Assembly: GCF_020745735.1 (NCBI RefSeq)
Contig: NC_083428.1
Span: 25,854,001-25,918,000 of the forward strand
DNA: 64,000 nt
DNA from: Hemiscyllium ocellatum
Lineage: Eukaryota
Direction of reading: 5' to 3'
Below are positions 1 through 64,000 of the stretch, one piece after another (within the stretch, counting starts at the first letter, position 1; each line of letters begins with the position of its first letter). The notes beneath the pieces are model-generated. The model worked only from the letters and a program-made list of their open reading frames with translations, searched no databases and was not told the origin of the DNA. A program made the translations under genes and the position numbers.

Positions 1-536
1 TGCAATCAGTTTGGAAGAACTCAGGTTGGATTGAGTGGGGGGTGGGTGGGGAGAGACATTGAGACAATCACTGTCACATACTCAGCATCCTTGTTGCTCT
101 GTTCATTTTTGTCTATTGTGGAAGACAGGAGACAGTGTTTCAAATATCGATTTGATCTGCCTTTGAAGGAAGTGTAAATGACTCAGATAGCAGAGGTGGT
201 CACGGCTAAATAAATATTTAAAGGCAGGTGAGAGTCAACTTGCTTAAGCAGAGCCACACCTACATGGAGCAATTGCACCACTGAAACCAATGAGAGATCT
301 TATTCAGTTTTGAATTTGTAACAACAATCTAGTTGAGCAACTTCTACATGTTTAAACTCAGCAGCATTTGCATTTCTGTTGGACTAGATTATGTTGAAGA
401 CAATTTAAAATAGAAGATCAATTTTCCTTATTAAACAGTTAACAAGAAACTCTCTTAGTCGTTTTCAAATACTAAAGTAAACAAGAGAAAGATAGAACTT
501 AAGTTCAGGGGTGAATTTTAGTGATTATGGGAACAA

Positions 537-1699
537 GATGTCTGAAAAATACAGATCTACAAATTCAGTTCAATCATTTTACTTTTAGGACAAATAAAAT
601 GAGTTAGTCTGATATCCGCACACATGCACAGAACCAATACTATTTGTGACTGCATATATAAAAACAATGCATTTGCTGAGCCAATTGCCATACATATCAG
701 ACATTCAAAAGCAAAATACTATGGATGCTGGAAATTTGAAACAAACACAGAGAATGCTGGTGAAACTTGCTAAATCTGGCAGCATTTGTGGAGAGGGACT
801 TAGAGCTAATGAATTGAGTCCAATATAACTCTTCTTCAGAATTCATTGATACACTCTATCCAGCCCACTTATGATGGGGTAAGCATCTATGAAATCTTGT
901 TTTAGCCTTTTTCTCTCCAAGGAGAACAGTCTCAAATTATTCAACAGAGCCTCCTATAACTTCATAGAACAATGATAATCTATTTCTATACTCACTGGAG
1001 AAGGACGCTCCACAAATATCCCCATTGTCATTGGTGAAAGTACTAAACACATTGTTACAAAAGACAAAGCTGAAGCATTCACAGCAATCTTCAACCAGAA
1101 GTGTCAAGAGGATAATTCATCTCAGCATCCCCAAGCAGTCCCCAACATTACAGATACGAATCTTCGGCCAATTTGATTCACTTTACATGATATCAAAAAA
1201 CAGTTGGAGACACTGGATACCAGAAAGGCTATGGGTCATGGCAACATTCTGGCAATAGAACTGAAATTGTGTACTCCAGAACATGCTGCTCCCACAGTCA
1301 AGCTCTTCAAGTCCAGTTACAATACTTGCATTGCCTGACAATGTGGAAAGTTGCTCAGATATGTCCTGTCATAAAAAGCATGAAAACTCCGATCTGGCAA
1401 ATTACTATCCCATCAGTTGATTCTTGATCATCAGTTCTCTCTCCGCAGATGCTGTCAGACTTATCAAACTTTACCAGCATTCTCTGTGCTTGTTTCAAAT
1501 TTCCACCGTCCGCGGTATTTTGTTTTGGAATGTCTGATTTATATGACAATTGGCTCAGTAAATAGACCACCTTTATATGTGCAGTGACAAATAATATTGG
1601 TTCTGTGCATTGGTGAGGATATCAAACTAACTCATTTTAGTTGTCCTAAAAGTAAAGTAATTGAACTGAATTTGTGTAGCCATACACTTCACAGACATC
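537..1699. repeat. Inverted duplication, ~260-bp arms (537-798 and 1436-1699)
   Basis: The arms are diverged reverse complements; ORFs 646..828(+) and 1355..1570(-) give near-identical peptides. Confidence 0.9.
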
Positions 1700-1905
1700 A
1701 CCATACTGACGTGGAAATATATCACCATTTCTTTATTGTCACTGGGTCAAAATCTTGGAATTCTCTCTCTTAGGATATTGTGGGTACATGGACTACAGCA
1801 GTTGAAGAAGGCAGCTCACCGCCACCTTCTGTACAGTAACTAGGGATTTACAGAGCAATAAATGCTGGCCAGTGAATGTTGTTCACAATCCACGAGTGAA
1901 TAAAA
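990..1905 (+). mobile_element. Old CR1/L2-group LINE remnant, internally deleted and interrupted
   Basis: Degenerate pre-RT motifs (KAMGxxNI...LKLCTPE, WKVAQICPV, NYYPIS), then a 3' tail after 1700. Confidence 0.65.
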
Positions 1906-2444
1906 AGGATTTTTAAACAGTTGATGTGGCTTGATGGAATTGTTTTAATAAAGAAAGCATCAAATCTTTAAAGTAAACAAGTATAGCAAATCCAATAAGT
2001 AAACATAATTCCTTTTGGTAGATCAATATTTGTGATTTTAAATACAGTTCCTTTCACTATAACCTCACAGTCGTAAAGCAATTTGATTTTTATTATTAAA
2101 GTGTGGGAGTTAGAAACTGAGGCAAATAAAATATAATCGATCAAAGCATAAACAATGAAACACTATCTTAGATTAGCAATTAGTTATAAGAGAGTCCATT
2201 AGAAAAGGAAGTAGTTACCACCACTTATTAAGACAGTTTATCTTCACCTCTGTAATATCACCTGATGCGACTCAACCTGCTTCGACTCATCTGTTCCTGA
2301 AAACCTCATTCATGTTTATGTTAGTTTTGTCATTTTTTAATGATAAACCTATAGGAGTTCTTAATCAACCTGTTGAGATGTATATCATATACCTCTGGAG
2401 CTGGTTGGACTTGAAGCCCAGCCTCTTGGCTCAGAGGGTAGACA

Positions 2445-2745
2445 TAGAGATGGACAGAGTCTGAATTTCAGAGTAAAGGGTCATCTATTTCAGGCAGAAA
2501 TGAGAAAGAACTTCTGAGACTAGTGAATCTGTGGAATTCTTCGTCACAGAGTTCAGGTTGAATCATAAGCCTATTCAAGGCTGAGATGAGATAGATAGAT
2601 CAGTAAGGGAATCAAGATTTATGGGGATAATGTGGGAAAGTGGAATTGAAGTGGGTTATATTAGCCATGATCTAATTGAATAGCAGAGTGGACTCAATTG
2701 GAAAAATATCCTACTTCTGCTCCTTTATTTTATGGTCTTATGGTA
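2445..2745 (+). mobile_element. CR1 LINE 3' fragment
   Basis: Degenerate FRxEMRKNF / VNLWNS coding end and a tatggtcttatgg tail. Confidence 0.7.
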
Positions 2746-2794
2746 TAGAAAATCTTTGGAAAGAAATGCTTACAACTTTCATTTAGCTAATAAA

Positions 2795-3505
2795 TTAATG
2801 GTAATGCCTTGGGTAGTGTTGTAGAACAAAGGGAGCGAGTGGTTCAGTTACATAACTCTTTGACATTAGCATCACATATAGATAGGGTGGTTAAAAAGGC
2901 ATTTGCCATGCTTGCCTTAATTGCTCAGTCCTTTGAATATAGGAGTTGGGAAGTCGTGTTAAGGTTGCACAGGACATTGGCGAGGCCTCTTCTGGAATAC
3001 TATGCCCAGTTCTGGGCACCCAGTAATCGGAAGGGTATTATTGAGCTGGACAAGATTCAAAGGAAATTTACCAAGGTGTTGCCAGGTATAGAAAACTTGA
3101 GTTATGAAGAAAGGCTGGATAGTCTGGGATTTTTCAGCAAGCTGGGAGACGACCTTAAAGAAGTTTGTAGAATAATTAATGGTAATTATCTTTTCCCAAG
3201 GTTGGGCAATTTCATAACCGGGGGCACTTTTTTTAGGGTGAGAGGAGTAAGATTTTAAAAAGACATGAGAGTCAAATGTTTTACATAGAGGTTGGTTTGT
3301 GCATGGAATGAACTTCCTGAGGAAATGATGGATGTGGGCACAATTACAATGTCTAAAATATATTTGGATAAGTACATGACGAGGTAAGGTATGGAGGGAT
3401 ATGGGCCTGGAGCAGGCAGGTGAGACCAATTTAGTTTGAGATTATGGTCGCCATGGACTGGTTGGATCAAAGGGTCTCTTTCCATGCTGTATGACTCTAT
3501 GCCTC
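2795..3505 (+). mobile_element. CR1 (HER1-like) LINE 3' fragment
   Basis: ORF 2809..3258 gives the CR1 ORF2 C-terminus (RPLLEYYAQFWAP, QRKFTK, YEERL); typical 3' UTR. Confidence 0.9.
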
Positions 3506-3620
3506 TAAAGTACAATTGTGCCACAACAGCTCTATCCATGGACAACAGTCAACTCTGGGAAATTAGCACAGAAACAAAGAACAGAAATTGCTGGAAAAGC
3601 TCAGCAGCAACTGTAGAGAG

Positions 3621-5178
3621 ACCATAAGAGCATAGACCATAAGAAATGGGAGTGGAAATAAGGCGATTTGGCCCATTGAATCCACTCTGCCTTACAATCA
3701 TGGCTGATGGGCATTTCAACGCCACTTACCTGCATTCTCCCCGTATCCCTTAATTCCTTGCGAGATCAAGAATTTATCAATCTCTGCCTTGAAGACATTT
3801 ATCGTCCCAGCTTCCACTGCGCTCCATGGCAATGAATTCCAGAGGCCCACTACTTTCTGGCTAAAGAAATGTCTCCTCATCGCTGTTCTAAATTGACCCT
3901 CTTTAATTCTAAGGCTATGTCCACGAGTCCTAGTATCCCCGCCTTTTGGAGACAATTTCCCAGTGTCCACCTTTTCTAAGCCATGAATTGTCTTGTAAGT
4001 TTCTATTAGATGTCTCCTCAATCTTCTAAACTCTAAAGAATATAATCCGAGGATCCTCAGCCGTTCATCATTTCAGGAATCATCCGTGTGAATCTCTGCT
4101 GGATATGCTACAGTGCCAATATGTCCTTCCTGAGGTGTGGGGTCCAAAACTAACACAGTATTCTAAATGGGGCCTAACCAAAGCTTTATAAAGTGTCATT
4201 GCACATCACTGATTTTACATTCGGACCCTCTTGAGATAAATGACAACATTACATTTGCTTTCTTAACCATGGACTCAATCTGTAAGTCAATCTTTAGAGA
4301 ATCCTGTACTAGCACTCAGAGACCCTTTGTACTTTGGCTTCATGAATTTTCTCACCATTTAAAAAATAGCCCATGCCTGTATTCTTTTTTTCCAAAGTGC
4401 AAGACATTTGCTCACATTGAAGTTCATCAGCCATTACTTGGACACTCTCCTAAACTATCCAAATCTTTCTGCAGCCTCCCCACCTCCTCAGAACTACCTG
4501 CCTGTCCACCTAACTTCGTAAGATCGGTGACTTTGCCAGAATGCCCCCAGTCCCTCCATCCAGATCATTAATATATAAAGTGAACAGCTGCGGCCCCAAC
4601 ACTGAACCCTGTGGGACACCACTTGTCACTAGCTGCCATTCTGAAAAAGAACCTTTTATCCCAACTCTCTGCCTTCTATCAAAAAGCCAATCCCTAATCC
4701 ATGCCAGTAGCTCACCTCGAACACCATGGGCCCTCATCTTACTCAGCAGCCTCCTGTGAGGCACCTTATCAAAGGCTTTTTGAAAGTCTAGGTAGATAAC
4801 ATCCACTGGGTTTCCCTGGTCTAACCTACTTGTTACCTCTTCAAAGAACTCTAACAGATTTGTCAGGCATGACCTCCCCTTACTAAATCCATGCTGACTT
4901 GTTCTAATCCGACCCAGCACTTGCAAGAATTTAGAAATCGCATCCTTAATGATGGATTCTAGAATTTTACCTACAATCGAGGTTGGCCTAACCGACCAAT
5001 AATTTTCCATCTTTTGTCTTGATCTTTCTTGAACAAGAGTGTTCCAATCATCTGGGACTTTTATTGACTCCAATGATTTTTGTAAGATTACAACCAATGC
5101 CTCTGCTATTTCTTCAGCCATTTCCCTCAGAACTCTAGGAAGTAGCCCATTGGGGCCAGGAGATTTATCAATTTTTAG
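3621..5178 (-). mobile_element. 5'-truncated CR1 LINE (RT region to 3' tail)
   Basis: ORFs 4510..5121 (QHGF, YLDFQKAFDKVPH, SGVPQGSVLGP) and 3716..4021; accataag-type tail repeats. Confidence 0.95.
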
Positions 5179-5495
5179 TTTAGATTACCTACAGTATGGA
5201 AACAGCCTAACATGTCCACACTGACCCTCTGAAGAGTAACTCACCCAGACCCATTCCCCTACCCTACATTTACCCCTGACGAATGCCCCTAATACTATGG
5301 GCAATTGTAGCATGGCCAATTCACCTGACCCACACATTTTTGGATTGTGGGAGGAAACCGGAGCACCCGGAGGAAACTCCCGCAGATTCAGAGAGAACGT
5401 GCAAACTCCACACAGTTACTCGAGGTGGGAATCGAACTCGGGTTCCTGGCGCTTTGAGGCAGCAGTGCTAGCCACTGAGTCACTGTGCCACCCCC
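5178..5495 (-). mobile_element. HE1-type V-SINE
   Basis: tRNA-like head, V-domain (GGAGTTTGCAC...GGTTTCCTCCCAC) and CR1-like tail on the minus strand. Confidence 0.9.
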
Positions 5496-5504
5496 ATCTT
5501 TTGT

Positions 5505-5665
5505 AATGAGAAAGAGAAATCAGAGTTAACATTTCAGATCGAGTGACCCTTCCTCAGAAAGTCAGATTTCTCTCCACAGATGCTGCCAGACCTATTGAGC
5601 ATTTCCAGCCATTTTGATTCTTGTTTCTGATTTACAGCATCCGTAGTTATTTTTGGTGTTTATTT
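5505..5665. mobile_element. Short Penelope-type terminal-repeat element (inverted structure) with a decayed hammerhead motif at 5524-5559(-)
   Basis: Reverse complement reads ttCTGAGGAagggtcactcgatctGAAATGTTaac. Same family as 33217 and 48848. A piece at 3569-3620 is probably its other part, separated by the CR1 and SINE insertions. Confidence 0.6.
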
Positions 5666-6489
5666 AGTATTTAACTCCCATTGAAATTGAAATAAATCTG
5701 ATTTTTCTAAATAGGATGTGATAGTATTTCTAAGCATGCCCAACTTAAAAAAAAAATTCCGCTCCCCTCTCCAGGAAATTAATGCTGGTTGTGTACAATT
5801 CCCATAGATGGCAATTACAAAGGCATTTTGTAAAACATGATTTCTGATCAGATTCAGTGGTTTAACTGATAATTTACACCTACCTAAAGTACAACTGCTG
5901 TGGTAATGAATCCTGGTTACTGCTTGTACTAATTAACATGAACTGCAGCAGGAATGTGGTTCTGCCTGGATAATGAGAAACATGTCTTTACAACAATAAA
6001 GATTACTTGTAGCTACCGTGTGTACGGTGATGTAAACATTATGTATCATCTCAAGGCATTTAAAAGGAGTATAATCAAGCAAAATTTGGCACCAAGCCAC
6101 ATTAGAGAAATTGAGCCCAGACAGCCAACAGTTTGTAATGTTTTAAGAACATTCTGAAAGAGGAGAAAAAAAGTGTTGAGGAAGTGGAAGGAGAGAAGCC
6201 CAGAGCTTGGTGCCTCAGTGGGGTAATTTAATTCAAGACTACTCAAGGGATGGGGGGTATTAAAGGAGTACAGATACCTCAGAGGATTATTGGTTGATCT
6301 TCAGCCAAATGGTGGATTTAGTCCAAGATTTTTTCCATGTCTATGTTTCAGGCTTACCACAGGTAAGTAGACATACTGGTGTTCGGATACTCTATTATAT
6401 TCCCACAGATATCTTTAAAAGACAGGACTTTGGGAGAGGCTATAGTTTCTGGAGTGTTTTTACTATACAATGACTTCTCACAGAATGAA

Positions 6490-6745
6490 AGAATCCCTAC
6501 AGTGTGGAAGTAGGCCATTCAGCCCATTGAGTCCATAATAACTCTCCGAAGAGCATCTCACCCAGACACATTCCATAACCCTGCATTTCCCCATTGCTAA
6601 TCCACCAGTCCTGCATATCCCTGGACATAATGGGCAATTTAGCATGGCCAATCCACCTAACACGCACATCTTTGGATTGTGGTAGGAAACAAAAGCATCC
6701 GGAGGAAACCCATGTAGACATAGGGAGAATTGTGGCTTTACTGCA
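6490..6745 (-). mobile_element. HE1-type V-SINE, truncated
   Basis: V-domain and CR1-like tail. Confidence 0.8.
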
Positions 6746-6794
6746 CACAATTTTAAGACCAGAAAGAGTTGCGAAGCCCCCATTATCATAGGCC

Positions 6795-6975
6795 TTAGTC
6801 ATAGAATCATCGAGATGTACAGCAACCCAACTTATCCATGCCAACCAGATAACCTAACGTAATCTAGTCCCATTTATCAGCACTTGGCCCATATCCCTTT
6901 AAACCTTTCCTGTTCATATACCCATCCAGATGCCTTTTAAATGCGGTAATTGTACCAGCCTCCATCACTTCCCTC
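6795..6975 (-). mobile_element. CR1 3' end fragment
   Basis: Matches the 3' UTR of other CR1 copies in the window. Confidence 0.75.
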
Positions 6976-7844
6976 TCCAATTCAGATTTTTTCTCAACTG
7001 CTGAATACAATTCCAAGAAATCGCAAAATCATATTCAATCTAGAAAACTGTCCGAGTATTCTATCTCTTCCAGCTTGCTTCATGTAACCATTAAATATTG
7101 ATGTGTATTCCCAACAAAGTATGCTGTCCCTTTAAAGGTGGAAACCAAAAAGGCACAAACTATTCCAAGTGTGGTCTTGATCAAAGCCTGATACTATTAA
7201 GCACAGCTTAATTATGCTTGAACTCTAATTCACCCTTGCAGTAAAGGCTAACATGTTATGTGTCTTCTTAATTGCTTGTTGTTTTTCTAAATTCTTTGTA
7301 TGAACACACCCAAGTTCGTGTGAACAGCAAAAATCTACAAGTTTTACATCTTTTAAAAACATTCTCCTTCAAGATATGGTAATTCCCATTGAAATTGAAA
7401 ATATCTCTTTATTTAAAAACAGTATGTGATAATAGCCTTAGATTTCATTAATTTATTCATCCAGTATTCTGCCTTCTTCAGTGCCCACCCTTCTGGTATT
7501 TTCTAATTAACCCTGTTCACTCTTGTAAGATATAGCTCAGGAACGACTCTGCCAAGACTCAAACCCAGAACCTTTGAATACCTCACAGCTTAATCTAGAA
7601 GTCCAACGCGCTATCCATTGTGCCACGGAGCTATATCTCAGGAGCAAGCAGAACTTGAACCCAGGTCTCCGGAATGAGAGGTAGGGACACTACCATGGCA
7701 CCAAAAGAGCCATTGTCCATCCTTTACCTTCCAATCTGGCTCAAGCGTTCGAGTGCTGGTAAATTAGATTGAAGGATTGAAAACATTTACTATGTCTATT
7801 TAAATAGCTGGACAGAATAACTTCCATTATGATGAGTTATAGAT

Positions 7845-8080
7845 TAAATTCCTTACAGTGTGGAAACAGGCCCTTCGGCCCAACCAGTCCACACCGACCC
7901 TCTGACTAATGCACCTAACACTATGGGAAATTTAGCATGGCAAATTCACCTGTCCTGCATAGGAAACCAGCAGGGAGAACGTGCAAACTCCATGCAGATA
8001 GTTTCCCGAGGCTGGAATCAAACCTGAGACCCTGGTGCTATGCGGCAGCAGTGCTAACCACTGAGCCACCGTGCCATCCC
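7845..8080 (-). mobile_element. HE1-type V-SINE (internally deleted)
   Basis: Head GGCACGGTGGCTCAGTGGTTAGCACTGCTGC and tail on the minus strand. Confidence 0.85.
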
Positions 8081-8260
8081 TTTGATTTATTTAATTTCTT
8101 CATCTGTCATTAAATAAATTTGTTAGATCATCGCATTCAGAAACAAAGATTGTTGTGCTGGCATAATGCTTTTTGCAGAGGGGAGATAAACACTGCGTAG
8201 ATGTAAGATAATGCTCAGAGTTTAAGTACTGCACAAAAACATTCTGCTGTCTCACCTTAG

Positions 8261-8404
8261 GTACTTAATGACAGCTACCTAGATGTCAAAGAAAGTGAAG
8301 ATATTCTGGAACTCCTGAGTTATTGGAATTCATGTACGAAAGTAATCTTAGGAATGGCATCCAAATATATAGAGGCGAAGACTTCCAAATGGACAGCAGT
8401 AACA
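8261..8404 (+). CDS. Candidate internal coding exon of an unidentified gene
   Basis: Acceptor ctgctgtctcaccttAG, then 144 nt of open frame (VLNDSYLDVKESEDILELLSYWNSCTKVILGMASKYIEAKTSKWTAVT), then donor ACA|GTATGT. It lies in non-repetitive sequence. No homolog recognised. Confidence 0.35.
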
Positions 8405-9999
8405 GTATGTTCAGCTGAGGGATTTTTGTTTCCCTTTTCCAGAGTTGAGAGGTGCTTTTATTGAACAACAGCTGCTCCTCTCCCCCGTGGTTTCCTTTAC
8501 CAAGGTTTTCTTTTGGTTTTTGGAAGACATAAAATTAGTTGGCTCCTTTGCTAACCATTCCTACCATCCTCTATGCAGTGAAACCTTTAAACTTTGTCAA
8601 CATCAGCAATACATATTTAACATAGGACAGTGTGATGTTCTGAGTGTTCTTTTCTTAGTTTTTTGTTCCTTAACTCGAACCTAAGAGATTTGTTTATGTA
8701 ATCTTCCCTATGTCATCCTCAGTTCTACCTACGTCTTAGTGTTTTAATCTGTAATTAAAACAGCCATCACTACTCCTACCCCTCCTGACTATTTTGTTGC
8801 ATGGAATGTTCAACATCCAGTCCTGCCCTCACCTCACCAACACCATTGAAATGGTGTTAAGTCATATGCCACATGTTTATTTATGTTTGTAATTCCCCAG
8901 ATTGGTTTTGTGCATTTATCTGCAACTCAGATTTTCCACAATTTACTTGCCAAAACTTCTATCTTTTTCTACTTTTCACCATCCTAGTTATCTTCCCTTT
9001 TCACCCTTTTGGTTTTGCTTTCAATTCTACTTTTCAACTTTTGTGCCATCTTCTCAATGCTCTATCAGATTAATTTCAACTCTTCCCCCATAACATTTGT
9101 CACTTTCTTTTTAAGAACAATGTGAATCAATACAATCATTGAGTAGTTAGCTTAACAGAGCATGAGGGGAGGCTGACAATCAGACAATCGATTGGAGAGC
9201 AGGCATTGCTAATGTGACATCAACAAACTGTGACAGTTCTACCCCAGCTAACTATTTCTGGGCCAGGTTATTTTAAGATTTAGCCCATTTGATGCCCCTT
9301 TTTCTTAACTATTTCATTTTACTGCACAAAGCATCCACATTGCATCCTTTTAAATAATTTACTTCTACTAAAATTTCAGAATCCCAATTTTCATAGCTTG
9401 GTGAGTCTTTAATTTTGTATAGGTTAGCATCTGTACCACATGGCAAAAGATGGAAATTAAAATGACAGTGGGACAGGATCAAGCTGGTAATTCAACCACC
9501 TCCCAATTTTAACCATGACCATTCAGTTTTCATTGGATCTCCCTTCTTCACTGTGTAAATGTGATTACAGTATCAAGCAAATCCCCAGGTATTACGAATC
9601 TGAAAACTGCCATCACATATTTATCTGTGTCGTCATAAAATCAACTCTTCCTATTCCTATTGTGATTCTTAGATTTAAATAAGAGTAATCTGATTATTCC
9701 TTTTGGAGGTTGTTTTAAACTGTGAGATTGCTTTTGTACTTATTTCTATTTCTTCTTGTGCCAGTGCTTCAAGAATGAACTATGGAGGTAAATTTAGTCC
9801 ACACACTCTGTGAGAACGCCTTGAGTGCAAAGATAAAACTGTTTCAAAATACCTTCTGTACTGTTCTCATTAGTTTCTATCTGGCAGCAATTTCAGTGTT
9901 TTCTTTTCGCCAGCTGAGGCAAATGATGAAATGAGGCAGACGTTGATGAATGCTTTTAAAGTTGAGTACTCTCAGGCCTTTAGGATCACTTTATCCACT

Positions 10000-10305
10000 T
10001 GCACGGTGGCTCAGTGGTTGGCAATGCTGCCTCACAGCGCCAGGGACTTGGATTTGATTCCAGCCTTGGGTGACTGTGTGGAGTTTGCACATTTTCCCTG
10101 TGTCTGTGTGGGTTTGTTCCGGTTTCCACCTACAATCCAAAGATGTCCAGGTTAGATGAAATGGACATGCTAAATTGCCCATAGTGTAGGTTATTGGTGA
10201 ATGTGGGGTAGGGGGAATGGGCCTGGGTGAGTTACTCTTCAGGGGAGTGTCGGTGTGGACTTGTTGGGCCGAAGGGCCTGTTTCCAATCTGTAGGAATTC
10301 TAATT
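10000..10305 (+). mobile_element. HE1-type V-SINE
   Basis: GCACGGTGGCTCAGTGG head, V-domain, GGGCCGAAGGGCCTGTTTCC tail. Confidence 0.9.
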
Positions 10306-11074
10306 CTAAAAATATCTCACAGTGTTGCTTTCTGAGGCAAACTGGAAGCAATATTTAAAGGGAAGCCCACATACAAGATTATTGAATCATGAGTATTAAT
10401 GAGTTATTTACCATATGAGATTTGGAACACCTCGATTGTGTCTATCTTAGTTTTTAATTACCCTGTCATAATTTATCACAGATCTTATTTTAAGTACTTT
10501 GATTTAGTCCGAGGAACAGATGATGGATTGGGAACAGCTACAGTAATGGCATCAGTTGTACTGAGGGCCAAGGTTTTGCAGTCCAGACAATTCAGGAGCA
10601 ATTCAAAAAGGGCAGGCCAGATCAATTTCTGGGATTCCTACTCCCATTTCCAGGGCTGACAATTTTCACTAGTTTGGGATACGATGAAAGCAGTGAGCCC
10701 ACACCATACACTCCTGAGCTGGTTGACCCCAGTGCAAGAGTAGGCATCTTCTAGCCTCATGCAATTTTCATGAAGTTAGCTTAACTTCTCTGTAACTGGT
10801 TCACAGACATTCAGGTGAATTGTGAACTATAGTTTGAATTGGGGAACCATTTGAAAAATATGTTTAAAAAGTGCCCTCCGCATACCCAACCCCCATCCAA
10901 CCACTCCCATTAATTTCTCATACATTCCATGTCAACTCAATGGCCACTCATGCCTCCCAACCACTCCTTTTGTTCTTCATAATCAGCATATCACTCAATA
11001 TCAACTCATACCCATTCACCCACTATGCAATATTGTAGAAAAAAATGAGCTGTAAAATAACAATAGCACATGTA

Positions 11075-14035
11075 AAGCCCATATCCCTCCAGACCCTTCC
11101 TATTCATATACCCATCCAAATGCCTCTTAAATGTTGCAATTGTACCAGCCTGCATCATTTCCTCTGGCACCTCATTCCATACATGTACAACCCTCTGCAT
11201 GAAAAAGTTGCCCCTCAGGTCTGTTTTATATTTTTCCCCTTTCACCCTAAACCTATGCCCTCTAGTTCTGGACTCCCTGACCCCAGGGAAAAGACTTTGT
11301 CTATTTATCCTATCCATGTCCCTCATGATTTTGTAAACCTCTGTAAGGTCACCCCTCAACCTCTGACGGTCCAGGCAAAACAGCCCCAGCCTGTTCAGCC
11401 TCTCCCTGTAGCTCAAATTCTCTAACCCTGGCAACATTCTTGTAAATCTTTTCTGAACCCTTTCAAATTTCACAACATCTTTCCAATTGGAAGGAGACCA
11501 GAATTGCACACAATATTTCAACAGTAGCCTAATCAATGTCCTGTAGAGCTGCAACATGACTTCCCAACTCCTGTACTCAATACTCTGACCAATAAAAGAA
11601 AGCATTCCAATCACCTTCTTCACTATCATATCTATCTGTGACTCCACTTTCAAGGAGCTATGATTTTCTTTCCCAAAATGCAGCACCTCGCATTTATCTG
11701 AATTAAACTCCATCTGCCACTTCTTTGCCCATTGTCCAATCTGGTCAAGATCCTGTTGTAATCTCAGGTAATCTTCTTCGCTGTCCACTACACCTCCAAT
11801 TTTGGTGTCATCTGCAAACTTACTAACTGTACCTCTTATGCTCACATCCAAATCAATTATGTAAATGACAAAAAGTAGCGGACCCAGCACCGATCTTTGT
11901 GGCACTCCATTGGTTACAGGCCTCCAGTCTGAAAAACAACCCTCCACCACAACCTTCTGTCTTCTACCTTTGAGCCAGTTCTGTATCCAGATGGCTAGTT
12001 CTCCCTGTATTCCACGAGATCTAACCTTGGTAACCAGTCTCTCATGGGGAAACTTTTTGAATGTTTTACTGAAGTCCATATAGATCACATCTACTACTCT
12101 GCCCTCATCAATCCTCTTTGTTACTTCTTCAAAAAAGTCAAACAACTTTGTGAGATATGATTTCCCATGCACAAAGCCATGTTGACTATCCCTAATCACT
12201 CCTTGCCTGTCCAAATACATGTATATCCTGTCCCTTAGGATTCCCTCCAACAACTTGCCCACCACCGACGTCAGGCTGCTCATTGGTCTATAGTTCCCTG
12301 GCTTGTCCTTACCACCCTTCTTAAACAGTGGCACCATGATGTCCAACCTCCAGCCTTCCAGCACCTCACCTGTGACTATCAATGATACAAATATCTCAGC
12401 AAGAGGCCCAGCAATCACTTCTCTAGCTTCCCATGGAGTTCTAGGGTACACCTGATCAGGTCCTGGGGAGTTTTCCACCTTTATGCATTTCAAGACATCC
12501 AGCACTTCCTCCGCTGTAATCTGGATATTTTGAAAGATGTCACCATCTATTTCCCTACAGTCTATATCTTCCGTATCCTTTTTCACAGTAAATACTGATG
12601 CAAACTACTTGTTTAGTATCTCCTCCATTTTCTGCAGCTCCACACAAAGGCGGCCTTGCTGATCTTTGAGGGGCCCTATTCTCTCCCTAGTTACCCCTTT
12701 GTCCTTAATGTATTTGTAAAAACCCTTTGGATTCTCCTTAATTCTATTTGCCAAAGCTATCTCATGTCCCCTTTTTGCGCTTCTGATTTCCCTCTTAAGT
12801 ATACTCCTACTGCCTTTCTACTCTTCCAAGCATTCACTCGATCTATCCTGTCTATACGTTACATATGCTTCCCTCTTTTTATTAACCAAACCCTCAATTT
12901 CTTTAGTCATCCAGCATTCCCTATACCTACCAGCCTTCCCTTTCACCCTAACAGGAATATACTTTCTCTTGATTCTCGTTATCTCATTCCTGAAGACTTC
13001 CCATTTTCCAGCTGTCCCTTTACCTGCGAATATCTGCCCCCAATCAGCTTTTGAAAGTTCTTGCCTAATACTATCAAAATTAGCCTTTCTCCAATTTAGA
13101 AATTCAACTTTCAGATAGTTTAAATCTAATGGAATTATGGTCGCTGGCCCCAATGTGCTCCCCCACTGATACCTCAGTCACCTGCCCTGCCTTATTTCCC
13201 CAAGAGTAGGTCAAGTTTTGCACCTTCCCTAGTAGGTCCATCCACATGCTGAATCAGAAAATGCTTTCGTACACACCTAACAAGTTCCTCTCTATCTAAA
13301 CCCTTAACACTATGGCAGTCCCAGTCTATGTTTAGAAAGTTAAAATCCCCTACCATAACTAACTTATTATTCTTCCAGATAGCTGAGATCTCCTTACAAG
13401 TTTGTTCCTCAATTTCCCTCTGACTATTAGGGGGGGTCTATAATACAGTCCCAATAAGGTGATCACCCCTTTCTTATTTCTCAGTTCCACCCAAATAACT
13501 TCCCTGGATGTATTTCCAGGAATATCTTCCCTCATCACAGCTGTAATGCTATTCCTTATCAAAAATGCCACTCCCCCTCCTCTCTTGCCTCCCTTTATAT
13601 CCTTCCTGTACCATTTGTAACCTGGAACATTAAGCTGCCAGTCCTGCCCATCCCTGAGCCATGTTTCTGTAATTGCTATGATATCCCAGTCCCATGGTTT
13701 TAACCATGCCGTGAGTTCATCTGCTTTCCCCGTTAGGTCCCTTGCATTGAAATGAATGCAGTTTAATATATTAGTCTTACCTTGTCCCTGCCTGCCCTGA
13801 CTGTTTGACTCTCTTCTGTTCCCAACTGTACCAGTGTCAGATTGATTTCTTTCCTCACTATCTCCCTGGGTCCCACCAACCCCCCACCATCTCCCCCACC
13901 CCTCCCTCCTCCACCTTACTAGTTTAAATCCTCCCGAGCAGCTCTAGCAAATCTCCCTGACAGTGTATTAATCCCCTTCCAATTTAGGTGCAATTTGTCC
14001 TTCTTGTACAGATCACTTCTACCCCAAAAGAGATT
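11075..14035 (-). mobile_element. CR1 (HER1-like) LINE, APE endonuclease + RT, frameshifted
   Basis: 526-aa ORF 11006..12586 carries RT motifs (QHGF, YMDFSK, GVPQRSVLGP, KFADDTK). Endonuclease fragments lie upstream (13359..13571 WVELRNKKG...LYYRPP; 12818..13153). Confidence 0.95.
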
Positions 14036-15429
14036 CTTTGAAAAATCAAACTGTTGTTCCCACAGCACTATGAATGTGTTAATCAGTTAATTAAAGTAAT
14101 AATAACAGCTTTCAAATATTTCACATTATTATTCTTGTTCAAAAATGCATTTAGATGTTGATGAAAGAGATTGGAAAAGAACAACTTATAACCATTAAAA
14201 TATATCATTGAAACAAAGTTAACAATTCACTTGTCAATACCAATTTGCTACTGAGCTACTGCTTTTATTTCTCTGGGCTGTCAGCTATGGGCATGGCAGA
14301 GGCATGATGGGCCATAGTGACTGGGTAGGGAGATGCTATAGTTGGTATTCAGGGATTGAGTGTTAGGGGGACTAACTGCTTTAATTACAACTGGAGCCAA
14401 GTCCCAGAGAACCAAGTCCTGCGTTCAAGACAGCTCCACCTCAGTAAACTCTTTGGCTGTCTGGTATCTGTTTCTCAAATTCCTATACTGTATCTGCTGT
14501 TCCAAATTCCTCCAGCAATAATCCTGTAGCAAAATTGTAAAATTGCATGTGATCGTTAAACAAAGGGAAGTCTGTAGAATTGGGAGGTTTACTTGGTCAC
14601 AAAAATTTGACCTTTAGCTGCCAGGTCCCACTCTAAATTCTTTATCATATAAACTAGGCCATGCAATATTAAGGATGCCATATTTCTAAACTAGACTTTA
14701 AACTGGGGTCCAAAATGCCATCTCAGTAGATGTAAAATAAACCTACCATGGCAAAAGTGTTCTCATTGGCATCGTAATCACTAGTTGTAGTTCAAACAAG
14801 ACCACTGATAACAAATACATCCAGTTGCTCTATGTTGAATGAGTGCACATTGGCATCCTATATTACAACAGTGACTACACTTTTAAAGTCCAGTCTTAGC
14901 TGTGATGGACAGGAAGGGCTTTCCTAGGTAATGAAGGTCATTGTTTTTTTTAAACAACTGGAGATGGAAGAGGAACGTAATAAAAGATAGCAGATAAAGA
15001 AAGATGTTCACATGAGACCATTTCCTCATAACAGAGCGGGTCAGCCAAGAAGAATCATCTTGACATGAAACGTTAGCTTGTTCTCTCCATGGATGCTGTG
15101 ATCTCCAACATTTGTTGTTTTCAGAGCAACTTCCAGCATCTGCAGTAACTAGTTCCTCCTCTCTGGATTTACCTGAGGAACAGTTTATCAGGAGGATACT
15201 GAACCTCTCTGGAAGACCATCATAGAAATCTGCAGACTTCTGCAATAAACTAATAAAACTTACTGCCTAATTGTTTCACAGATGTTTAATTTTGGGTTCT
15301 GTTTCTGATGCTTATTTAAAAATTGAGTCAGTCCAATGTCCTTTGATTGATGGAGTCCAATACAAATTACAACAATAAAAAGGAGTATGTTTCTGCCTCA
15401 GAAGTAATGCAAATTTTCTAAAGACAGCG

Positions 15430-16125
15430 AGGAGGTGCCACAGAATAGATTGTTACTTAAGGTTCAAACTCATGAGATTGTGGATAATATATTAGCATGG
15501 AGTGAAGACAGACAAAGAAAGATTTGGAATAAGCGGGTCATATTTGGTTTGGCAGGTGGTAAATTGTGGGATATTGGAAGAATCAAACTATATGGGAAAG
15601 TGAGTCGAGAGAAGGATCAAAAGGGATTAAGTGAATGAATGAGAAGGTAGCAGGTAGAGCACATTATTAAGATAAGGGAAATTACCCATTTTGGTTCAGA
15701 GAATAGAAAAACAGACTTTTTTTCTTAAGGTGGAATGACAAGTAAATGTTGGTATTTAGGGATTGAGTGATCATGTGCACAAATCTCAGAAAGTTAATGT
15801 GCAATAAGTAAATAAATGTTTTGTCAGTTTTGTTGTAAAGAGTAGTGAAAATGAACTAAGGACATCTTGCTGCACCTATACAGGGCTTTGCTGAGAAAAA
15901 TGCTTTTCACTAAGGAACTTTGAACCTTTCAAAGTATTTATTCCAGATGGCTGCAGATGCTCAGTCATTGACTATATTCAATACTGAGATCGATAGAATT
16001 ATGACACTTAAGGAACCAAGGTATAAGGAGAGAGAGTGCAATAAGTTGAATTAGAAGACCAATCATGATCTCACTTGAATAACAAAGCAGGATCAAAGGC
16101 TGATATGGCCTACTTCTTAGGCTCT
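15430..16125 (+). mobile_element. Highly decayed CR1 fragments
   Basis: VPQNRLLLKVQTH...ILAW RT remnant and a CR1-like 3' tail. Confidence 0.6.
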
Positions 16126-16586
16126 GATATATAAAAGGCCCACCTGCAAAACATCTGGCAGACCACATGGGAATGCCTCATTTGATAAATGGCATGTGAA
16201 CAGATTTTGAGTTCAAATTTACAAATGATATTGAATCATGTCAAATAAAGAGTCCAATGTGTATTTTAACAGTGGGTAATCTTATAGAAAATTGGCTGAG
16301 TGTAATTTCAGTGCCAATAATAACAGAACACAATGGTATGACACTTCCTGAATACATCTTGTGCACTATCCATCATGCCATTTATGGCGAACAGGATTTT
16401 AATTTAAAATAGTCATCAGACCAATACAGCAACATCTGGTAAGCCATAATTTAGAAATCCTAAGTTTCCAACATTTTATTTAAACTATTTACATCTCGGA
16501 GATTCCCAGTGTGTCACATGTTGATGTAAAAAAGGAAAGGTCACAATTGTGCTACCAAACCTTAGTTTGGCTTTCACATTACAGAA

Positions 16587-16611
16587 AGAGAGAGAGAGAG
16601 AGAGAGAGAGA
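16587..16611. repeat. (AG)n microsatellite
   Basis: Direct reading. Confidence 0.95.
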
Positions 16612-17475
16612 TGCCTCAGGTCCAACAGAAAACAAACAGAACTGTAATATCCTCTTCGATCAATTCTAGAGTGTCTTTCACAAAAGTTTTGTCCATTCAC
16701 AAACTGTGTTAGGTTTCAGTTGCAAATCCCCGCCTCATGCTGGCAAGTAATAATCAATGAGGAAGACATCAAAGTCAACATTCATATCATTTTGTTCACA
16801 CCATGCTGACAACATTCATTTACTTTTGTAAAATTTGCCAGTTCCTTAAGGGTTTTTCCACAGAGGTTTGTGCTACACACCCAGTTGACTTACGCCTAAA
16901 CTATTATATGGCATGTGATTACTGCAGTGTGAAGCCACAACCCATAAGGCTACCTATAATTAATTATTCATTCTATTCAACTCCAACAATTGCAGTGCTC
17001 TATTTATATCCCCTCCCAATTCAGTGATAAATAGGTGATCACTTTTAGCACTTTGTCATGATTACTAATCCTAAATACTGCATTCAGTAAACTATGTTTT
17101 GATTACCACACACCTTGTACACATGAAAACTTGTCACTTCACACACTAGATACCTGCCAGAATTTTCTCTAACATTTGTGTTGTTGCTCCTTCCTAGCTG
17201 CTTTGATGTGGAGTTAGCCAAATCTGATTCTTACATCCTTCTCAAACAAGTGTCAAGAATTAGCGTGGGCAGTATGTGTGTGTACCTGCCATATTATAAT
17301 GTGATCAGTTTCACTCACCAACTGACAAGTCTGTGAATTGCAAACAGCATCTCTGTCTTTATATTACCACATTAATCAATATCCAGAAAGAAGTTGAAAT
17401 GATGTTACATTTTGTTCTCTTTCATCTTGCCGACATCTCTTCCCCCGATATAATTCTTCTGCCTGAATCCAGGGA

Positions 17476-17671
17476 AAAAGTCAGAGGTCACATGACACAG
17501 GCTATAGTCTAACAGGTTTATTTAAAATCACAAGTTTTCAGAGTGCTGTTCCTTTGTCAGGTGCAGTGCTCCAAAAGCTTGTGATTTTAAATAAACCTGG
17601 TGGACTACAACTTGGTGGCATGTATCTTCTGGTTTTGTCCACCCCAGTCCAACACCAGCATCACCACATCA
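17476..17671. mobile_element. Palindromic non-autonomous element with a decayed hammerhead motif (AGCT family)
   Basis: ~70-bp inverted arms. Reverse complement of ~17528-17563 reads cacCTGACAAaggaacagcactctGAAAACTTgtg. Same family as 20160 and 56626. Confidence 0.75.
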
Positions 17672-18104
17672 TCCAGACTACTCAATGCATAATAGGTTAT
17701 AAAGGAGCATGTGAAAAGTTTGGGGGTCCTGTATTGCACAGAGGATTTCTCTCTCCTGGAGTTCTACTGTTTAAAAGCAAGCAATTAATCATCTCAAATC
17801 TTGCTTGTTACCTGTCAGAGCATTGGTTTAATCTAAGTTGTTATCTTTGCAGAGTGAAACATAATATACAAATATAATTCCATTTGTTCACTTTGGTCAC
17901 TTTAAGCCACTAAACTGATGAGGCACATTTATTTTGTTCTTTAATTGCTAAATGCCATTGGCACATATTGGCCTTTCATGGGTGTTGGCTTCTTACATGG
18001 GCAGGACAAAATATTTTCATCAATCATCTTATGTTGTTGATTTCCAAAGAATAGGCCTCCAGTAAATGTGTTGCATAATAAGAGGCCAGAACACTACATC
18101 AAGT

Positions 18105-18370
18105 CATAGAGTCATTGAGATGTACAGTATCCTTCCCCTCTCAAGCTGAACTTATGTCCTCTAGTTCTGGACTCCTCCACCTCAAGGAAAATACTTATCT
18201 ATCTACCCTATCCATGCCCCTCATGATTTTATAAACCTCTATAAGGTCACCCCTGAGCCTCTGATGTTCCGGGGAAAACAGCCTCAGCCTATTCAACCTC
18301 TCCCTATGCTCAAACCCTCCAATGCTGGCAACATCCTTGTAAGTCTTTTCTGAACCCTTTCAAGTTTCAT
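18105..18370 (-). mobile_element. CR1 3' fragment
   Basis: Close match to the 11230-11470 segment of the large CR1. Confidence 0.85.
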
Positions 18371-19469
18371 ATTGCCTTGTAGAGACCAAAATCAGCAAAA
18401 CACCTCATGTTGCTTATAAAATTATAATTTATTGGGTCAGTATTCTGAATAAAAATGTTTTTCAGCCATTTATTAGATAGTGCCTTGGACTTGTGTGCTT
18501 ACTTTCTATAAATTATGATGATTCTTATGTTTGACCATTGAGGTTGATCTTTAAGTACAAGAGAAATAGAGAATTAAGTGACAGCAGTATTCCTTAGTGT
18601 GTATGTGTTACTTATGAGTTTCTGTTCTGTTCAATCAGAAGTATTGAAGATAATATTCCAGAGTAGACAATAAAGCCAAGGAGAATTGAAAAAGAGGATG
18701 AGTAGCATTGATAAGAAAGGTTATTATCAGGGCATTTGTAGAAAGAATCTTGGGTCAGAAAATCAGTTTGGATGGAGATAAGAAACAGCAAGAATTAGAA
18801 AACACAAATTAATTTTGTGACATGTCTGAAGGTTAATAATTTAAATTTTCCAACATAAGCATTTAAATTTTTCAGATATAAAAGTTGATGGTTATTAATG
18901 TAGAAATGAGAAAGTGTTGTCCCTTCTCTTAGGATCAATTGAGGAGAGGTGATTTGGTTCCATCTTTTCAACCCCTTGGTTGGTTTTCAGCTTGAAATTT
19001 TACATCTCTACAAGTAAAATGTAGTCAACTAATTTCAACAGCAGTAGTAACAAATTTATTAGTAAAAGCAAGAATAATTATATTATCTGCCAAAAAAAGA
19101 CATGCATCAAACATACACAAACACAAAGTTAAAAATGGAATAGAGTCAAGATATAAGGAAGATGAAAGAAATACATTGTGTTAAGTCCTTAAGATTCCCT
19201 TGGTGCGTGAGATGTGAACCTGAAACCATGATTGTTTGATTCGTGTCCTGAATTACTAGCAGTAGCAATTACTTCAGTTATCCTTTTAGTTCTCAGTGCT
19301 TTTTAACCAGCACTGTAATCTGGTGTTTTTTTTCTTGAAAGACAGGGAGGAGCTTTTTCAGTTGATTTCAGTCCACAGTCAAAAATCTGCCTTCTCTCTT
19401 CAGTTACAGTGAACTGCTTGAAATATAAGCTTGTTTGAATAAATCTATGCCTGCATTCACTGTCTCCAA

Positions 19470-20150
19470 GAAAATAAGGACATAAGAACATAAAAGCAGG
19501 AATAGGGAAGTAAGCCCCACAATTCTGCTGTACCATTTAATATGATCACAGTTGATCACATCTCATCATCAACTCCACTTTCCTGCCCACTCTCCATAAT
19601 GATTCATCCTATTACAAATGAAAAATCTATCTCCTCCATCAGTTTATTTGATGTTCCTGCATCCATGGCACTCTAGGGTAGTGAATTCCAAAGATACATT
19701 ATCATTTGAGTGAAGTAATTTCTCCCCATCTCTGTTTTAAATCTGATACCCTTTGTCCTAAAACCATGACTTCTCATTTTAGGTTGTCCCACACTGCCTC
19801 CAGTGTAGCTACATCACTGCTCAAGTAAGGGGACCAAAACTGTATGCAATATTCCAGGTGCAATCTTATTAATGCAATTGCAGTGACACTTCCCTACTTT
19901 TACACGCTATTTCTTTAGCAATAAATGACAAAAATTCAATTTGGCTTTCGTATTTCTGCTGGACATGCATACCGGTTTTTCGTGATTCATGCACGAGGAC
20001 ACCCAGATCCCTCTGCACCAAAACACTTTGATGCATCTGTCTTATCATACAGATAATTTGTATCTCTATTCTTTTGACCAAAATGGATTACCTCACACTT
20101 ATCCACGTTAAATTTCATCTGTCAAATTTTGACCATTCAGCTAATCTGTC
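19470..20150 (-). mobile_element. CR1 3' fragment
   Basis: acataag tail repeats; ORF 19869..20081 contains VQRDLGVLVHES. Confidence 0.8.
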
Positions 20151-20159
20151 CGTAATTTG

Positions 20160-20355
20160 GAGACACCAGTGTTGGACTGGGGTGTACAAAGTTAAAAATC
20201 ACACGACACCAGGTTATAGTCCAATTTATTTAGAAGCTCTAGCTTTCGGAGCACTGTTCCTTCATCACAACTACCTAATGAAGGAGCAGCACTCTGAAAG
20301 CTAGCGCTTCCAAATAAACCTGTTGGACTATAACCTGGTGTTGTGTGATTTTTAA
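20160..20355. mobile_element. Palindromic element with two oppositely oriented hammerhead motifs
   Basis: Arms 20192-20267 and 20276-20355 are reverse complements. Plus-strand motif: acCTAATGAaggagcagcactctGAAAGCTAgc. Minus-strand motif: tgTGATGAaggaacagtgctccGAAAGCTAga. Confidence 0.85.
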
Positions 20356-23300
20356 ATCAGTCCAGATTCCTTCATCTCAGCTTGGTACTTGCATATTTTC
20401 CTCTCCAACATATGAACATTTATATACAGGCGCAAATAAAATAGGAGATAAAGGCACTTTCAGAGCTTCTGTGGGCATGGGGAAGGAATTAAGGGACTTG
20501 CTGGCTGTTTCAGTGCCTTTGGATTAATTGTTAACTTTGGCTTGACTGCCTATTGTCTAATTCATGTTAAATTTTGGACGTTGTGGTCAGGTGATGCCTG
20601 TGGCCATTTGTCATATATCAATGCATCTGGTTCCTTTCTGTCAAACAATCAGTTTACAAGAATCCCTGGTTTAAATTGAATGGTGGGATCCATGTGCTTG
20701 GAAATCCAGTATGTTTGTTACTAAGTGTAAAGGTAGATTGCATGAAGCATTATAACAAAGGTAAGAATAGGTGTAGTGCTGAAACTATACTTAATGAAAA
20801 TTAAGACTTTTGCAATTATACAGAAGTTAGAATTAAATGCCACCTATCCCGAATCATGGAACCTCTCCCATCTATCAATGTTTGATTATGTGAGCACCTC
20901 GAAGAAACAACTACCTTTCACTCATAAACAAAACAATTTGCTAAATAACTTCTGTTAGAATGTTAACTGTTTCTGACTTCTATCTGCTCAAACTGTAACA
21001 ATAAGCTAAAACTGAAAGAATGTGACTTTCAGGATTCACCTCTGCCTGAACTGCTGCAAATATCTAAATGTCATATTCGTGACACAGACAGGGAGCAATT
21101 ACTGACATTATGACTAATTAAAGTCTCTTGGACTGAGTAAAATTTGTGATTAGCTCAAAAGATATTTAGCTTCATCATTCAAATTAATGTTTATTAGCAT
21201 TCAATACATGAGGAGTTGTCAATTTAATGCTGAAGGAATCCTACTCAATTAAACATTGAGTCAGCCGACAAACAAGGAGAAAAGCGGGCTCATACATGAA
21301 AAGCAACATAAAAAGTTTAGTGAAAACCAAACAGATATCTACCTATCAACCCATTGTTGAAATGAGACTCAATGATGAAACAGTAACTTCTAATAGTGCC
21401 AATATAGTGCTGAAATTCATAGGCATAAATTCTATTTCATCACTGAGTACATTAAAGAAATCCCTTTCCTTTTGCAGACACATGTGTAAATAGGTTTAGG
21501 ATGGAATACTATCACTTATGTCAAATTATGTAATTTCCACTTTTCTATCTACTTTTAACAATGTACTGTCACTGTTTAAGGTGATGCAATTTGTCAGGAC
21601 CTGTTTATTGGACAGAAGTAATTGTTTAAATTACTATGGCTCAATGAGATTTTTGTCAATAATTGACTATACCTTGAGATGTACTGAAGATACTGTTAAC
21701 ATGTTTCCATTGTTTTCCAAAAATCTTCTATTACTCCTGGAAAGGATTGTACTTCAGGAGCATTATTGATTTATTATCTAGTCATTTTACAATGCATTTT
21801 GCATTTGGAAATCTGGCTTTCACAAACTGTCCACTAGAAGATGAGGAAAAGCAGGGAAAGGATTACTCAAAGACAAATCAGACTATTCCTTACAATGGTA
21901 ACTTAAAACAGTTCTTGGAATCAATGACTAATTGCTATAACCATGTTTCTGCTATTTTACAATGGGTTTGATGAACTTTTGAATAAGTTACAGCAAGAAC
22001 CAAAATAGATTTTGAAGACTTCTGTCCACAGTAATTGGATGGACAGGAGCACAGAGTTGGAAAATAACCTTGCACAGAATAACTGCCAAAAAATGAATTA
22101 AGTCCAATATTAATTGATGTACTACAGGTTCATCCCCAAAATCTGTTAGCAATACACAAACCGGCTTCAGCCACCAGATTAGAAAAACAATGCCGATTAA
22201 CATTCTGATGCTGGGCTCCCAACCAAAACATTAACCCATTGCACAGAGACAATTTTCCAATTATAATTTGGGATAAGGTACATAATTGACAGCTTCTGCT
22301 CTGAAATAGAAAATTTCGAAAAATAGTTATGAGATGATCGAATTTTTTAAGCCTACCAGTTGTTCTATTTATCATCTGAAAAGAAAATGGCAGCCACAAT
22401 AAGATCACAGTTAATATCACTCTTTAATATATATTTACTGAAACTGACATCATCTTAGTGAAACCTTTAAACTGAACTTTTATGTGACAGAACAATTAGA
22501 GTCTCAATTGTAGGGAAACCACAATAGACCCACTTATTTATTTCAATTAATTAACTTTTCAATTTTTCTGACAGTCCTGCAACTCAACTCTAGCATTTGA
22601 TACTGTGTCATTACCACTAAATCTCTTTAACTCATAAGCATTTTGCTGGGATTAAGATAATTACTTCGAAGTGTGGTGCAGGCATTTGGCTGCTTTATTA
22701 ACCATTTGTTTAGCAGTTGAGTCGAAATGTTGTTGAACAATACCACAGAGATAATCTGTAAATATCTGTATATCTGTACATCTGTAAGTCTCCTGGAAAA
22801 CACCAATTTTTTTTTGAAAAAAAGCAAAAGTCTGCAGATGCTGGAAATCAGAAACAAAAGCAGAAAATTGCTTGAAAGTTTCAACAGGTCTGGCAGCAGC
22901 TGTGGAGAGAAATCAGAGTTCTTAGATACTGTTCTTAGATATTTAGAGACCAATATTTTTCTTTAATTAGAGGAGTGTTTTAGATTTTCAATCAAATCTG
23001 ACTCTTGAAAAGATAAAAATGGATCTTGGTCTCGAGATCATACATTCAAGATAAATAACTTTAATAATAATATGTAGCTGAATAAGAAATGTTTGGAGGG
23101 ATTTGGGCCAACTCAAACAGTGAGACTAGTTTAGTTTGAGATTATAGTCGGCATGGACGGTTGTACTGAAAAATCTGTTTCTGCGCCATTATGACTATAA
23201 CTCAATAACTAGATATAATTTATTTTCTTTCAGTTTTTCATTTGAAGTGATTGTAGCAATATATGTGATGGCAACAAATTGGCATAGGATAAACATATTT

Positions 23301-24535
23301 AGTGACTTGGTAATAATGTTTGGACAAGGTTGGAATGTAAATATACTTCCGATAAACCTGATTTAGAAATACAGAAGCTTCCCAAATTGACAAATATCAG
23401 GAAGTGGGAGATGTTTGCACTTCAAGGAAATGAAAGAGAAACGACTGCGAAATCTCACAGAATATTTATTTTTACATTTTTGAAGCAATGAGAGCCGATC
23501 CACTTTGGTGAACGGAACATTGGAGACAATATAAAATAGGTGGGACAATTCTAAAGGGGGAGGAGGAGCAAAGGGATCTGAATGTATTTTTGCACACACC
23601 ATTAAAGGTGGCAGGACAGGTAGATCAATTAATAAAGCCTACAGCGCCATCAGTTTTATTAATATGGGCCTAGAGTACAAGAATTAGTATTTAGGTGAAA
23701 ATATTTTCAAGGGGTATAGGGAATTAAGCAAGAGATTGGCAATGAACCAGTGTAGGCAATTTTCATTTTAATTATTTTCTTAACAAACAGAAAATAGGAA
23801 CATAAAGTCCCATGATACTACTTGATAAAGAAATATGATGACCCTTAACATGAATTAAAGAGCTGATGTGCTTGCTGCAATATCTAAAGGTTTTAGTTTA
23901 ATTAGAAATCTTTCATATGGAACTTTGTTAAATATTTTTGAAGTTTCAAATAAGCAGTATGAATAGGAGTCAATATCCACCTCACTAGCCATGTTTTAGA
24001 CACTAGGAGAGCACTGCAGAGAAATATGAAGCCAGGCAAGTGCATTCACAAAATTGCACAAATATGAATAGTTTGTAGTTGTCTGCATATAGATTTACTG
24101 TTTGATAAAGATATTATGTAAAGGTTACTATTGATTGTTTTTATTGTTGACAGTACCCAGTTTTCTCTGTTGGGAAAGCAATAACATTTCTTGCCAGACA
24201 AGAAGGCACACTGAACCTGATTGGATCCAAATAGGAGCCTGGACTCTTTTGGTGGTTTTTAATTGACCATACACTTAAGATCCTTACTTCACAATGAGTT
24301 AGAAAGGGCATCGATGGACTTTCTTGCTCAAGACTTAATTGCTGTGATGTTGAGAAGGGTGTCTCTCTGGTGACAGATTATTCATTGTCCTACTCTCCAT
24401 CTGCCCCACCTCTTCTCGGGAGGGAAATTCCTGCTCAACATTTCAAGTTGAGATGACCTTTCAGATGGTAAAACTACACTTCACTGATCTAGAGGTTGAT
24501 GGAAATTTTACCTCAGCTGGCTGTCAATGTCAGCC

Positions 24536-24560
24536 ATATATATATATATATATATATATA
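24536..24560. repeat. (TA)n microsatellite
   Basis: Direct reading. Confidence 0.95.
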
Positions 24561-24589
24561 GGGAGACAATAGCAACAGCCCTGGGTTAA

Positions 24590-25845
24590 ATCTGAAGGTG
24601 TGAATGTGGACTTGAGTATCAACAGTGTTCATGGTGACAGCTGATCACATGATTTGTGAAAATGTTACTGGTGAGTAGCATGTGAGGGGCAGGGATGGCA
24701 ATCAAAGAAAATTGTATGTAGCCATGGAATGTAAGCTATTGGAATAATGAAATATCTACAATCCAAATTTAAATAAACTAGTGGGATTCCACAGTGATCT
24801 GTTTACAATATATATTAATGAGCTGGATGAAGGAAGTGAATATACTTTAGCCAAATTTGCAAATGATAAAAATAGGTGGAAGAATAAATTGGGAGAAGAA
24901 TACAGGCAGATATTGATAGATTAAGAAATGGACAAAAAAAAAACAGGTGGAGTATAATGTGGGGAAATGGAAGGGAGAATATTTGGGAAAGAGTTTGAGT
25001 AAAACTTCAGAAAGTTGCAACACAAGGAGACTTGACAGTACTTGTGCACAAATTACAGAAAGATGGCACACAGGTGCAGCAGGTCATCAGGAAAGGTAAT
25101 GGAATGTTGGCCCTTATTTCAAGGGGGTTGGAGTATACAAGTAAGGAGGCCTTACTGCAACTGTGCAGGGTGCTGATGAGATCATTTCAAATAGGATCAT
25201 GAAGAAGGCTTTTGGTATGCTTTCCTTTATTGGTCAGAGTATTGAGTACAGGAGTTGGGAAGTCATGTTGCGGCTGTACAGAAATTGGTTAGGCCACTGT
25301 TGGAATATTGCATACAATTCTGGTCTCCTTCCTATCGGAAAGATGTTGTGAAACTTGAAAGGGTTCAGAAAAGATTTACAAGGATGTTGCCAGGGTTGGA
25401 GGATCTGAGCTACAGGGAGAGGCTGAACAGGGTGGGGTTGTTTTCCCTGGAGCGTCGGAGGCTGAGGGTGACCTTATAGAGGTTTACAAAATTATGAGGG
25501 GCATGAATAGGATAAATAGACAAAGTCTTTTCCCTGGGGTCAGGGAGTCCAGAACTAGAGGGCATAGGTTTAGGGTGAGAGGGGAAAGATATCAAAGAGA
25601 CCTAAGGGGCAACTTTTTCAAGCAGAGGGTTGTACGTGTTTGGAATGAGCTGCCAGAGGATGTGGTGGAGGCTGGTACAACTGCAACATTTAAGAGACAT
25701 TTGGATGGGTATATGAATAGGAAGAGTTTGGAGGGATATGGGCCAGGTGCTGGCAGGTGGGACTAGATTGGATTGGGATGTCTGGTCAGCATGGATGGGT
25801 TGGACCAAAGGGTCTGTTTCCATGCTGTATATCTCTATGGCTCTA
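24590..25845 (+). mobile_element. Old CR1 remnant (24590-25185) followed by a younger HER1-like CR1 3' fragment (25187-25845)
   Basis: ORFs 25163..25766 give the CR1 ORF2 C-terminus (RPLLEYCIQFWSP, RTRGH, VWNELP). Confidence 0.9.
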
Positions 25846-26040
25846 TGCATCTACCAATCACCTTCTCAACTACCTTCCTCCAGCCCACCCCCACCTTCCT
25901 ATTTATCTCTTAGCTCCCTCCCTCCCTACATTCCTGATGAAGGGCTTATGCCCGATACATCAATTCTCTTATTCCTTGGATGCTGCCTGACCTGCTGTGT
26001 TTTTCCAGCACCACAATTCTTGATCTCACTTTCTCCTTAT
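25846..26040 (+). mobile_element. Penelope-like element 3' terminal-repeat fragment with a decayed hammerhead motif
   Basis: Matches the 44430-44633 end of the large PLE; CTGATGAagggcttatgcccGATACATC. Confidence 0.8.
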
Positions 26041-26094
26041 GACTAACAAGGTTAAATGTGTTTTTTTAAAATAAATGTGTTGAAAACTTCTGAG

Positions 26095-26415
26095 CCTTTA
26101 GAATCTGTACAGCATGGGAATAGGCCCTTTAGCCCAACAATTCCACACTGACCCTCTGAAGAGTATCCCACCCAAACCCATTCCCCACTACAGTTAACCC
26201 TAAGTAATGCACCTAACCCACACATTATCTGAACACTATGGGCAATTTAGCATGACCAATCCATCTAACCTGCAGCGCATTGGATTGTGGGAAGCAACCC
26301 ATAAAGACACAGAGAGAATTTGCAAACTTCACACAGTCACCCTAGGATGCAATTGAACCTGGGTCCCTGGTGCTGTGAGGCAGCAGTGCTAACTACTGAG
26401 CCACAATGCCACCCT
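26095..26415 (-). mobile_element. HE1-type V-SINE
   Basis: Head, V-domain and tail are recognisable. Confidence 0.85.
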
Positions 26416-27814
26416 GACCCTGCCTCTCCTTCAGATCCAATTTCATTGTTGAATTATACAGTGTCACATCAATTTATTTTTCCCTCCTCCTAAACATTAT
26501 TAAATGCCACTAGGTTATGTAACAATGCATTTGGTTCTAAATTATAGCTTGAATTTGTGCTAATTTCAGATTCAAGTCACATTTGATCGACTCCAATCAT
26601 TTGGTATGTATTCATGTCATGAAACAAAAATAGACAAATGACAAGTAATGAGGACGCATTTTGTGCTTATGCAGAACTGAGACAAATACTTCATTATAGG
26701 AAATTATTGGACAGTGTTTCCTTAGTGACTGTGACTTTCCACTTAACTCTGATCAGTTTCCGTTCATCTCAATAGTAACATATATCTTCAAGGGGTTGGT
26801 CATGTATCTGAAACTCATTTGAGTATGTAATCTCAATGAATAGTTTAGCATCAATACAACAGTGCTACACAGTTAATGGACTATGTGTGAGATGTTAAAC
26901 AAATTCGATGTGTGAGTTTTGTCAGAATATGTTGACTAATAATTTGTTCATTAAGTAATATTATTGAAATAAATTTCATTGGTGTTATCTTGCTATGTTG
27001 AAAAAACCCACCATATTAATATACATAATACTTGAAAAGTATTTAGTTGGCAATGAATCGATTTCATACTTTGTAGTTGTGTTAGCCTTTGGACAGTGTT
27101 CTATAATCCACCTCCTGCTAGTCTTGTCACATTACTTTTCACAGGTATTTGTCACTGACTGTCAATCTGTTTCACTTTATAGATGCAGAATCATTGAGTT
27201 TAAACAAGTTTGGGCTGGAATTTGACAGCTTTAATCCTTAACCTGTACAGAAAAATATACATAGCATTATCTTTGAACATTTTCGGAAACTGCCTTCTGT
27301 GCAGCTGGATTTAGTGCTGAGTGAACCTTTGGCAAGTTTATCTCACATCATACCTATGTTCTTTTGTTATCTATTTCTCTATTTCCAGATATCCTGAATA
27401 GGCAACATGTAGCTGTTGCAGTATTCAAGTGACACTAAAGAGGGAAATGACAATTTCTTATACACGTACACATAAAGTGAACAAAGCTCAAGATTGTAGT
27501 TCACTTTACACATTGTAACACGTTGCAGACATGCAGGGTTCTCAGGTAGCCCTCATTATTATATGATTACAAGTTACTCAAAACTCATGCAGTACTTTGG
27601 AAGTCTCTGCGAAACTGGGCAAGTTTCCGGACAAAGCATTCTACAGTGATTACATTCTTTGTGAGACTAATCCGTTCCTCCACATGGCACATTCTAGAAT
27701 GATCTTATCTCTTTTTGTTTCAAACAAGATCTCCACACTATCTGCTCACTGCATTTGTTTCTTGAAAACATTACATGCATTGAATTGGTCAGGTCTCCTT
27801 TTGTGATTTTAATG

Positions 27815-28815
27815 TTGGTTGGGTCCTCTTCTCTTCTCCTCTTTTCCCGCTCTCCATTCTCCTTCACCACTCTCCTTCCATCCCATTCCCTCCCTTCCCC
27901 TCTACTTACCTCTCCCCTCATCTCTCCCTCTTCATCTCCCCACCCTGCCTTACTTCTGCCCTCCCACTCCCAGTCCCACATCCTCCATCCCTCCTTTCCC
28001 GTCTCCCCTCCCCGTCTCCCCTCCCTTGACTCCCCTCCCTTGTCTCCCTTTTCCTGTCTCCCCATAAGACCATAAGACATAGGAGTGGAAGTAAGGCCAT
28101 TCGGCCCATCGAGTCCACTCCGCCATTCAATCATGGCTGATGGGCATTTCAACTCCACTTACCCGCATTCTCCTCATAGCCCTTAATTCCTTGTGACATC
28201 AAGAATTTATCAATCTCTGCCTTGAAAGACATTTAGAGTCCCGGCCTCCACTGCGCTCTGCGGCAATGAATTCCACAGGCCCACCACTTTCTAGCTGAAG
28301 AAATGTCTCTGCATTTCTGTTCTGAATTGACCCCCTCTATTTCTAAGGCTGTATCCACGGGTCCTAGTCTCCTCACCTGACAGAAACAATTTCCTAGCGT
28401 CCACCCTTTCCAAGCCATGTATTATCTTGTAAGTTTCTATTAGATCTTCCCTTAATCTTCTAAACTCTAATGAGTACAATCCCAGGATCCTCAGCCATTC
28501 CTCGTATGTTAGACCTACCATTCCAGGGATCATCCGTGTGAATCCAGTGCCAGTATGTCCTTCCTGAGGTGTGGGGACCAAAACTGGACACAGTACTCCA
28601 AATGGGGCCTAACCAGAGCTTTATAAAGTCTCAGTAGCACAACGGTGCTTTTATATTCCAACCCTCTTGAGATAAATGTCATTCCTTGATTCCCCTCCTC
28701 ATCTCCCCTCTCCCCATCTTGGCACCCCATCTCCCCTCCTCTTCTTGTCTCCCCTCTCCCTATTCTCCCTATTCTCCCTATTCTCCCCTCTCCTTTATTG
28801 CTCCTCTCCCCTCCA
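27815..28815 (-). mobile_element. CR1 3' fragment (28063-28682) embedded in a C/T-rich low-complexity tract
   Basis: ORFs 28291..28581 and 28530..28853 ([13 protein letters not shown]); polypyrimidine tracts on both flanks. Confidence 0.9.
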
Positions 28816-29492
28816 GCACTGTTCAAAGCAGAGTCTGTTACATGTTGGTTCATGACTGTGCTAACTTAAGCAATGCCTATTGTGCAAACAGGTGGTGTCA
28901 ACAGATATGGTTCATCTCACTGCTGTTTTACCACAACCATTTCTCCCTATGATTCACTGACTTTCAACTTTACATATATATGCCCTCCTTTGTGATTTTA
29001 AACAAATTTATTTTCCACGTAAAATTTGAATATTTCAAACTCTGTTTGAAGCTTGCAGATGCAAGTAACTTTTCTGTATACCTCACTATTAATTTCTAAA
29101 TCAATACTTATTCCTTCCCCAGTTTATCGGGTCCAACAGAATCATTTTCCTTTCCATTTGCTTTTCCAGTTTCAGGAACTTGCAGGCTTATATTTGCCAG
29201 GTTTGGTTTATGTAAAGGAGTTTCCAAATACCTTTACAAAATGCTTTCTCTTCACTTTGTAAACCAACAGGCCTTCAACAATGTTAACGTAATTTTATGA
29301 CTTACCCCATGTTTTCTGACCATTGGATTGACATTGTGTTATAGATTAGGTTCTTTAAACTACCTCCAGTTCCTATTTTAACATTAAGGTTATCCTGTTT
29401 CAGATGAATAGCAAACATAAGGGGGCAGGGCCCCAAGTGTAGAGAGCCAGTTGGGTATGGTCCCAGCTGGTCAGGCCAACCACTTTGATCTA

Positions 29493-30605
29493 GAGGAAAG
29501 TAAGGACTGTAGATGCGGGAGATTAGAGTCAAACAGTGTGGCACTGGAAAAGCACAGCAGGCCAGGCAGCATCTGAGGAGCGAGAGAATCGACGTTTTGA
29601 GCATGAGCCCTTCATCAGGAATGTGGGGGTGCCCAAGGGGGTTGAGAGATAAATGGGAGGAAGTGTGGGGCTGGGGAAAGGTACCTTAGAAGGTGACAGG
29701 TAGAGGGTGGGGGTAGAAGGTGGGGGTGATGAGTTGGAGCGGAGGGTGGAGCGAATAGGTGGTAAGGCAGGTGGAGAGGTAGAACAGTGCCGAGTTGGAG
29801 AGTTGGACTTGGGAAACTGGTGAAATGACATTGATGCCATGTGGTTGGAGGATTCCAAGGCAGAAGATGAGGTGTTCTTCCTCCAGGAGTCGGGTGGATT
29901 GGATTTGGCAGTGGAGGAGGCCCAGGACTTGCATGTCCATGGTGGAATAGAGGGGGAGTTGAAGTGGCCAGCCACAGGGTGGTGGGGTTGTTTAGTGCAT
30001 GTATCCGAGAGATGTTCTCTGAAATGTTCCACAAGTCGGCATTGTGTCTCCTCGGTGTATAGGAGACCACATCGAGAGCAATGGACACTGTAGATGAGGT
30101 GTTTGGATGAGCAGGAAAATCTCTGCCAGATGTGGAAGGATCCTTTGTGGCCTTGGATGGAGGTGAGGGGGGAGGTATGTGATGGAGTTTGATGTGTTGT
30201 ATCCAGAGATTGGTGGGATGGAAGATGGAGACCAAGGGGTCTCCTCTACACCAGGGAGACCTTGTTGCGGCTAAAGGGTTGGGGTTCAAGGGCATAGTTG
30301 CAGGCAGTGAAAGAGATGCACTGGAGGGCACTGTTGATCTCATGGGAGAGGAAATTATGGTCCTTGAAGTAGGAGGCCATCTGGGATGTTCTGGAGTGGA
30401 ATTTCTCTTTCTGGGAGCAGATGCGTCAGGGGCAGAGGAATTTGGAGTAAGGGCTAGTGTTTTTGCAGGAGGCAGGTTGGAAGGAGGTGTAGTCCAGGTA
30501 GATGTGGGAGTCGGTGGGTGTGAAATAGCTGTTTATGTTGAGTTGGTCACCGGAAATGGAAATGGACAGGTTCTGGAAGGGGAGGGAGTTTTCTGAGATG
30601 GTCAT
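29493..30605 (-). mobile_element. Penelope-like element fragment (RT C-terminus, GIY-YIG, terminal repeat)
   Basis: SLPFQNLSISISGDQL...YFTPTDSHIYLDYTS and EHFREHL...PVAGHFNS; hammerhead remnant at 29587-29622(-). Confidence 0.9.
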
Positions 30606-31870
30606 TCCGCCTTGGAACACTTCAATCCCAGGGCATCAATGTGGACTTCAACAGTTTCCTCATTTCCCCTTCCCCCACCTCACCTTAGTTCCAAACTTCC
30701 AGCTCAGCACTGTCCCCATGACTTGTCCTACTTGCCTATCTCCTTTTCCACCTATCCACTCCACTCTCCTCCCTGACCTATCACCTTCATCCCCTCCCCC
30801 ACTCACCTATTGTACTCCAGGCTACTTTCTCCCCACCCCCACCCTCCTCTAACTTATCTCTCCACGTTTCAGGCTCTCTACCTTTATTCCTGATGAAGGG
30901 CTTTTGCCCGAAACATCAATTTTGCTGCTCCTTGGATGCTGCCTGAACTGCTGTGCTCTTCCAGCACCACTAATCCAAAACCTAGGAGAAGCAATTCCAC
31001 TCCAGAACATCCCAGACAGCCTCCATCTTCAACTCCCACCCATCCAACCACAACAAGGTTAGAACCCCCCTCAGTCCTCACTTTCCACCCCACCAATCAC
31101 CAAATACAACACATCATCCTCCACCATTTCCACCACTATAGTCAGACCCCAGCACCAGAGATGTATTTCCCTCCCCAATCTTATCAGCATTCTGCAGAGA
31201 CCATTCACTCTGTGACTCCCTCATTAGGTCCACGCTCCCCCCCGCCCATAACCCACCCTACACACCAAACACCTCATCTACTGAGTCTGTTGCTCTCGAT
31301 GTGGTCTCCTCTACACCAGGGAGACATGATGCTAACTTGCAAAACGGTTCAGGGACATCTTCAGGACACACACATCTAACAACCCCACCGTCCTGTGGCT
31401 GATCACCTCAACTTCCCCTCCCATTCTGCCAAGGACATGCAAGCACTGGGTCTCTTCCGCTGCCAAATCCAAGTCACCCAATGCCTGGAGGAAAAACACC
31501 TCATCTTCTGCCTTGGGACCTTCCAGCCACACAGCATCAATGTTGATTTCACCAATTTCCCTTCCCCCACCTTATCCCAGATCTAATCTTCCAATTCGGT
31601 GCTGCCCTCTTGAACTGTCCCATCTGTCCATCATCCTTCCCACCTATCCACTTCACTCTCCGCTCTGACTTATCACCTTCACACACCACCTTCACCTTCC
31701 CAGCTATCTTCTCCCCAGCCCCACCCCACGCCCCCTCTAATTTATCTCTTAGCCCCCTTGGGCTCCCTCCACATTCCTGATGATGGCTTTATGCCCACAA
31801 TGTCGATTCTCCTGCTCCTCGGATGCTGCTTGATCTGCTGTGCTTTTCCAGCGACATACCTTTTGACCAT
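30605..31870 (+). mobile_element. Two tandem Penelope-like 3' fragments, inverted relative to 29493-30605
   Basis: VLTFHPTNHQIQHIIL and ADHLNFPSHSAKDMQALG...EEKHLIFCLGT; hammerhead motifs at 30886-30921 and 31773-31808. Confidence 0.85.
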
Positions 31871-33216
31871 TTTGACCTATTCTGCAAGCTGCAGAATGAC
31901 AGGCCCATCCCTGCAAACTCAATTAATTCTCATGGCTATAGGATGCAGTCAGCCATGACTACTTAGGGGCCTCAGTTGATGACAGAATTTAAGTCTGATG
32001 GAGGCAGTAAGTCAGTGGATTCAGGTTTGTCCCCCATCTTAGTTTAATGTCTTTCCTGCCTCCAGGCTCACCACCACTGAGAGTAGAAGGTTCCACATGT
32101 GGTGTGTGATATTGGTTACCCATTGACAGAAGGTCACAAAAGCAGGACCCAATTTGCTTTCTCTGTGCCAGGGAAGAGCTGTCAAAATGCAGGTATGGCT
32201 CTGAGCAGAATCTCTTTCCAGAAATCTAGAGCACCCTCTTTTCACAAAACTGAAGGGCGGGGTCACCTCTCAATGCATACAAGAGCACACTGTATCTGTG
32301 AAAGCAGGTCAGGTGCATGAAATTCAGAAGTGAACAACTCATCAGTTGCTTTCCCAGGGTCAATTATAAAGCACAAGTCAGGAATGTGATGAATCCTCTC
32401 CAATTCCCTGGCTGTGTCACTCCAATAACATTCAAGAGGATTGACACCATCCAGGAAAAGCAGCCTGCCCTGGCTGGCACCCATCCATCACCTTGCTTTA
32501 GCACCAACATACCTTGGCAGAAGTATGCACCATTACAAGAAGCAATGCAGAAACACAGCAAGGTAAAGGTACCATAGTTTCACCTGACCATTGAGTTACT
32601 TTCTTATTGGAGAGAGACAACTAGTGGTTTATTGTGAAAGAAAACACACCTCAGGCAAGGGGAGAGGGTGAGAAGGAATATGGTGCAGGAATTGAAACCA
32701 CACCGTTGGCGTCACTCTGCAATACAGCTGTCCAACCAACTGAGCTAAATGACCCCCGACTGGTAACTCAGCAAGTTTCCTCTAACACAACTGTCTAAAC
32801 CTGTAGCTTTTACAACTGAGAAGGACAAGGGGAACCAATGCATGGGAAAACCATGAGCTACAAGATCCCCCCCCCCCCCAATGACACACAATTGAAATTG
32901 TATCATTGCTCCTTCTCTGATGGTGGAGCGAGATTCTGAAGCTCTTTTGCGAACTGTACCCTGCATATCCCTACACCCCAAGGGCTGCAATGGCTCAAGA
33001 AGGCAGTTCAACAGGACCTTCTGCAGGGAAATTAGAAATGTGCAATAACTGCTGCTCTACCCAAAACCATGAAAAACATGAACAAATGGGGAAAAAGGTG
33101 CAATTATCAGAAATGGAAATGTGTTTTCAAATGTGCACGCCATAAATGATGCAAAATGCATCTCCACACCTTAATAGTGGCTTACAAGGGTCACAGACTG
33201 ATCAAAAAAATGGCTG

Positions 33217-33345
33217 AGTTCTGAGGAAGGGTCACTGGACTCGAAATGTAAACTGTCCACAGATGCTGCCAGATTTGCTGAGATTTTCCAGCTATTTCTG
33301 TTTTTGTTTCTGAGTTACAGCATCTGCAGTTCTTTCAGTTTTTAA
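33217..33345 (+). mobile_element. Short terminal-repeat element beginning with a hammerhead motif (ACGT-T family)
   Basis: agttCTGAGGAagggtcactggactcGAAATGTAaact followed by the cagatgctgccaga...ttttgtttctga tail. Confidence 0.7.
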
Positions 33346-34129
33346 ATGACAGAATTACCTTGGTACTGTGGTCACAGTGGAACATATGATAAAATACGAG
33401 TGTTACAAGGCAGGTTAATGGAGCAGCTAGGAGATTAAAATTAATCAAAATGAATAGCAATGAAGTAAGGAATAAGATAAAGAGATCTCTAAGACCTAAT
33501 GATGCTGAAAGGGAGGTAAGAAAATTGCAGCTTGGTTCGTCATACTTTTTCAATATCCTCTGTATGCATGAATTGTTTCTCCAGATTGGAAAATTGCAAA
33601 GTCACAGCGTAGCTTACAAAGGGAATGAGCGCACAAGTAACTGTAAACCCATCATTTTGGCATCAATTATAGGGAGGTTATTGGAGTCCATCATTACTGA
33701 AAGAAGGATTTTTTTTGGAGGCGAAACAAAGTCTAAAGTGAGGCAAACGATAAAATTACCAGTAATAGGTGACGTATTGATATCAGTACACTCACCTAAG
33801 AACCATCAATAATAAAGATGGGGGTGCATAAGACAGCAATCCCATGCTCCTTCCAAACCAGCCCAATTCGACCAATTAAACAACTTGTTCTAAACTTGTG
33901 GAAGTGAGAGGCTGGGATATTTAAAGGGGTGCACATATTTCAGAAACTGTCAATTTGTGTTTATTTATAGGGATTTGCAGCGTGGAGCCAATCAGGGATG
34001 CCCAGGGCATCAGCCTGTCTCTGAAGAGGAGAATGTCAACCAAGTAACAAGGGGTGCCCTCGGTGTTGCCTGGGTGCAGGCAGAGTGGGTATTCAGCAGC
34101 CTGGATTAAATTGGGGTCAACAAGTGGAG

Positions 34130-35995
34130 GCAATCACTTTGTGGTATTATCAATAGCCTAACAATCCAGGTAATGTTCTGAGTTACACAGAAAATTGTGG
34201 AATTTGAATTCAATAAAAATCTGCAATTAACGAAGACAACAGAATCATTGTCATTAAAAACCCACCTGCTTCACTAATTCCCTTTGGGGAAAGAATCTTA
34301 CTTGGCCTGGCCTACACATGACCCCAGTCCCACAACGGTCTACTCCACTCCTAACTATCGTCTGAAATGACCTAGCAAACCAGTCAGTTGCAGCAACTGC
34401 TAGGAAGCTTCAAAACAGGAATAACATTGGATGGATGATATGGCATAAACTGATGCACTGACTCAGTTGGTCCTGCAAAGTCCACCTTACTGACATATGT
34501 TAAATGTGTGAGAGCTTTCTGATAGACTAATCAAAGCTGCCATAGTCATACTCAGCATACCTCACTATTGTCATCATCTCCGGGTATGCCTTGTCCCACC
34601 AGCAGAACAGACTCAGCAGAGATAGCAGCACAGAAGTAGCAGCAAGTTGGAATGGACTTGGCCCAAGAGTCCTGACAAGTAACTAGGGGTCCCACAAAGT
34701 CTCATAGTGACAGATCAACATTAGTAAGGAATCCTTACTACTCCTGTCCCTTCTGCTGAGGTGAAACATTACTTGGAAGAAAGGACTGCAAAATATTCTC
34801 TGGAATAACAGGGGGGGGGGGGGGGGGGAGAGAGGAGGAGCTTCAATTTATACCATCAAGACTGACCACTACTGAGTGAGATGGTCAAATTCAAATGAAC
34901 ATAGCTGCAGGATTGGACCTGCAGTAGGTGATGAGGGGACTATCACATTTAGCCTTGTCCTCATTAATCTGCCTGCCAGATGCATTTGCCCATGACAGTC
35001 TGTGTAAGATTGTCTCCTTGTGGAGACAGAGTCCCATCTATACATTGAGCCAAGCTTGCATCATGTTGTGTGGTATGATCACAGTACTGATGGAATAGGC
35101 TTCAAACAAACCTGGCTACCCAAGGCTAGGTCAGTGGGCCACAGAAGCAGCAGAATTGTAACATTCCAACATAATTTGCAACATGATTCCCTTTATATTC
35201 TCCATTGTAGCACTATCAGGGGATTGATCTTGGTTAAGAGGAGAATGCAGGAGGGTATTCTAGAATCAGCTTCAGTTAACCTAAAACTAAGGTGTCAGCC
35301 TGATGAAGCTACCAAAAGGACTATTTGTGTCCCAAAAAGCATAAGCAGCAAGTGATATCACAGCTAACGGATCAGATCTAAACTCTGGAGTCCTAAACAC
35401 ATCCAGTCATGAACGGTGCTGGACATTTAAACAATTGGGATGGAAGCTCCACCAAAATCCTCTACATCAATAATGAGGATTCAGCTACTTCATCAATGGC
35501 TTTCCTTCCATTATAAAGTCTGAAATGTTCACTGATGATTGCACAACATTCAGCACTACTCGCTACTCCTCAGATACTGAAGCAATTGATGATCAAGTGC
35601 AACAAGATCTGGATAATATCCAGGTTTGGGCTGACAAGAAATGTCAGGCAATGAATGTCTCTTATTGGAGACAATCAATCTAACAACAGCCCTCTGGCAC
35701 TCAGTGGAATTAACATCACTGAATCCCCAGATTTCAATATTCTGAGGATTACCATTGACAAGAAACTCACATTGACTCGCCACTTATATACAATGGCTAC
35801 AAGAGCAGGTCAGAAGCGAGGAATACTGTGGTGAGTAACTCAATTAGTGACTCCCCAAAATCCACAAGGCAGAGGTGAGGAGTGTGATGGAATACTCTCC
35901 ACTTGCCTTAATAGTTACAGCTCCAACAACGCTCAAGAAGCTTGACACCATCTAGGACAGAGCAGCTTGTTTGATTGTCACCACATCCTCTAACA
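34130..35995 (+). mobile_element. Old, heavily decayed CR1/L2-group LINE
   Basis: RT remnant (MFTDDCT for FADD) and C-terminal motifs (QxRSVMEYSPLA, KLDTIxDRAA). Same family as 990-1905 and ~32350-32560. Confidence 0.65.
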
Positions 35996-36049
35996 TTCGG
36001 ACGAAGAGGGGCTAATGACTATGAAGAGGAGAAATTCTTAATATAGGAT

Positions 36050-36345
36050 TGGGATGCATGGTGACACAGTGGTTAGCACTGCTGCCTCACAGTGCCAGAG
36101 ACCCAGGTTCAATTCCCGCCTCAGGCAACTGTCTGTGTGGAGTTTGCACATTCTCCCTGTGTCTGCGTAGGTTTCCTCTGGGTGCTCTGGTTTCCTCCCA
36201 CAGTCCAAAAATATGCAGGTCAGGTAAATCAACCATGCTAAATTGCCCGTAGTGTTAGATGTAGGGGAATGGGTCTGGGCGGGTTGCTCTTTGGAGGGTC
36301 GATGTGGACTTGTTGGGCCGAAGGGCCTGTTTCCACACTGTAAGG
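36050..36345 (+). mobile_element. HE1-type V-SINE
   Basis: Complete head, V-domain and tail. Confidence 0.92.
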
Positions 36346-36375
36346 GCATAATATACTGTGAGATCAGGGTCCTTC

Positions 36376-36411
36376 CTTCCTGAAGAAGGGCTTTTGCCCG
36401 AAACGTCGATC
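36376..36411 (+). ncRNA. Minimal type I hammerhead ribozyme motif with intact core
   Basis: ttc-CTGAAGA-a-gggc(tttt)gccc-GAAA-CGTC-gat: conserved CUGANGA/GAAA core, 4-bp helix II, palindromic ACGU helix III, GUC site. Confidence 0.75.
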
Positions 36412-36534
36412 CTCCTGTTCCTTTGATGCTGCCTGACCTGCTGCGCTTTTCTAGCAACACATTTTTAAGCTCCATGCATATCACCTCAACTCAAGCTTTA
36501 ATGGAGTATGCAGGTAAACTGTGAGTAACAATAA

Positions 36535-37200
36535 TGATGAGGGGGTGTCAGTGTTGGTCCAGGGTGAACAAAGTCAGAAGTCACATGACACCAGGTTATA
36601 GTCGGTCACACACATCATCTACTCGATCTGTTCGAATGCTACATTGGGAGGCAAGATGCCCACTTGCAGAACGCTTCAGAGAACATGCATGAAACAACCC
36701 CACTACCCCGAGGCCCTCCCACTCTGCCAAGAATATGTAGGTCCTGGGTCTCCTCCACTGCCAAACCCTTACCACTCAATGCCTCATCTTCTGCCTTGGG
36801 ACCCTCCAACCACATTGGATCAACGTGGTTCACCAGTTTCCTCATTTTCCCCCCCTCCACCTTATCCCAGATCCAAACCTTCAACTTGGCACTGCCCGCC
36901 TGATCTGTCCTACCTGCCTATCTTCCTTCCCACCTATCTGCTCCACTCTCCTCTCTGACCTATCCCTTCACCCCAACTTCATCTACCTATTGCATCCTCA
37001 GCTACTTTCCCCCCAACCCCATTCACCTCCCACTTATCTCTCAGCCTCCTAGGCCCACTCCCCACCTTCATTCCTAATGAAGAACTTATGCTTGAACTGT
37101 TGTTTTTCCTGCTTCTCGGACGCTGCCTGACCAGCTGTGCTTTTCTAGCACCACACTTTGGACTCTGATCTCTAGCATCTCCAGTCCTTACTTTCTCCTA
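36535..37200 (+). mobile_element. Partial palindromic-family arm (36535-36603) fused to a Penelope-like 3' fragment
   Basis: The arm matches 56626-56695. Downstream are a GIY-YIG remnant and a terminal repeat with a decayed hammerhead at ~37070-37105. Confidence 0.75.
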
Positions 37201-39049
37201 GTTATGGTGCAGGCATGGGACTAAGGTGAAAAACCGGACATACTAATCAACAAACAAAAGGGTTGGGTGGAAAGTTGGGGAGCCTCCTGGTGCTATCTGA
37301 TGGAGTTGACAGCGACAGCTATAAGGAACACATGTGGGTCTGAGGGGAGCACCTGGACTAACAAGTAGTACATGGAACTGATTCTGAGGAGCATGATCTG
37401 GATATCCTTCAATCTTTCATTAAATCCCAACTGCATGATAATGATGAAAAATGGCTGCTGGCACTCCATGAGTGGGCAGGGTAAGTGTGTATTGTTTCAT
37501 CTTCAGGCTAAGTGCTCTTGTGAGTAATGTGACACCTGTCAAAGGTCAATTGTATTCACTGAGGCAAGCATTGAGTCAATGTGCCACACATCTTTCAGTA
37601 AATTACTCTGCATGTACTACTTATGCATTAACCAACAATACACATTTGAAACTCTGGCCACAAGCAATCCTAACCACGTCTTTGACTATCTTGGTCATCC
37701 CTGTGAAGCAGAAATGATTACAGTGTCACCAGTTATCATTAATTTTCAGTTGTATTTCAAAGGTCTCATTGCTGCAAAAGCTGCTTTCCTCTCACAGTGA
37801 ATTGTATGTATCGTAGAATCCCTACAGCGCAGAATGTACTGCAGTCTGAATGCAAAAGTTCAGCCTTCCTCTCCACCAGCTTATCTTTCATACAGCAGAT
37901 GCTGCAGTTGTGACTTTGAATTGGTTATGTCAGAGAGCTTTCAGAAATGAACTAACCACCCTGTGCTTCTTGGCAACCAGAGGAAGCATTCCGAAAATGG
38001 AAAGTTGAGAAGAAACTTTCGTATCTGTGAGAATTTAGCCAACAAATCTTGTGAACAAAAACGAGAGAAGTTTATGGTTTTGCACTCAGGTGTGCATGTG
38101 TTTATGTGCGTGTGTTTGTAAGATAGTTCATAATGGGTTTAGAGGTATATATGTGGATTACACTTAATTTAGTTTCATTATTTACTTGTATATAGAATCT
38201 GATTACCTGTAATAAATGGTCATTGCTGCTAAATACAGAAACCTGGTCAGTGTTTTCTATCAACCTGGATCGAAGATCAGATAGTTTGGGATTTTGTGAA
38301 TTTTCCTTCAACCTTTAAATTTTGAAATGATTCCAGTAATAGTGGAGTTTGATTTCCAGTGCACTCCTCCCCCTGAGTTGTGAATAATAGCCTGGTGTTC
38401 TGTACTCTCTTGGCCTGCTTGGAGAGATGGGGAGATGCAGAGAATGTAGAAGTGAGAGGGTGGAACTACAACATCCAAGGAGAGCTTAAGTGAGGGATAA
38501 GTGTGAGTGGTGGCTGCTCAGGTGGGTCTGTGTAGGAGGCACTTTTAGACATAGGGATGGGTGCACTAGCATCTTTGTCAGTGTGAGAATGATGTGCAGG
38601 ACAAGGCTGGGAAAAGCAAAATAAGGAGGCCTGAATAAGCCCTGCCTCTCACCTTTCCTGGGTCCTGTCATTCAATCTTTGACAACACTATATCCAGGAG
38701 GGAGGCATCACACTCCTGCTTCTGGCTTCTTTAACAATCTTTGGCCAAACATGTGTACTCTGCAACAGATTTACTTTTTCCACTTATGAGGAAAAGAATT
38801 GTCCTACAAGCCCTTTTACTATTCAACATAAAAGCAAGAATACATGTGAAAGGCATTACATCGCCTTTTCCTGTTGCCAATTCCTCTCTCAGGTCTGCTT
38901 TGATGCTTTGACAGCATTTAATTCAGCTGACAAAGGTCTTGCTTGTCCACCCAGTTGGAGAGTTGACAATTACCCCGAGTTGCCTGTTTTGGGAAGGCCT
39001 GCACATATTAACTGCCTCTCAGTAATGTAAGTGGAATGGCAGGCCTGAT

Positions 39050-39390
39050 CATAGAATCGTAGAATCCTTACAATGTAGAAGCAGGCCATTTGGCCCATCG
39101 AGTCCACAATGATCCTCTGAAAGCACCCCACCCAGACCCATCCTGTGACTTCATCCCTGTAACACTGCATTTCCCACAACTAATCCCCCTAGCCTGCATA
39201 TTCCTGGACAGTGCGGCCAATTTAGCATGGGCAATCTACCCAACCTGCATATTTTTGGATTATAGGAGGAAACCAGAGTACCTGGAGGAAACCCACACAG
39301 AGACAGGAAGACCTTGCAAATTCCACAAAGACAATTGCCTGAGGGTAGAATCGTACCTGGAACCCTGGTGCTGTGAGGCAGCAATGTGAG
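39050..39390 (-). mobile_element. HE1-type V-SINE
   Basis: V-domain and tail. Confidence 0.8.
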
Positions 39391-39469
39391 CAGTGATAGA
39401 TGAAGGGAGAGTGGATTAGTTAGGATGATATGATTGGAGTTTAGAGGACAACAGTGGAGGGTGGGGCAT

Positions 39470-39830
39470 CTCATAGAAACCTATAACATTCGAACAGGAT
39501 TAGACAGGGTTAATGCAGAAAGGATGTTCCTGATGACCAGGGAGTCGAGAACAAGGGTTCAAAATTTAAGGACAGGCCACTTAAGAGTGAGATGAGGAGA
39601 AAAATCTTCACCCTGAGTATGCTGGTCCTTTGGAATTCTCTGCCAATTCAAGCACTTGAGGCCAAAACACAGAATATTTTCAAAACTAAGTTAGATATAG
39701 TTCTTAGGGATAAAGGGATTAAAGCAAATGGGGCAAAATAGGAATACTGATGAACAGCCATGATTATACTGAATAATGAAGCAGGCTCAAAGGGCTGTAT
39801 GGTTTACTCCTGCTCTTACTTTCTCTGTTT
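39470..39830 (+). mobile_element. CR1 3' fragment
   Basis: LIETYNI..GLDRV..SRTRV remnant and 3' UTR. Confidence 0.75.
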
Positions 39831-40389
39831 CAAATTGGCTAGCAGCAGACCTTCCCATCAATCAAGGACCCTGAGGGATGGCAAAAAGAGCTGCTGACCA
39901 ACTCGTGGCTGGAAGCTGTCCATTGCAGGCAGCACCCCTTGAGGAATGACAGCTTCAATGGCAATGCACCCTGGGACAGACTTAGGAAAACTGATGGACC
40001 GAGACCACAGGTGAGTGACGGTGGGACGGGGTTACAGGAGGTGTGGGAGGAGTTCACCATCAAAGGCAGAAGGTAGTTCTCAACATCTCCCTCACAACAC
40101 ACATTCTCATGTCAGGGAGGTCAATCAGGCACTGTGCTTTTGAAGAAGGGATTCTCTTCCACCGCCCTGCATGCCCAAGAACCTATGACCTGTGGCTGGC
40201 TTTGGTCACTTTTGACTTTGGACAGCTCACACAATGACTGGTCTTTCTCCCTGCTGGTTGAATACTTTCAATACCTGAAGCTAACACTAATTCCCAACTT
40301 ATGGATCTCAGTTGGTGGCAGAAGGATGTCCACGAGCCTTCTCCCACCCCAGATTTAATCATAACAGAAAAGGGGAGGTAGGAGGGACT

Positions 40390-40850
40390 GTAAGACATAG
40401 GAGCAGAAATAAACCATGAAGCCCAATGAGTCTACTCTGTCATTCAGTGAGATCATGGCTGACCTGATAATCCACAATTCCACTTCCCTGCCGTTTCCCT
40501 ATAACCCCTTGATTCGCTTTATGATTACATATCTGCATATCTCAGCCTTGCATATATTTAACGACCTAGTCTATGTGGTAAGAAGTTCCACAGATTTGCA
40601 GCCCTCTGAGAGAAGAAAGTCCTCTTCATCTTTGTTTTAAATGTACAACTCCTTATTCTGAGATTATCCCCTCTGGTCCTAGTTATCCCAGCAGTGAAAC
40701 AATCTTTCTGCAGTTCTCTGTCAAGTCCTTTAAGAGCCTTGTACATTTCAATAAAGTCACCTCACATTATTCTATATTCCAACAAGTACAGTCATAACCA
40801 ACTAAATCTCTCCTAATAAGACAGTGCCTCCATACCTGTTATCATCTTAA
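40390..40850 (-). mobile_element. CR1 3' fragment
   Basis: ORF 40558..40746 (TRTRGDNL, FFSQRAANLWN). Confidence 0.8.
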
Positions 40851-41052
40851 TGATCATAGAATCAGAATTGACGATCTGGAATCTGAGCTTCAAACACTGA
40901 GGCACATCTGGGTGGGGGAGAGTTACGTGGTGCTGTGTTTCAGGAGGCAGTCACACCCAATAGAATACGTAATTCAAACTCAGTTAATGAACAGGGACAA
41001 CAGGGTGTGTGACTGTAAGTGAGGCACGTAGGGGGATTCTGAGTTCAGGAGT

Positions 41053-41355
41053 GGGCAGCACAGTGGCACAGTGGTTAGCACTGCTGCCTCACAGCGCCAG
41101 AGACCTGCGTTCAATTCCCGCCTCAGGTGACTCACTGTGTGGAGTTTGCACATTCTCCCCTTGTCTGCGTGGGTTTCCTCCGGGTGCTCTGGTTTCCTCC
41201 CACAATCCAAAGATGTGCAGGTCAGGTGAATTGGCCATGCTAAATTGCTCGTAATGTTAGGTAAGGGGTAAATGTAGGGGTATGGGTGGGTTGCAGGTCG
41301 GTGTGGACTTGTTGGGCCGAAGGGCCTGTTTCCACACTGTAAGTAATCTAATCTG
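41053..41355 (+). mobile_element. HE1-type V-SINE nested in CR1 ORF1
   Basis: Full-length, low-divergence copy with a taatc tail. Confidence 0.95.
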
Positions 41356-42139
41356 ATCAGAGTGGAGTAGCCTCAGCCCCTGACCTTGTCCAACGGGTAT
41401 GAGATTTTTGCTCCCTGTATGGAGGAGGAAAGGGGCTATGGACAGGATGAGCCAGCTGACCACGGCACCATGGTGCATAAAGCTATTCAAGAGGGGGGGG
41501 GGGGGGAGCAAAAAGACAAGTAGTTGTTATAGGGGATTCTATAATTAGGATGACAGATAGATCGTTTGCGAGCTGGATCAGGAGTTCTGCGTGGTGTGTT
41601 GCCTGCCTTGTGCCAGGGTGCAGGACATCACTGACTGGCTTGAAAGGATATTGGAGCGGGAGGAGGAGGATCCAGTAGTTGTGGTCCATGTTGGCACCAT
41701 CAATATAGGCAAGGCTAGGAAGGAGGACCTATTTGGGGATTGTCAAACACTAGGAAAGAAATAAAAGAACAGGTCCTCAAGGGTCATAATCTCTGGATTA
41801 CTGCCTGAGCCACATGCTAATTAGCATAGGGACAAGAAAAATAGGGAAGTAAACAATTGGCTAAGAGTGGGAAAGAGGGATTCCATTTCCTGGGACATTG
41901 ACATCAGTTTTGGAACTTGAAGTGATCTGGAACCAGTGTTCTGGTGAAAAGGATAAATAGGATGGTCACGAGGACTTTAAATTTGTGAATCGGAGGGTGG
42001 GGAAGGGAAAAACAAAGCTACAGGGAGTTTGGAGTTAAGTAGAAAGATAAGCAGCAGGTTAGCATGTGTTTAACTTCAAGGCAGGCTAGGAATGAAGCAA
42101 AAAGGAATGATAAATTAGCTCATATTATGAGAGAGTGCT

Positions 42140-44633
42140 CCAGACCTCCCCCTCTCTGAGGATGAAAGATCAGTCCTCAGCAGAGGCCTCACCTTCATCC
42201 CCCTACGCTCCCGGTATAACAAGTTCAACACGCGACAAGACATCGAACAATTCTTCCACCGCCTTCGCCTCCGCCCTACTTCTTCAACCAGCATTCTCGC
42301 CCACCCTCTGACAACCCCTTCTCCCGCCTCCAACACTACCAACCACCTGGACACCTCATGCTGGCCTCTTACCCGCCCTCGATCTCTTCACAGCCAACTG
42401 CCACCTCAACCTGTCCACCCCTCTTACCCACTCCAACCTCGCACCCTTTCAATGTGCAGCCCGCCACTCTCTCCGTTCCAACCCCAGCCTCGCTATCAAA
42501 CTGGCAGACAAGGGAGGTGCGGTGGTAGTTTGGCGCACCAATTTTTACATTGCTGAGGCTAAACGCCAGCTCGCGGACACCTCCTCCTACTGCGCCTGTG
42601 ACCATGACCTCACCTCTCACCACCAAACCATCATCTCCCAGACCATCCATAACTTCATCACCTCAGGGGATCTCCCATCCTCCACCTCCAACCGTATAGT
42701 CCCACAACCCCGCACCACCCGTTTCTACCTCCTGCCCAAAATCCACAAACCTGACTGCCCCGGCCGACCCATTGTCTCAGCCTGCTTCTGCCCTACCAAA
42801 CTCATCTTTGCATACCTCGACACGGTCCTGTCCCCCTTAGTCTAAGAACTCCCCACCTACGTTTGGGACACCACTCATGCCCGTCACCTCCTTCATGATT
42901 TTCGCTTCCCCAGCCCCCAATGCCTTATCTTCACCATCGACATCCAGTCCCTATACACCTCCATCCCCCATCACAAAGGCCTCAAAGCCCTCCACTTCCT
43001 CCTTTCCCGCTGACCCAACCAGTACCCTTCCACTGACACCTTCCTTTGACTGATTGAACTGGTCCTCACTTTGAACAACTTCTCTTTCCAATCCTCCCAC
43101 TTCCTCAAACCAAAGGAGTAGCCATGGGCACCCGCATGGGCCCCAGCTTTGCCTGCCTCTTCGTTGGATATGTGGAACAGTCCATCTTCCGCAGCTACAC
43201 TGGCACCAACCCCCACCTTTTCCTCCGCTACATCGATAACTGTATCGGCGCTACCTCCATCTCCCATGAGGAGATTGAACAGTTCATCCACTTTACTAAC
43301 ACCTTCTACCCTGACCTCAAATTTACCTGGACCGTCTCAGATTCCTCCCTCCCCTTCCTAGACCTCTCCATTTCTATCTCGGGTGACCGACTCAACATGG
43401 GCATTTACTATAAATCAACCGACTCCCATAGCTATCTAGATTACACCTCCTCCCATCCTACCCCCTGTAAAAACGCCATCCCATATTCCCAATTCCTTCG
43501 CCTCAGCCACATCTGCTCCCAGGAGGACCAATTCCAATACCGAACAACCCAGATAGCCTCCTTCTTCAAAGACTGCAATTTCCCCTCAGACATGGTTGAC
43601 GATGCTCTCCACCGCATCTCCTCCACTTCCCGCTCCTCCGCCCTTGAACACCGCCCCTCCGATCGCCACCAAGACAGAACCCCACTGGTTCTCACCTACC
43701 ACCCCACCAACCTCCAGATACATCGTATCATCCTTCGTCATTTCCGCCACCTCCAAACAGACCCCATCACCAAGTATATATTTCCATCCCCTCCCCTATC
43801 AGCATTCCGGAAAGACCGCTCCCTCCGTGACTCCCTCGTCAGGTCCACACCCCCACAAACCCAACCTCCACTCCCGGCACCTTCCCCTGCAACCGCAAGA
43901 AATGCAAAACATGCCCCCATACCTCCCCCCTCACTTCCCTCCAAGGCCCCAAGGGATCCTTCCATATCCATCACAAATTCACCTGCACCTCCACACACAT
44001 CATTTACTGCATCCGCTGCACCCGATGTGGCCTCCTCTACATTGGGGAGACGGGCCGCCTACTTGTGGAATGTTTCAGAGAACACCTCTGGGACACCCGC
44101 ACCAACCAACCCAACCGCTCCATGCTAAACACTTTAATTCCCCCTCCCACTCCGCCAAGGACATGCAGGTCCTTGGCCACCTCCATCGCCAGACCATAGC
44201 AACATGATGCCTGGAGGAAGAGCACCTCATCTTCCGCCTAGGAACCCTCCAATCACAAGGGATGAATGCAGATTTCGCCAGCTTCCTTATTTCCCCTCCC
44301 CTCGAACTTATCACAGTCCCAACCCTCGGACTCAGCACTGCCTTCTTGACTTGCAATCCTCTTCCCGACCTCTCCGCCCCCACCCCCACTCTGGCCTATC
44401 ACCCTCACCTTAACCTCCTTTCACCGATCGCATTCCCAACGCTCCTCCCCCAAATCCCTCCTCCCTACCTTTTATCTTAGCCTGCTTGGCATACCTTCCT
44501 CATTCCTGAAGAAGGGCTTATGCCCGAAACGTCGATTCTCCTGCTCCTTGGATGCTGCCTGACTTGCTGCGCTTTTCCAGCAACACATTTTTCAGCTCTG
44601 ATCACCAGTATCTGCAGTCCTCACTTTCTCCTA
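42140..44633 (+). mobile_element. Penelope-like retroelement (Neptune-type), 5'-truncated and defective: RT + Cys-rich linker + GIY-YIG + terminal repeat
   Basis: FYLLPKIHK..GRPIVS, MGTRMGPSFA, FLRYIDN (decayed YIDD), LPFLDL, CNRKKCKTC, IYCIRCTRCGLLYIGETGR. Flanked by an ~18-bp direct repeat. Confidence 0.95.
44502..44537 (+). ncRNA. Minimal type I hammerhead ribozyme motif in the PLE terminal repeat, intact core
   Basis: attc-CTGAAGA-a-gggc(ttat)gccc-GAAA-CGTC-gatt; located in a Penelope terminal repeat, where such ribozymes are known to occur. Confidence 0.8.
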
Positions 44634-46246
44634 CATATTACGAGAGATGCTGGAAATCATGAGGATAAGAAAATTAGCATTAAGGTGTTTTATCTAAATG
44701 CTCGTAGTATTCGTAACAAAGCTAATGAATTAATGTCACAAATCATTGTTAATGATTATGATGTGGTAGGCCTCACAGTGACGTGGTAGCAGGGGGTTCA
44801 GGCAGTTAAACATCTAAGGATTTACAACTTATTGAAAAGACAGGGAGACTGGCAGAGGGGGCAAAGTTGCCTTGTTAGTTAAGAATGAAATTAAATCTAT
44901 GGCACCAAATTGCATAGGGTCAGATGATGTGGAGTCTGTGTGGGTGGAGTTGAGGAACAACAAAGGCAAAAAAACCATAATGAGAATTACATACAGACCT
45001 CCCGGCAGTGGTCAGGAGGAGGGGTGCAAGATGTCCCAGGAAATAGGTAAGGTATGTCAGAAAGGCAAGGTCATGGTGATCATGGGCGACTTCAATATGC
45101 AGGTGGACTGGATGAATAATGTTGCTGGTGCATCCAAAAAAAGGGAATTCTTGGAATGCTTACAGGATGGCTTTTTGGAACAGCTTGTGATGGAGCCCAC
45201 AAGGGAGCAGGCTATTCTGGACTTAGTTCAATGTAATGAGCCAGACTTTATAAAAGATCTTAAAGTAAGGGAACCCTTAAGAGGCAGCAATCATAACATG
45301 GTAGCGTTCAGTCTTCAGTTTGAAAGACAGAAGGCAAAATTGGATGTAATGGTGTTACAGTTAAATAAAGGTAATTACAGGGGCACGAGAGAGGAACTGA
45401 TGAAAATCTACTGGTAGCAGAGCCTACTGGGGAAGACAGTTGAGCAACAATGGCAGGAGTTTCTGGGTAAAATTGAGGACACAGTACAGAAGTTCATCCC
45501 AAAGAAAAGAAAGATTATCTGGGGTGGGGTGGGGTGGGGGTAGTGTGGGATTAGACAGCCATGGCTGACAAAGAAAGTCAGGAAATGTATCAAAGAAAAA
45601 GAGAGACTATAAAGTGGCTATGAGCACTGGGAAATCAGAAGATTGGGAAGACTACAAAAACAAACAAAGGATAACAAGGAAATAAATAAGGAAGGAGAGG
45701 ATCAAATATGAAGGTAAGCTAGCCAGTAATATTAGAAATGATAGTAAAAGTTTCTTTCAATACATAAGAAACAAATAAGAAGCAAAAGTAGAAATTGTGC
45801 CTCTCCAAATTGATGCTGGAAAGCTAGTGCTGGGAGATACGGAAATAGCTGAAGAACTTAACAAGTACTTTGTGTCAGTCTTCGCAGTGGAAGACATGAG
45901 TAATATCCCAACAGTTAAGGAGAGTTGGGAGCAGAGTTAACTAAGGTAACCATTACAAAAGAGAAAGTGTTGGGAAAGCTAAAAGGTCCAAAAATCAATA
46001 AATCTCCTAGCCCTGATGGGCGACACCCTAGTGTTCTGAGAGAGGAGGCTGAGCAAATAGTGGAGGCTCTGACTGTGATCTTTCAAAAATCACTGGACTC
46101 AGGGAAAGTCCCAGATGATTGGAAAATCACTGTTGTAACCTCCTTGTTCAAGAAAGGATCAAGACAAAAGATGGAAAATTTTAGGCCGATTGGTCTAACC
46201 ACGGTCGTAGGAAAATTCTAGTATCCATCGGTAAGGATGAGATAGT

Positions 46247-46552
46247 GGGCGACATGGTGGCACGTGGTTAGCACTGCTGCCTCACAGCACCAGAGACCCG
46301 GGTTCAATTCCCGACTCAGGCGACTGACTGTGTGGAGTTTGTACATTCTCCCCGTGTCTGTGTGGGTTTCCTCCGGGTGCTCCGGTTTCCTCCCACAGTC
46401 CAAAGATGTGCAGGTCAGGTGAATTGGCCATGCTAAATTGCCCATAGTGTTAGGTAAGGGGTAAATGTAGGGGAATGGGTTGGGTGCACTTCGGTGGGTC
46501 GGTGTGGACTTGTTGGGCCAAAGGGCCTGTTTCCACACTGTAAGTAATCTAA
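46247..46552 (+). mobile_element. HE1-type V-SINE nested in CR1 ORF2
   Basis: Full-length copy that splits the RT coding region. Confidence 0.95.
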
Positions 46553-47959
46553 TTTCTTAAACTCTTGGAAGTGCGGGGTCAGATTAGAACAAGTCAGCAT
46601 GGATTTAGTAAGGGGAGGTCGTGCCTGACAAACCTGTTAGAATTCTTTGAAGAGGTAACAAGTAGGTTAGACCAGGGAAACCCAGTGGATGTTATCTACC
46701 TAGACTTCCAAAAGGCCTTTGATAAGATGCCTCAGAGGAGGCTGCTGAGTAAGGTGAGGGCCCAAGGTGTTCGAGGTGAGCTACTGGCATGGATTGGGGA
46801 TTGGCTTTCTGACAGAAGGCAGAGAGTTGGGATAAAAGGTTCTTTTTCAGAATGGCAGCTAGTGACAAATGGTGTCCCACAGGGTTCAGTGTTGGGGCCG
46901 CAGCTGTTCACTTTAAATATTAATGATCTGGACGAAGGGACTGGGGGCATTCTGGCAAAGTTCACCGATGATACGAAGCTAGGTGGACAGGCAGGTAGTA
47001 CTGAGGAGGTGGGGAGGCTGCAGAAAGATTTGGATAGTTTGGGAGAGTGGTCCAGGAAATGGCTGATGAAATTCAACGTGAGCAAGTGTGAGGTCTTGCA
47101 CTTGGGAAAAAAGAATACAGGCATGGGCTATTTTTTAAATGATGAGAAAATTCATAAAGCCAAAATACAAAGGGATCTGGAAGTACTACGCCATGATTCT
47201 CTAAAGGTTGATTTGCAGGTTCAGTCCGTGATTAAGAAAGCAAATGTAATGTTGTCATTTACTCAAGAAGGTTGGAATATAAAAGCAGTGATGTGATACT
47301 GAGAATTTCTAAAGCTCTAGTTAGGCCCCATTTAGAATACTGTGTCCAGTGTTGGGTCCCACACTTAAGTAAGGACATACTGGTACTGGAGCGTGCCAGC
47401 GGAGATTCACACGGATGATCTCTGGAATGGTAGGCCTAACATATAATGATGGGCTGAGGATCCTAGGATTGTATTTGTTAGTGTTTAGAAGGTTGAGGGG
47501 AGATCTAATAGAAACTTACAAGATAATGTATGGCTTAGAAAAGGTGGACGCTGGGAAGTTATTTCTGTTAGGCGGGGAGACTAGGACCCTTGGGTATAGC
47601 CTTAAAATTAGAGGGGGTCAGTTTAGAACAGAAATGAGCAGACATTTCTTCAGCCAGAGAGTGGTGGGCCTGTGGAATTCATCGCTATGGAGCACAGTGG
47701 AGGCCGGGACGTTGGGTGTCTTCAAGGCAGAGATTGATGTAGTCTTGATCTCGCAAAGATTTAAGGGCTATGGGGAGAGTGCAAGTAAGTGGAATTGAAA
47801 CACCATCAGCCATGATTAAATGGCGGAGTGGACTCGATGGGCTGAATGGCCTTGCTTCCACTCCTAAGTCTTATGGTCTTTTAGTCTGGACTATGTCCAA
47901 TGCCAGTATATGCTTTCTTAGGTTAAGGACCCAAACCTATTCACTGTGTCCCAGCACTT

Positions 47960-48190
47960 GCCTGGAGTTTGCACATTCTCCCCGTGCCTGCGTGGGTTTC
48001 CTCCGGGTGCTCCGGTTTCTTCCCACAGTCCAAGGGTGTGCAGGTCAGGTGAATTGGCCATGCTAAATTGCCCATAGTGATAGGTGCATTAGTCAGAGGG
48101 TAGCGGGTCTGGATGGATTACTCTTCGGATTGTCGGTGTGGACTGGTTGGCCAAAGGGCCTGTTTCCATATATAGGTAATGTAAACTAAT
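47960..48190 (+). mobile_element. HE1-type V-SINE, 5'-truncated
   Basis: V-domain through tail. Confidence 0.85.
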
Positions 48191-48197
48191 ACCTTGT

Positions 48198-48328
48198 ACA
48201 GGAGAAAGTGAGGACTGCAGATGCTGGAGATCAGACTTGAGAATGTGGTGCTGGAAAAGCACAGCCGGTCAGGCAGCATCCGAGGAGCAGGAGAATCGAT
48301 GTTTCAAGCAGAAGCTCTACATCAGGAT
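48198..48328 (-). mobile_element. Solo PLE terminal-repeat fragment with a decayed hammerhead
   Basis: Reverse complement of 44503-44633. Confidence 0.8.
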
Positions 48329-48847
48329 GCCTTGCACAGTTTGAATAAAACTTCTCTACTTTTATACTTGATTCCCTTTGAAAGAAATGTCAATATTCCA
48401 TTTGCCTTCCCTATTATCTAATGACCTTTACTAGCTGTTTTCTGCTTCTTGGACAAGGGTTCCCAAATCCCTGCATTCCGTAGCTTTCTGCAGTCTTTCT
48501 TTACTTCAGTAATATTCAGCTCCTCTATTCTTCTTGCCAAAGTATATTATCTCATACTTCCCCATACTATGTTCCATCTTTCAAATTTTTAGTCCACTAA
48601 CTTCATCCATCAGTATCCCTCTCCAAGGTTTCTGTGTAGCCTCCTGCCTGATTAATTGTACTTTATCTCCAACCTCATCACAGAGGAAGGCACTGAATTG
48701 CAACCAAAGCTCCCACTCCGAACCTTGTCGCGTTATTTTAAAATGTACCTCGATTATGTTGTACTGGAATATTGGGCACCCATACATGTTGCCAGCTGTC
48801 CCTATTACACATGGATTGGTAAGTTAAAACACAGCTCCATCACTCCT

Positions 48848-49030
48848 TCAGAAACCAGAACAGAAATTGCCAGAAAAGCTCAGTAGGTCAGTTCTAAGAA
48901 AGGGTCACAGGACCTGAAACGTTAACTCTGATTTCTCCTCACAAATGCTCTCAGACCTGCTGAGCTTTTCTGGCAATTTCTGTTCTGGTTTCTGATTTAA
49001 AGCATTGGCAGATCATTCGGTTTTTATTCA
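48848..49030 (+). mobile_element. Hairpin element: 42-bp inverted repeat enclosing a hammerhead-like motif
   Basis: 48848-48889 pairs with 48954-48995 (one G-U type mismatch). The loop contains gttCTAAGAAagggtcacaggacctGAAACGTTaac. Confidence 0.8.
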
Positions 49031-49939
49031 AACTCTTCTTCTTTGAATAAAGTCAGTTCTTAGTCTATGAGAAAAAAACTTTGGGCATTTTTCTAGGGTA
49101 AAGTTGCAATGTAATTTTATTACAAAGTCACTGTTGGGAATTCTGTTCTCGAGAAATGCTCTGAAAGCAAAATTCAGGTGGATTCAGTTCAAGATAAATA
49201 ATACACAGGAACTTTCAGCCCTGCTCCCACACTGACAGAGGGAAATGGAATATTAATGCCAAAATATGCTATTAAGATGCATTTTTTTAAATTGCATTTA
49301 ATTTGGTCTTTTTTTTACCTGTAGGAATACAGTTTTCTTCTTTGTTCTTCATTTCTGCAACTTCATTGTCTTTGCATTATCCAGTATTGAGCAGATGAGC
49401 ATCCAATGCAAGAATTGTTTTCAGCCTTAGGAGATCAGAGGACAAGTAACAATGAGCTGAATCTTAAAAAGTGTCACTGAATCTTTCAGTGTCATTTTTG
49501 TTGTGTTGTTTGGAGATTCTTTCTCCGCAAGGCCAAACAGGTTTTCTTGAACCAACATCCCAAACTTGCCTCATGAACCATTGCACCTGCTATGATCCCC
49601 TATCAATTCTAATTCTACCCTGATACTCTACTCTGTGTGTGCAGAAGACCTCACCATTTTTAAATGCCAGCCATACACTCAGTTGAACAAAGCCAGAGGG
49701 GTGATGCGCTTCCCTCTGTACAGAGTGTGGCAGAATTCACTTGATTTTCTTCTCAGGGATCATAACTGGGACAACTTGCACATACTATCACTGTTTAAGC
49801 CCCAAGCCACATAAGCTTACCCATCTTTAGCTATATATCATCATACTCTCGGTCAGGAGGTTGCATAGCAGATTCAATAGCCATGTTTTTAGTGAGTACA
49901 CTTTGTCTCCCAGTCATCATCTTTGTAAGGCATCTGGCA

Positions 49940-50520
49940 TCTCAAAAACAGCAGTTATCAAGGATATAGGCATTATGGTAGCTCCCAGGATACTTTCTAA
50001 GATATTGTACTGATAACTACAAATGACTTGTACATTGATGGAAGGGCACCTGTTTCTATTGGTAAACACAGCTGCCTTATGATATCTGCCTCTCTGTATG
50101 ACATGTGTCTGTTGATTGTGTCCTGCATTTGAAAGAGCCAACTACTTTTGCAAAGGCTACTGTCTGGGCTGAAGCACTGACCTGTTCATAGTCAGAAAAG
50201 ATGAAACGGTGAATTTGAGTACAAATGTTTTCCATAACAGTCTTAAAGAATCTGTGGGTGGATTATTAAGCGAGCCCACTCAGGTGGGTCTGTGGAAGGA
50301 GTCACATGCATAAAAAGTTGAAGCAACTTTTACTTTGATAATGGGTAGGATAAGATGGCTACCCGCTTCTTCAGACGACAGGTCACACTCCAGAACTGGG
50401 CACAGTACTGTGAGAATTTAATGGCACATCCGCAATGTGTGATAACACTCCTGCTCGCTCATCTGGAGGAAATGGGATTGAGAATGAGCAGCTCTGGCCC
50501 TCCTGTGTATCCTGAGGGGA
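49940..50520 (-). pseudogene. Decayed PIF/Harbinger (HARBI1-like) DDE transposase
   Basis: Collinear, frameshifted motifs on the minus strand: FLQMSEQECYHTLRM, VKVASTFYACDSF, QTHV (family IDCTHV), FTNRNRCPSINVQVIC (family NRKGxHSINVQxVC), KYPGSYHNAYIL (family PGSxHDAxIL). Confidence 0.75.
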
Positions 50521-50811
50521 GCTTCAGCTGAATCTCTTCATCTGGAGACTGTCTGGCAGTGACTGGAAGTTACTGCTGGTCCTGGGCTTGATGGTGCATC
50601 TGCTCCTCCTTCATTCCTTGCTTCCTCATTGCATGCAGCGACAGCAACAATAACCCTTGCTGTATCTGGATCCACCAGTTATGTCTGCAATAGATCTGTG
50701 CAGGGAACATAAGAAACAGGAAAAGCCCTTTGTAAGCAGTCAGCATTCCCATTTCTCACAAATGGTGATTTATGATACTTCTCCATACAGTGAGATATGT
50801 CACAAGAAGGG

Positions 50812-52140
50812 TCATAGTGTCATAGAGTCATACAACGCAGAAAAGGCCCTTCAGCTCATCGTGTCTCATAATAACTACACTAAAGGTGTGCTAATCCCAG
50901 TTTCTTGCACTTGTCCCACATCCTTCAATGCTATGATATTGCAACTGCTTGTCAATGTATTTTGTGAAGGTTGTAAAGTATCCGGTCTCCACTAGCTTCC
51001 CAGGCAGTGCATTCCCAGGTTCCCACCATCCAACGAGTGAAAAAGTATTTTTCCAAATCCCTCCTGAATCTCCTGCCTGTTACTCTGAAACTATGCCTCC
51101 TCATGATTGACCCCTCAACCAAGGGGAACAGCTGATCCCTACTCACCTTATCCCTGCCCCTCATAATCTGTGATGCCTCAATCATGTTTCCCCTCAGTTT
51201 TCTCTGTTCTGAAGAAAACAATCCAAGTCTATCTAGCCTTTCCTTATAGTTCAACTGCACCAACTCAGGAAATATCTTGGTGAACCTCCTCTGTATCCCT
51301 TCTAGTGATATTACATCCGTCTTGCAATGAAGTGACCAGAACTGCACATAGTACACCAGTTGTGGCCCAACCAACACCCTGTACAACTCCAACATTACCT
51401 CCTTGCTGTTATACTCTATGCCACAACTGATGAAAACAAATGTCCCATATGCCTTTTTAACTATCCTATTCATGTGTTCTTCCAACTTCAGGGATCTGTG
51501 AATAATTACCCCAAGATCCCTCTAAGCTTCCCAATTTCCTGCCTTTCATTAAATATTCCCTCATCATGGTTTTTCTTCCAAAGTTCATCACCTTGGACTT
51601 ACCAAGGTTAAATACGAAATGGTACTGCTCTGCCCATCTGAGCAACTCATTGAGATCTTCCTGTAACCTACAACAATGTTAGTTACTATTAACCACCCTA
51701 TCAACCTTGGCATTGTATGCAAACTTGCTAACTAATCCTTAATCTTGTCATCTATATAATTTCTGTATGTAACAAACAATAAGGGTCCCAGTACTGACCT
51801 TTGTGGTACACTACTGGACACCAGCCTCTAGTCACTCAGACAGCCTTCTACTATTACACATTGTGTCCTATTATGATGCGAGTTTCTGATACATTTCATC
51901 AAGCCTCCCTCAATTCCATGTGCTTTAACCTTCTCAATCAGCCTCTCATGTGGGATCTTGTCGGAAGCTTTGCTAAAATCTGTATAAACTACATCAGCTG
52001 AATTTCGCTCACCTACACACTTGATCACATTTCAAACAAATTTCTTAGGCATGACTTCTCTCTGTCAATGCCATGCTGACTGCCTTTAATTGATCCAATC
52101 TTTTCCAAGTGGATAATAATTCTCTCCTTCACCACGGAGA
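50812..52140 (-). mobile_element. CR1 LINE fragment
   Basis: ORFs 50952..51485 and 51828..52028 (DVVYTDFSKASDKIPH). Confidence 0.9.
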
Positions 52141-55139
52141 ATGGTACTTTGACATTGTCTCTTATTCTGATGAATACAGCATCAGTTGTGTTGCAGAGAC
52201 ATTAGGAGATTTTATATGCTGGATAAGTACTAAGTGCTGTTGACCAATATTTGCACCATACATAATTGTAGACTGTATGACATTTACATGCATAATGAGC
52301 TGATTGCAAATGACATCAACCTGTATTCTGCAAGAAAGTGAATAATGTCATCCCCATTCCCCCTCTCATCCATCAAAAGCGAAGCTGTGTGTTGACACAG
52401 AATGTACATGCTGACTTCACCCACTCCAACCATTTTCTATTTGTAATTTGCATTTAGGAATTGTGAGAATGTGAAAGGATAAGCCTTGTTAATCAATGGC
52501 CCCATGCAAATCTCCAAGTCCCATTTTACCTGGCACTCTCTGGACAGACCATCACGCTATTCCCAACTTGTTCCCGTACACTACTTGGAGCTCTACCTGT
52601 AACTCTTGCCCTTATCCTCGTAAGACCCTTCCTACACTTCAGACCTACCCATGATCATAATCCAAACAGTTCTAATTGAGTGTGACTGCGTGTGGGTGTG
52701 ACTGCGAATACCCCTCACTTCTCTGCGAATAACAGTATCCCATGTATTCTGGGGCAATACCATCTCCCTACTTATATATCGCTTCCAACCCCCTCACCGC
52801 CTTTTAACCTAGGACAGACCATAGTCCACCAACACTCCACCCCCCCGACTGACTTGGACAGACAGCCTGATTGATGACTGACCAGACCCCGGCCTCCTGT
52901 CTGTGTGGCTTCCTGACTGATGGACAGTGAATCCTCTGCCTGCTTGCTCTAGACTTGCAGGATTGACCATGGCCTCCTCCACAGACTATAGTGAGACGTA
53001 CTCCCTGACAATGAAGCTGACGACTGACTGCACCCAAGCTCCTGAACTGATCACAGATACTGCATGTACTAACTATATTGGCTGACTGTACTGGGATTCC
53101 CTGACATTCGTTTCGATTTGAGACAAGGCCATTTGATTTATACAGATGCTGTGTGTTTGCCATGCATTTTGCTGACCAATGCTGTCAGTGTGAAATTGAC
53201 ATAGGAGGTTGCTATGCAACAATGCGTCCATCCACTTGATTGACAACTGCTGACAACCAGGCAAGGCGGCTGATTTTACGTCTGCACTAAACAATAAGGC
53301 AAGACAGAGCTGTGAGCCTTTATGGTATAGCTAAAGGGGCAAAGTGCCAAAAGACAAGGCAAGGCAGGGATGCTACGGGCACTGAAGTTGGCAAGAGGCA
53401 AACTCATACTGAGAGAGATGAGCAGTCCTGAGGTGCTCCCAGTACAAACCATGAGCTGAAACTGCATGCAAGGCATCCTTGCAGTGACATTAAAATGAAA
53501 AGTGTAGGTGTGCTGCAAAGTACAGCACTGCAGTGCAGAAGCACACTGTAGAGATGTGCCTGGAATCCAAGTTAGAGCAAGTGGTGAGCAGGAATCAGCA
53601 AGTAACCGTTCTGATTTTCACATCAGGAATTCAATGTCTGAATTCTATTTGGTAAGTGGGAGAATGGGAAACTGCTATCAATGAGGTGGGATTAAGTAAT
53701 AATGAGGGTGAAAGTGAGCAATAATCCATCCAAAAATGTCACTTGCGTGTGAGAATCTCATCTTGTTGTTCAACACTTGGTTGGAAAACAAGACATTTTA
53801 CTCCTAATATCGAGCAAGTCTTGGTGGATATCTCCCTTCATTTTCCCAACTTTCTTATCATAGCCCACATCATTTAGAGTTTGGGAAGATTCTCCCCTAA
53901 CTATAGTTTTAAGTGATGGAAAATTGGAAAGACCCTATCCATGATTCCTTCATAAAATTTGCTTCCTGTCAAATCATGTCTCATAAATCCAATCTAACAT
54001 TAAAATGACTTCAATAATTCACAACAGTGTCCAGACCAGGGATACCCAAATATTTATTGCAATTTTAGCAAGTTTTCAATGCCTAGAGGAATATGATTTG
54101 CATGTCAAAAGACAGAAAAAGCAGAAGATGATCTGGGGAAATTTGGGGAAATTAAGACAGCACATGGAATGGGGATTCATTTGTTTCAAATTGCCAAATC
54201 TGATAATTAATGAAGTTGCCCCTTGGCAACATTCACTGAATTTGATTCCAGCCCAAAACCCATTCGCAAAGCAGCTTTTAAAAAAGTTATATCCTGGAGA
54301 TTTAAACACAACTTTTATACAATGAGCAGTTCACCTTCTCCAAGCGATAAATGGTAACAAGAACTAGGTTACTTCAGATTAGCTTGAAATACAAATGACC
54401 TCTTTTTATTGATTCTCATGACACAGTTACCATTGTGGAATATGAGGAATAAAATAGAGACCAGGCTGTCAGAATAATCCCAATCCCATCATGTGCATTT
54501 CAAGAGAATATAAAGTGGAGCAAATGCTCATGCTGTCAAGTACCGGCATTTGTTGATTCATCATCATTCTAATCACCTTCAGGGATTTCAGTTTTAATGT
54601 TGCTTAATTGTTTTACACACCAAAATATCCTTTGTACAAGTAAATGAAAACAGGTTCAACCTGGTATGTGCTATTTTTCAAATGCCCAGAATGATAATGA
54701 TAGGGTGCATCAGATTAAACAATGTTTCACTTGCGCAAGCCAAACTTCATTTCTTGATAGTTTTACTTTGAATGGTTGGTCAGCAATTACTTTGAATGTT
54801 CTGTTACTGAGTAATGCAAAACAAAAAAACTTGTTAGTTAACCCTGTAATCTATACCGTGTTCATGAACACGTTTTCTTAATGTAAAAGTTATTACTCAG
54901 ACACAGTGGGTTCCCAGTCTGTTACCAAACAAACTGCAGCTATCCCATGCTGTTGAAGAAACTCTGGTTCTGCTGTAGCAGTGTATACATAATAAACGTT
55001 AATACTAAGGTTCAAGATCTTGGTTTGCAAATACAATAAGCCATCTTTTTTGCTTTCATTGTGCACATCAGGATCATGGACTTAGCACCACTTTGTCTCT
55101 GAACTGAAAATCAAAACACCTTCACCAAAAGCATCTACT

Positions 55140-55225
55140 TCCACAGCAGAAACCACTCCTGATTGGTCTACACTGATTCATCCTTTAGCTGCAAATTTAT
55201 TTCAAAATTCTCATTCTTGTCTGCT
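55140..55225 (+). mobile_element. L2 LINE ORF2 remnant
   Basis: LIGLH*FIL*LQIYFKILILV resembles the L2 C-terminal LHWLP...IxFKILxLV motif. Confidence 0.45.
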
Positions 55226-56084
55226 GCCCTCTTCCTTTGCAACATCGTCCAAACTATCATCCTGTTCGCATCTTCCGTCGTCTAACATTAATCTTCAATG
55301 AATATCCGTCTTCCTATCATAGCTGGTGACACACTTAATTTCCTGTTCAAGCATTCTAGAGCTCTTTCATCATTGAAAAATGACCTGAAATCTGTACCTC
55401 ACATTCCAAATCTATCCAAACTTTAGCAAAAAGATCAGTGTAGATTTAAGGCAATTGGTAATAAGACTAGAGGGGAGATGTGGAACCCAAAGTATAGTAG
55501 GAGTCTGGAACCTATGGCCTGGAAGGGTATTAGAGGCAGAAACCCTCAACACATTTAAAAGGTTTTTGGATATGCACTTCAGTGCAGCAATCTTCAGGGT
55601 TGTGGAGCAGATGTGGGAAAGTGAGATGAGGCTCACTTGGATTGTTCTCAGCTTGTGCAGATGTGGAAGGCCAAGTATCCACTCTCTTGTGATAATGATT
55701 CTATAGTTCTATGGATTTCTCCTTCCTTGTCACAATCCAAATCACTGTTAAAGATTACTCCCATAATCTAGCACTGAAATAAAATAAATTGAAGAAGGAA
55801 TATTATCTACTTTCTAATATTTAGATTAGCATTACTCTGCTATTTTGCAATAATATCAAAGCACTGAGGATAAATTTAATCCAACGTTGACATACACATT
55901 TATTTCTCACTAGCTGAAACAATATTAACTTTAAAATCACCCTCCTCATTCCTGGAACAGAAAACACACTAAGTTTATTGCCAACTTATTTATATATGAA
56001 TAGTATACCTTGAAATTTCATTTTGAACCCACCTGTGCTTCAAGGCTCAAGCCAAAACTTGTCATTAGACACCCTATGATTGAG

Positions 56085-56145
56085 TGACGTACCAGATATT
56101 AAAGGATTTATATAAAAGGAAGTGCAACTAGCCTCATACAGTTCT
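56085..56145 (+). promoter_or_regulatory. Putative Pol II core promoter of the mucin-like gene (CRE-like TGACGT, TATA box, Inr-like CAGTT)
   Basis: TGACGTAC at 56085-56092; TATATAAAAG at 56109-56118; CAGTTC about 30 nt downstream; ATG of a signal-peptide exon about 70 nt after the TATA box. Confidence 0.6.
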
Positions 56146-56181
56146 TATTAAGCATCATTGTGTCAATTTCTTGTAAGTAAA

Positions 56182-56251
56182 ATGTTCTGCAAAACGTTTT
56201 GTTCGAAGTCATTGTTATGGAGTATTTTAATTTTGGGGATTTATCTCTCAG
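56182..56251 (+). CDS. Exon 1 (signal peptide) of a secreted or surface mucin-like protein
   Basis: Translates to MFCKTFCSKSLLWSILILGIYLS plus 1 nt (basic N-terminus, hydrophobic core). It ends in a strong donor CAG|GTAAGA. The phase-1 junction splices in frame to the acceptor at 61447/61448, giving ...IYLSDSSA-KTTK with a plausible signal peptidase site. Confidence 0.75.
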
Positions 56252-56625
56252 GTAAGAAAAGTATCCATTTATTTATTGCCCACATGCTCTGGATTGGTTT
56301 CCAGAATATGCAGTATGTTACTTAAATTTAAAATGCAAATTGAAGGTACTTAGAATGTTATCCTTAGAATTTGTTTTCTTTGGTGTAACTTACATGAGAA
56401 CGTTTGCTTTTAACAACAGAAACAAAGTTATTCCTGAGAAATTATTTTTGAGATGCAAAGGATTAAACTTCAAAATTGCTAATTACAATGTCATTTATCT
56501 GACAACATCTGTATCAGTATCCACGTTCAATAATATCATAGAAATAAGTGAACGAAATGATTCAACAATGGATTTGTTGAATTTAAGATAAAAATTCAAA
56601 GTAGCTTAACATGAACTGACATGCA

Positions 56626-56839
56626 TGATGTGGAGGTGCTGGTGTTGGACTGAGGTGGACAAAGTCAGAAGCCACATAACATCAGGTTATAGTCCAACAG
56701 ATTTGTTTGGAATCACATAAGCATTTAGAGCACAGCATCTATGACAGATTAGTGCACCTGCTGAAGGGGCTGCCCTCCTAAAGCTTGTGTGATTTCAACC
56801 AAACCTGTTGGGCTATAACTGGTGTCATATGACTTATGA
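56626..56839. mobile_element. Palindromic element (AGCT hammerhead family), decayed, in intron 1 of the mucin-like gene
   Basis: Inverted arms as at 20160; cacCTGCTGAaggggctgccctccTAAAGCTTgtg at 56755-56789. Confidence 0.75.
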
Positions 56840-57349
56840 ATTGATACAAAATGCAAGATGAAAGTAATGAAACTTTGGCTAATTTTATTGATTAGCTGCC
56901 ATTTAAACAGTTACTCTTTGCTACACTATTTTCTCTGTCAAACACATGGAAAGAGAATATCTGTTCCATAGTATTCTTTTAAATATTGCTTACATTGGGA
57001 TTTTATTGAAGAAAGTAACATTTGTGCCTGAGTGTGTACCTAAAGGCCACAGTATGGGTCAGGTGAAAAAAAAAGTAATTAGAGGAACATATTCACTTTG
57101 AGCTGGGATTAGTTCTTCAATGTTTATTGTCCTCTACCCTTACTCTGTTTTTTCAACTAAGGGTAGGTTACTGCTTCAAATGCACTGATGGGCATGATGT
57201 CATACAGTTATCTTCCAGTCTGTAACTGCTTTCTTCTGTGTTTAACATGAGAGTCTGAAGTAGCATTGCGAACTTCTACAGAAAACATGCTATAGCTAAG
57301 ATGTCCATTGTGTAGTTCATTATTAGTATAATTCCATAAAGATGTAAGC

Positions 57350-57745
57350 ATCAGCTATGGTTTAGAGCAAGCAAACATATTTCCAAAGTCATAAAGACTG
57401 TGGGTTTAAATTCCATTCAGAAGCTTCTGCACGAATTCCAGGCTTACAATCCTGTGAATAACTGAGTGAGTGCTGCATTACTGGAAGTTCCAGCTTTCAG
57501 ATGGAATGCTAAACTGAGGCACAATCTAAACTCTCAAATGGATATTGATGATAACATGGCACTGTTTTAGAGATGGTCCATCATTTAAAATGTATATTCT
57601 CTGATGACTATCAAATTGGTGTTTGTGTGATCCAATTATGCATAAATTAATGTTTTCAACATTATAACATTGACTACTCATCAAAAGTACTAAATTGTTT
57701 GTCCTGAGATTGTGAAAGATACTATGTAAATATAAATCTCTCATT
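57350..57745 (+). mobile_element. Ancient Deu-domain SINE (SacSINE1/AmnSINE1-like)
   Basis: ACTGAGTGAGTGCTGCA...CTTTCAGATG...TAAACTGAGG...CTCTCAAATGGA...CATGGCACT core and an L2-like GTGAAAG..CTATGTAAAT tail. A weaker copy lies at ~14660-14885. Confidence 0.6.
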
Positions 57746-58369
57746 ATCTGGCTGTATCATTGTTCAGATAAAATCAGTTTTAAGGTAATGTTCTGCAATA
57801 ATGCAAATTTGAAAAAAACCAAAATTGAACTAATACCCACTTCTTGACTTTCAAACAGCCCAAAGCATCTCACGAGTAATAAGGTATTTTTTGAGCAATG
57901 GACACTCTTGTATATTAAGAAAGTATGACAAGTTCATCATTTTGGGACCTTTCAATGAATTTAACTTCGAATTTGACTCCACAAAATTCCTTTCTCGAGG
58001 AACCCTTATAAGGACTTGCGATGTGAGCATTTTTGCAAATTATGTGGAATACTGTTTTTCTTCCTTCTAGTTCTACTCAGATCCCCTCCATCAGCCCTTT
58101 CTCTGGTCCTATAGCAGAATTTGTTCGTGGTCTCACCCTGAACTGGAAAATTTGCTCAACACTTATTCCAGTTTTCACAATTTCCTTGCCTTCAACTGGA
58201 GTATTTCCTAATCTCTCCTTTCCCTCACCGTCTCCCTCTCTTCATTTCTGAAAAGGGGCTGTTGAACAACATCCATTATAAACTTACTTTTTCCTGCAGC
58301 TGCCTTGACTACATACATTTATTAATGATCCTACAACATTGTGCCAATTTCTGTGGTAGACATTCATAG

Positions 58370-58665
58370 AAAGAATCCCTACAGTGCAGAAAGAGGCCAT
58401 TCAGCTCATTGAGTCTGCACCAACCCTCCAAATAGCATACGACCCAAATCTACCTACCCAGCCTATCCCCGTAACCCTGCATTTACCATGGCCAATCCAC
58501 ATAACCTGCACATCTTTGGACTGTGGGAGGAAACCGGAGCACGTAGAGAAAACCCATACAGACATGGGAGAAAGTTCAAGCTCCACACAGTCACCCAAGG
58601 CTGAAATTGAATCCAGAAATCCAGGTACTGTGAGGCAGAAGTGTTAATCATTGAGCCACTGAGTC
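58370..58665 (-). mobile_element. HE1-type V-SINE
   Basis: V-domain and head. Confidence 0.85.
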
Positions 58666-59019
58666 ATCTCCAACTCAGCAATCATAGGGCAGAAATTCAA
58701 GATAATTTGAAATTAAAATCAGAGTGCAATTAGGAAAAAAACATTACTAAATGAGTTGTTATGATTGCGAATGCATGTTTTGATGAATGTTGGGTGGATT
58801 ACACAGAAATATTCAAGAGAATTGGCTGTGTCGGGGGGAGACTCATAGGGCTTGATTTGGCATGCTCCAGCCAAGCTTCGTCTTGATGGTGATGCTCCCT
58901 CCAAAAGAGGGACAAAATGTTCCTAATCCAAACATTTACCCCACCCCCACAAATGCGTAATGGTTGTGGGTTGGGCTTGTTTTGGTTGTGTTTACAGTGA
59001 GCAGTGCACCCCATCTCGT

Positions 59020-59760
59020 GGAAAATTCAGCCCATTATGGCATAGGGCACACAAGGAGATTCTACTGCCTATTTAGTCCATGCTCTCTCTTTCTAGATTC
59101 CCATACTTCTGTCCTATGGCATTGTAAATTCATTTCCCTCAAATTCCCGTCCGTTCTCCTTTTGAAATCATTCACCATCCTTATTTCCACCATCCTCATA
59201 GGAGGTGTGTTCTAGGTCACTGACTCTTACTGCATACAAAAATAAGAGTTCTTTCTCAGATCCTACTTGCATTTATTGCCCAAAAACTTAATTCTATGTC
59301 TATTAGCCATATATCATTAATGATGAGTGCAGCTTTTTAAAAAATTTTGTTATTTAAAACCTGTTACAATCTCGAAGACTTCTATCAAATCTCCTCTCAA
59401 TTCCTTTGCTCCAAGAAGAACAAGTCCAGTTGCTCCAAATTACCCGCATCGGTTATCCTTCATTCGAGGGCACTTGTGGTCCAATAGTATGGGAGTATCT
59501 TTTTCTCTCAGTCAGAAGATCCAATTTTAAGTTCCCACTGCTCCAGAATTGTGTAATAACAATTTTATTATCCCTGAAACCATTCTGGTAAATGTCCTCT
59601 GTGTCCTCTCAAGGATTCTCACAGCTTTGCTGAAGTGTGGTAACCAGAAATGGATGCAATGATCAAGCTGTGGTTTAACCAAAGCTTTATGCAGGTTTAG
59701 AATTATTCCCTGTTTCTGCGCTCAAGCTATTCATTTATAAAATCCGAGATTTAATATGCT
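59020..59760 (-). mobile_element. Decayed CR1 3' fragment
   Basis: Reverse complement gives KALVKPQLDHCIHFWLPHF. Confidence 0.6.
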
Positions 59761-60082
59761 TTGCCATCTTCAAAAATCCAAACATTTGCCCTATCTTGAA
59801 AAAGAATTTCACTTTTGCCACTTTCTAATATTCTGTAATTTCATTTGCAGAATTTAACCTGCAACCATTAGAAGGCCTTTTTTTTTACAGCATGATCTCT
59901 ATCTCTCTCAATATCCAAGGGATCCTGGCTTTAGCTCCCCTACCTTTCATCCTTGTTAGAATGGAACTAATCTGCAACTGAACTATCTCCATAATAGTCA
60001 TCCATTATATTTTTCTTCCTGACAATCTCTGGTTCCATTTCATCCAGGCTGATTTCTTTTCATCCTATTGAAGTTTTTTTTA

Positions 60083-60385
60083 ATAGATTAGATTACTTAC
60101 AGTGTGGAAACAGGCCCTTCGGCCCAACAAGTCCACACCGACCTGCCGAAGCTCAACCCACCCATTCCCCTACATTTACCCCTTTATCTAACACTACGGG
60201 CAATTTAGCATGACCAATTCACCTGACCTGCACATCTTTGGACTGTGGGAGGAAACCGGAGCACCCGGAGGAAACCCATGCAGACACGGGGAGAATGTGC
60301 AAACTCCACACAGTCAGTCGCCTGAGTCGGGAATTGAACCCGGATCTCTGACGCTGTGAGGCAGCACTGTGCCACCGTGCCACCC
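60083..60385 (-). mobile_element. HE1-type V-SINE (young)
   Basis: Near-identical to the copies at 41053 and 46247. Confidence 0.95.
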
Positions 60386-61447
60386 ACAAAGTTACTCTCT
60401 TTCAATTTAAAAGTTGTAGTCTATATTGTTCTTTGCTTGTTTCCACTTCTGATCTAACTCTTCAGGTCTAATGTTCACTCTTATCGAAGTGGAATTCAGT
60501 CTACCTCATTTCTCAACCCCTGATCCAGGCAATGCCTCCTTCCTCTTTGCTGGTCAAGAATTTCTCTCAAATGGTCAGAAGTCTATCTTCTCTTTGGCCT
60601 TTTCATTTGATATTTGGGTAATTGAAGTATCCAATATCACCATTTTATAGTTATTGAATAACTCTGTGATTTACCTGGTGGTTTGTTTTGGTAAATATCC
60701 TTGTCAATATTTGGAGATCTTATAGAATTTCCCAGTTGTATTTCACTTCCCAACTCTAAGCAAACAATTTATGAAAAATGAAAAGAATGCAGTACTGTGG
60801 AGAAGTGCAGGAGGTGAAACTAATTGATTGTTTTTTTGAACATCAGGCACAGGCACAATGATGCTTTTATTTAGAACAATGTTAGAAGTCTTGATTTGAA
60901 CTGCCCTTGCATTATCCTGCTTATCTCAGTGTAGCACACCTCTTCCAACAGCTGGCCAGAGCCTCAGTCACACAGATTAGCCCTCTTACCTGTGGAGTCT
61001 GACTGTTATCCTGAATTTGAAAAGAGGTAGCAGAAGTTAATTAGTGGTCCTAGACCAATTAACAAGCCCCTTTGGTGAAAATATCAAAAGTGGATAGGTA
61101 TTAGCAGGATTCAGGACCCTCATTTGATTCCAACATCTGAATCCCTTCCTGAAACTGTCGGCACATATTTCTGCTGTATGGAGGTGGCACTTGGGTAACA
61201 AATAAGATACAATTTTCAAAAACGAACATCATAAAATAGAGCTGCAGAGCATCATTGAATATGATTATCAAAAATAACAAGAAAACCTGACAAGATCAGG
61301 AACATACTGCAGATGAATATTTGACCAATCCCAGCACTACAACGATGTCAAACCTGCCTAACACTGAAAAACAGCTTTTCAAGGCAATAAGGTTTACGTT
61401 TTTAATCACAGAGTATTTTTAACCTTTTATTAATATTGTTTCTACAG

Positions 61448-64000
61448 ATTCCAGTGCAAAAACGACAAAACCAAAAGGAATAAATTCAAGAAGTATTCCA
61501 AAACCAACAGAAAGACTTTCAGGAAATATTCAAATGCCAAATATCATGAAAATAAATCCCACAAATGTTTCAGCTATATTAATGGTTGAGACATCTTTCA
61601 CAGATACACTAAAATCAGATGTGAAGGAAAACATGGCCAGAGGTTTGCAAAACAATGAAAAAAACAGGAAAAGGAAAGGAAAACATATTGCATGCAAACA
61701 CAGATTACATGGCAAGAACATACATTCAACTGATGATCACACACTAAAAGAAAGTCAAAATTATTCAACTAAAAAGGCAAACGTAAAAGAGGAGAAAACA
61801 AGTTCAACAAGGTTGTTTACAGTTAAACAAAAAGACAACAATCTGTCAAGTAAGCCACAACCAAACTTGAAACAATCATCCTCAGCAAATACTCTACCAA
61901 CAAAAATAATGGAGACATCCTCAACAAATACTCCAACATCAAAACTAATGGAAACATTCTCGACAGCTACTCAAACACTGAAAATGAAGCAAAATATTCC
62001 AACGTCAAAACTGGTGGAATCATCTTCGACAAATACTCCAACACCAAAAATAATGAAAACATCATTGACCAATACTCTTACACCAAAATGGATGGAAACA
62101 TCATTAACCAATACTCCAAAAATGGTGGAATCATCCACAATAAATACTCCAACTCCAAAACTGGTGCAAACATCCTCAACAAATACTCCAACACCAAAAA
62201 TAATGGAAACATCCACAAAAAATTCTCCAACACCAAAAATAATGGAAACATCATTGATCAATACTCCAACATCAAAACTGGTGGAAAAATCATCGACTAA
62301 TACTCCAAAAATGGTGGAATCATCCACGACGAATATTCTAACACCAAAAGTAAAGGAAACATCATCAACCAAGACTTCAACATCAAAAATAATTGAAGCA
62401 ACCTCATCAAATACTCTATGGCCAAAAACAGTAGAATTATTCTCAACAAAGACTCCAACAACAAACTTAATAGAAACAATCTCAACTAATTCTCCAACTC
62501 AGAGAGTAATAGAGTCTTCATCAACAGAAGCTCCAACAGCAAAATTGGCAGAAAATCCATTGAAAAATTCCCCAACAACAAAAGGAAATGGAAATCGAAA
62601 AGGTAAAATTACACGATGTAAAGGCGTACATGGAAAAAATACACAAGCTGTAAAGGCTTCAACAATAAGTGTAAAATTGGACAGATCACCGTTAAACTCA
62701 CCAACACCAAAATGGGCAGAATCATCCTCAACAAACTCTCCAATATTGAAAATGATGGAAACGACCACAACACATACTCTAATACCAGAAATGGTGAAAT
62801 CATCCTCAATGAATAATCCACCATTAAGTGTGGCGAAAACATCTTCAAAAAATACTTTAACACCAAAATTGATGGAAATGTCCTCAACAAATACTCCAAC
62901 ATCAAAACTAATAGAAATATCCACGACACCAAAAATGATGGAATCAATCTTGTCAATTACTCCAACACCAGAAATGGTGAAATCATCCTCAAAAAATTCT
63001 CCAACGTCAAAAGTATTGGAAGAAATCCCAACAAAAACTTCAATACCAAAAGTGGTGGAACCATTCTCAACAAATACTCCAACATCAGGAGTGTTGGAAA
63101 CATCTTTGACAACTACTCAAACACTGAATATAATGAAATCATCTTCAAAAAATACTCCAAGACCAAAAATCATGGAATCATCCTCCACAAGGACTCCAAT
63201 GTTGAAAATGATGGAATCATCAACCACAAATACTCTAACACCAAAATTTGTGGAAACATCCCAAACAAATACCGCAACACCAAAAATGGTGGAAAGATCC
63301 ACAATAAATATTCCAACACCAAACATGGTACAGACATCCACAATAAATACTCCAACACCGCAAATGGTGGAATCATCCACGACAAATACTCCAACTCTGA
63401 AAATGAAGGAAACATCATCAACCAATACTCCAACAAAAATAATTGAAGCATCCTCGACAACTACTCTAAGGCCAAAAACTGTAGCATTATTCCCAACAAA
63501 GACTTCAACAACAAACATAATAGAAACATCCTCAACTAATTCTCCAACCCAGAGAGTAATAGAGTTATCTTCAACAAAATCTCCAACAACAAAATTGGCA
63601 GAAAATCCATCGAAAAATACCATGACAACAAAAGGAAATGGAAATCGAAAAGGAAAACCTACTCAGTGTAAAGGTGTACATGGAAAACCTGTAAAACCTA
63701 CAAAGGTAGCAACAACACGAGTTATGTTGGACAGATCTCTGTCATATTCACCAACGCCAAAATGGGCAGAATCATCCTCAACAAATTCTCCAATATTGAA
63801 AATGCTGGAAACAACCAAAACATATACTCCAACACCAGAAATGGTAGAAACATTCACAACAAATACTCCAACATCGAAAGTTGTGGAAACATCCTCAACA
63901 AGCACTCCAACACCAGAAATGGTGGAATCATCCTCAACAAATACTCCTACATTGAGAGTGGTGGAAATATCTTCAACAAATACTCTAACATCAAAAGTGG
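61448..64000 (+). CDS. Large exon of a Ser/Thr/Pro-rich tandem-repeat (mucin/proteoglycan-like) protein; runs off the window end
   Basis: Acceptor ttattaatattgtttctacAG. I read frame +1 codon by codon from 61450 to 63999 and found no stop (850 codons): SSAKTTKPKGINSRSIPKPTERLSGNIQMPN..., then degenerate 13-aa repeats like TPKMVESSSTNTP. It is absent from the ORF track, probably because no stop is reached inside the window. Confidence 0.88.
61861..64000 (+). repeat. Coding minisatellite, 39-bp unit (about ACACCAAAAATGGTGGAATCATCCTCAACAAATACTCCA), with a ~1050-bp higher-order repeat
   Basis: Dozens of degenerate 39-nt units whose indels are all multiples of 3. The block at ~62308-62790 is echoed at ~63361-63840. 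Confidence 0.9.

Follow-up and report, generated by a model that had tools for sequence, protein, structure and literature searches.

The window, i.e. the whole 64,000-nucleotide stretch of shark DNA analysed here, holds at its 3' end a candidate gene on the forward strand, of which two exons are visible and which runs off the end of the stretch. As read from the sequence, a CRE-like TGACGTA (56086-56092) and a TATA-box-like TATAAAAG (56111-56118, 64 nt 5' of the ATG) precede a start codon at position 56182, which has an A at -3 and is preceded at 56149 by a stop in the same frame. The 70-nt coding part of exon 1 (56182-56251; 23 residues plus one base) ends at the donor CAG/GTAAGA. Its product resembles a signal peptide, opening with MFCKTFCSK (net charge +2), which is followed by an uncharged hydrophobic core of 13 residues, with S-S-A preceding the likely cleavage site. 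The signal-peptide call stems from a heuristic of our own, set after the candidate had been seen, and not from SignalP; across the plus strand of the entire 64 kb, no ATG exon other than exon 1 combines a signal-peptide-like product with a donor match of at least 7/9, and exon 1 ends in phase 1, as the junction requires. The top Kyte-Doolittle 19-residue window of the protein likewise falls within exon 1, and no hydrophobic segment was detected after residue 25 in the 850 residues visible past the signal peptide.

Intron 1 (56252-61447; 5196 bp, GT...AG, phase 1) contains interspersed repeats at approximately 56622-56842, 58369-58675 and 60079-60385, which self-BLAST matches to many further places in the window. 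For the exon flanks no such copies were seen, the promoter/exon 1 and acceptor/head regions each being single-copy within the window. A pyrimidine-rich tract leads up to the acceptor at 61446-61447 (ttgtttctacag/AT), and with phase 1 on both sides the spliced product reads ...YLS-D-SSAKTTK. An alternative acceptor at 61453-61454 was discarded because it is out of frame. Exon 2 (61448-64000) is open to the window end, with 850 full codons from position 61450. An earlier note on this DNA had described the TATA box, the 70-nt signal-peptide-like exon, the 5196-bp GT-AG phase-1 intron, an in-frame joining of the two exons (YLS-D-SSA-KTTK) and a second exon open for at least 850 codons. All of these are found where the note had placed them, with donor and acceptor (61447/61448) matching in phase and not a single stop from 61450 to the window end. 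The gene is also, as had been pointed out, absent from the list of open reading frames, only because that list leaves out frames running past the window end.

The predicted protein opens with a signal peptide and continues in three or more units, each consisting of a spacer plus an array of 13-residue repeats, with a super-repeat of approximately 350 residues. Copy 1 of the spacer (61450-61875; pI ~10.3; three N-x-S/T sequons) has a polybasic core KNRKRKGKHIACKHRLHGK at ~61657-61722 and its Cys codon at 61693-61695, the only Cys in the first 150 mature residues. The earlier note had ordered the protein as signal peptide, basic head of ~140 residues and 13-residue PTS repeats; the order stands, but the head is no distinct domain, being instead a diverged first copy of the spacer that aligns to copy 2 with 30% identity over 103 residues (BLASTP, E 3e-7) and also in a three-way alignment. 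The protein is therefore repeat-built from the signal peptide onward. Array 1 (61877-62361) is made of 13-residue units with in-frame variants of 9 and 11 residues, and has the consensus (M/I/V/L)(V/M/I/L)-E-(T/S)-S-S-T-N-T-P-T-P-K. Spacer copy 2 (62362-62742; Cys codon 62617-62619) starts with degenerate 13-mers and continues into a non-PTS core, GNGNRKGKITRCKGVHGK...DRSPLNSPTPKW (~62581-62724), after which array 2 (62743-63411) again consists of 13-residue units. Spacer copy 3 (63412-63792; Cys codon 63667-63669) lies exactly 1050 nt (350 codons) 3' of copy 2, with which it forms the direct repeat D3 (83% identity), and array 3 (63793-64000) is cut by the window end. The part shared by copies 2 and 3 aligns without gaps over 588 nt, at 67-93% nucleotide identity (mostly 82-93%) in sliding windows. 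The repeat period is 39 nt (13 residues), in ~44 units that all lie in one exon and in which E3, S5, T7, N8, T9, P10, T11 and K13 are conserved. Each spacer carries one lone Cys inside the polybasic motif N-R-K-G-K-x-T-x-C-K-G-V-H-G-K, where N-R-K-G-K matches the X-B-B-X-B-X heparin-binding pattern. AlphaFold, run on the shallow three-copy spacer alignment, returned a mean pLDDT of 48, a pTM of 0.11 and no secondary structure, a prediction that fits a disordered spacer.

Ser and Thr account for 34% of the 874 visible residues and for 37% of the repeat part, where Pro reaches 9.5% overall and 8-12% in most 100-residue windows. Among the 262 Ser/Thr of the repeat part, Pro is located at +3 in 43 cases, at +1 in 48 and at -1 in 33. 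Thr with Pro at +3, +1 or -1 is a favoured acceptor context of GalNAc-transferases, and T7, T9 and T11 of the unit all have Pro at one of these positions. The mucin-like PTS composition reported in the earlier note is borne out by these figures. It is leaner than that of classic PTS domains, with M/V/I/L/F at ~20% of the repeat residues and Ser+Thr below 40% in most 100-residue windows. Functional mucins have been defined by Pajic et al. (2022) through a Thr+Ser content of >20%, exonic tandem repeats with clustered Pro/Thr/Ser and a signal peptide, and further through >4% predicted O-glycosylation sites using SPRINT-Gly/NetOGlyc (PMC9417175). Judged by sequence, the shark protein shows the first two of these four features, with Thr+Ser at 34% of the visible residues and ~44 tandem units with Pro/Thr/Ser clustering in one exon, and its putative signal peptide would be a third.

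With E<=1 as cut-off, Pfam recognised no family in the 850 residues beyond the signal peptide, in agreement with the earlier statement that N-terminal VWD and somatomedin-B domains are not visible, which thus holds over the visible exon 2. A phmmer search with the 150-residue head against 1.84 billion representatives gave zero matches, as did word-indexed searches for which the queries were the head, the 196-residue super-repeat core and the spacer region. The protein libraries numbered 5.8 billion and 1.84 billion, and the word-indexed searches used length filters of 467-1487 and 108-343 residues, by which very long models might go unseen for the spacer, not for the head. None of the searched protein catalogues includes the sequence. 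Features of the ESM Atlas scored 0.79 at best, a value that its own calibration equates with chance. Nothing reached gathering score when the gene region was scanned for Rfam families and tRNAs, and no publication on a shark protein of this kind turned up in a literature search. The upstream 56 kb offer no marker gene for synteny, their stop-to-stop frames being LINE reverse transcriptase/endonuclease fragments or Pfam-blank.

Comparison with known systems nevertheless reveals likenesses of form. The orphan secreted mucins MUC7 of mammals and MUC10/Prol1 of rodents, which are devoid of VWD and SEA domains, begin with a signal peptide, putative in the shark protein, and share with the latter PTS tandem repeats and an N-terminal part that is short, basic and Cys-bearing; in MUC7 this part directly follows the signal peptide and precedes the repeats. 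Their genes are located in the SCPP locus, reportedly missing from cartilaginous fishes. This class of mucins is set by function and composition, not by descent, and no sequence relationship to either member was found; the shark protein is moreover far longer (more than 874 residues and still open) and repeats the basic Cys part every 350 residues. Rodent MUC10 has exonic repeats of 39 bp/13 residues (PMC9417175). With the gel-forming mucins (MUC2/5AC/5B/6/19) the protein shares PTS arrays that alternate with Cys-containing non-PTS modules in a beads-on-a-string super-repeat, and possibly disulfide-mediated multimerisation, whereas their N-terminal VWD (D1-D2-D'D3) is not seen and the signal peptide leads straight to a spacer. 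Their CysD modules span ~110 residues with 10 Cys, in contrast to the single Cys and lack of a predicted fold in the shark spacer. Any counterpart of their C-terminal cystine knot/VWC, or of the hemopexin end of proteoglycan 4/lubricin, would fall past the window end. In proteoglycan 4/lubricin, too, short Lys/Glu/Pro/Thr repeats form a long array within one exon, and the product is a secreted, lubricating bottle-brush comparable to the form we infer here, but its repeat unit is different and the two somatomedin-B domains after its signal peptide have no counterpart (Pfam blank; one Cys in the first 150 mature residues).

The open frame of exon 2 is beyond chance, with 0 stops in 850 codons against ~53 expected from base composition, while the other five frames of the exon contain 8-91. 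Antisense coding was rejected because the antisense frames carry 8-91 stops. The frame might still have been inherited from a stop-free 39-nt unit that was recently expanded, in which case the locus would be a coding-looking minisatellite or a decaying pseudogene, exon 1 as well as the splice sites would be there by coincidence and no functional protein would be made. The blank homologue searches suit this explanation, as does the antisense frame with only 8 stops, which indicates that the repeat composition permits long open frames; so does the comparison of the super-repeat copies, where dN/dS is 0.84 (bootstrap 0.58-1.25), not distinguishable from 1, and the differences are spread evenly across codon positions. 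The ratio gives no significant sign of purifying selection between the copies; only the 21-codon basic Cys core, with too few sites, looks lower (0.33). Amino-acid constraint is weak; only frame and composition look maintained. Against a mere expansion, however, the non-repetitive head is open as well (first 142 codons, open in 0/20,000 shuffles), and the array units, although 18% diverged on average from their consensus, include none with a stop, when a neutral-decay simulation expects 12.6 stops and never reached zero in 5000 runs. Between the super-repeat copies, 125 of 588 aligned bases are different, with neither a gap nor a stop although 4.7-5.4 stops would be expected (P(0) = 0.003-0.007), and all length variants of the repeat unit stay in frame. 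By our own screen, finally, a phase-matched signal-peptide exon with consensus donor and TATA box is met only about once per 64 kb per strand, and we regard the minisatellite or pseudogene explanation as decidedly improbable.

A more substantial possibility, if still short of an even chance, is that the locus represents the unannotated N-terminal part of a conventional transmembrane mucin from one of the known families (MUC4-, MUC3/12/17-, MUC13- or MUC16-like), with SEA/NIDO-AMOP-VWD/EGF/TM exons downstream of the window. To our knowledge, periodic one-Cys basic spacers are not a described feature of these families, which speaks against this assignment, as does the lack of a visible flanking marker gene, the upstream 56 kb being LINE debris. 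The gene layout on the other hand agrees with it: in the SEA/EGF-type mucins (MUC1, MUC3/12/17, MUC4, MUC13, MUC16), a signal-peptide exon is followed by a very large exon with the whole PTS domain, a standard mucin arrangement that is found here too and is often missing from gene predictions; for chicken Muc4, genome sequence was needed to reconstruct the N-terminal signal sequence along with most of its PTS domain (PMC1552070). VWD or SEA domains occur in nearly all mucins (PMC1552070); SEA, NIDO/AMOP/VWD, EGF and TM are absent from the visible 874 residues and would lie beyond the window, at whose end the frame is still open. Because the front ends of such mucins are often missed by annotation (PMC1552070), novelty is not shown, and the blank homologue searches say little either way, since PTS sequences are not conserved. 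Membership of a transmembrane family is compatible with the reading we prefer; it would remove the claim to a lineage-specific, unnamed gene. Alternatively, the product could be a secreted structural or adhesive repeat protein (egg-envelope, cement or matrix) rather than mainly a glycan carrier, its K-phi-phi-E ... T-P-T-P units acting via the peptide. The hydrophobic pair, the Glu and the Lys are kept in every unit, and ~20% hydrophobic residues with Ser+Thr at 37% are atypical of a pure PTS domain; yet the Pro-flanked contexts of T7, T9 and T11 are those favoured by GalNAc-transferases, and folding of one spacer predicted neither secondary structure nor a fold, leaving a structural or adhesive role unlikely.

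We therefore favour, as likely though well short of certain, the reading that the window holds the 5' part of a real shark gene for a disordered polycationic mucin-type repeat protein with a putative signal peptide. It is probably a genuine mucin-like gene, be it an orphan or the N-terminal, unannotated portion of a membrane mucin. As its far end is outside the window it cannot be named, and the earlier view that identity needs the C-terminus remains valid, the exon 2 frame continuing past the window end. For this gene we propose the following mode of operation. A TATA-type promoter would drive a short first exon encoding a cleavable signal peptide, the phase-1 intron of 5.2 kb with its ordinary interspersed repeats would be spliced out, and a single very large exon would encode the disordered polycationic repeat protein, which may then enter the secretory pathway. 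There, the Pro-flanked Thr/Ser of each 13-residue unit would be densely O-GalNAc glycosylated, giving an extended bottle-brush chain of mucin type, while the periodic basic single-Cys spacers would presumably remain less glycosylated. The spacers could thereby act as points of interaction or cross-linking, through intermolecular disulfides or through binding of polyanions, e.g. sulfated glycans. A bolder and rather doubtful version sees in the protein an orphan mucin specific to cartilaginous fishes that builds a network without VWD, CK, CysD or SEA domains, a lone polybasic Cys every ~350 residues cross-linking it by disulfide and charge, within a gel or mucus of the shark, either with itself or with sulfated glycans.

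By itself, an orphan PTS gene seen only in part would be no surprise to specialists. Publications on mucins of cartilaginous fishes mostly concern gel formers of the MUC2/5/6 type (PMC4948705; PMC10707392), and the locus described here is a concrete example of giant repeat exons that escape gene catalogues. Its periodic basic single-cysteine spacer constitutes a testable design feature for cross-linking. If expressed, the gene would be one more case of mucin-type proteins arising repeatedly via exonic repeat expansion and not by descent.

We propose that the + strand of the window's final 8 kb probably holds the real start of a gene for a secretory-pathway, densely O-glycosylated and polycationic mucin-type repeat protein. 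Direct support comes from a kept reading frame, phase-matched splice signals, a first exon resembling a leader, the way the repeats are organised, and the residue composition. The TATA box, signal-peptide-like exon and in-frame splice described in an earlier note are all present: a TATA-like TATAAAAG read in the sequence at 56111-56118, a 70-nt leader-like coding stretch (56182-56251) opening with an ATG that has A at -3 and an upstream in-frame stop at 56149, and ending in the donor CAG/GTAAGA, and a 5196-bp intron whose acceptor (61447/61448) follows a pyrimidine-rich tract (ttgtttctacag/AT). The intron is in phase 1 on both sides, the junction reading ...GIYLS-D-SSAKTTK, and signal-peptide coding sequences are commonly closed by an intron of this phase. 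On the Kyte-Doolittle scale the leader reaches a 19-residue mean of 1.44, against at most 0.79 past residue 25, and such windows detect no hydrophobic segment beyond that residue in the visible protein. A screen of all 64 kb, covering either strand, looked for ATG-started pieces of 45-160 nt that end in a donor matching at least seven of nine consensus positions and whose product begins with positive charge and continues into a hydrophobic core free of charged residues; under these criteria, chosen after the candidate was already known, one piece per strand qualified, that on the + strand being exon 1. It lies 5.2 kb upstream of exon 2 in the single fitting phase of three, and the promoter/exon 1 and acceptor/head stretches are single-copy within the window. 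A CRE-like TGACGTA (56086-56092), some 20 nt ahead of the TATA-like box, matches, by eye, 7/8 of the palindromic cAMP-response element.

The long exon missed by the ORF track was likewise confirmed: from 61450, exon 2 runs for 850 codons without a stop and is still open where the window ends, the earlier claim having been at least 850, and the sole cause of the miss is that the mechanical ORF list drops ORFs running off the window end. Because the region is 45% A, stops should be frequent, with ~53 expected per 850 codons and 8-91 in the other five frames. A stop-free unit can pass its openness to an array, and three tests independent of such inheritance were therefore applied. The non-repetitive first 142 codons are open, against 0/20,000 shuffles of them, the two other sense frames having 7 and 9 stops there. 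Mean divergence from the consensus was 18% across 26 in-register units, and the same amount of random change on a clean array gave a mean of 12.6 stops and never zero (5000 runs). Two 1050-nt super-repeat copies align ungapped over 588 nt with 125 differences, and 125 simulated substitutions of the observed spectrum in either copy gave 4.7-5.4 stops, with P(0) = 0.003-0.007. From these tests, and since every unit-length variant (9 or 11 residues in place of 13) is in frame, the exon 2 reading frame is maintained. In the repeat exon the mechanical list shows nothing but three ORFs on the opposite strand (61971-62372, 62499-62924 and 63117-63623, - strand), 133-168 aa long and with much V/F/G/D; as genes they were rejected as by-products of the repeat's composition, the antisense frame in question having just 8 stops per 850 codons.

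The 13-residue PTS repeat previously noted occurs in 44 copies with the consensus (M/I/V/L)(V/M/I/L)-E-(T/S)-S-S-T-N-T-P-T-P-K, of which 34-36 retain E3, S5 and T11, and 29-30 retain T7, N8, T9, P10 and K13. Overlying these units is a 350-codon super-repeat, detected as a direct repeat with an exact 1050-nt offset (83% identity over 300 nt), with 67-93%, mostly 82-93%, identity in sliding windows of the shared part. The section of it that departs most from PTS character is a polybasic, one-cysteine core (GNGNRKGKITRCKGVHGK in copy 2, GNGNRKGKPTQCKGVHGK in copy 3), and the head carries KNRKRKGKHIACKHRLHGK. The basic stretch of the ~140-aa head put forward earlier is thus present, whereas its standing as a separate N-terminal domain did not hold: since 103 residues align with a spacer at 30% identity (E 3e-7), and a three-way alignment can also be made, the head is the first and most diverged spacer copy. 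The visible layout is accordingly signal peptide, spacer 1 (61450-61875), array 1, spacer 2 (62362-62742), array 2, spacer 3 (63412-63792), array 3 and onward, with exactly three cysteines in the mature part, one per spacer (codons 61693, 62617 and 63667). Between super-repeat copies, differences are spread evenly across the three codon positions and dN/dS is 0.84 (bootstrap 0.58-1.25), with a lower value of 0.33 in the 21-codon basic Cys core, where sites are too few to count. Constraint thus falls short of a clean purifying-selection signal; frame, composition and unit pattern are preserved rather than exact residues, as is usual in mucin repeats.

The repeat part contains 37% S+T, 9.5% P and ~20% hydrophobic residues, with a net charge of ~+36 and a pI near 10. 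It is leaner in S+T than classic PTS domains, most 100-residue windows lying just below 40%. The unit places Pro at +3, +1 or -1 of T7, T9 and T11, contexts that GalNAc transferases favour. The three N-x-S/T sequons all lie in spacer 1, the repeats having none because the unit N always precedes T-P or S-P. A Pfam scan of the exon 2 product detected no domain, and AlphaFold on the shallow three-spacer alignment gave a mean pLDDT of 48, a pTM of 0.11 and no secondary structure, a prediction consistent with disorder.

With neither an N-terminal VWD nor a somatomedin-B domain found by Pfam in the visible protein, in agreement with the earlier note, the candidate does not fit the gel-forming mucins or PRG4. 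In phmmer, the head gave no match at E<=0.001 among 1.84 billion representative proteins, and as not even a self match appeared, no catalogued protein holds this exon. Word-indexed protein searches with the head, the spacer region and the 196-aa core returned nothing, and the best ESM Atlas feature score, 0.79, is chance level by the tool's own rating. A signal exon followed by one giant PTS exon is the typical start of an SEA/EGF-type membrane mucin gene, and the front halves of such genes are often absent from gene predictions (PMC1552070); that the candidate is such a front is a serious possibility, if somewhat short of an even one. A similar share falls to an orphan secreted mucin, working like MUC7 and MUC10. 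Rodent MUC10 likewise has repeat units of 39 bp, and three of the features required of lineage-specific mucins (four in total) are found here, namely T+S content (>20% being required), repeats within an exon, and a concentration of PTS residues in them (PMC9417175). That the exon is a dead repeat ORF is improbable given the maintained frame.

Intron 1 (56252-61447) holds three dispersed repeats (56622-56842, 58369-58675 and 60079-60385), each occurring many times in the rest of the window, the content of an ordinary intron. The one at 56622-56842 is a ~220-bp element sharing 70-71% identity (90% across a 40-nt stretch) with relatives at 17478-17675 and 20169-20357; Rfam assigned no hammerhead or other family to the three copies at gathering score, the intron copy giving sub-threshold hairpin-type matches only. 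The other two belong to a SINE-like family of at least 10 copies on both strands (others near 5250-5500, 10005-10300, 36060-36345, 39208-39388, 41061-41354, 46256-46561 and 47963-48191), 70-92% identical in longer alignments, with one 62-nt piece reaching 100%. The 56 kb upstream of the gene look like transposon debris, comprising ORFs without family match and LINE reverse-transcriptase/endonuclease fragments (RVT_1, Exo_endo_phos; 4513-5184, 11009-12604 and 13362-13943 on the - strand, 44836-45414 and 46553-47293 on the + strand), with no recognisable host gene usable as a synteny anchor.

In the gene start proposed here, the gene would be transcribed, the signal peptide cleaved from the product, the product O-glycosylated, and the spacers would have some role in the protein. 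PTS genes restricted to one lineage come as no surprise, and in this incomplete candidate gene only the basic spacer with its single, periodically recurring Cys might be unusual. As a lead, its lone cysteine and X-B-B-X-B-X-type basic motif suggest that the spacers may form disulfide or polyanion cross-links.

Follow-up and report, generated by a model that had tools for sequence, protein, structure and literature searches.

Mucins polymerise through large terminal domains that are rich in disulfides, and at CysD domains along its length the chain has further links, non-covalent ones. CysD, which occurs in the gel-forming mucins MUC2, MUC5AC, and MUC5B and corresponds to the Pfam family Mucin2_WxxW, is a folded domain with a WxxW motif. 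In the G protein of pneumoviruses, two mucin-like regions lie around a basic, heparin-binding, Cys-bearing centre with a noose of four cysteines. The cysteines of CysD, ten in number, are joined in five intramolecular disulfides, and the domain forms non-covalent dimers (PMC3195396). MUC7 is a small secreted mucin, confined to placental mammals and lacking von Willebrand D (VWD) domains, that combines a histatin-like domain with Ser/Thr/Pro-rich (PTS) repeats (PMC4997351); a 12-residue stretch of it, RKSYKCLHKRCR, is a cationic antimicrobial peptide cut from the mucin (PMC2211505). Also, the central exons of MUC2 and MUC6 are built, according to one account (PMC6269512), of short units nested in kilobase superunits that have spread by unequal recombination.

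The DNA considered here is a stretch of 64,000 nucleotides (the window) from the shark Hemiscyllium ocellatum (contig NC_083428.1, positions 25,854,001 to 25,918,000), and coordinates are those of the window. At its 3' end it enters what is apparently an unannotated, orphan mucin-like gene, in which PTS arrays are interrupted at intervals by a short basic segment, called the module below, with a single cysteine. The features on which the discussion depends are these:

56183 to 56252, + strand: candidate exon 1, with an ATG at 56183, 23 signal-peptide-like codons (MFCKTFCSKSLLWSILILGIYLS) followed by a single further base and, at 56253, a phase-1 GTAAGA donor
61448 to 64000, + strand: putative large mucin-like (PTS) exon, starting in phase 1 after the acceptor AG at 61446-61447 and continuing past the end of the window
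61450 to 61629, + strand: apparently decayed 13-mer units 5' of module 1, matching the 39-nt consensus and collinear with the units 5' of module 2
61663 to 61719, + strand: module 1, NRKRKGKHIACKHRLHGKN, Cys codon TGC at 61693
62257 to 62921, + strand: superunit block holding module 2, duplicated at 63304-63971 (offset 1050-1053)
62581 to 62640, + strand: core of module 2, KGNGNRKGKITRCKGVHGKN, Cys codon TGT at 62617, followed by a variable, Ser/Thr-poorer tail to ~62685
63631 to 63690, + strand: core of module 3, KGNGNRKGKPTQCKGVHGKP, Cys codon TGT at 63667

Translation of the + strand in the frame of the Cys codons gives 859 codons without a stop (61423-64000), among them 170 Thr (20%), 125 Ser (15%), 92 Lys (11%), and 75 Pro (9%). 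Just three are Cys, with codons at 61693, 62617, and 63667, each inside a motif N-x2-RKGK-x3-CK-x2/3-HGK, and the spacings between them are 924 and 1050 nt. The initial annotation had placed the exon's only cysteines in three related basic motifs at these distances, and it was correct, down to the peptide contexts. Half of the eight His in the frame adjoin the three cysteines. The four Trp of the exon stand singly, in PKW[AM]E or LWP contexts, and none is in a module. Over the exon, 850 codons of A-rich DNA contain no stop, as against 71 and 16 stops in the other two forward frames, and a polypyrimidine tract and the AG at 61446-61447 precede the phase-1 start at 61448. The region has what marks a gene as mucin-like, a long Ser/Thr/Pro-rich tandem-repeat region within one large exon. 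Judged by these features, 61448-64000 appears to open the large central exon of a mucin-like gene, with secretion and glycosylation both predicted from the translation.

Where might the gene begin? A TATA-like box, TATATAAAAGG, can be read ~65 nt 5' of the ATG at 56183, and the leader that follows, MFCKTFCSKSLLWSILILGIYLS, is hydrophobic and 23 residues long, with two Cys in the n-region of the signal-peptide-like ORF. The donor at 56253 and the acceptor at 61446-61447 are both in phase 1, with an intron of ~5.2 kb between them, and since the phases fit, the putative signal-peptide exon is probably spliced directly to the large PTS exon. Such a junction leaves no N-terminal von Willebrand D domains: provided that the predicted 56252|61448 splice is right, there is no VWD1-VWD2-VWD'-VWD3 assembly ahead of the PTS region, and the first 316 residues of the exon contain no Pfam domain. 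Any C-terminal VWC or CK dimerisation domains would lie in the 3' part of the gene, past the end of the window.

The window 5' of the mucin-like gene is mostly retroelement debris, as is evident from several reverse-transcriptase-like ORFs, the longest of 526 amino acids (11006-12586 and 4510-5121 on the - strand, 46565-47296 and 43124-44128 on the + strand, and 50952-51485 on the - strand). Pro-rich ORFs occur at 29.5-31.4 kb and 43.6-44.2 kb, within GC-rich stretches of strong negative GC skew.

The large exon is repetitive at two levels. Tandem Repeats Finder reports 44.7 copies of a 39-nt unit with the consensus SSSTNTPTPKMME, and the self-offset spectrum of the sequence has peaks at 39, 78, and then 1050 nt. 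The block that holds module 2 (62257-62921) and its counterpart (63304-63971) match in a local alignment over 72 nt at 86% identity and 538 nt at 82%, with indels of 6 and 3 nt. The duplicated block is at least 660 nt long, is ~82% identical, and contains copies 2 and 3 of the module; taken unit by unit, identity across it ranges from 0.69 to 0.97. In a global alignment the two inter-module intervals are collinear, and the indels in the well-aligned part (+6, -33, and -3 nt) are all multiples of 3. By repeat finder, offset spectrum, and alignments alike, the two-level architecture that had been claimed for the exon is real: 39-nt units are nested in superunits of ~0.9-1.05 kb, each with ~25 thirteen-residue Ser/Thr/Pro units and one module. 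In having short units nested in kilobase superunits, the shark exon is like the VNTRs of MUC2 and MUC6, but it differs from them in the non-PTS element within every superunit, which is distinct and unrelated in sequence to the short unit.

The exon opens with sequence that seems unique. Three 60-nt pieces of 61450-61629 nevertheless score 32-38 against the 39-nt consensus, each score being equalled by 0 or 1 of 3000 shuffles, and the same region aligns collinearly and without gaps to the five units upstream of module 2. Since it still matches the PTS consensus and is collinear with those units, the N-terminus of the exon looks like a decayed first copy of the superunit ("five units plus module") and not a separate N-terminal domain.

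The module cores give a different result. Against the 39-nt consensus they score 12-14, at or below the shuffle mean of 14-15, where PTS controls and the N-terminal pieces score 32-42 (the PTS control scoring 42). Since the DNA of the module is unrelated to the 39-nt unit while all its surroundings are related, the module is a separate element, inserted and non-repetitive, rather than a repeat that has decayed. An alignment with gaps to the tandem consensus, in which ATGGAA lies out of frame in KGNGN and HGK, had hinted that the module might be a frame-shifted or decayed 13-mer, a possibility that the core scores rule out.

Aligned with one another, the three modules agree throughout at ten columns: N, R, K, G, K, C, K, H, G, and K. 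The back-translated pattern RKGK-x3-CK has three matches on the two strands of the 64-kb window, all in modules, against 0.11 expected. The module has a net charge of ~+8 over 26 residues, of which two are Ser/Thr, compared with ~5 Ser/Thr in each 13-mer. Taken 13 residues at a time, the modules have charges of +5 and +3, or of +4 and +3, with one Ser/Thr in each segment, while the array units are near neutral and have 4-8. The modules are thus as basic and as poor in Ser/Thr, amid an otherwise near-neutral array, as had been claimed, and modules 2 and 3 have 13-mer arrays on both sides. Within module 2, the sequence AAG|GTAAAA (62601-62609) looks like a 5' splice site; the corresponding sequence of module 3 is GGAAAA, and the resemblance, which is not conserved, is probably meaningless.

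Searches for relatives were made at several levels. Pfam hmmscan, applied to three thirds of the exon with E up to 1, returned no family, and a profile of the three modules compared with PDB sequences found a mitoribosomal protein at E = 0.23 and nothing else. When a 131-residue block was run with phmmer against 1.84 billion representatives, the one match was a bacterial repeat protein, which we judge from its sequence to be spurious. Word-indexed searches with residues 313-450, residues 1-150, and the whole 850 residues found no match among proteins of 467-1487 residues, and a degenerate DNA pattern found none among metagenome contigs. An exact look-up of a minus-strand ORF, intended as a way into the flanking DNA, returned no record. 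AlphaFold2 gave the 131-residue block no secondary structure (pTM 0.14, mean pLDDT 58.9), which is weak evidence, the model having been made from a single sequence. The Pfam, PDB, and AlphaFold2 results dispose of the idea that the module is a known domain. A match of that kind would have counted against the initial annotation; judged by these searches, the module belongs to no known family.

An Atlas search by language-model features returned fragments of the pneumovirus G protein at a score of 0.80, a level attained in a third of cases by shuffled proteins. The two have in common a T/K/P-rich, mucin-like polypeptide broken by a bare, basic, Cys-bearing segment, and the G protein is the nearest match by such features. 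However, at only 0.80 the match is one of composition, and the viral protein has its noose of four cysteines at the centre; we take the likeness for no more than a compositional lead, with no homology implied.

Is the motif constrained? The initial annotation held that RKGK...CK..HGK is kept while the neighbouring 13-mers drift. Copies 2 and 3 do not bear this out. At the nucleotide level their cores are 85% identical and their 45-nt tails 67%, and the flanks stand at 88% upstream and 79% downstream; one 13-mer beside them is 97% identical. On these identities, the similarity of copies 2 and 3 is attributable to a fairly recent duplication. Their pN/pS is 0.37 in the core and 0.90 in the flanks, a difference in the direction of constraint that is not significant (P = 0.16 to 0.28), and with nine core differences a selection test on this pair alone is underpowered.

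The part of the claim that stands is the comparison of copy 1 with the other two. Of the 18 residues compared in the core of copy 1, 11 are identical in copy 2 and 10 in copy 3. Between the cores of copies 1 and 2, synonymous sites are saturated (pS 0.92) while pN is 0.23, and seven of the 11 identical residues use different codons. Their flanks have identities at 12 of 60 codons upstream and 4 of 40 downstream (10-20%), with pN/pS ~1.1-1.2. The binomial probability under neutrality of 10 or fewer nonsynonymous changes in 20, for the two cores, is 0.0026, and the score of copy 1 against copy 2 was equalled by none of 20000 shuffles of the whole N-terminal region and, when only the 30-residue basic segment was shuffled, by 2 in 20000. 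Since copy 1 keeps these residues at saturated synonymous sites while its flanks have decayed, the motif appears to be constrained at the amino-acid level between copy 1 and the other two, as was first supposed. The case is suggestive but thin: it amounts effectively to one independent comparison, there being three copies, two of them a recent duplicate pair, and the motif was picked for looking similar. Because of the saturation, the resemblance of copy 1 to the other two could reflect either common descent or convergence, and the amino-acid pattern looks selected in both cases.

How does such an element compare with CysD, of which it had been proposed to be a minimal analogue? Like CysD, the module is Cys-bearing and not of PTS type, and it recurs as a break in long arrays that carry O-glycans or, in the shark, are predicted to; the cross-links proposed for it would lie along the chain and not at its ends. 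Unlike CysD, it has ~20 residues with one Cys, no WxxW, no match to the Mucin2_WxxW profile or any other in Pfam, and no predicted fold. That is enough to reject the module as a CysD domain, and as an analogy the proposal retains only the position between PTS arrays. Also, unlike the CysD mucins, the shark gene, as predicted, has no room for N-terminal D domains between signal peptide and PTS array. Since CysD links non-covalently and its cysteines are all intramolecular, a disordered module with a single Cys would have to work differently, by way of an intermolecular or inter-module disulfide, or electrostatically.

Exposed unpaired cysteines of secreted proteins are usually oxidised or retained, and nearby Lys or Arg lower the pKa of a thiol. 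Three or more nodes per chain permit the formation of a network. With this in mind, we suggest that the modules are disordered, cationic, single-Cys "sticker" nodes in a secreted mucin-like brush, which they would cross-link through thiol and charge. According to this model, the Ser/Thr/Pro 13-mers would carry O-glycans, and the module, as an intrinsically disordered segment of ~20-26 residues, nearly free of Ser/Thr and with one Cys, one conserved His, and two conserved Gly, would be a bare gap in the glycan brush. The Lys and Arg beside the thiol should favour the thiolate. Since unpaired cysteines in secreted proteins are normally oxidised, the Cys would form a disulfide with another module or with another protein, while the RKGK cluster would hold anionic partners (sulfated or sialylated glycans, glycosaminoglycans, microbial surfaces). 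With at least three nodes per chain, 308-350 residues apart, cross-links in mid-chain could make a network without terminal polymerisation domains. The model is plausible, if somewhat short of probable. Its basis is three copies in one gene of one genome, peptides rich in K/R/G/N arise easily in A/G-rich DNA, and two modules of charge +8 would repel each other in a homotypic disulfide.

Perhaps the module does nothing. A chance non-PTS stretch, copied with the superunit by unequal crossing-over, would be a neutral passenger whose Cys is merely tolerated, and one might think so from the raw identity of copies 2 and 3, which is no higher in the core than in the flanks, from the lack of significance in the pN/pS of core and flanks (P = 0.16 and 0.28), and from the readiness with which purine-rich DNA encodes runs of K/R/G/N. 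A passenger, however, would not be expected to look like copy 1, which has C, H, and both G among the residues it keeps at saturated synonymous divergence, beside flanks of 10-20% identity, or to reach a score that shuffling of the local composition equals in 2 of 20000 trials. Such neutrality seems to us rather unlikely. It is far less probable still, indeed barely credible, that there is no gene here and that the open frame is a by-product of the 39-nt minisatellite, as might be imagined from the failure of any database protein to match in the searches run. The absence of stops from A-rich DNA whose other forward frames have many argues against it, and the non-repeat modules and the decayed N-terminal part are likewise open in this frame. 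The superunit copies differ by in-frame indels, and the polypyrimidine tract and AG are phase-matched to an upstream exon with TATA box, ATG, signal-peptide-like ORF, and GT donor.

Alternatively, the charge of the module may matter more than its thiol. The Cys/His-bearing cationic modules might bind microbes or anionic polymers in host defence, possibly after release by a protease, with the Cys secondary. In this regard the histatin-like domain of MUC7 may be a closer functional analogue than CysD, the likeness being one of character only. Both genes would have a signal-peptide exon and one large PTS exon, encoding a small secreted mucin without VWD domains in which there is a short, K/R/H-rich, Cys-containing, unglycosylated peptide. 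In MUC7, however, the peptide is a single N-terminal copy with two Cys, whereas the shark module is repeated within the array, a single Cys to each copy, and its likeness to RKSYKCLHKRCR is of composition, with no alignable similarity, so that any likeness would be convergent. XBBXBX, the heparin-binding pattern of Cardin and Weintraub, fits all three modules (N-R-K-G-K-I, N-R-K-G-K-P, and K-R-K-G-K-H), a lead and not proof of binding; the net charge of ~+8 and the resemblance to the pneumovirus G protein point the same way as the peptide cut from MUC7. Yet that viral resemblance is of a kind that shuffled proteins often show, and generic binding by charge has no need of invariant Gly, Cys, and His positions. 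Also, the sequence contains no dibasic convertase site common to all three copies: KR is present in copy 1 only, and in copies 2 and 3 RKGK offers no dibasic P2-P1 pair. For this reason proteolysis at the modules, one of the functions originally suggested for them, is not favoured. A defence peptide is on the whole unlikely. A further possibility is that Cys and His coordinate Zn or Cu between chains. Both residues are invariant, spaced as C-x3-H in copies 2 and 3 and as H-x2-C-x-H-x2-H in copy 1, where three His fall within a nine-residue stretch around the Cys, and Cys/His peptides derived from MUC7 have been studied as Cu(II)/Zn(II) ligands, according to two reports (PMC8745124, PMC11962837). 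In copies 2 and 3, however, a module has just a single Cys and a single His, which on their own would make a weak site, and a cross-link through metal is very unlikely.

If the preferred model of cross-linking through thiol and charge is correct, then a disordered peptide of 20 residues would cross-link covalently by a design much simpler than that of known mucin domains, and this design could readily be adopted in engineered mucin mimetics. It would be an example, too, of how a PTS protein that is an "orphan" can gain the ability to form networks without acquiring a folded domain. If the modules serve instead as cationic peptides of defence, the shark would have in them a counterpart of the histatin-like domain of MUC7. 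The model can be put more broadly, as a previously undescribed minimal design for a mucus network, in which a single reactive Cys within cationic, glycan-free gaps every ~300-350 residues provides covalent and electrostatic mid-chain cross-links in a mucin without polymerisation domains of the von Willebrand type. In that broad form it is doubtful. The claim concerns one gene in one genome, and it is a lead, not a result.

The module is not the best-kept part of the duplicated block. Just 3' of modules 2 and 3 lies SPTPKWAESSSTNSPIL (62698-62748 and 63748-63798), the same in both copies. Over its first 13 codons the copies differ twice, both times synonymously, and its single Trp, in PKWAE, recurs as PKWME at ~62080.
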